This document shows positions 1 through 27,031 of a stretch of DNA of 27,031 bases, in pieces. The DNA is from an uncultured Geminicoccaceae bacterium (lineage in GTDB: Bacteria > Pseudomonadota > Alphaproteobacteria > Geminicoccales > Geminicoccaceae), in assembly GCA_964475675.1 (NCBI GenBank), contig CAYYZI010000002.1:1-27031 (forward strand). The letters run 5' to 3'. Under the pieces are notes generated by a model. The model saw nothing but the letters and a program-made list of their open reading frames with translations. It had not been told where the DNA came from and did not search any database. How positions within the stretch are numbered: the first letter of the stretch is position 1; each line of letters starts with the position of its first letter. Made by a program: the position numbers and the translations under genes.

Positions 1-2323
1 CGATGCCGTTCTGCGGCTGCTGCGCCAGAGCCAGACTGGTACCTGCGGGCGGATAGGAGGCCGCCAGCGGATCCATCTCCACCCATTGCCCCGATGTAGT
101 GGTCACCGAAAGCGGCGCGGCGACCGGGGATTCGGTGCCGTCCGTGAACTGCTCACCGTCGCCGATGCCGTAGAAGGCCGCCGGATCCAGGAGATTGTGC
201 GCTTCCGCGGCGATCCGTCCGGCGGCCGGAGTCGAGGCCGAGATCCGTACCTCGTCGATCAGCCCGATCCACGACTTGGCGGTGTTGAGCGCACCGAGAC
301 CGATCGACAGCGGCTGGCCGGCCACCATGCTGGTTGCGCTGCTCGCCACGGCGCCTTCCTGAACCCCGGATGACGTGTCGAGCCCGACCCAGCTCGCCGC
401 CACCTCCTCGCCGTCGACATAGAGCCTGGGCAATGTGCCGGCCTGCCAGGCAGCCGCCAGCACCTGACGCTCACTGCTCTGGATCCGGCTCGGCCCCTCG
501 ATCTGCACGCTGCCGTCGGCGGTCATGAGGGCGAACTTCACGGTTCGCGGGGCACCACCGAAATAGCCGCTGGTATTGTAGAGCAGTCCGAGACCGAGAT
601 TTCCTGCCGATGCGGCCGGATCGCCCTGCTGGAGAATGCGGGCGTCCCGGTTACCGAGAATCGCCGGATCGGCCTGAACAACTGCCTGAATGTAAAGGGC
701 ACCCAGGCCACTCAGGAACATGCCATCGCCAAGCCTTTCGTCGGCATTGCCATCGAACATTCCGCTCGCACCGACGAGCTCACTGCCAGCGACACCGGCG
801 AGCGTCAAGTCGCGACCGTTGCCGCTGCGGTCGCGACCCGATTGGGTGTCCCAGACCGCGAGATAGCCCTGCCAGACGCCCGCCGGATTCTCTTCCGACA
901 CCGTCAGCCCGGGCTTGCCGTGATAGAGGAACAGATGCAGCGATTGGGCCTGATCCCAGGAAGGAATGCGGACCCAGGCCAGAAGCCTGCCGGTGACCGG
1001 ATCGTAGCTGTCGATCTCGTGGTCGAGCCTGGTACCGTCCTCGAGCTCGAAGCGCAGATCGAACCCCTGATCGCTCTCGACATTGCCGCCATTGGCCAGG
1101 CTCTTGAGCCAGTCGCCCTGCTCCTCGACCCGCAGCACGAAGTCGGTGACGATCTCGGCCTTCTGCTGGGAGGGCACCAGCAGCCGCCGGCGATGGCCGT
1201 AGCCGTTGGCATAGGTCTGGGGCGGCGGCGGCGCCACGGTGATCCGCACCTCGCCATTGGCCCGGCCGCCCTGCGCATCGGTGATCGTGTAGGTGAAGGC
1301 GTCCTCGCCGGAAAAGCCGGGATCCGGCGTGTAGGTCAGGCTGCCGTCGCCATTGACCGCCAGCCTGCCATGGGCGGGAAAGCCGAGACTCTCGAGCTGC
1401 AGCGGATCGCCATCGGGATCGCTGTCGTTGGCCAGCACGTCGATGGTCACCGGGGTGTCGAACGCGGTGCCGACCGGATCCGCCACCGCCACCGGCACCG
1501 TGTTGGGGCGCTCGACCTGGATGACGATCGTTCCCGTGGCGCTGCCGCCGCGGCCGTCGCCGAGCGTGTAGGTGAAGCTGTCCTCGCCGGAAAAGCCGGG
1601 ATCCGGCGTGTAGGTCAGACTGCCGTCGCCATTGAGCGCGAGGCGGCCGGCGGCCGGCATCCCGAGACCCTCGAGGCGCAGCGGATCGCCGTCGGGATCG
1701 GTGGCGGCGCTGCGCGGATCGAACACCAGCGGGGTATCGACGGTGGTCGACAGGGTGAGCATTCCCGCTGCCGGCGGCGCGTTGCTGCGCTCCACCCGGA
1801 TCGTCACCGTCGCCGTCGCGGATTCGCCGCGGCCATCACCGATGGTATAGGAAAAACGGTCGGTCCCGAAAAACCCCTGCTGCGGCCAGTAGGTCAGGGA
1901 CTGGTCGGGATTGATGGTGACGCTGCCATAGGCCGGAGTGCCGAGCGCGGTGATGCGCAGCATGTCGCCATCGGGATCGCTGTCGTTGGCCAGCACGTCG
2001 ATGGTGATCTCGCCGGCCACGGTGACCGCTTCGTCGTCCTGTGCCCGGGGCGGCGAGCTGGATGCCAGCACGGTGATCGTCACCGCACCCGCGGCCGTCG
2101 CTCCGTTGGCGTCGCGCACCGTGTAGGTGAACTGGTCGACGCCCGAGAAGGCGGCATCGGAGGTATAGGTGAAGGTCTGGTCGGGATTGAGGACCAGGCT
2201 GCCGGCGGCCGGCTGGGTGAAGCTGTCGATGGTCAGGGAGGAGCCGCTGTCGTTGGCGCGCACATCGAAGGTGACGGCCGTTCCGGCGGTGGTGATGACG
2301 ATATCGGGGGCGGTGGTGGGCAA
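1..2323 (-). CDS. Large surface/adhesin-like protein, 3' end outside the window. Four N-terminal Ig-like (Big_9/cadherin-like, ~93 aa) repeats, a DUF2341-like domain, a LamG/concanavalin A-like domain, then a probable further Ig-like repeat
   Basis: Not in the ORF track because no stop lies inside the window. Manual translation from TTG at 2323 (AAGGAG 7 nt upstream) is open to base 2: MPTTAPDIVITTAGTAVTFDVRANDSG... Repeats follow DVLANDSDPDGD...GSLTYTPDPGFSGEDxFTYT. DUF2341-like segment GFDLRFELEDGTRLDHEIDSYDPVTGRLLAWVRIP...LYHG. LamG-like segment LYVDGEEV...WIGLIDEVRIS. Confidence 0.9.
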   Translation of the reverse strand, partial: MPTTAPDIVITTAGTAVTFDVRANDSGSSLTIDSFTQPAAGSLVLNPDQTFTYTSDAAFSGVDQFTYTVRDANGATAAGAVTITVLASSSPPRAQDDEAVTVAGEITIDVLANDSDPDGDMLRITALGTPAYGSVTINPDQSLTYWPQQGFFGTDRFSYTIGDGRGESATATVTIRVERSNAPPAAGMLTLSTTVDTPLVFDPRSAATDPDGDPLRLEGLGMPAAGRLALNGDGSLTYTPDPGFSGEDSFTYTLGDGRGGSATGTIVIQVERPNTVPVAVADPVGTAFDTPVTIDVLANDSDPDGDPLQLESLGFPAHGRLAVNGDGSLTYTPDPGFSGEDAFTYTITDAQGGRANGEVRITVAPPPPQTYANGYGHRRRLLVPSQQKAEIVTDFVLRVEEQGDWLKSLANGGNVESDQGFDLRFELEDGTRLDHEIDSYDPVTGRLLAWVRIPSWDQAQSLHLFLYHGKPGLTVSEENPAGVWQGYLAVWDTQSGRDRSGNGRDLTLAGVAGSELVGASGMFDGNADERLGDGMFLSGLGALYIQAVVQADPAILGNRDARILQQGDPAASAGNLGLGLLYNTSGYFGGAPRTVKFALMTADGSVQIEGPSRIQSSERQVLAAAWQAGTLPRLYVDGEEVAASWVGLDTSSGVQEGAVASSATSMVAGQPLSIGLGALNTAKSWIGLIDEVRISASTPAAGRIAAEAHNLLDPAAFYGIGDGEQFTDGTESPVAAPLSVTTTSGQWVEMDPLAASYPPAGTSLALAQQPQNGI
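1286..1635. repeat. Near-identical intragenic direct repeat, 71 bp x2 (1286-1356 and 1565-1635)
   Basis: 68/71 identical, 279 bp (93 codons) apart. Confidence 0.9.
1407..2005. repeat. Identical intragenic direct repeat, 41 bp x2 (1407-1447 and 1965-2005)
   Basis: TCGCCATCGGGATCGCTGTCGTTGGCCAGCACGTCGATGGT, 41/41 identical, 558 bp (2 x 279) apart. Confidence 0.9.
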
Positions 2324-2359
2324 GGTCGCTCTCCTTGGGAGACAATTCCGTTGCCCTGC

Positions 2360-2388
2360 GTTATAATAGGGTTATATCCCTAGCGCAA
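2360..2388 (-). promoter_or_regulatory. Sigma70-type promoter of the adhesin gene, with a palindrome filling the spacer
   Basis: Minus strand TTGCGC-N17-TATAAC. The spacer contains TAGGGATATAACCCTA (2367-2382). Confidence 0.6.
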
Positions 2389-2633
2389 CCACAGATTGTT
2401 TGCCAGACGAGCCGCGTGAAATACCGGTCCGGATCCCCTTCCCTCACCGGCGGATCGCCGCGTGTCCCCTTGCACGCGTAAGCGGGTGCAAGGCAGTCCG
2501 TCACATCTGCGTGAGCGTTCCGGCGACAGCCCGGATGCGCGCGCCAAGATCCCCACCTTCTCGCATCGGCCGAACACACTAACGGGATTTTAAAGGAACG
2601 GTGCTAGATCCTGTTTGAGGCCGAAACCCCAGG

Positions 2634-5285
2634 ATGTATGTTCCGTCTTGTCGCAGGCTTTTTCGAGGATCGCCGCCCTTGCCTTCCTCCGCCGCCTCCT
2701 TCCGCCACATCGCGGCCTCCCAGGCTGTGAGCGGGCTCGCCGGCTGCCCGGAGGAGATGCTGCGGAGCGTCATGGTCCAGCTACCGGTGGCGATCGCCCT
2801 GTTCGACCGCCGGCTTCGCTGCCGTCTCGCCAATCCACGCTGGGCCACGGAACTCGGTCTGCCCACCGATCCCACCCGTGACGACGGGCGGGGTCGGCGG
2901 GCGGCCGCCATCCGCATCCTCCGCGCCGTCCTGCGCGACTGTCTGGCCGAGGAAGCCTCCTGCGGCCTCGCCCTCTGCTGGCCGACCGCCGCCAATGCCT
3001 GCCGATCGCTGCATCTGGAAATCCATCCCTTCCTCGAAAGGAAGGCGGTCACCGGCATCCTGGTGCTGGCGACCCCGGCGGCGGAAACCACCCCCTGCCG
3101 GTATCCCGCCCACCGGCAGAGTTCCCAGCTCGCCCTCGCCGGCCAGATCGCCCGGGTCGGCTACTGGTCGCACGATTTCCGCACCGGCGAGATCTTCTGG
3201 TCGCCCGAGATCTGGCGCATCACCGGCCGTGATCCGGAGCAGTTCCCGCTTTCCCTCGAAAGCCGCTACGAGATCTTCCATCCCGAGGACCGCGAAGCGC
3301 ACCGGCGGGCCTGGGAGGAGGCCATCCGGACGGGCGCCGATTTCAGCCGCCGCTGTCGCATCCTGCTGGCCGACGGCAGCGTCCGTTACGCCCTCTCCAG
3401 GGGCATCTGCCAGAGGGACCCCGACGGCCGCATCATCGGCTATTTCGGCATTCTCCAGGACATCACTCCGCAGATCGAGATCGAACGGCGGCTGGAAAGC
3501 GAGAGCCGGGAGAACGCCTTCTATCGCCGCATCATCGAGACCCTGCCGGATCGGGTCTGGGTCAAGGATCCGGCCGGCCGCTATCTGCTCGTCAATCCGG
3601 CCACCGTCCGCAGCCTCGGGCGCAGCCGGGCGGAAGAGGTGCTCGGCCGTACCGATGCGGACTTTCTGCCGAAAACCCTCGCCCGCCGCTTCGCCCGTGA
3701 CGAAAGGGTGGTGCTGCGGACCGGCAGCAACCGCATCGCCGAACGCCCTCTCATTCGCGACGGCCGACGGGTGGGCTGGCTGACCGTGCTGCTCGTCCCC
3801 CTCAGGAATCCGCAGGGGGAGACCGTGGGGGTGGTCGGCCATGCCCGTGACATCACCGAAGCCCGGGCGGCGGACCGGGCGCTGGCCCGCGAACGCCGCC
3901 GGCTCGAGCGCCTCGCCCTGCATCTGAGCGCCGCCAAGAAGGAAGCCGAGGACGCCCGCGATCTGCTGCGCGCCGCCACCGCCATGCTGTTCGACGGCTT
4001 CGCCCTGTTCGATCGCGAGGACCGCCTCATCCTCTGCAACGAGGCCTTCAGCTCCCTCTACGATGCCAGCCCCGCTGCCCTCAAGGGGCTGACCTTCGAG
4101 GAGCTGCAGCGGCTGCCCGCCTTCCGTCGCAAGCTCGGCCTCGACGAGGAATCCTTCGCGGTCTGGCTGGAGCAGCGTCTGGCCCATTACCGCCGGGGCG
4201 AGGCCGGCGCCCGCGAGGTCAAGGTCGGCGGCCGCTGGTTCCTGCTCCACGAGCGCCGCCTCGGCGACGGCACGCTGGTGCTCTGCCGCGCCGACATCAC
4301 GCCGCTCAAGACCACCGAAATGGAGCTGCGGGAGATCGCCGGCGCCTTCGCCCGGGCCAAGGTGGAGGCCGAGCAGGCCCACGATCTGTTGCGCGAGGCC
4401 ACCGCCGTCTTGTCCGAAGGCTTCGCCCTGTTCGATCCCGAGGACCGCCTGATCCTGTGCAACGGCAGCTTCGCCGAACTCTACGGGATGCCCCCCGAAG
4501 CCCTCGAAGGGCGCAATTTCGCCTGGTTCGCCAGAACCTATCTGGCCCGTCACCATCCCGATCTCGAGCCCGACCAGCGTGCCGCCCTGCTGGCCTCGAT
4601 CCTGCGCAGCCACGAGGTCGCCGATGGCAGTCCGCGCGAGATCCGGGCGGCGGAGCGCTGGTACGTCATGCGCTGTTCGCGCATGCTCAACGGCTGCCGG
4701 GTGCTGCTGCGCAGCGATGTCACCCATCTCAAGCGGGTCGAGGAGGAGCTGCGGCGGCTGGCGACCATCGACGAGCTCACCGAGCTCTACAACCGCCGCT
4801 TCTTCTTCGCCCAGGGCCGCCGCCTGCTCGAGCGCTGCCGCCAGAACGCCCAGCCGGTGGGGCTGCTGCTGTTCGATCTCGATCACTTCAAGAGCATCAA
4901 CGACAGTTTCGGCCACGAAGCCGGCGATGCGGTGCTGCGGGCGGTGGCGCTCTGCTGCCGTCGCACGCTGCGCCCCGGCGATCTGGTCGCCCGCCTCGGC
5001 GGCGAGGAATTCGCCGTGCTGCTGCCCGAAAGCGACCGCAGCCAGGCGACGCGGGTGGCGGAACGGCTGCGCCGGGCGCTGGCCGCGCTCGAGGTGCCCT
5101 GCGATCACGCCCGCATCCGGATCACCGTCAGCATCGGGCTGGCCACCCCCGAGGACACCCCGGGCGGGCTCGACAGCCTGCTCGCCGCTGCCGATCGCGC
5201 CCTCTATGCGGCCAAGCGCGCCGGCCGCGACCGGGTGGTGGCTTTCGCCCCCAGAACCACCGAACGTTCGCCCGAATCCTCCTGA
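2634..5285 (+). CDS. Multi-PAS/PAC sensor diguanylate cyclase (GGEEF)
   Basis: PAS segments (GYWSHD...FWSPEIWRI...HPEDR; LPDRVWVKDPAGRYLLVN; two GFALFD(R/P)EDRLILCN PAS_7-type repeats). C-terminal DELTELYNRR...DLDHFKSINDSFGHEAGD...RPGDLVARLGGEEF, with an intact RxxD inhibitory site. Start uncertain (2634, 2758 or 2772). Confidence 0.93.
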   Translation: MYVPSCRRLFRGSPPLPSSAASFRHIAASQAVSGLAGCPEEMLRSVMVQLPVAIALFDRRLRCRLANPRWATELGLPTDPTRDDGRGRRAAAIRILRAVLRDCLAEEASCGLALCWPTAANACRSLHLEIHPFLERKAVTGILVLATPAAETTPCRYPAHRQSSQLALAGQIARVGYWSHDFRTGEIFWSPEIWRITGRDPEQFPLSLESRYEIFHPEDREAHRRAWEEAIRTGADFSRRCRILLADGSVRYALSRGICQRDPDGRIIGYFGILQDITPQIEIERRLESESRENAFYRRIIETLPDRVWVKDPAGRYLLVNPATVRSLGRSRAEEVLGRTDADFLPKTLARRFARDERVVLRTGSNRIAERPLIRDGRRVGWLTVLLVPLRNPQGETVGVVGHARDITEARAADRALARERRRLERLALHLSAAKKEAEDARDLLRAATAMLFDGFALFDREDRLILCNEAFSSLYDASPAALKGLTFEELQRLPAFRRKLGLDEESFAVWLEQRLAHYRRGEAGAREVKVGGRWFLLHERRLGDGTLVLCRADITPLKTTEMELREIAGAFARAKVEAEQAHDLLREATAVLSEGFALFDPEDRLILCNGSFAELYGMPPEALEGRNFAWFARTYLARHHPDLEPDQRAALLASILRSHEVADGSPREIRAAERWYVMRCSRMLNGCRVLLRSDVTHLKRVEEELRRLATIDELTELYNRRFFFAQGRRLLERCRQNAQPVGLLLFDLDHFKSINDSFGHEAGDAVLRAVALCCRRTLRPGDLVARLGGEEFAVLLPESDRSQATRVAERLRRALAALEVPCDHARIRITVSIGLATPEDTPGGLDSLLAAADRALYAAKRAGRDRVVAFAPRTTERSPESS

Positions 5286-5325
5286 GGCCCTTGTCCGGGG
5301 GACGCGTTTGCGGCATGCCGCAGCC

Positions 5326-6633
5326 ATGTCCGCTGCCCCGACCTGGTATCATGCCAGGACCCCAGCACCGGCGCCGCGCCCGCCCCTCGAGGGGGCGATC
5401 GATGCCCGCTTCTGCATCGTCGGCGGCGGCCTCGCCGGCCTCGCCACCGCCCTCTCCCTGGCCGAACGCGGCTACGCTTCCGTGCTGCTCGAGGCCCACC
5501 GGATCGGCTTCGGCGCCTCGGGCCGCAATGGCGGCATGGCCTCTTCCGGCCTCACCCGGCCGCTTTCCTGGCTGCGCCGCCGCTGCGGCCCCGAAACCGC
5601 CCATCGCATCTACGCCGCCAGCCGCGAGGCCCTGGGGCTGATCCGCCGGCGCATCACCGAGCATGCCATCGCCTGCGATCCGGTGGACGGGGTGCTGGAG
5701 GCCTCCTGGTTCGACGATGCCGACGCACTCCGCGCCGAGGTGGACAGCCTCAACCGGGAATTCGGCATGCGGCTCGAGTTCTGGCCGCGCGACAGGCTAC
5801 GCGAATGCTACCGCTCGCCGCGCTACTACGACGGGATCCTCGATCCCGAGGGATTCCATCTCGATCCGCTGGCCCTCGCCCGGGGCTATGCGACGGCCGT
5901 GGAAGGACTCGGCGGGCGCATTTTCGAGGACAGTCCGGTACGCCATTGCCGGCGCCGGGGCGCCGGCTTCGAAGTGACGACCGAGGCCGGCCGGGTACGG
6001 GCCGAACATCTCATCCTCTGCCCCAATGTCTACGGCCCGCCCTGCTGCCGCCGCCTCGCCCGGGCGCTGCTGCCGGTGATCAGCTACGTGATCGTCACCG
6101 AACCCCTCGGAGAGCGGCTGCGGACCGCCATCCGCGCACCCTTCGCGGTGTTCGACGACCGCATGGCCACCGGCTACTACCGCCCGCTCGAAGGAGAGCG
6201 TCTGCTGTGGGGAGGCCGGGTCGCCCTGTTCGAGCGCCGCCGCGGCATCGCCGAGCTGATGCGGCGGGATCTCGCCGAGGTCTATCCGCAGCTCGCCGAG
6301 GTCGGCATCGACCATGCCTGGTCGGGACGGATGGGCTTCGCCCGCCACAAGATGCCGGTGATCGGCCGCATCGCGCCCGGTCTGTGGGTGGCCACCGGGT
6401 TCGGCGGTCACGGCCTCAACACCACCAGCATGGCCGGCGAGCTGCTGGCCCGGGGGCTGGTCGAGGGCGATCGCGACTGGGAACCCTTCGCCGCCTTCGG
6501 CCTGCCCTGGGTGGCCGACGGGCTCGGTCGTCTGGCCGCCCAAGGCTATTACTGGGCCTATGGTCTGCGTGACAGAACATTGTCCTTGTGGATGGGAATG
6601 CGCAGATGTCTTGCCAAGACCATCGTGAAATGA
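5326..6633 (+). CDS. FAD-dependent oxidoreductase, DAO / gamma-glutamylputrescine oxidase (PuuB)-like
   Basis: Real start ATG 5326 (MSAAPTWY...) lies inside ORF 4579..6633. Motifs: IVGGGLAGLATALSLAERG, GFGASGRNGG, C-terminal GFGGHGLNTT. Confidence 0.88.
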   Translation: MSAAPTWYHARTPAPAPRPPLEGAIDARFCIVGGGLAGLATALSLAERGYASVLLEAHRIGFGASGRNGGMASSGLTRPLSWLRRRCGPETAHRIYAASREALGLIRRRITEHAIACDPVDGVLEASWFDDADALRAEVDSLNREFGMRLEFWPRDRLRECYRSPRYYDGILDPEGFHLDPLALARGYATAVEGLGGRIFEDSPVRHCRRRGAGFEVTTEAGRVRAEHLILCPNVYGPPCCRRLARALLPVISYVIVTEPLGERLRTAIRAPFAVFDDRMATGYYRPLEGERLLWGGRVALFERRRGIAELMRRDLAEVYPQLAEVGIDHAWSGRMGFARHKMPVIGRIAPGLWVATGFGGHGLNTTSMAGELLARGLVEGDRDWEPFAAFGLPWVADGLGRLAAQGYYWAYGLRDRTLSLWMGMRRCLAKTIVK

Positions 6634-6710
6634 TTTGAATATGAGTGCTCACGAATATGGCTCGGTCATGCTCGGAGACGCGATCTGCCTGAACTCCTGG
6701 GAGGCTATCG

Positions 6711-8027
6711 ATGACAAGAAATTCCCGTGGTCCGCGCGAGCGGGGGCTGTGCGAGCTTTACAGCGAGGATCCGATCCTCGCTGACGAGCTGGTGTTCGGC
6801 CGCCGCAGCTATCCCGATCGCCGCGGCTTTCTGAAGGGGGCCGGTCTGGCCACCATGGGTGCCATCCTCGGTGCCAGCATCCCCTTCCACCGCAACATGC
6901 CGGCCGGTCTCATTCCCGCCGCCCTGGCCGAAGGGCTCGAGAATTTCGTGATCGAGGGCAAGGACGGCCTGCGCGTGCTCAACGACCGGCCGCTCAATGC
7001 CGAGACCCCGGCCCATCTTCTCGACGATCCGATCACGCCGGTGGCGCGCCACTTCATCCGCAACAACGGCATTCCGCCCGAGAACACCTCGCCGGAAGGC
7101 TGGACGGTGACCATCGACGGCTTCGTCGACAAGCCGATGAAGCTTTCGATCGCCGATCTGCGGAAGAATTTCGAGGTCGTCACCTACGCCCTGCAGCTCG
7201 AATGCGGCGGCAACGGCCGCGCCTTCTTCAACCCGCCGGCCAAGGGCAACCAGTGGACCATCGGTGCCGTGGGCTGCTCGCACTGGACCGGTGTCCGTCT
7301 CCGCGACGTGCTGGCGGCGGCGGGGGTGCAGAGCAACGTCATCTACACCGCCCATTACGGTGCCGACGGCCATCTCTCGGGGGATCCCAACAAGCTGCCG
7401 ATCAGCCGCGGGGTGCCCATCGAGAAGGCGATGAACCCCTACAATCTGATCGCCTTCGAGATGAACGGCGGCCCCCTCCACCCGATGAACGGGGCGCCGA
7501 TCCGCCTCGTCATCCCGGGCTGGCCCGGTTCCTGCTCGCAGAAATGGCTGACCCGCGTCCAGCTGCGGGACGTGGTGCATGACGGGCCGAAGATGACCGG
7601 CAAGTCCTATCGCGTGCCGCGCTATCCGGTGGCACCGGGCGAGAAGGTGCCCAAGGAGGATTTCGTCATCATCGAGACGATGCCGGTCAAGTCCCTGATC
7701 ACCTTCCCGCAGACCAACATCGAGGTGCCGGCGGACCAGCCGCTCGAGGTACGCGGTCATGCCTGGGCGGGCGACAATTTCGTCACCCGTCTCGATCTGT
7801 CGATCGATTTCGGCAAGACTTGGATCGCCGCCGATCTCGATCCTCCGGAAAACCCCTATGCCTGGCAGAACTGGCGGGCGAAGATCCGTTTCCCGATTCA
7901 CGGCTATTACGAGATCTGGGCCCGGGCGACGGATGACGAAGGCCGCATGCAGCCCTTCGCGATCGCCTGGAATCCCAAGGGCTATCTGAACAATTCGATG
8001 CACCGCATCGCCGTTCGCGCCGTATGA
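6711..8027 (+). CDS. sorA: Tat-exported sulfite oxidase-family molybdoenzyme (SorA-like sulfite dehydrogenase subunit)
   Basis: GGAGG RBS. Twin-arginine motif DRRGFLKGAG, RPLNAETP, Mo-ligand Cys in LECGGNGR, GAPIRLVIPGWPGSCSQKWL, dimerisation domain ending NPKGYLNN. Confidence 0.88.
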   Translation: MTRNSRGPRERGLCELYSEDPILADELVFGRRSYPDRRGFLKGAGLATMGAILGASIPFHRNMPAGLIPAALAEGLENFVIEGKDGLRVLNDRPLNAETPAHLLDDPITPVARHFIRNNGIPPENTSPEGWTVTIDGFVDKPMKLSIADLRKNFEVVTYALQLECGGNGRAFFNPPAKGNQWTIGAVGCSHWTGVRLRDVLAAAGVQSNVIYTAHYGADGHLSGDPNKLPISRGVPIEKAMNPYNLIAFEMNGGPLHPMNGAPIRLVIPGWPGSCSQKWLTRVQLRDVVHDGPKMTGKSYRVPRYPVAPGEKVPKEDFVIIETMPVKSLITFPQTNIEVPADQPLEVRGHAWAGDNFVTRLDLSIDFGKTWIAADLDPPENPYAWQNWRAKIRFPIHGYYEIWARATDDEGRMQPFAIAWNPKGYLNNSMHRIAVRAV

Positions 8028-8344
8028 GGTCTGTCTTCCTGGCACTGGGTGTGGCCGCCGTCCTGCTCGGGGACGGCGGCCCCGCCGCCGCCATCGAACC
8101 GGAGGATCTGCCGCCGGGACGGGGGCGCGAGGATGCCTACTACACCTGCTCCGCCTGCCATTCCTTCAACCTCGTCCTCCAGCAGGGCATGTCCTGGGGG
8201 GACTGGGACGAGCTCATCGACTGGATGATCGAGGAGCAGGGCATGAGCGAGCTGGAAACCGAAGAACGGGCTGTCATTCTCGAATATCTTTCCAAGAATT
8301 TCGGACCCGACCGGCCGTTCTGGAAGCAGAGCCAGAACCGTTGA
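8024..8344 (+). CDS. sorB: Small periplasmic monohaem cytochrome c (SorB-like partner)
   Basis: ATGA overlap with the molybdoenzyme stop. N-terminal signal peptide, haem motif CSACH, C-terminal ILEYLSKNF helix. Confidence 0.82.
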   Translation: MRSVFLALGVAAVLLGDGGPAAAIEPEDLPPGRGREDAYYTCSACHSFNLVLQQGMSWGDWDELIDWMIEEQGMSELETEERAVILEYLSKNFGPDRPFWKQSQNR

Positions 8345-8377
8345 TTTTCCCCGCTGCCGACAGGGTCCCGCCGATTC

Positions 8378-9016
8378 TCAGCAGGGTCTGACGAAGGCGT
8401 TTCGGGCTTCTTCCACCACCTCGCGGAAGGCGCAGCCCTGGAGATGGTCGTTGACCATCCCCATCGCCTGCATGAAGGCGTAGACCGTGGTCGGTCCGAG
8501 AAATTTCCAGCCGCGCCGCTTGAGCTCCCGGGCGAGATCCCGGGCTTCGGGAGAGCTGGTGAGCCTCCCGAGCGTCTCCCGATCGATGCGTTCCGGGCGG
8601 CTCGCGGGATCGGGCTCGAAGCGCCAGAGAAAGGCGGCCAGCGATCCGGCCTCGGCGACGAGATCGCAGGCGCGTCGCGCATTCTCCAGCGTGGCGGCGA
8701 TCTTGCCGCGATGGCGGACGATGCCGGCATCGCCCAAGAGCCGCGCGATCTCCGCCTCGCCCCAGCCGGCCAGCAGGGAGAAGTCGAAACCGGCGAAGGC
8801 GCGGCGGAAATTCTCCCGCTTGACGAGAATGGTGCGCCAGCTCAGCCCGGCCTGAAAGCCCTCGAGACAGAGCTTTTCGAACAGCCGCCGATCATCGGCC
8901 ACGGGCCGTCCCCATTCGCGGTCGTGATAGGCCTCGTAGAGGGGATCGCCCACGCACCAGAAGCAGCGGCCGCGGCCATCGGCACCGATGCGGATGCCGT
9001 TCTCGCCGCCGCTCAC
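8378..9016 (-). CDS. tag: DNA-3-methyladenine glycosylase I
   Basis: 3' part of ORF 8378..10999, probable GTG start at 9016. Motifs RCFWC...[57 protein letters not shown]. Confidence 0.93.
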
Positions 9017-9029
9017 GATGCGTCCCGCC

Positions 9030-9059
9030 AAAAAAGAGGGCGACCCCGAAAGGTCGCCC
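9030..9059 (-). terminator. Intrinsic terminator
   Basis: Minus strand GGGCGACC-TTTCGG-GGTCGCCC (8-bp stem) followed by TCTTTTTT. Confidence 0.85.
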
Positions 9060-9120
9060 GCCAAGTCTCTGATACAAGGATCAGGGAGGCTGAAACACAA
9101 CGTCTCCTCACCAGGAGACC
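9030..9120 (-). ncRNA. Candidate ~90-nt sRNA resembling the alphaproteobacterial suhB/alpha-r8 (MmgR) type
   Basis: 5' hairpin GTCTCCT-GGTG-AGGAGAC, then GTTTCAGCCTCCCT, AGACTT and an intrinsic terminator. Weak promoter TTTTCA-N17-CAATTT upstream. Family resemblance is from memory only. Confidence 0.5.
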
Positions 9121-9271
9121 GGCGCGGAAATTGGAGAAGCGGAAGCGGTTTGAAAAGGGGGCGGCGGCGCGGCGGCATGACGCAGCCCGTGGCCACCCCC
9201 TCTTCACCTGCCCCGCGCAAGAGGCCAGACTGCGCAGGCCCACCACCCGTCGCAGCCTCGCGGAGCCGGCC

Positions 9272-10918
9272 ATGACCGATCCCACCCGCCTGCCCTCCTG
9301 GCAGAAGCTCGCCGCCCATGCCGAGACCATGCGCGGTCTCCATCTGCGGGAAATCTTCGCCCGCGACCACGACCGCTTCCGGCGGCTGGCGCTGCGCTTC
9401 GAGGACATGCTGGTCGATCTCTCCCGCCACCGCATCACCGAAGAAACCCTGGAGCTGCTCCTCGCCCTCGCCCGGGAGGCGGATGTCGAGGGCTGGCGGG
9501 ACCGCATGTTCCGGGGCGAGCCGGTCAATTTCACCGAGCGTCGCCCTGCCCTGCACATCGCCCTGCGCAATCGCGCCAACCGGCCGATCTTGGTCGAAGG
9601 CGAGGATGTGATGCCGGCGGTCAACGCCGTGCTGGCACGCATGCAGGCGTTCTCCGAAGCCGTGCGCACGGGGGCCCGGCGCGGCGCCGCGGATGAGGTC
9701 TTCACGGATATCGTCCATATCGGCATCGGCGGCTCCGAACTCGGTCCCCACATGGTCTGCGAGGCGCTCAGACCCTATGCCGACGAGCGCCTGCGAGTCC
9801 ATTTCGTCGCCAATGTCGATCCCGCCGATCTCGCCCTGACCCTCCGGCATCTGACACCGGGCCGCACCCTTTTCATCATCGCCTCCAAGAGCTTCGCCAC
9901 CCAGGAGACGATGAGCAATGCGACCCATGCCCGGAACTGGCTGGTGGCGGCGCTGGGCGAACAGGCGGTGGAACGGCATTTCATCGCCATCTCCACCCAT
10001 CGCCAACGGGTCGCCGCCTTCGGCATCGATCCGGCCAACATGTTCGAATTCTGGGACTGGGTGGGGGGCCGCTATTCGCTGTGGTCGGCGATCGGCATGC
10101 CGATCGCCCTCTATCTGGGCTTTTCCCGTTTCCTCGAGCTGCTCGAGGGTGCCCATGCCATGGATCGCCATTTCGAGAGCGCCCCGGCGGCCCGCAATCT
10201 GCCACTGCTGCTGGGACTGCTCGGCATCTGGTACGGCAATTTCCTCGGTGCCGAGACCACCGCCGTGATCCCCTACGACCAGACCCTGCACCGCCTGCCC
10301 GCCCATCTCCAGCAGCTGGAGATGGAGAGCAACGGCAAGGCGGTCGATCGGCAGGGGCGGCAGGTGGGTTACACCACCGGCCCGATCGTCTGGGGGGAGC
10401 CCGGCACCAATGGCCAGCACGCCTTCTTCCAGCTCCTCCATCAGGGTACCCGGCTGGTGCCCTGCGATTTCCTGATCGCCGCCCGGAGCCGCACCCCGCT
10501 CGGCGATCAGCACGACCAGCTGGTGGCCAATGCCCTGGCCCAGGCGATGGCTCTGGCCCTCGGCCGCAGCGAGGCGGAGGCGCGGGCCGAACTGGCCGCC
10601 GAAGGCCTCGCCGGCGAGGAACTCGAGGCCCTGCTGCCGCACCGTGTGTTTCCCGGCAACCGCCCCTCCACCACCTTTCTCTACGCCGAACTCACGCCCC
10701 GCCGGTTGGGCTCGCTGATCGCCCTCTACGAACACAAGGTGTTCACCCAGGGCATCATCTGGAACATCAACAGCTTCGATCAGTGGGGGGTGGAGCTGGG
10801 CAAGAAGCTGGCCACCCGCATCCTTCCCGCCCTGCGCGATCCGGCGCTGGCGGTGGAGGATCCGGCGACCGCCGGTCTTCTGACCCATCTGCGGGAGCTG
10901 CGCGCCTCTTCCTCCTAG
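9272..10918 (+). CDS. pgi: Glucose-6-phosphate isomerase
   Basis: ATG 9272 after GGAG. Motifs [72 protein letters not shown]. Confidence 0.97.
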
Positions 10919-10950
10919 GCCCCGGCCGGCGCCGCATGGTTCGCCATTGC

Positions 10951-10983
10951 TTGATCTGTGCATGGAATAGGGGTATATTCCTA
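10951..10983 (+). promoter_or_regulatory. Sigma70-type promoter of the small lipoprotein, overlapped by a palindrome
   Basis: TTGATC-N17-TATATT. The -10 hexamer lies inside TAGGGGTATATTCCTA (10968-10983). Confidence 0.55.
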
Positions 10984-11014
10984 TCTGTTGAGTCAACAAT
11001 CACAGGACATCGGC

Positions 11015-11269
11015 ATGCGCAAACTCTTCGCCTCCTTCGGCCTTCTGGCCACTCTCGCCGGCTGCGCGCAGGTCCAGAGCGTGGGCATGGCGGCCATCGA
11101 ACAGCGCCGACAGATGAACGACATGCAGGCCCGGGCGACCATGGCCGCCACCTGCGACATCGCTCTCGGCGCCTATTACCGGGAACTGTCCGACATCGAA
11201 CGGCAGTATGCCGGCCTCGTCTGCGGCGGTGTCTATCCCGGCAGCGAAGCCCCGGCCGGACCGCGCTGA
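11015..11269 (+). CDS. Small predicted lipoprotein (84 aa), function unknown
   Basis: MRKLFASFGLLATLAGC is a type II signal peptide with lipobox LAGC. AGGA upstream, two further Cys, hairpin immediately downstream. Confidence 0.8.
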   Translation: MRKLFASFGLLATLAGCAQVQSVGMAAIEQRRQMNDMQARATMAATCDIALGAYYRELSDIERQYAGLVCGGVYPGSEAPAGPR

Positions 11270-11273
11270 GCCT

Positions 11274-11299
11274 GCTCCCGCCCCCCTCGGGGCGGGAGC
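11274..11299. terminator. 11-bp GC hairpin between convergent transcripts (no U-tract)
   Basis: GCTCCCGCCCC-CCTC-GGGGCGGGAGC. Confidence 0.5.
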
Positions 11300-11425
11300 C
11301 CCCGCCGCTGTCTTCAGTCCGATATGTCAATGGGAGGAGGGAGAGGAGAACGGCCTTGCCGTCCGTCGCGCGCTACCAGACGCGCCCACAAGCAGGTCCG
11401 CCATCGCGGCGGGCAGCTCCCGTAT
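11274..11425 (-). ncRNA. Candidate ~150-nt sRNA with a CCUCCUCCC anti-SD tract
   Basis: Promoter TTGACA(11459-11454)-N17-TAGCGT(11436-11431). Three short hairpins, a 19-nt pure pyrimidine tract and a terminal hairpin. No credible ORF. Confidence 0.5.
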
Positions 11426-11564
11426 TCTCGACGCTATCGCAATGGTATATTTCTGTCAAGAGAAATCGCGTATTGGTTGATCCCTGGAGCTGGTGGGCGA
11501 TCGGCAGCTTGTCCTGGCGCCACCATCCGGACGGGCCTCCCGATTCCCACGGGAAAGGAAGAGA

Positions 11565-11918
11565 ATGGCCGCGAGCGAGGCGTTCCTCACCCATCTCCTG
11601 GAGCTGATGGCCCCGCTCGGCGGGCTGCGCACCCGTCGCATGTTCGGTGGTGTGGCGATCTACCGGGAGGATCCGCTATTCACCCCGGTCGCCGGAGACC
11701 GGCTCTACTTCGAGGTCGACGAGGACAGCCGCGGATGGTTCGAGGCCCGGGATCTCGCCCCCTTCCGCCATGCCACCCGCCGGGGTCCGCGTCTGCTCCG
11801 CTCCTGTTTCGAGGCCCCTTGCGAAACGCTCGAGGAGCGGGAGGAAATGCTGCGCTGGGCGGAACGGGCGGTGGCCGCGGCGCGGCGATGGCGGATGCGC
11901 AAGGCGGCGGGCCCCTGA
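11565..11918 (+). CDS. TfoX/Sxy N-terminal domain family protein
   Basis: ATG 11565 after AAGGAAG. Motifs LGGLRTRRMFGGVAIY, DRLYF, EMLRWAERAVAAA. Confidence 0.85.
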   Translation: MAASEAFLTHLLELMAPLGGLRTRRMFGGVAIYREDPLFTPVAGDRLYFEVDEDSRGWFEARDLAPFRHATRRGPRLLRSCFEAPCETLEEREEMLRWAERAVAAARRWRMRKAAGP

Positions 11919-11939
11919 GCGGTCGCAATCGGCCTCGCC

Positions 11940-14786
11940 CTAGGAGGCCGTGGGCAGCGATCCCCCCGAACGGGCCTCTGCCCTGCCCTCGCGGCGGGCT
12001 TCCTCCGTCCCTGCATCGCCCTTCCCACCTCCGTTCCGCAGCCAGGCGGCGAAACGCTGCCGCGGCATCGGCCGGGCGATCAGATAGCCCTGGATCACCT
12101 CGCATCCCTCGGCCGCCAGAAAGGCCCGCTGAACCGGGCTTTCCACCCCTTCGGCGACGATCTCCATGCCCAGCCGATGGCCGAGTCCGATGATCGCCCG
12201 CACGATGCTGTGATACTGGGGATCCCGCTCCAGCCCGCGGATGAAGCTCTGGTCGATCTTGAGCCGATCGAAGGGCAGTTCGCTGAGATAGGCCAAGCTC
12301 GAATAGCCGGTGCCGAAATCGTCCAGCGCCAGCTTGACCCCCAGTTCCTTGAGCTTCTCCAGCGCCCGCTTGCCGGCAGCCAGATCCTTCATGAACACGT
12401 TCTCGGTAACCTCGAGCTCGATGCTGCCGGCGGCGATCCCCTGCTCCCGCAGGACGGTTTCCACGGTCTCCACGAGACGTGCTTCCTTGATGTGGGCGGC
12501 CGAGATGTTGATCCCCCAGACCATCCCAGCTCCGGTCATACCGGCGAAGCCGGCGATCATCCGCGCCGCCCGTCGCAGCACGTAGCGGTCGAGTTCGAGG
12601 ATCATGCCGCTTTCCTCGGCCACCGGCACGAACTCGGCCGGGCTGACCGGTTGCTCGGCCACCGGATCGTACCAGCGGAGCAGAATCTCGGCGCCCACCG
12701 TATGGCCATCGACGGTGGCGATCTGGGGCTGGAGAACGAGTTCCAGCTCCTCCTCTTCGAGCGCCCGCCGCAGGGCCTCCACCAGCCGCCGGCGATGGCG
12801 GTTGCGGGCGGAGAATTCCCGTCGATACAGCACGCAACGGCCCCGCCCCTCGCGCTTGGCGCGATAGAGCGCGAGATCGGCATGGCGCAGCAGCACCTCG
12901 CGACTGCGGCCATGCAGCGGGGCCAGGGCGATGCCCACACTGAGCCCGACATGACATTGGGTGGTCTGCAGCGTCACCGGCCGCCCGATCGCGGCCATCA
13001 GCCGCCGGGCCAGGGCGCGGACATCGGCCGGCGAGCGCGGGCCGTTGACCACCAGAGCGAATTCGTCGCCGCCGAGCCGGGCCACCAGGTCGGAGCTGCG
13101 GGCGAACTGCGTCAGCCGCTCGGCCACCGCCAGCAGAACCGCGTCGCCGGCCTCGTGGCCGAAACTGTCGTTGATCTCCTTGAAACCGTCGAGATCGATC
13201 AGCAGCAGGCCGAGCCCGGCGGTGCCGTCGTTCAGGCTGCCGTCGAGATATTCGGTGAGGCGATGGCGGTTGGCGAGACCGGTGAGCGGGTCGCTCATGG
13301 CCAGCCGTTCGACCTCGGCGAGAGCCCGTTTCTGCCGGGTGATGTCCAGCACGGTGGCGATCAGCCCTCCCGAGCGCTGCTCGAGACGCTTGGCCACGAT
13401 CAGCACATGGCGGGCGATGCCGTCCGCACCCTGCAGCACGGTCTCCAGACTGTGGGGATCGTGGTCCGAGAGATCGGCGAAGAATTTCCGCAGCCCGGCG
13501 GCATCCTCGAGGCTGACCAGCTCCTCCACCCGGCGTCCCTGCAGGTCCTCCGTGGGATCGCGCCCGAGCAGGAGATTGAGCGCGGGGTTGGCGTAGAGCG
13601 TTCGGCCCTCGCCCGCCACGTGCCAGATGCCGATGGGTGCGGTCTCGGCGAGACCGCGCCAGCGGGCCTCGCTGGCGGCGATCGCCCGTTTGTGGGCCTC
13701 GAGCTCGGTGATGTCGATGCGCAGCCCGACGCGGTCGCCGTCGGCAGTGCGGTGTTCGGTGATGCGCAACACCCTGCCGCCCGCGAGATGCTGAATCACC
13801 GGCTTTCCGTCGGCGCGGCGATGGCGCTCCATACGCTCGGCGATCCAGCCTTCCGGATCCTCGCCGACATCACGGTATTCCCCGCGCTTCACGCCGTGCC
13901 GCAGCAGCTCCTCGAAGCGGATCCCGGGGCGCATCAGCGGTGCCGTGCGGCGATAGATCTCGCGATAGCGCCGGTTGCAGAGCACCAGCCGGTCGTCCCG
14001 GTCGTAGAGGGCGAAGCCGTCCGGCAGACAGGCGATCGCCGCCTCGAGACGGCGATGGTTGACCGCTGCCCGTTCCCGGGCAATGCGGCTGCGCACGAAC
14101 AGCAGGGCGGCACCGAGGGCCAGCAGGAACATGTAGGCGAGCAGCACCATCATGTCCCGGACGAAGGCGATGGTCGCCTCTCTCTGGGCGTCGATCTCGC
14201 CGGCGATATGCTGTTCGATCTTGCGGTAGCGATGATCCAGCCGGCCGACCATGGTCTGCACCCGGACCCGCGCCTGGCGCAGCAGCGCGCCGGAGAGCTC
14301 GACGCCCAGCAGAATCTCGGTGCTGCGGCGAAGGCTCCGCAGATCCCCGCCCAGGGCCGGATCCTCCTTGCCGACCGCCTCCAGGCGGTGGCCATCGAGG
14401 CGGCTCAGCAGGGCGCGGGCGGCGGCGCGGATCGAGGCCTGCTGGAACGGCCCGGGATCCTGCTCTCCGTCGAGATAGGGCAGCAGCTGGAGCGCCGCGT
14501 TGGACACCTCGTCGATCAGCAGCACCCGCCGGATGCTGTGTACCGGCGAGGCCCGGGCCATGGCGTCCATCCTGTCCCAGATCCGCAGCCCCAGGAAAAG
14601 CGCTGCCGCCAGCAGCGCAATTCCCAGCAGGATCGCGACCTGCAGATGCCGCCCCGGGACCCCTTCCCCGCCACCCGGCCATCGCCGCAGGAATGCGGGC
14701 CGCCGGAATCCGGAGCGGGCCGCAGGACACGCGGCCAATCGGTTCAATGGGTAGGCCGAACGCACACCCGGATCCCCAGCGATCAT
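11940..14786 (-). CDS. Membrane-anchored PAS-PAS-GGDEF-EAL protein (c-di-GMP cyclase/phosphodiesterase)
   Basis: Two TM segments flanking a periplasmic region. PAS_7 (DGFALYDRDDRLVLCN), PAS, DPLTGLANR...RLGGDEF, EAL domain with GAEILLRW, DDFGTGYSSL and AEGVE. Start approximate. Confidence 0.93.
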   Translation of the reverse strand: MIAGDPGVRSAYPLNRLAACPAARSGFRRPAFLRRWPGGGEGVPGRHLQVAILLGIALLAAALFLGLRIWDRMDAMARASPVHSIRRVLLIDEVSNAALQLLPYLDGEQDPGPFQQASIRAAARALLSRLDGHRLEAVGKEDPALGGDLRSLRRSTEILLGVELSGALLRQARVRVQTMVGRLDHRYRKIEQHIAGEIDAQREATIAFVRDMMVLLAYMFLLALGAALLFVRSRIARERAAVNHRRLEAAIACLPDGFALYDRDDRLVLCNRRYREIYRRTAPLMRPGIRFEELLRHGVKRGEYRDVGEDPEGWIAERMERHRRADGKPVIQHLAGGRVLRITEHRTADGDRVGLRIDITELEAHKRAIAASEARWRGLAETAPIGIWHVAGEGRTLYANPALNLLLGRDPTEDLQGRRVEELVSLEDAAGLRKFFADLSDHDPHSLETVLQGADGIARHVLIVAKRLEQRSGGLIATVLDITRQKRALAEVERLAMSDPLTGLANRHRLTEYLDGSLNDGTAGLGLLLIDLDGFKEINDSFGHEAGDAVLLAVAERLTQFARSSDLVARLGGDEFALVVNGPRSPADVRALARRLMAAIGRPVTLQTTQCHVGLSVGIALAPLHGRSREVLLRHADLALYRAKREGRGRCVLYRREFSARNRHRRRLVEALRRALEEEELELVLQPQIATVDGHTVGAEILLRWYDPVAEQPVSPAEFVPVAEESGMILELDRYVLRRAARMIAGFAGMTGAGMVWGINISAAHIKEARLVETVETVLREQGIAAGSIELEVTENVFMKDLAAGKRALEKLKELGVKLALDDFGTGYSSLAYLSELPFDRLKIDQSFIRGLERDPQYHSIVRAIIGLGHRLGMEIVAEGVESPVQRAFLAAEGCEVIQGYLIARPMPRQRFAAWLRNGGGKGDAGTEEARREGRAEARSGGSLPTAS

Positions 14787-14885
14787 CTCCGCGACGGCGG
14801 GTACGCGGCTGGCCGGAGCCGTGCCGCCAACACCGGCCTTTGTAGGGCCTCTGCCGTTAACGAAGAATGAAACGCCGGCGGCAGC

Positions 14886-15161
14886 TCAGTCGGCGGCGGC
14901 GCGGTCCTTGAGCTCGGCGATCGAGGGCAGGCCGCGATCCCGGAAGACGCGGTCCAGACCCTCCATCAGCAGGCTGTGCATCTTCACCCGTTCCTCGAAG
15001 GCCAGGCGCCGCAGCTGCTCGTAGACGGGGATCGGCAGATAGACCGTCTGCTGACGCACCGACGGTCGGCGACGGGTCGGCGTCTGCGGTGCGGGAGCGG
15101 CCGCGGGCGGCGGTGTCTCCACCTCCAGCAGGGCGTCAAGCGAGGTCCGTTTGCGGCTCAT
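14886..15161 (-). CDS. Small ribbon-helix-helix protein, ParG-like partition partner (91 aa)
   Basis: ATG 15161 with GGAG RBS inside parA. Pro/Ala-rich flexible N-terminus, then beta-helix-helix pattern QQTVYLPIPVYEQLRRLAFEERVKMHSLLMEGLDRVF. Overlaps parA by 26 bp. Confidence 0.78.
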   Translation of the reverse strand: MSRKRTSLDALLEVETPPPAAAPAPQTPTRRRPSVRQQTVYLPIPVYEQLRRLAFEERVKMHSLLMEGLDRVFRDRGLPSIAELKDRAAAD

Positions 15162-15783
15162 GGGCGAGTTTCTCCAGCTTGCGGGCGATCCATGTCCAGA
15201 GCTGCCGGACCTCGGCCGCCGCCTTTCCTTCGGGCTCGTATTCGGTGACCGCCAGACCGGCCCCCTGCGCATCCTGGAAGACATTGCGGGCGACCACCGC
15301 CACCGGCGCCACCGGCCCCAGCACGGCCAGCCCGTTCTGGGCCTCGCGAATGCGAAAGCCGCGGGGCGGGGCCTGGCTGAGCACGAAACCGAAAGGCTTG
15401 CCCAGACGCCGGATGGTGGCCACCGTCGCCGGCTGGGCCTTCATGTCGGGCGGCGTCGGGCGACAGGGAACGAGGCAGAAATCGGCGGCGCGGATGGCCG
15501 CTGCCACCGCCGGTTCGTCGCGCCCCGGCGTATCCACCAGAACCTGGCTGAAGCCCCCGCGACGGGCGAGATCGAGCGCAGCCGGAAGATCTCCGGCCGC
15601 GACCCGCACCAGCTTCGGGGTCAGCGCTTCGCGGTCCTGATACCAGGCCTCGGCGCTGCCTTGGGGATCGAGATCGAGAATGAGACAGCGCTCCCCCCTC
15701 TCCTCCGCAGCGATGGCCAGATTGAGGCACAAGGTGGTCTTGCCGCTGCCCCCTTTCTGGGTGACGAAACTGACTGTCCGCAT
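15136..15783 (-). CDS. parA: ParA-family partition ATPase, short type Ib-like (no N-terminal HTH)
   Basis: Deviant Walker A QKGGSGKTT, LDLDPQGSA, Walker B VLVDTPG. Start ATG 15783 (or 15786) after GAGG. Confidence 0.92.
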   Translation of the reverse strand: MRTVSFVTQKGGSGKTTLCLNLAIAAEERGERCLILDLDPQGSAEAWYQDREALTPKLVRVAAGDLPAALDLARRGGFSQVLVDTPGRDEPAVAAAIRAADFCLVPCRPTPPDMKAQPATVATIRRLGKPFGFVLSQAPPRGFRIREAQNGLAVLGPVAPVAVVARNVFQDAQGAGLAVTEYEPEGKAAAEVRQLWTWIARKLEKLAHEPQTDLA

Positions 15784-15887
15784 CATCCGACCTCGTCTGC
15801 CCCGCATTCCGGGCGGCTCCGCCCCCTTTGGCACCACCTGCGTACCACAATACGGGCAGCACCGCAAACCTGTATCGCTGCATCCGG

Positions 15888-16367
15888 TTACACGCGTACC
15901 TCCTTCCCACCGCCTCGCCAGGCGAGATAGGCCACAAGACCCGGCGCACAGCGCGCCTCCTCGAGCTCCTCCACCGTCATCCAGCGGATGGCGACGATCT
16001 CCCGCCGATCGGGGAGCAGCCGCGGGGGATGGTCGATCGCCGCCTCGAACACCCATTCCGTAATCGCCCGGGCGCCCTCGCGAAACCGCAGACGGGGGCC
16101 GGGACGAAGCTCGCCGGCAGCGAGCTCGAGCCCGGTCTCCTCCCGGAGCTCGCGCAGCGCCCCCATCTGCGGCGCCTCGCCCCATCGCAGTCCACCGCCC
16201 GGCAGCGACAGGCCGCGGCGATAGGAGGGCTGCACCACGAGCAGCCGCTGGCCTTTCCAGACGGCGACGGCGGCCCCCCTGCCCTCCCCGCCCCGGACGC
16301 TCCACCAGAGACGGAGCAGACGCCAGGCGAGGCGGTAGAGGGCGCGAAAGGGCAGATCGGGCAGCAT
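15888..16367 (-). CDS. NUDIX hydrolase
   Basis: Perfect Nudix box GGLRWGEAPQMGALRELREETGL (GX5EX7REUXEEXGU). Probable ATG at 16367. Confidence 0.88.
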   Translation of the reverse strand: MLPDLPFRALYRLAWRLLRLWWSVRGGEGRGAAVAVWKGQRLLVVQPSYRRGLSLPGGGLRWGEAPQMGALRELREETGLELAAGELRPGPRLRFREGARAITEWVFEAAIDHPPRLLPDRREIVAIRWMTVEELEEARCAPGLVAYLAWRGGGKEVRV

Positions 16368-17088
16368 GCCGCATGCTGCCGCGGCCAGCGCGCGCCGACA
16401 AGTCTTCCGGTCCGGCCCCCTGTTTCCGGCAACCCTCGCCCGGGGTTTCCGCAGCATGGAACCGGCAGTCCGCCAGGATCCGCGCAGAATGTGACACGCG
16501 TATCGCCTTGTCCGCGGCTCCTGTTTCCTCGAGGAGCGACCGCAGCGAGCGGCGTCCCCGACTGGCGCCCGACTGCCTTCCGCAGTTCCGGCGGGATCCG
16601 GGCGCCCCCGCGGCGCGGCACGGGTGATCGCCCTGCCGTCGAAAAGGAGATCTCGAGGGAACCTGGTATGCCATGGGCCGCGTGTGCCCGTAGCCGCGTA
16701 GGCATCCCTTCCAGGAGGGCCGTTCCCTCTGCCTTCGAACGCGGCACCGAGCCGCCGCAGCCGAGCCTGTCGAGCATGGCAGATCCGCCCGGCCGCGCGC
16801 CGATGCCGGAAGGCGGGTTCATCGGCGACGTTTTTCATGGGATACGCGGTTCCGCGGCGCCTTTTTCCCGCGTATCCTCGTCTGCCATGACGCCGGGACA
16901 CGGGCTGGGCGCCCCCACACCGGTCCCCGCCGACCTCACCTCCACCTGTGGATCCGCTGGTACCATGCTCCGCGTATGCCCTTCTGCCCGGACCGTCCCG
17001 GCGAGCGGAGCAGGCGGACTTGCCGGGGAGCCGGGAGGCGCCGATACATTCCGAGGACGCCGGTTCGCAACAGCGGAGAAACCTCCAG

Positions 17089-17769
17089 GTGCCTGTCATG
17101 CTGATCACCGGGGCCAGTCGCGGCCTCGGCCTCGCTCTGGTCGGGACCTATGCCGCACAGGGATGGCGGGTCCATGCCTGCTGCCGCGTGCCGGAGCGCG
17201 CCCATGCCCTGCAGGCGATACGCGGCGAGGTGGAGATCCACCGCCTCGATGTGCGCGACCAGACCGCCTACCGGCCGCTGGCCGATCGTCTCGTCGAGGA
17301 ACCGATCGATGTCCTCATCGCCAATGCGGGAATCCCCGGGCCCAAGGACCGCATCGAGATGCTGGACATTCCGGGCTGGTTCGAAACCTTCCATGTCAAC
17401 AGCATCGCACCGCTGGTCCTGGCCGGTGCCTTCCACCATCACGTCGCCCGCAGCACCGAACGGAAGATGATCGCCATTTCCAGCATTCTGGGCAGCATCG
17501 GCGACAACCGCTCGGGCGGGCTCTACGCGTATCGCTGCAGCAAGGCGGCCCTCAACATGGCCTGGCGGTCCCTGTCTTGCGAGTTGCGCGAGGAAGGGGT
17601 GATCTGCACCCTGGTTCATCCCGGCTGGGTACGGACATCGATGGGCGGGGAGGGGGCGCCATTGGAGCCGCGCGAGGCGGCGGCGGCGATCTTCACCCTG
17701 ATCGCGGGATTGGGTCCGGCGCAGAATGGTCGGTTTCTCGACTATCGCGGGCGGGAAATCCCATGGTAA
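17089..17769 (+). CDS. Short-chain dehydrogenase/reductase (CsgA/C-factor-like subgroup)
   Basis: GTG 17089 after GGAG. Motifs LITGASRGLG, IANAG, catalytic YRCSK, VHPGWVRTSMGG. Confidence 0.9.
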   Translation: MPVMLITGASRGLGLALVGTYAAQGWRVHACCRVPERAHALQAIRGEVEIHRLDVRDQTAYRPLADRLVEEPIDVLIANAGIPGPKDRIEMLDIPGWFETFHVNSIAPLVLAGAFHHHVARSTERKMIAISSILGSIGDNRSGGLYAYRCSKAALNMAWRSLSCELREEGVICTLVHPGWVRTSMGGEGAPLEPREAAAAIFTLIAGLGPAQNGRFLDYRGREIPW

Positions 17770-17848
17770 CCAGGGCCGCTGACACGCGTATGCTGGTGCA
17801 CGCGGATACGCCGAAGGAAGCGGATTGGCGAGGGCAGGGGAGGGGATC

Positions 17849-18706
17849 GTGCTGATTTCCGGACGCGCCCGGTTGGCGGCGGTAATCGGCGATCCGATCG
17901 CCCACTCGCTTTCCCCGCGCCTTCACGGCTACTGGCTCGAGCGCTACGGCATCGACGGCGCCTATATCCCGCTCCATGTTCGTGCCGAGGATCTCGCCGA
18001 GGTCTTCCGCCTGCTGCCGAGGCTGGGATTTCGCGGCTGGAACGTGACATTGCCGCACAAGGAGGCGGCCCTGGCGCTGGTCGACGAGGCCGATCCTGCG
18101 GCGCGCCGCATCGGTGCGGTCAACACCGTGCTGGTCGGGGAGGAGGGGCGGCTTTCGGGCCTCAATACCGACGGCTTCGGTTTTCTCGCCAATCTGCGGG
18201 CCCGCGTGCCCGGTCTCGAGCTCGACCGCGGCCCGGCGGTGGTGATCGGGGCCGGCGGTGCCGCCCGAGCGGTGGCATGCGCGCTCTGCGAGGCCGGCTG
18301 CCGCGATCTTCGCATCGTCAACCGTACCGAAGCCCGGGCACGGGCCCTGGCGGCCTGGCTGCAGCAGCAGTTTGCGGTAACCGTCGCCACCTCGCCCTGG
18401 TCGGCGCGGCGGCGGGCCCTGGCGGAGGCGCTGCTCTGCGTCAACTGCACCAGTCTCGGCATGAAGGGGCAGGGGGCTCTCGATCTGCCGCTCGATCTCC
18501 TGCCCCGTCACGCGGTGGTGGTCGATATCGTCTATGTGCCGCTGGAAACCGCCCTGCTGCGGGAGGCCCGGGAGCGAGGCCACCCCGTGGTCGACGGTCT
18601 CGGGATGCTCCTGTGGCAGGCTGTTCCGGGTTTCCGCCACTGGGGCGGCATCGAGCCCGAGATCGACGAGGAGGTCCGGACCTGCCTTTTGCAAGCCCTT
18701 TCCTGA
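17849..18706 (+). CDS. aroE: Shikimate dehydrogenase
   Basis: GTG 17849 after GGAGGGG. Motifs GDPIAHSLSP, NVTLPHKE, IGAVNT, NTDGFGF, GAGGAARA, DIVYVP.ET, DGLGMLLWQA. Confidence 0.96.
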   Translation: MLISGRARLAAVIGDPIAHSLSPRLHGYWLERYGIDGAYIPLHVRAEDLAEVFRLLPRLGFRGWNVTLPHKEAALALVDEADPAARRIGAVNTVLVGEEGRLSGLNTDGFGFLANLRARVPGLELDRGPAVVIGAGGAARAVACALCEAGCRDLRIVNRTEARARALAAWLQQQFAVTVATSPWSARRRALAEALLCVNCTSLGMKGQGALDLPLDLLPRHAVVVDIVYVPLETALLREARERGHPVVDGLGMLLWQAVPGFRHWGGIEPEIDEEVRTCLLQALS

Positions 18707-18733
18707 GCCGGTGCCGGGCGATGTCGCGGGGAG

Positions 18734-18742
18734 TTATCCACA
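18734..18742 (+). promoter_or_regulatory. Perfect DnaA box
   Basis: TTATCCACA, exact consensus, ~20 bp from the AT-rich element and ~100 bp from the first iteron. Confidence 0.85.
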
Positions 18743-18763
18743 GGAGGAAAGGCCGGCGGGGCC

Positions 18764-18797
18764 GTTAGAATGTTATATAGACTCTGTTAGAAAGTTA
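18764..18797 (+). other. AT-rich DNA-unwinding element
   Basis: 25/33 A+T over 18765-18797. Contains GTTAGAAWGTTA twice (18764, 18786), 22 bp apart. Confidence 0.7.
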
Positions 18798-18842
18798 GGG
18801 GCGCGAATCCGCCTTTACTCTCATGGGGTTGCAGGAGATTTT

Positions 18843-19427
18843 GTGAACGATGTACCGAACATCCGTGAATGAAGTACCGAATCGAAGCGTGAACGATGTA
18901 CCGAACATCCGTGAATGAAGTACCGAAGGTGGTGACTTCCGGTTGAAGGGTTTCGGCGTGAATGATGTACCGACCGCCGAGCCTCGCCGATTTGCGGGGA
19001 TTGCGGGAGGATGCCCGCGCTCTTTGTGAACCCCGAGCGCTTTGTGAACGATGTACCGAATGGGCCGTCGGGGCCTGCACTGCGCCGGCGGATGTGAACG
19101 ATGTACCGAGTCCGGTGGCCGTTCGCCCGCGCTCCGCACGGCCGCTGGCGGCTCCGGACAGCGCGCGGCGGAGCGGGCAGGGAAGCGGCCGCCGGAGAAA
19201 GTTCCCCGATCCGCTCTTCCGGGCGGCATCGCCGGGAAATGTGAACGATGTACCGAACCGGAAGCCGGCCGGCGCTCGCAGGGAAACGGTGCCGGACGCG
19301 GCCTTCGGGCGATTTGTGAACGATGTACCGAGTCCGGTGGCCGGTCACCGGTGAACGATGTACCGAAGGGAGGGCAGGGGAGCGCGTCTCTTCCGCCGTC
19401 CGCGGGGGAATGTGAACGATGTACCGA
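18843..19427 (+). repeat. Iteron array: eleven same-orientation 16-bp repeats, consensus GTGAACGATGTACCGA
   Basis: Starts at 18843, 18865, 18889, 18911, 18958, 19044, 19094, 19241, 19316, 19351 and 19412. Copies 2 and 4 read GTGAATGAAGTACCGA; copy 5 reads GTGAATGATGTACCGA. Degenerate copy near 19026. 18843-18881 is duplicated at 18889-18927. Confidence 0.93.
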
Positions 19428-19428
19428 G

Positions 19429-20328
19429 TCAGGCCAGGGGGGCGATGATCTCCGGCGGCCGCTGCCCGCGCGGCCAGAAACTGACCAGGATGCGCTCGTT
19501 GGTCGACCAGCGGCGCGAATCGAACCCCTCCTCGGCGGCCGCCTGCTTGTCCTTGGGATCGAAGCTCATGGCGATGTGGTAATCGGGCAGATCGTCGTCC
19601 TCGACCACCTTCTTGAGCTGCGGTTTGAAGAAGCGGGGCTCCAGCACCGAGCCGCATTTCTCGATCAGCTTGGGCAGGGTGATCACCCATTTCTCCTGAT
19701 GCCCGCAATGCTTGCGGGCGAGTTCGTAGAGCCGCCGCTTGAGCCCCATCGACAGGGCGAAATAGCGCTGGTTGATGGTCAGCACCCGGCGATCCTTGAC
19801 GATTGCCCGGAACATCCAGTCGTTGAGGGAGATCTCGCATGCTCCCATGATCTTCTTGCCGCTCTTGGTCCGTCGCTCGAGGATGCGGAAGGTCTCGATC
19901 CAGCCGAAACCGCGTCTTTCCTTGATCTCTCCCGCCTCGATGGTGGTCAGGATGGTGGTCGAGCGCAGCCGGAACATGGCATCGAGAAACAGTTCATACG
20001 CCCGCTTGCCGGTGCCCCGGCCGGTCATCTTGAGGAAATTGTGGGCGTTGAAACGTACCGTCTTGTCGACCGGCAGGCCGCGCTCCAGCCGGTCGTTGAT
20101 GATCGAGGCGATGTAGATCAGGACATCCTTGTCCCAGATGGTGGCCAGTCCCTTCTCGCCCGGCCGCACCTCGATCTTGACCTTGCCGTCGTCGTAGACG
20201 AGCGGCTTCATCCGCGGCGCCTTCTGCAGCGAGAAGAACGGAAACTCCATCAGCGCCCGATCGTCCTTGAAGGGCGCGTTGATCAGGCTGTCGAGAAAGA
20301 GATCGACCTGCTTTTCCGCCATGCTCAT
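19429..20328 (-). CDS. repA: Plasmid replication initiator, RPA (replication initiator protein A) family
   Basis: PFKDDRALMEFPFFSL, GLATIWDKDVLIY, VRFNAHNFLKMTGRGTGKRAYELFLDAMFRLRSTTI, YFALSMGLKRRLYELARKHCG. Flanked on both sides by the 16-bp repeat. Confidence 0.9.
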   Translation of the reverse strand: MSMAEKQVDLFLDSLINAPFKDDRALMEFPFFSLQKAPRMKPLVYDDGKVKIEVRPGEKGLATIWDKDVLIYIASIINDRLERGLPVDKTVRFNAHNFLKMTGRGTGKRAYELFLDAMFRLRSTTILTTIEAGEIKERRGFGWIETFRILERRTKSGKKIMGACEISLNDWMFRAIVKDRRVLTINQRYFALSMGLKRRLYELARKHCGHQEKWVITLPKLIEKCGSVLEPRFFKPQLKKVVEDDDLPDYHIAMSFDPKDKQAAAEEGFDSRRWSTNERILVSFWPRGQRPPEIIAPLA

Positions 20329-20350
20329 GGTCCGGTCGTCCCGCCTGCAG

Positions 20351-20366
20351 GTGAACGATGTACCGA
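20351..20366 (+). promoter_or_regulatory. Solo iteron upstream of repA (probable autoregulatory operator)
   Basis: Exact GTGAACGATGTACCGA, 22 nt upstream of the repA ATG. Confidence 0.75.
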
Positions 20367-20579
20367 ATCCGCAGCCGCGCCGCTTGCGCGGCCGGGGGCA
20401 CCGGGCGGCGCCGGCATCACGGCCGACCCCGTCGGGTGATCTGCGCGGCCGGTCCGCGATGACGGAAATCGAGGCATGGCCGTCCCGGAATTGGCGATTC
20501 CGCCGACGGAGTTAGCGGCAATGCCCCCGTCCCGTCCAGAGAGCTTTCGACCATGCCGGGAAAATCTCCCGCCCGTCAC

Positions 20580-20608
20580 CTTGAAGGCGTCAGCGGCAAT
20601 GCCCTTAT
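20580..20608 (+). promoter_or_regulatory. RpoH (sigma32)-like promoter of hsp20
   Basis: CTTGAA-N16-CCCTTAT, ~85 nt upstream of the Hsp20 start. Confidence 0.55.
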
Positions 20609-20693
20609 GAACCGGTGTGGTGGCGTCTCTGGGAAACGCGGCAGGATACCTCGGGGTTTCATCGAAACCGGACAGGATGAAGGGGAGATCGCC

Positions 20694-21179
20694 ATGAATT
20701 TCCGCATGTTGACGCCGTTCGGACGGCAGGAGCTGGCCGCCGGTGAGGATCCGTTCACCGCCATGCGGCGCGAGATGGACCGGCTGTTCGACGAGATGAC
20801 CCGCAGCTTCGGGCTGCCCCGTACACCTCTCGGCGAGGGGGTGCTGGCGCCGCGGGTCGATGTCAAGGAAACCGAGGATGCCATCGTCGTCCAGGCGGAG
20901 CTGCCCGGGGTCGAGGAAAAGGATGTCGAGATCGAGTTCGCCGACGGCGTGCTGACGCTGCGCGGCGAGAAGAAGCAGGAGCGCGAGGAGGAGGAAAAGG
21001 AGAAGGGCTACTATCTGATGGAACGTTCCTACGGTGCCTTTCTCCGCCGCATCCCGATTCCCGCCGAGATCGACGAGGACAACATCCGGGCGGTCTTCGA
21101 CAAGGGGGTGCTGACCGTCACCCTGCCCAAGAAGCCCGAGTCCCAGCCCAGGAAGATCGCCATCAAGGCCGGCGAATAG
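20694..21179 (+). CDS. Small heat shock protein, Hsp20/alpha-crystallin family
   Basis: ATG 20694 after AGGGGAG. Motifs PRVDVKETED, AELPGV, GVLTLRGEK, ERSYGAFLRRI.IP, AVFDKGVLTVTLPK. Confidence 0.95.
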   Translation: MNFRMLTPFGRQELAAGEDPFTAMRREMDRLFDEMTRSFGLPRTPLGEGVLAPRVDVKETEDAIVVQAELPGVEEKDVEIEFADGVLTLRGEKKQEREEEEKEKGYYLMERSYGAFLRRIPIPAEIDEDNIRAVFDKGVLTVTLPKKPESQPRKIAIKAGE

Positions 21180-21218
21180 AGAGGCTTTCGCCTTTTCTCC
21201 GGCCCGTCCGGATCCGCC

Positions 21219-21244
21219 GAACGCCCCGCAGCCGCGGGGCGTTC
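21219..21244 (+). terminator. 11-bp hairpin downstream of hsp20 (possible terminator, no clear U-tract)
   Basis: GAACGCCCCGC-AGCC-GCGGGGCGTTC. Confidence 0.45.
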
Positions 21245-21311
21245 CCGGCGTTGGGCCCTTTCCCCGCCGCCTGCCGCTTTCTAGACTGGGCATTGCGGCG
21301 AGGAGGCTTCG

Positions 21312-22019
21312 GTGGCTGCTGGCGGTGACAGGGAGCGGGAACTCGAAGTGGTGGACCTGCTGGCCGGGCTCGAGCCGCGGGAGCGGGCCCGTATCGCCGG
21401 CCTCTGCCGTTTCCAGCGGGTGGCTGCCGGCGCCACCGTGTTGGCGCGCGAGGAAGAGGGCTCGGATCTGGTGTTCGTGCTCGAAGGCAGTCTCGAGGTG
21501 ATCGAGATCCTGCCGGGCGGCCGTGCCATCAGTCTCGCCCTGGTAGAGGCCGGCGGTCATGTCGGCGAGCTCGCGGCCATCGATGGCGGGCCGCGGGCGG
21601 CCGCGGTACGGGCGCGGGAGGCGAGCCGTCTCGCCCGGCTCGATGCGGCGAACTTCCGCCGGCTGCTCGAACGCCATCCGGGGATCGCCGGCCGTCTGCT
21701 GCGGGATCTGGTGCGCATCATCCGCCTCTCCAACCTGCGCATCGGCGAGCTCGCCGGACTGCGCGTAGTGCAGCGCCTGGCCCGCCATCTCCTCGAACAG
21801 GCCCGGATGGAGGAGGGCCGGTGGGTGCTCCGGCCGGCGCCCACCCAGGAGGAGATGGCGGCCGCCCTCGCCACCACCCGCGAGACGGTGGCCCGGGCCC
21901 TGGCCCGCCTGCGGGCGGCGGATCTGGTGCGGCGCCGGGGCCGTACCCTGCATCTGCCCGATCATGCCCGGCTGCTGGCGGTGATCGGCAGCCGCGAGGA
22001 TGGCGGTCCCCTGCGTTAG
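21312..22019 (+). CDS. Crp/Fnr-family transcriptional regulator
   Basis: GAGGAGG RBS before GTG. cNMP-binding motif GELAAIDGGPRAAAVRA, HTH TQEEMAAALATTRETVARAL. No FNR-type Cys cluster. Confidence 0.92.
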   Translation: MAAGGDRERELEVVDLLAGLEPRERARIAGLCRFQRVAAGATVLAREEEGSDLVFVLEGSLEVIEILPGGRAISLALVEAGGHVGELAAIDGGPRAAAVRAREASRLARLDAANFRRLLERHPGIAGRLLRDLVRIIRLSNLRIGELAGLRVVQRLARHLLEQARMEEGRWVLRPAPTQEEMAAALATTRETVARALARLRAADLVRRRGRTLHLPDHARLLAVIGSREDGGPLR

Positions 22020-22194
22020 GGCCGTTCCTTCCCTCCGCACAATACTTCTCCGAAACCACCAAGACGGCGCAAGTGCACACAGATGCTCACAGGAATGCGA
22101 GCATGTACCTCCCGTCACATCCTCCGAAGACATTCGATGACATGCTGCGGTGTGAAGAAAACCCGTCGGTTTTCGGAAATACCGGAGCGTTGTC

Positions 22195-22545
22195 ATGTCC
22201 GAGACGATCAGGATCCTCTCCCGGCCCGAGCCCTGGCAGACGGCGCTGCGCGTGCTCGGCATCAGTGCCGCCACCCTGTTTCTCCTGCTGGGGGTGCGCA
22301 GTGTCACCGCCGCTCCCCGCTGCGGCCAGCGCCAGAGCCTCGGCGAAACGCTGGCCACGGCCCGGGGCGAGCGTCCGGTCTCCCTGGGGCTCGACCGCAC
22401 CGGCCAGGTGGTGGAGCTGTTCGCTTCCGAGGGCGGTCGCACCTGGACCCTGCTGGTCACCCGGCCGGACGGCGCCAGCTGCATCATCGCCCGCGGCCGC
22501 TACTGGGAAATGCTGACCCCGCCGGGGCCCCGCGAGGGGGCCTGA
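22195..22545 (+). CDS. Small exported/membrane-anchored hypothetical protein (116 aa, two Cys)
   Basis: GGAG RBS, hydrophobic N-terminal segment, C...GE...LG...VELFAS...TWTLLVTRPDG.SCIIA.G..W pattern that I recall from alphaproteobacterial hypotheticals (unverified). Confidence 0.75.
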   Translation: MSETIRILSRPEPWQTALRVLGISAATLFLLLGVRSVTAAPRCGQRQSLGETLATARGERPVSLGLDRTGQVVELFASEGGRTWTLLVTRPDGASCIIARGRYWEMLTPPGPREGA

Positions 22546-22578
22546 TCGGGCACATCCTCCGGCACCGAGGAGACCGTC

Positions 22579-23295
22579 ATGAATGCCGTGTCCCGCACCC
22601 GTCTCGCGCCGCTCGCCGCGCTGCCGGCGGCCGGCATCCGCCCCCTGCACGACCGTCCCGCGGCGGATCCCTGCCGCCAGCTGCTGATGCTGCGTTTCCT
22701 CCTGGTCAATCTGGTGGGCGCCGCCCTGCTTCTGGCGGTCTGGCAGCAGGGCTGGATCGGCCGCATCGTCAGCGCCGACGAGAGCCGCATCGTGCTGGTG
22801 ATCGCCGCCCTGTTTCTGGCCGGTTTCGCCTGGTCGCTGCGACGCGCCGCCGAGCTCGCCTTCGAGCTCGACCAGGCGCGCTGCCGCCGGCCCCGGCCGG
22901 GCTCGCGTGCGGCCCGCTTTCTGCGTCTGGCGGGAGAGGTGCCGCCGTCGGCGCGGGGCGGCATCGAGACGGCACTGCGCCTGGAGCTGGCGGCGAGCAT
23001 CGCTCCCGTCCGGCATCTCGGCGGCGTGCTCGTTCTGCTGGGGCTGATCGGCACGGTGCTCGGCTTCGTGATCGCCCTCTCGGGTGTCGACCCGGCGGCA
23101 GCCGCCGATGTCTCGGCCATCGCCCCGATGGTCTCGAGCCTGGTCGCCGGGCTCGGGGTGGCCCTCTACACCACGCTGGTGGGAGCAGTGCTCAATCTCT
23201 GGCTGATGACCAACTACCGTCTCCTCGAGGGCGGTGCCACCCGGCTCCTGGGCAGGCTGCTCGAACGCGGTGCCGCCGTGCCGGCACGGATGTGA
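22579..23295 (+). CDS. MotA/TolQ/ExbB proton-channel family protein
   Basis: GAGGAG RBS, four hydrophobic segments, family signatures LLGLIGTVLGF and GVALYTTLVG. Confidence 0.88.
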   Translation: MNAVSRTRLAPLAALPAAGIRPLHDRPAADPCRQLLMLRFLLVNLVGAALLLAVWQQGWIGRIVSADESRIVLVIAALFLAGFAWSLRRAAELAFELDQARCRRPRPGSRAARFLRLAGEVPPSARGGIETALRLELAASIAPVRHLGGVLVLLGLIGTVLGFVIALSGVDPAAAADVSAIAPMVSSLVAGLGVALYTTLVGAVLNLWLMTNYRLLEGGATRLLGRLLERGAAVPARM

Positions 23296-23307
23296 GGAGA
23301 TCCGGGC

Positions 23308-23913
23308 ATGCGACCGCTGGACGGTTTCGACGAGGATGCCGAAGACACCGTGTTCCGCGATGTCATTCTGCTCGCGCTGGCCGGCTTTCTGGCCGTCCTC
23401 CTCCTGCTGCTGCCCCATGTCGCCCGGCCGGGGGTCGATCGGACCGCCGATGTCGAGCCGCCCGGCAGCATCATGGTCGAGGCCCGCTGGCCGGACACGC
23501 TCGATGCCGATGTCGATCTCTGGGTGCAGGCCCCGGGCGACATCCCGGTCGGCTATTCCAACAAGGGCGGGCTGGTGTTCGATCTCCTGCGCGACGATCT
23601 CGGCGCGCGCGGCGATGCCATGGAAATCAACTACGAGATCAGCTACGGCCGCAGCCTTCCGGCCGGCGAATACACCGTCAATCTGCATCTCTACCGCAAC
23701 CCCGCCAACCGCTTTCCGGTGCCGGTCACGGTGGTGGTGCGCGTGCGCCCGGAGGGGCGGGGGGCGAGCCGGCAGATCCTGATGGACCGCCTCGCGCTCG
23801 ATCGGGTCGGGCAGGAGCGCACCGTGTTCCGCTTCCGCCTCGACGATCGGGGCCGGCTGGTGCCGGGCAGCGTGACCCGCCTGCCGAGACCGTTGCGCAG
23901 CACCGGGGGATGA
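23308..23913 (+). CDS. Single-pass ExbD/MotB-like partner with a YfaP/DUF2135-like soluble domain
   Basis: GAGGAG RBS. TM helix starting FRD18VILL. Soluble part has W...DADVDLWVQAPG...VGYSN, LRDDLG and GEYTVNLHLY. Confidence 0.78.
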   Translation: MRPLDGFDEDAEDTVFRDVILLALAGFLAVLLLLLPHVARPGVDRTADVEPPGSIMVEARWPDTLDADVDLWVQAPGDIPVGYSNKGGLVFDLLRDDLGARGDAMEINYEISYGRSLPAGEYTVNLHLYRNPANRFPVPVTVVVRVRPEGRGASRQILMDRLALDRVGQERTVFRFRLDDRGRLVPGSVTRLPRPLRSTGG

Positions 23914-24428
23914 CGATGCCGATCTGGATGGGACTGCTTCTGGTGGCTGCCGCCGCTCTGGCCCTGCTCACCGGCCTCGTGCTGCGCAGCCCGCATCCCC
24001 TGTCGGTCAAGCTCCTGGCCCTGGCGGTGCCGGCCCTGTTCCTGCCGCTGCTGTGGCTGGCCACCGGCGAGATCCTGGGGCGGGCCAAGCCGGTGCAGCT
24101 CGAATGGTGGCGCTCGCGGATCGCGAGCGTCACCGTGGTGGCCAGCCATCTCCGCGAAGGCGAGGGAATCTATCTCTGGCTCCTGCTCCCGGGCGGGGAG
24201 GGGCCGCGGGCCTATGTCCTGCCCTGGCGGCAGCAGCTCGCCGAAAATCTGACCGAGGCCAGCAGGGAGGCCCGGGAGAACGGCACCGCGGTGATCATGC
24301 GGCTGCCCTTCGAACCTTCCCTCGACGATCGCCCGCCGGTTTTCCATGCCCTGCCGCAGCCGGCACTGCCGCCCAAGGAATGGCGCCTGCCGCCGCCTCC
24401 CTTCTCCGCTCCGGGCGCGCCTGCCTGA
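23910..24428 (+). CDS. Hypothetical membrane protein (two N-terminal TMs, 172 aa)
   Basis: 3' part of ORF 22083..24428. ATGA-coupled to the previous gene. Soluble domain EGEGIYLWL...PRAYVLPW, Pro-rich tail. Confidence 0.78.
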   Translation: MTMPIWMGLLLVAAAALALLTGLVLRSPHPLSVKLLALAVPALFLPLLWLATGEILGRAKPVQLEWWRSRIASVTVVASHLREGEGIYLWLLLPGGEGPRAYVLPWRQQLAENLTEASREARENGTAVIMRLPFEPSLDDRPPVFHALPQPALPPKEWRLPPPPFSAPGAPA

Positions 24429-24478
24429 AGACGCCGCCGCCAGCGGAATCCGCATCATGGCAGACGGGTGTACCATTG

Positions 24479-24502
24479 GCCGCGGATACGCGGCTTTTTC
24501 TT
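24479..24502 (+). terminator. Probable intrinsic terminator of the channel operon
   Basis: GCCGCG-GATA-CGCGGC followed by TTTTTCTT. Confidence 0.6.
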
Positions 24503-24750
24503 CGAGCTGCCCTGCACCTGCCAAACCGCGACCGTAGCTGTACCCGCGGGCAATTCGCCTGTGGGTACGCATCTGTGAGATATGGCATTGTTCCTCGGGG
24601 CGAGACATGGCACACCGCCCCGGGTTGGTTCGGCCTCGCCCCGAACCCATTGTTAAAGAGGAACGCCGGTCCAAGAACGAATCGCCCGGACCGCTCGGTT
24701 TCGGACCATGGTCGCCCCTCTGGGTTGGCAGGCCCGCCGGAGAAGCACGC

Positions 24751-27015
24751 ATGCGCGGTGAGATTGTGCAGACACGCCCCGACCTTTCGGAACGTTTGTT
24801 CGAGGGTGGGGAGGTGATTGATGTGGGGAGTGTGTTTGCGGTTCTGCGTCGTCGCAAGTGGCTGATTGCGGCGTTTTGCGTGCTGGGGGTGGTGCTGGGT
24901 CTGGCGGTCTCCTTGGCGATGGAGCCGAAATACACGGCGCGGGCGCAGATCGTGCTGGATCCGCGGCAGCCCAACTATGCCGATCTGCAGGCGGTGCTGG
25001 CGGGCCTGCCGGCGGATGCGGCGACCATTGCCACCCAGATCAAGCTGTTGCAGTCGCGGGGGTTCCATGCCCGGGTGATGGAGGATCTGGGTCTGTTCGA
25101 CGATCCCGAGTTCAATCCCTTTGCCGCCTTGCCGCCGGGGGCGGTACCGCTGGCGCCGCGCGAGGGTCTGGCGGCGGTGCTGTTCTTCCTGCCGCGGAAC
25201 TGGCTGGTGGCGGCGGGTCTGGTGGATCCGCCGCGGCCGCTGTTGGAGAGCGAGGCGGCGGCGCGGGCGCGGGAGATCGCGCTTGCGCGTTTCGCCAGGG
25301 GGCTCGAGCTTTCGGGGGACATGTCCTATGTGATCGGTCTTTCCTTCACCTCCGAGGATCCGGTCAAGGCGGCGCGGATCGCCAACCGGATGGTGGAGAT
25401 GTTCGTCGACGACCAGCTCAAGACCAAGCTGCTGGCGACCAGTCGGGTGAGTCTGTGGCTGGAGGAGCGGCTGGCTTCCCTCAAGCGGGAGGTGGCCGAG
25501 GCCGAGGCGGCGGTGGAGCGGTTCCGGGCGGAGAACAATCTGCTGTCGGCCCAGGCCGAGGGTCCGACCCTGAGCGAGCAGGAGCTGGGGGATCTCAACC
25601 GGCAGCTGATCGAGGCGCGGGCGGAGCTGGCCGAGAAGCGGGCGCGGCTCTCGCTGGTGCGGGAGCTGGAGCGCGGCGGCCGGGCCCTGGATTCGGTGCC
25701 GGAGGTGGCGGCTTCGCCGATCATCGCCAATCTGCGCAACCAGGAGACCGAATTGCTGCGCCAGGAGGCGGAGCTGTCGACGCTCTATGGCGAGAAGCAT
25801 CCGCGGATGGTCCAGCTGCGGCGCGAGAAGGCCAATCTGCAGGCCAAGATCCGCACCGAGATCGCGCGCATCGTGCGCACCCTGGAGAACGATGTGCGGG
25901 GGGTGGCGGCGCGGGTGGCGGCGCTGGAGAAGGAGCTTTCGGGGGTCAAGCGGCAGACCGCGGTCAACCGCGAGGCGGAGGTCAAGCTGCGCGAGCTGGA
26001 GCGCCAGGCCCAGGCCAGCCGCCAGCTCTACGAGACCTTCCTGCAGCGCTACAAGGAGACCCGTGCCCAGCAGGAGATCGTCGAGCCGGATGTGCGCATC
26101 GTCGCCAAGGCGACGCCGCCGGCGGGGCCCAGCACCCCGGGGCCGAAGCTGTTCGCGGCCGCCGGCTTCGGCGTGTTCTTCGTGTTCGGCAGCGTGCTGG
26201 CGCTCCTTTTGGAGCGGATGGACCGGGGGCTTCGCAGTGCCCGCGAGGTGGAGGCGCTGTTGGGCCTGCCGACCCTCGCCCGGGTGCCGCTCCTGCAGCG
26301 GCTGGGCCGCGGCAGGAAACCCCACCAGTATCTGATGGACAAGCCGCTTTCGGCTTATGCCGAGGCGCTCAGGGGGATCTACACCGCGCTCAAGCTGGGC
26401 AGCGGCGACCGCCCGCCCAAGGTGGTGATGGTGACCTCCTCGCTGCCCGAGGAGGGCAAGACGACGCTGGCGGTGAGCCTCGCCATGTTCGCCGCCCGGG
26501 CCAAGAAGCGGGCCCTGCTGATCGATCTCGATCTGCGCCACCCCAGCGTCCATCGCGAGCTCGGCTGGCAGATCTCCAGCGGCCTCGTCGAATATGTGAG
26601 CGGCGAGCGCGGCCGCGAGGAGGTGATCCAGCACGATCTCGAAAGCGGCCTCTACTTCCTGCCGGTGCGCGGCCAGACCACCAACCCCACCGATCTCCTC
26701 GAGCATCGGCGGATGGCCGAGCTGATGGCCTGGGCCCGCGAGGAATTCGATCTGGTGGTGCTCGACACCGCGCCCCTGGCCAGCGTCAGCGACAGCCGCC
26801 TCGCCGCGCTTTTGGCCGACAAGGTGCTGTTCGTGCTGCGCTGGGGGGTCACCGAGGCCGGGGCGGCCAGCGAAAGCGTCCAGCTCCTGCGCGAGATCGG
26901 GGTCGAACCCGCCGGTACCGTGTTCACCATGGTCGACCTCAAGAAACACGCCCAGTACGGCTACGGAGACCTCGGACAGTACTACGGCAAAGCCGCCAAA
27001 TACTACATCGATTGA
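24751..27015 (+). CDS. wzc: Wzc/GumC/ExoP-type polysaccharide co-polymerase with BY-kinase domain
   Basis: ATG 24751 after GGAG. Wzz-type N-terminus (LRRRKWLI...PKYTARAQI), coiled coils, second TM, Walker A SSLPEEGKTT, A' LIDLDLRHP, Walker B VVLDTAP, C-terminal Tyr cluster QYGYGDLGQYYGKAAKYY. Confidence 0.93.
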   Translation: MRGEIVQTRPDLSERLFEGGEVIDVGSVFAVLRRRKWLIAAFCVLGVVLGLAVSLAMEPKYTARAQIVLDPRQPNYADLQAVLAGLPADAATIATQIKLLQSRGFHARVMEDLGLFDDPEFNPFAALPPGAVPLAPREGLAAVLFFLPRNWLVAAGLVDPPRPLLESEAAARAREIALARFARGLELSGDMSYVIGLSFTSEDPVKAARIANRMVEMFVDDQLKTKLLATSRVSLWLEERLASLKREVAEAEAAVERFRAENNLLSAQAEGPTLSEQELGDLNRQLIEARAELAEKRARLSLVRELERGGRALDSVPEVAASPIIANLRNQETELLRQEAELSTLYGEKHPRMVQLRREKANLQAKIRTEIARIVRTLENDVRGVAARVAALEKELSGVKRQTAVNREAEVKLRELERQAQASRQLYETFLQRYKETRAQQEIVEPDVRIVAKATPPAGPSTPGPKLFAAAGFGVFFVFGSVLALLLERMDRGLRSAREVEALLGLPTLARVPLLQRLGRGRKPHQYLMDKPLSAYAEALRGIYTALKLGSGDRPPKVVMVTSSLPEEGKTTLAVSLAMFAARAKKRALLIDLDLRHPSVHRELGWQISSGLVEYVSGERGREEVIQHDLESGLYFLPVRGQTTNPTDLLEHRRMAELMAWAREEFDLVVLDTAPLASVSDSRLAALLADKVLFVLRWGVTEAGAASESVQLLREIGVEPAGTVFTMVDLKKHAQYGYGDLGQYYGKAAKYYID

Positions 27016-27031
27016 AAAAACAGCCAACGGC

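Follow-up and report, generated by a model that had tools for sequence, protein, structure and literature searches.

The window analysed here is a 27,031-nucleotide stretch of DNA from an uncultured Geminicoccaceae bacterium (contig CAYYZI010000002.1 of assembly GCA_964475675.1), and it contains three adjacent genes, g2, g3 and g4, whose products probably form an ion-driven complex of the inner membrane that belongs to the MotA/ExbB (5:2 motor) superfamily and stands outside the described systems. Their sequences and predicted folds suggest a separate motor class. In a broader proposal, put forward tentatively and at somewhat less than even confidence, the trio would be a self-sufficient, proton-driven envelope machine in a class of its own, with a function apart from those of the Mot, Ton, Tol, Gld, Agl and Zorya systems, in which a Ca2+-binding beta-sandwich is rotated or cycled together with g4 just above the inner membrane; it would be under cell-cycle (CtrA) control in Alphaproteobacteria, copied by phages for use on the host envelope and, in lineages like the present one, duplicated, with the copy rewired to a cyclic-nucleotide-type regulator. 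All trio proteins carry the database name "hypothetical protein". No description of the trio was found in the literature on MotAB, ExbBD, TolQR, GldLM, ZorAB and phage-borne homologues, it is not described in two evolutionary surveys (PMC12505986, PMC12204202), and the term DUF2135 did not occur in the literature searched. The features of the operon and its upstream region are listed in Table 1.

Table 1 Features of the trio operon and its upstream region, in window coordinates
Feature	Position	Strand	Description	Basis
Crp/Fnr-family regulator gene	21312-22019	+	cNMP-binding domain and HTH_Crp_2	Pfam
Candidate Crp-type operator	22104-22119	+	TGTAC-N6-TCACA, ~83 nt upstream of g1 start
Inverted repeat	22158-22173	+	AAAACC-CGTC-GGTTTT, just 5' of g1 ribosome-binding site
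g1	22195-22545	+	ORF, 116 aa; small exported protein with signal/anchor segment 16-39 and two Cys	Hydropathy
g2	22579-23295	+	ORF, 238 aa; minimal 4-TM MotA/ExbB-family subunit, putative pentameric channel/rotor part	Pfam, PADLOC, PDB profile
g3	23308-23913	+	ORF, 201 aa; B-subunit analogue with one TM helix carrying Asp18, ~15-residue linker and predicted TerD/DUF2135-like beta-sandwich with invariant acidic cluster
g4	23916-24428 (alternative start 23910)	+	ORF, 170 aa (172 aa from 23910); two-TM third protein
Terminator-like hairpin	24478-24502	+	7-bp stem, GATA loop, T-rich tail; hairpin 24478-24495; 50 nt past g4 stop

An earlier note on this DNA had described four coupled, co-oriented genes at 22195-24428, and the positions of the open reading frames bear this out, as do the gaps of 33 nt between g1 and g2 and 12 nt between g2 and g3. 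The 4-nt ATGA overlap given there for g3 and g4 did not hold up as well: a junction of +2 nt, with g4 starting at the ATG at 23916, is more likely, because this start has the better-spaced GGGGGA and because M3 is aligned to the first Met in 75 of 77 homologues. Homologous g4 genes are called at 170 aa. Shine-Dalgarno-like GGAG/GAGGAG sequences precede g1, g2 and g3, as noted earlier, and hydropathy gave one, four, one and two hydrophobic segments for g1 to g4, respectively. Compared with an 86.6%-identical relative, dN/dS of the four genes was 0.12-0.26 (g1 0.23, g4 0.12), and all four are under purifying selection. Where a terminator was called previously there is a hairpin with a T tail, and it is the position of this hairpin that is suggestive of such a role, the number of terminator-like sites in the region (one) being no higher than in shuffled sequences (1.7 expected). 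No sigma-70-like promoter was detected in a simple scan of 20.3-24.7 kb. Among the sequencing runs listed as containing the stretch there was no RNA run; all were DNA runs from a single study of microbial mats, and one of these is probably its source. Neighbours within 19.4-27 kb are an RPA-type repA, hsp20, the Crp-family regulator gene and a Wzz/tyrosine-kinase gene, and the same interval contained no TonB, TolA, receptor, flagellar or Zorya effector gene, in agreement with the first reading of the locus.

On sequence grounds, g2 belongs to the MotA/ExbB/TolQ superfamily, as had been proposed from its four TM segments and signature motifs. It scores 29.2 bits with Pfam MotA_ExbB (PF01618), above the cut-off of 22.9, and contains the motifs GLIGTVLGF and VALYTTLVG, in which G155, L156, G158, T159 and G162, and G191, L196, T199 and L200, are invariant; the GLxGT and YTT motifs do not vary over 24 g2 homologues with identities down to 24%. 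The best match in the defence library was the membrane domain of PADLOC ZorA3, aligned with g2 residues 36-202 at E 1e-9. A g2 profile searched against the PDB retrieved MotA (8gqy, 5e-5), a 696-aa MotA/TolQ/ExbB protein (8vvn, 9e-4) and PomA (2.5e-3) and no ExbB or TolQ chain at E<1; this similarity to solved motors is weak (best E 5e-5) and does not extend beyond TM3-TM4 plus the helix ahead of them. The cytoplasmic loop of g2 spans ~55 residues and is almost absent from the phage versions.

The second protein of the trio, g3, has a single TM helix in which Asp18 lies within FRDVILLALAGF. This residue was kept in 14/14 sequences of one comparison and in 142/146 diverse representatives of 50%-identity clusters, and the claim that homologues share the TM acidic residue therefore stood when checked against diverse relatives. 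The hallmark of 5:2 ion-driven motors is an Asp halfway through the membrane in their B subunit (PMC9389320). Aligned with the TolR encoded in the same genome, the g3 helix is in register and its Asp falls on that of TolR, at a level that is not significant (E 0.023, probability 2%). Family profile searches with g3 returned no ExbD, OmpA, MotB or ZorB match, and the score against Pfam DUF2135 (PF09906) was 12.7 bits (E 0.14), below the cut-off of 22. The structural model (pLDDT 79.5, ~90 within the beta domain) matched DUF2135 proteins among the AFDB clusters (E 3.5e-13 to 1e-5) and TerD in the PDB (2qz7_B, Z 8.9, rmsd 3.8, 132 residues aligned; 2kxt, Z 8.2; next row 5.7), and Foldseek placed the head on the TerD fold at E 7.5e-4. 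The head is thus predicted to be a TerD/DUF2135-like beta-sandwich, consistent with the original description of a periplasmic part that is neither ExbD-like nor OmpA-like. Residues W61, D68, D70, R95, D96, D97, G99, E110 and R115 show no or almost no variation.

The conserved unit is this trio and not the set of four genes initially proposed. The order g2-g3-g4 was kept in 80/80 genome loci, which upholds the co-occurrence on which the earlier note had relied, and also in loci at 26-35% identity; g4 directly follows g3 in 77 of the 80, the three loci without it being cut by contig ends. The small protein g1 matches phrog_25396 (E 6e-15) and nothing in Pfam, and comes from a multi-copy family with one to six members per genome, most of them away from the trio. 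It precedes the trio in four of the five loci of the window's sub-clade and adjoins it in just 1/80 loci outside, and is a lineage-specific accessory gene linked only in that sub-clade. The trio comprises ~2,450 sequence clusters at 50% identity. Of 36 genomes from the bacterial family, 30 contain it, and many hold several copies. No further conserved neighbour was found over the 80 main-clade loci; the recurrent ones are lineage-specific housekeeping genes, including those for malate synthase, GlmS, RF3, HU and an ABC-F protein, and a defence-island or Ton/Tol-accessory context for the main clade was rejected for this reason. The genome has canonical TolQ and TolR and a Pro-rich TolA-like gene on contig C16, with its sole ExbD-family gene beside TolQ, and the trio is therefore no replacement for them. 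No search placed the trio in Ton, Tol, Mot, Gld or Zorya, as anticipated at the outset.

The third protein, g4, is predicted to consist of a two-TM hairpin, a small alpha/beta (OB/TOBE-like) domain with no clear known fold and a Pro-rich tail in which P154 and K156 are invariant (P-x-K motif). The K+R value is 3.08 for the inter-TM loop and 0.03 for the N-terminus, so that the C-terminal domain should be periplasmic. The g4 model (pLDDT 83.2) had no Foldseek match in the PDB at E<=0.001 and matched only unnamed proteins among AFDB clusters; a wide structure search returned mostly generic helical hairpins, with an eIF5A OB-like match (Z 6.5) as the only one for the soluble part, and an Atlas shape search yielded clusters that are viral or unnamed, plus weak TOBE/OB rows. 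A complex prediction for g3 and g4 (alignments A1, A2) scored 0.12 against a mark of 0.32 and is uninformative either way. These features bear on the reading of the earlier note, a strict Ton/Tol-like energiser in which g4, the putative force transducer of that note, acts as TonB or TolA, binds the periphery of the g2 ring by its TM hairpin and pulls a cell-wall or outer-membrane partner with its Pro-rich tail. That reading accounts for the gene layout (A, B, then a membrane-anchored protein with a Pro-rich C-terminus), for the predicted periplasmic location, for a tail motif that persists even in the phage protein p042, where it reads PEPPK, and for the strict linkage of g4 to g3. We nevertheless consider it rather unlikely. 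The protein g4 has two TM helices, profile searches detected neither a TonB_C nor a TolA domain in it, and just ~115 of its residues are placed in the periplasm; genes for receptors, Pal-like or outer-membrane proteins are not conserved around the trio, and TolQRA is encoded separately in the genome. A search for longer, fused g4 proteins found none, which is weak evidence.

The genome holds two copies of the trio, an orthodox copy and the diverged copy in the window, and these differ in their upstream sequences. A perfect CtrA-type box (TTAA-N7-TTAA), a feature enriched over alphaproteobacterial loci, was found upstream of g2 in 10/77 loci (control mean 0.5), and with one mismatch allowed in 33/77 (control 2.9); the perfect boxes occur in 10/61 non-gamma loci versus 0/16 gammaproteobacterial loci. 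One precedes the orthodox copy of this genome, and none is present in any sub-clade locus, including the surroundings of the window copy. The trio of the window's sub-clade appears to have lost this box and is preceded instead by a Crp-family gene, a candidate operator and g1. The Crp-family gene (dN/dS 0.20) lies directly upstream in 5/5 sub-clade loci (the window, L103, L104/L105, L139 and L140/L141), and its product probably regulates the operon there. It may bind the candidate operator of Table 1, which is the one TGT-N8-TCACA site in the 27-kb window (0.17 expected). The aligned positions read TGTAT-N6-TCACA in L103 and, as a perfect site, TGTGA-N6-TCACA in L104/L105, a CGTCACA-like half-site being present in L140/L141 and L139; the motif is drawn from three to five related sequences. 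The inverted repeat ahead of g1 is unique in the window and is kept in L103 and not in L104. No FNR/FixK-type box (TTGA-N6-TCAA) was found near the operon.

A gated ion channel or sensor without motor activity would require the head of g3 to sense a periplasmic signal and to gate a proton leak, for example as an envelope-stress or signalling device. The head resembles Ca2+-binding TerD domains and has an invariant acidic cluster; hsp20 and the cNMP-type regulator recur next to the trio in the window's sub-clade, and the cytoplasmic part is minimal. The Bradyrhizobium-family proteins would also fit, having Val at the canonical Asp and Lys four positions on (9/9 genomes seen), a pattern that counts against the motor reading; one Asp remains in them, a turn earlier than the canonical site, and either the charge site can shift or this clade works differently. 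Against such a device, characterised MotA/ExbB members with an Asp-bearing partner are all energy transducers (PMC9389320) and a strictly linked third membrane protein suits a machine better than a channel, which makes it distinctly unlikely.

Compact trios are present in phage 16-3 (p038, p040 and p042) and in the 156-kb phage P10VF (genes 191-193), so that both temperate and large lytic (~150-kb) Rhizobium phages carry them, in versions reduced to ~140 + 180 + 140 residues. Together with the proteobacterial loci they match the mention in the earlier note of similar genes in marine proteobacteria and large phages. Two fused g2-g3 proteins exist and add to the evidence for linkage; a 1:1 g2-g3 fusion, however, does not easily fit a 5:2 assembly, and the one concerned may be a read-through artefact. 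An apparent 374-aa g3-g4 fusion (P0326) was discarded as a seemingly frameshifted gene call, parts of its sequence being garbled. The phage trios, the ZorA3 membrane domains as best defence-library matches of g2, the multiple copies per genome and the plasmid-type replicon adjoining the window copy could point to a phage-related envelope function, either Zorya-like defence or superinfection exclusion, or a phage tool acting on the host envelope. Such a function has only a slim probability, given that the trio has neither a ZorA tail nor a ZorB peptidoglycan-binding domain and is without ZorC/D/E, that g3 and g4 match no PADLOC model, that the trio occurs across most genomes of the family amid housekeeping genes and not in defence islands, and that a cell-cycle-type CtrA box is unexpected for a defence system. 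For the sub-clade module, a role in making or exporting exopolysaccharide alongside the downstream Wzz/tyrosine-kinase gene is highly improbable. In its favour, g4 is followed by a Wzz/GNVR/tyrosine-kinase gene in the window, L103 and the diverged L104, and by a UDP-glucose/GDP-mannose dehydrogenase gene in L139. Against it, L140/L141 carry a convergent ABC transporter gene instead, polysaccharide genes are not conserved neighbours in the 80 main-clade loci, the Wzz gene lies 179 nt beyond g4 with a terminator-like site in between, and the loci are few and close kin whose shared order may be inherited and not selected.

In the preferred reading of the trio as an ion-driven complex, which is modelled on MotAB and ExbBD, several copies of g2 would form a ring around the TM helices of two g3 molecules. 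Protons would move from the periplasm to Asp18 of g3 along a path lined by Thr159 and Thr199 of g2, and protonation and deprotonation of Asp18 would drive a relative movement of g2 and g3, possibly a rotation. Because the cytoplasmic loop of g2 is minimal, work would be delivered in the plane of the membrane or in the periplasm, the candidates for the output being the TerD-like, putatively Ca2+-binding head of g3 on its short linker, g4, or both. The protein g4 may ride along by its TM hairpin, exposing its small domain and Pro-x-Lys tail to the periplasm.

To our knowledge, the outputs of the MotA/ExbB superfamily are a handful, namely flagellar rotation, TonB-dependent uptake, Tol-Pal maintenance, gliding/type IX secretion and Zorya defence, each of them an important finding in its time, and the compact, self-contained trio, if correctly interpreted, would add a further type. 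The proposal is directly testable, as the trio occurs in cultivable Azospirillum brasilense and Bradyrhizobium and in the classical phages 16-3 and P10VF. The stripped-down phage trios lend themselves to structural studies of a minimal ion-driven motor, and a CtrA-box copy and a Crp-regulator copy in one genome offer a handle on when the machine is needed.

In 5:2 ion-driven motors, five A subunits surround two B helices and ion flux is coupled to rotation. The trio resembles MotAB/PomAB in the four TM helices of g2 with GxxGT (TM3) and TM4 motifs, in its best solved matches (MotA and PomA), in a single-TM partner with a conserved Asp near the cytoplasmic side and in the adjacency of the A and B genes. 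It differs in that g3 is without a plug helix and an OmpA-like peptidoglycan-binding domain, that g2 would have no torque-generating interface because its cytoplasmic loop is so short (near nil in phages), that a third membrane protein is obligatory and that no flagellar genes are nearby. With ExbB-ExbD-TonB and TolQ-TolR-TolA it shares a channel subunit, an Asp-bearing single-TM subunit, an anchored Pro-rich periplasmic protein and, presumably, a periplasmic output, whereas neither the PF02472 nor the TonB profiles match g3 or g4 at E<=1, g2 has four TM helices and not three, g4 has two, no receptors or Pal/TolB lie near the trio and the TolQRA cluster is separate. The likeness to Zorya ZorAB, specifically type III ZorA, lies in the alignment of the g2 membrane domain with ZorA3 and with the 696-aa ZorA-like solved chain and in the presence of both on mobile DNA; however, the 238-aa g2 scores 22 bits against a family cut-off of 250 and is without the long tail of ZorA, g3 is without the peptidoglycan-binding domain of ZorB, ZorC/D/E are missing and the spread of the trio resembles that of a core gene. 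GldLM/PorLM pair a GldL-type A subunit with a protein that reaches the outer membrane by a long periplasmic part; GldL and GldM chains were absent from the PDB sequence and fold matches listed for the trio, and a distant kinship may exist. Lastly, the predicted fold of g3 residues 52-198 and its acidic cluster resemble the DUF2135 (YfaP C-terminal domain) and TerD families with their Ca2+-binding relatives, but TerD proteins are soluble, whereas the g3 domain is tethered to a motor-type TM helix.

Among 80 loci from named genomes (Geminicoccaceae, Azospirillum, Kiloniellales, Sneathiellales and the gammaproteobacterial Granulosicoccaceae), the gene for the four-TM MotA/ExbB-family subunit (g2) preceded that for its single-TM, Asp-bearing partner (g3) in all 80, and the gene for the two-TM protein (g4) followed g3 in 77, the three loci without g4 stopping at a contig edge. 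The g2-g3-g4 order persists in loci at 26-35 % identity. Clustering of all ORFs of the 80 loci revealed no further widely shared neighbour, and the few recurrent ones were lineage-specific housekeeping genes (malate synthase G, GlmS, RF3, HU and an ABC-F protein). The gene for the small exported protein g1 was near the trio in just one of the 80 loci; its family (phrog_25396) consists of small exported proteins present in 39 of 61 related genomes (e.g., G000:C58:8640-8843), in one to six copies per genome and mostly away from the trio. The conserved unit is therefore the trio, with g1 as a lineage-specific accessory, rather than the four-gene module proposed in the earlier note. In L058 and in G037:C90, a trio is followed at a distance of about 2 kb by a g1-family member.

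In the window, the gaps between g1 and g2 and between g2 and g3 are 33 and 12 nt, and the g3 stop is overlapped by the first of two possible g4 starts (ATGA). The second g4 start has a better-spaced GGGGGA, is aligned with the first Met in 75 of 77 homologues and gives the length also called in relatives. By hydropathy, g1 and g3 have one membrane segment each, g2 has four and g4 has two. The dN/dS values, calculated against the relative L103 (colinear with window 17314-24908 at 86.6 % DNA identity), were 0.23, 0.25, 0.26 and 0.12 for g1 to g4, which marks each of the four as a genuine gene under constraint, in keeping with the closely spaced, co-oriented set described earlier. Hairpin-type sites are not rare in regional shuffles, so only its position favours the terminator-like hairpin downstream of g4.

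Features of the trio locus in the window
Feature	Position	Strand	Description
Candidate heat-shock-type promoter	20580-20609		CTTGAA-N17-CCTTATG, upstream of hsp20 (ATG 20694)
Candidate Crp-type site	22104-22119		TGTAC-N6-TCACA, upstream of g1
g1	22195-22545	+	116 aa
g2	22579-23295	+	238 aa
g3	23308-23913	+	201 aa
g4	23910 or 23916 to 24428	+	172 or 170 aa, by start chosen
Terminator-like hairpin	24478-24502		T tail; downstream of g4
Polysaccharide co-polymerase gene	24607-27015		Wzz/GNVR/P-loop tyrosine-kinase type, 802 aa; starts 179 nt past g4

The g2 protein passes the Pfam MotA_ExbB cut-off (29.2 bits against 22.9), and NCBIfam returned only ZorA, PomA and TolQ rows, all far below threshold. 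Its entire membrane domain (residues 36-202) was aligned by PADLOC ZorA3 profiles (E 1e-9). A profile of 24 homologues, none of which departs from the GLxGT and YTT motifs, matched solved chains of MotA (8gqy, 5e-5), PomA and ZorA and the 696-aa MotA/TolQ/ExbB chain 8vvn, and retrieved no solved ExbB or TolQ chain at E<1.

No curated family matched g3 (DUF2135 was at E 0.14, below cut-off), and no solved relative was found by sequence. In the g3 model (pLDDT 79.5, and near 90 in the beta part), some 15 residues link one long helix to a beta-sandwich; the predicted sandwich resembles DUF2135 proteins of AlphaFold DB (E 3.5e-13 and weaker) and, in the PDB, the Ca2+-binding TerD fold (Z 8.9 and 8.2; next row 5.7), which agrees with the earlier view that g3 carries neither an OmpA-like nor an ExbD domain. 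The membrane Asp (D18 in window numbering) was unchanged in 14 of 14 aligned g3 sequences and kept in 142 of 146 representatives drawn from the 150 best 50 %-identity clusters; the homologues therefore do not lack the acidic TM residue, a lack that the earlier note would have taken as refuting its proposal. The exception is the Bradyrhizobium family, all nine g3 sequences of which (L122, L126-L133) read FDPLGVMLFKAL, in which Val replaces the Asp, Lys follows four residues on and the sole Asp lies one turn before. The g2 partner in this family retains the GT and YTT motifs. If the Val/Lys variant is active, either the charge site can move or this family has another mechanism. In the g3 head, W61, D68, D70, R95, D96, D97, G99, E110 and R115 show little or no variation, a residue pattern that would fit a metal or ligand site.

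Searches of curated families with g4 gave no match, and structure searches with its model found no clear known fold. The inter-helix loop is strongly positive (3.08 K+R versus 0.03 at the N-terminus), so the C-terminal domain is predicted to lie in the periplasm; P154 and K156 of its Pro-rich tail are invariant or nearly so. In an Atlas shape search, residues 31-166 of the model matched a viral cluster of 297-aa proteins (TM 0.48 by query), every member of which has a Phage_lysozyme domain, a weak hint that some phages may join a g4-like module to a cell-wall hydrolase.

The g3 family comprises more than 3,800 clusters at 90 % identity (near-length search), all 'hypothetical protein' or unnamed, and 2,451 clusters at 50 % identity (E<=0.001). 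Its gene occurs in 30 of 36 genomes of the window's family, frequently in two or three copies. Cultivable carriers of the trio include Azospirillum brasilense Sp7, on replicon p1, and the Geminicoccaceae isolate Benzoatithermus flavus. An even sample of the phylum gave 19 of 393 good genomes, confined mainly to a few families, with nine of the 11 genomes of Bradyrhizobium and its kin positive. The tree has two deep clades, type A with the window and type B with Bradyrhizobium and an AT-rich 1.6-Mb alphaproteobacterium. Six rhizobiophage records were matched by the window protein and 29 phage records by a type B query, including 150-170-kb lytic Rhizobium myophages, and the trio of phage P10VF was located at genes 191-193 (gene 193 by position and architecture only); trios thus do occur in large phages, as the earlier note suggested. 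The temperate phage 16-3 encodes a MotA-like protein of 138 aa and four TMs in which the cytoplasmic loop is nearly absent (p038), a g3 homologue retaining the Asp (p040) and a g4-type two-TM protein with a PEPPK tail (p042), and two small genes are interspersed among the three. The trios of 16-3 and P10VF are the smallest versions.

Of the five MotA_ExbB genes in the window's genome (88.8 % complete, from a microbial-mat metagenome), two belong to trio copies and one is a TolQ accompanied by TolR and a TolA-like gene; there are two others. The second trio, on contig C143, is the orthodox one; it is 45, 61 and 53 % identical to the window g2, g3 and g4 and groups in the tree with copies of related genomes. 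The window copy belongs to a six-member, well-supported sub-clade nested inside Geminicoccaceae. A Crp/Fnr-family regulator gene lies directly upstream in five of the five readable sub-clade loci, g1 is present in four and hsp20 further upstream in three; the trio is followed by a Wzz/tyrosine-kinase gene in three loci, by a UDP-glucose dehydrogenase gene in one and by an ABC transporter gene in one. In the related assembly GCA_054037455.1 the entire block is present twice, in diverged form, on contigs L103 and L104 (aroE - hsp20 - crp - g1 - g2 - g3 - g4 - Wzz-type gene), with g3 85 and 68 % identical to that of the window. A Wzz-type homologue also follows the trio in both, and an RPA-type repA lies between aroE and hsp20 in only one. 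The element upstream of hsp20, conserved in L103 and partly in L104, resembles the alphaproteobacterial sigma-32 heat-shock promoter consensus.

A CtrA-type box (TTAA-N7-TTAA) upstream of g2 was perfect in 10 and had at most one mismatch in 33 of all 77 loci, against means of 0.5 and 2.9 in random windows of the same loci; the corresponding counts were 10 and 28 in the 61 non-gamma loci and 0 and 5 in the 16 gammaproteobacterial loci. The boxes are concentrated 120-180 nt ahead of g2. The orthodox copy has a perfect box, TTAAACGACCGTTAAC, about 150 nt upstream of the trio (L003 5076-5091, contig C143), as do the same-genus genomes L007 and L009 at the corresponding place, and none was found in any sub-clade locus or in the vicinity of the window operon, so the duplicated copy has apparently exchanged cell-cycle-type control for a cyclic-nucleotide-type regulator. 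The candidate Crp-type site is the only one in the window and aligns with a perfect TGTGA-N6-TCACA of the diverged block copy.

The trio is best interpreted as a putative ion-driven complex of the 5:2 motor kind, in which g2 subunits would encircle the g3 helices, Asp18 would take up protons and, given how little of g2 is cytoplasmic, output would be delivered in the periplasm by way of the g3 head, g4 or both. The g4 protein may be a TonB-like transducer, and the complex may serve the envelope, polysaccharide export or phage-host conflict. The role of the mid-membrane Asp in 5:2-type motors is established (PMC9389320), and we infer that it carries over to the g3 family. Two metagenome proteins (P0324 and P0325) join a MotA_ExbB part and a type B g3 part in one polypeptide. 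Fused proteins of this kind support joint function of g2 and g3, but their 1:1 ratio fits a 5:2 assembly poorly; they may be natural but rare, or may stem from read-through in gene calling.

This analysis adds the reduced standing of g1, the CtrA-type box enrichment, the Bradyrhizobium departure from the membrane Asp, and one genome with two trio copies under apparently different control. Recent surveys of the MotA/ExbB superfamily (PMC12505986, PMC12204202) mention new force transducers and heterogeneous 'generic ion transporters' that bear DUF appendages, and a description of the trio was not found in them. The locus has no adjoining TonB/TolA, receptor, flagellar or Zorya effector genes, as first noted. 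The trio differs from Mot in having no OmpA-like domain or flagellar context, from Ton and Tol in having no ExbD domain, TonB, TolA or receptor context, and from Zorya in having no ZorA tail or effectors, but with respect to its channel pair it resembles all four.
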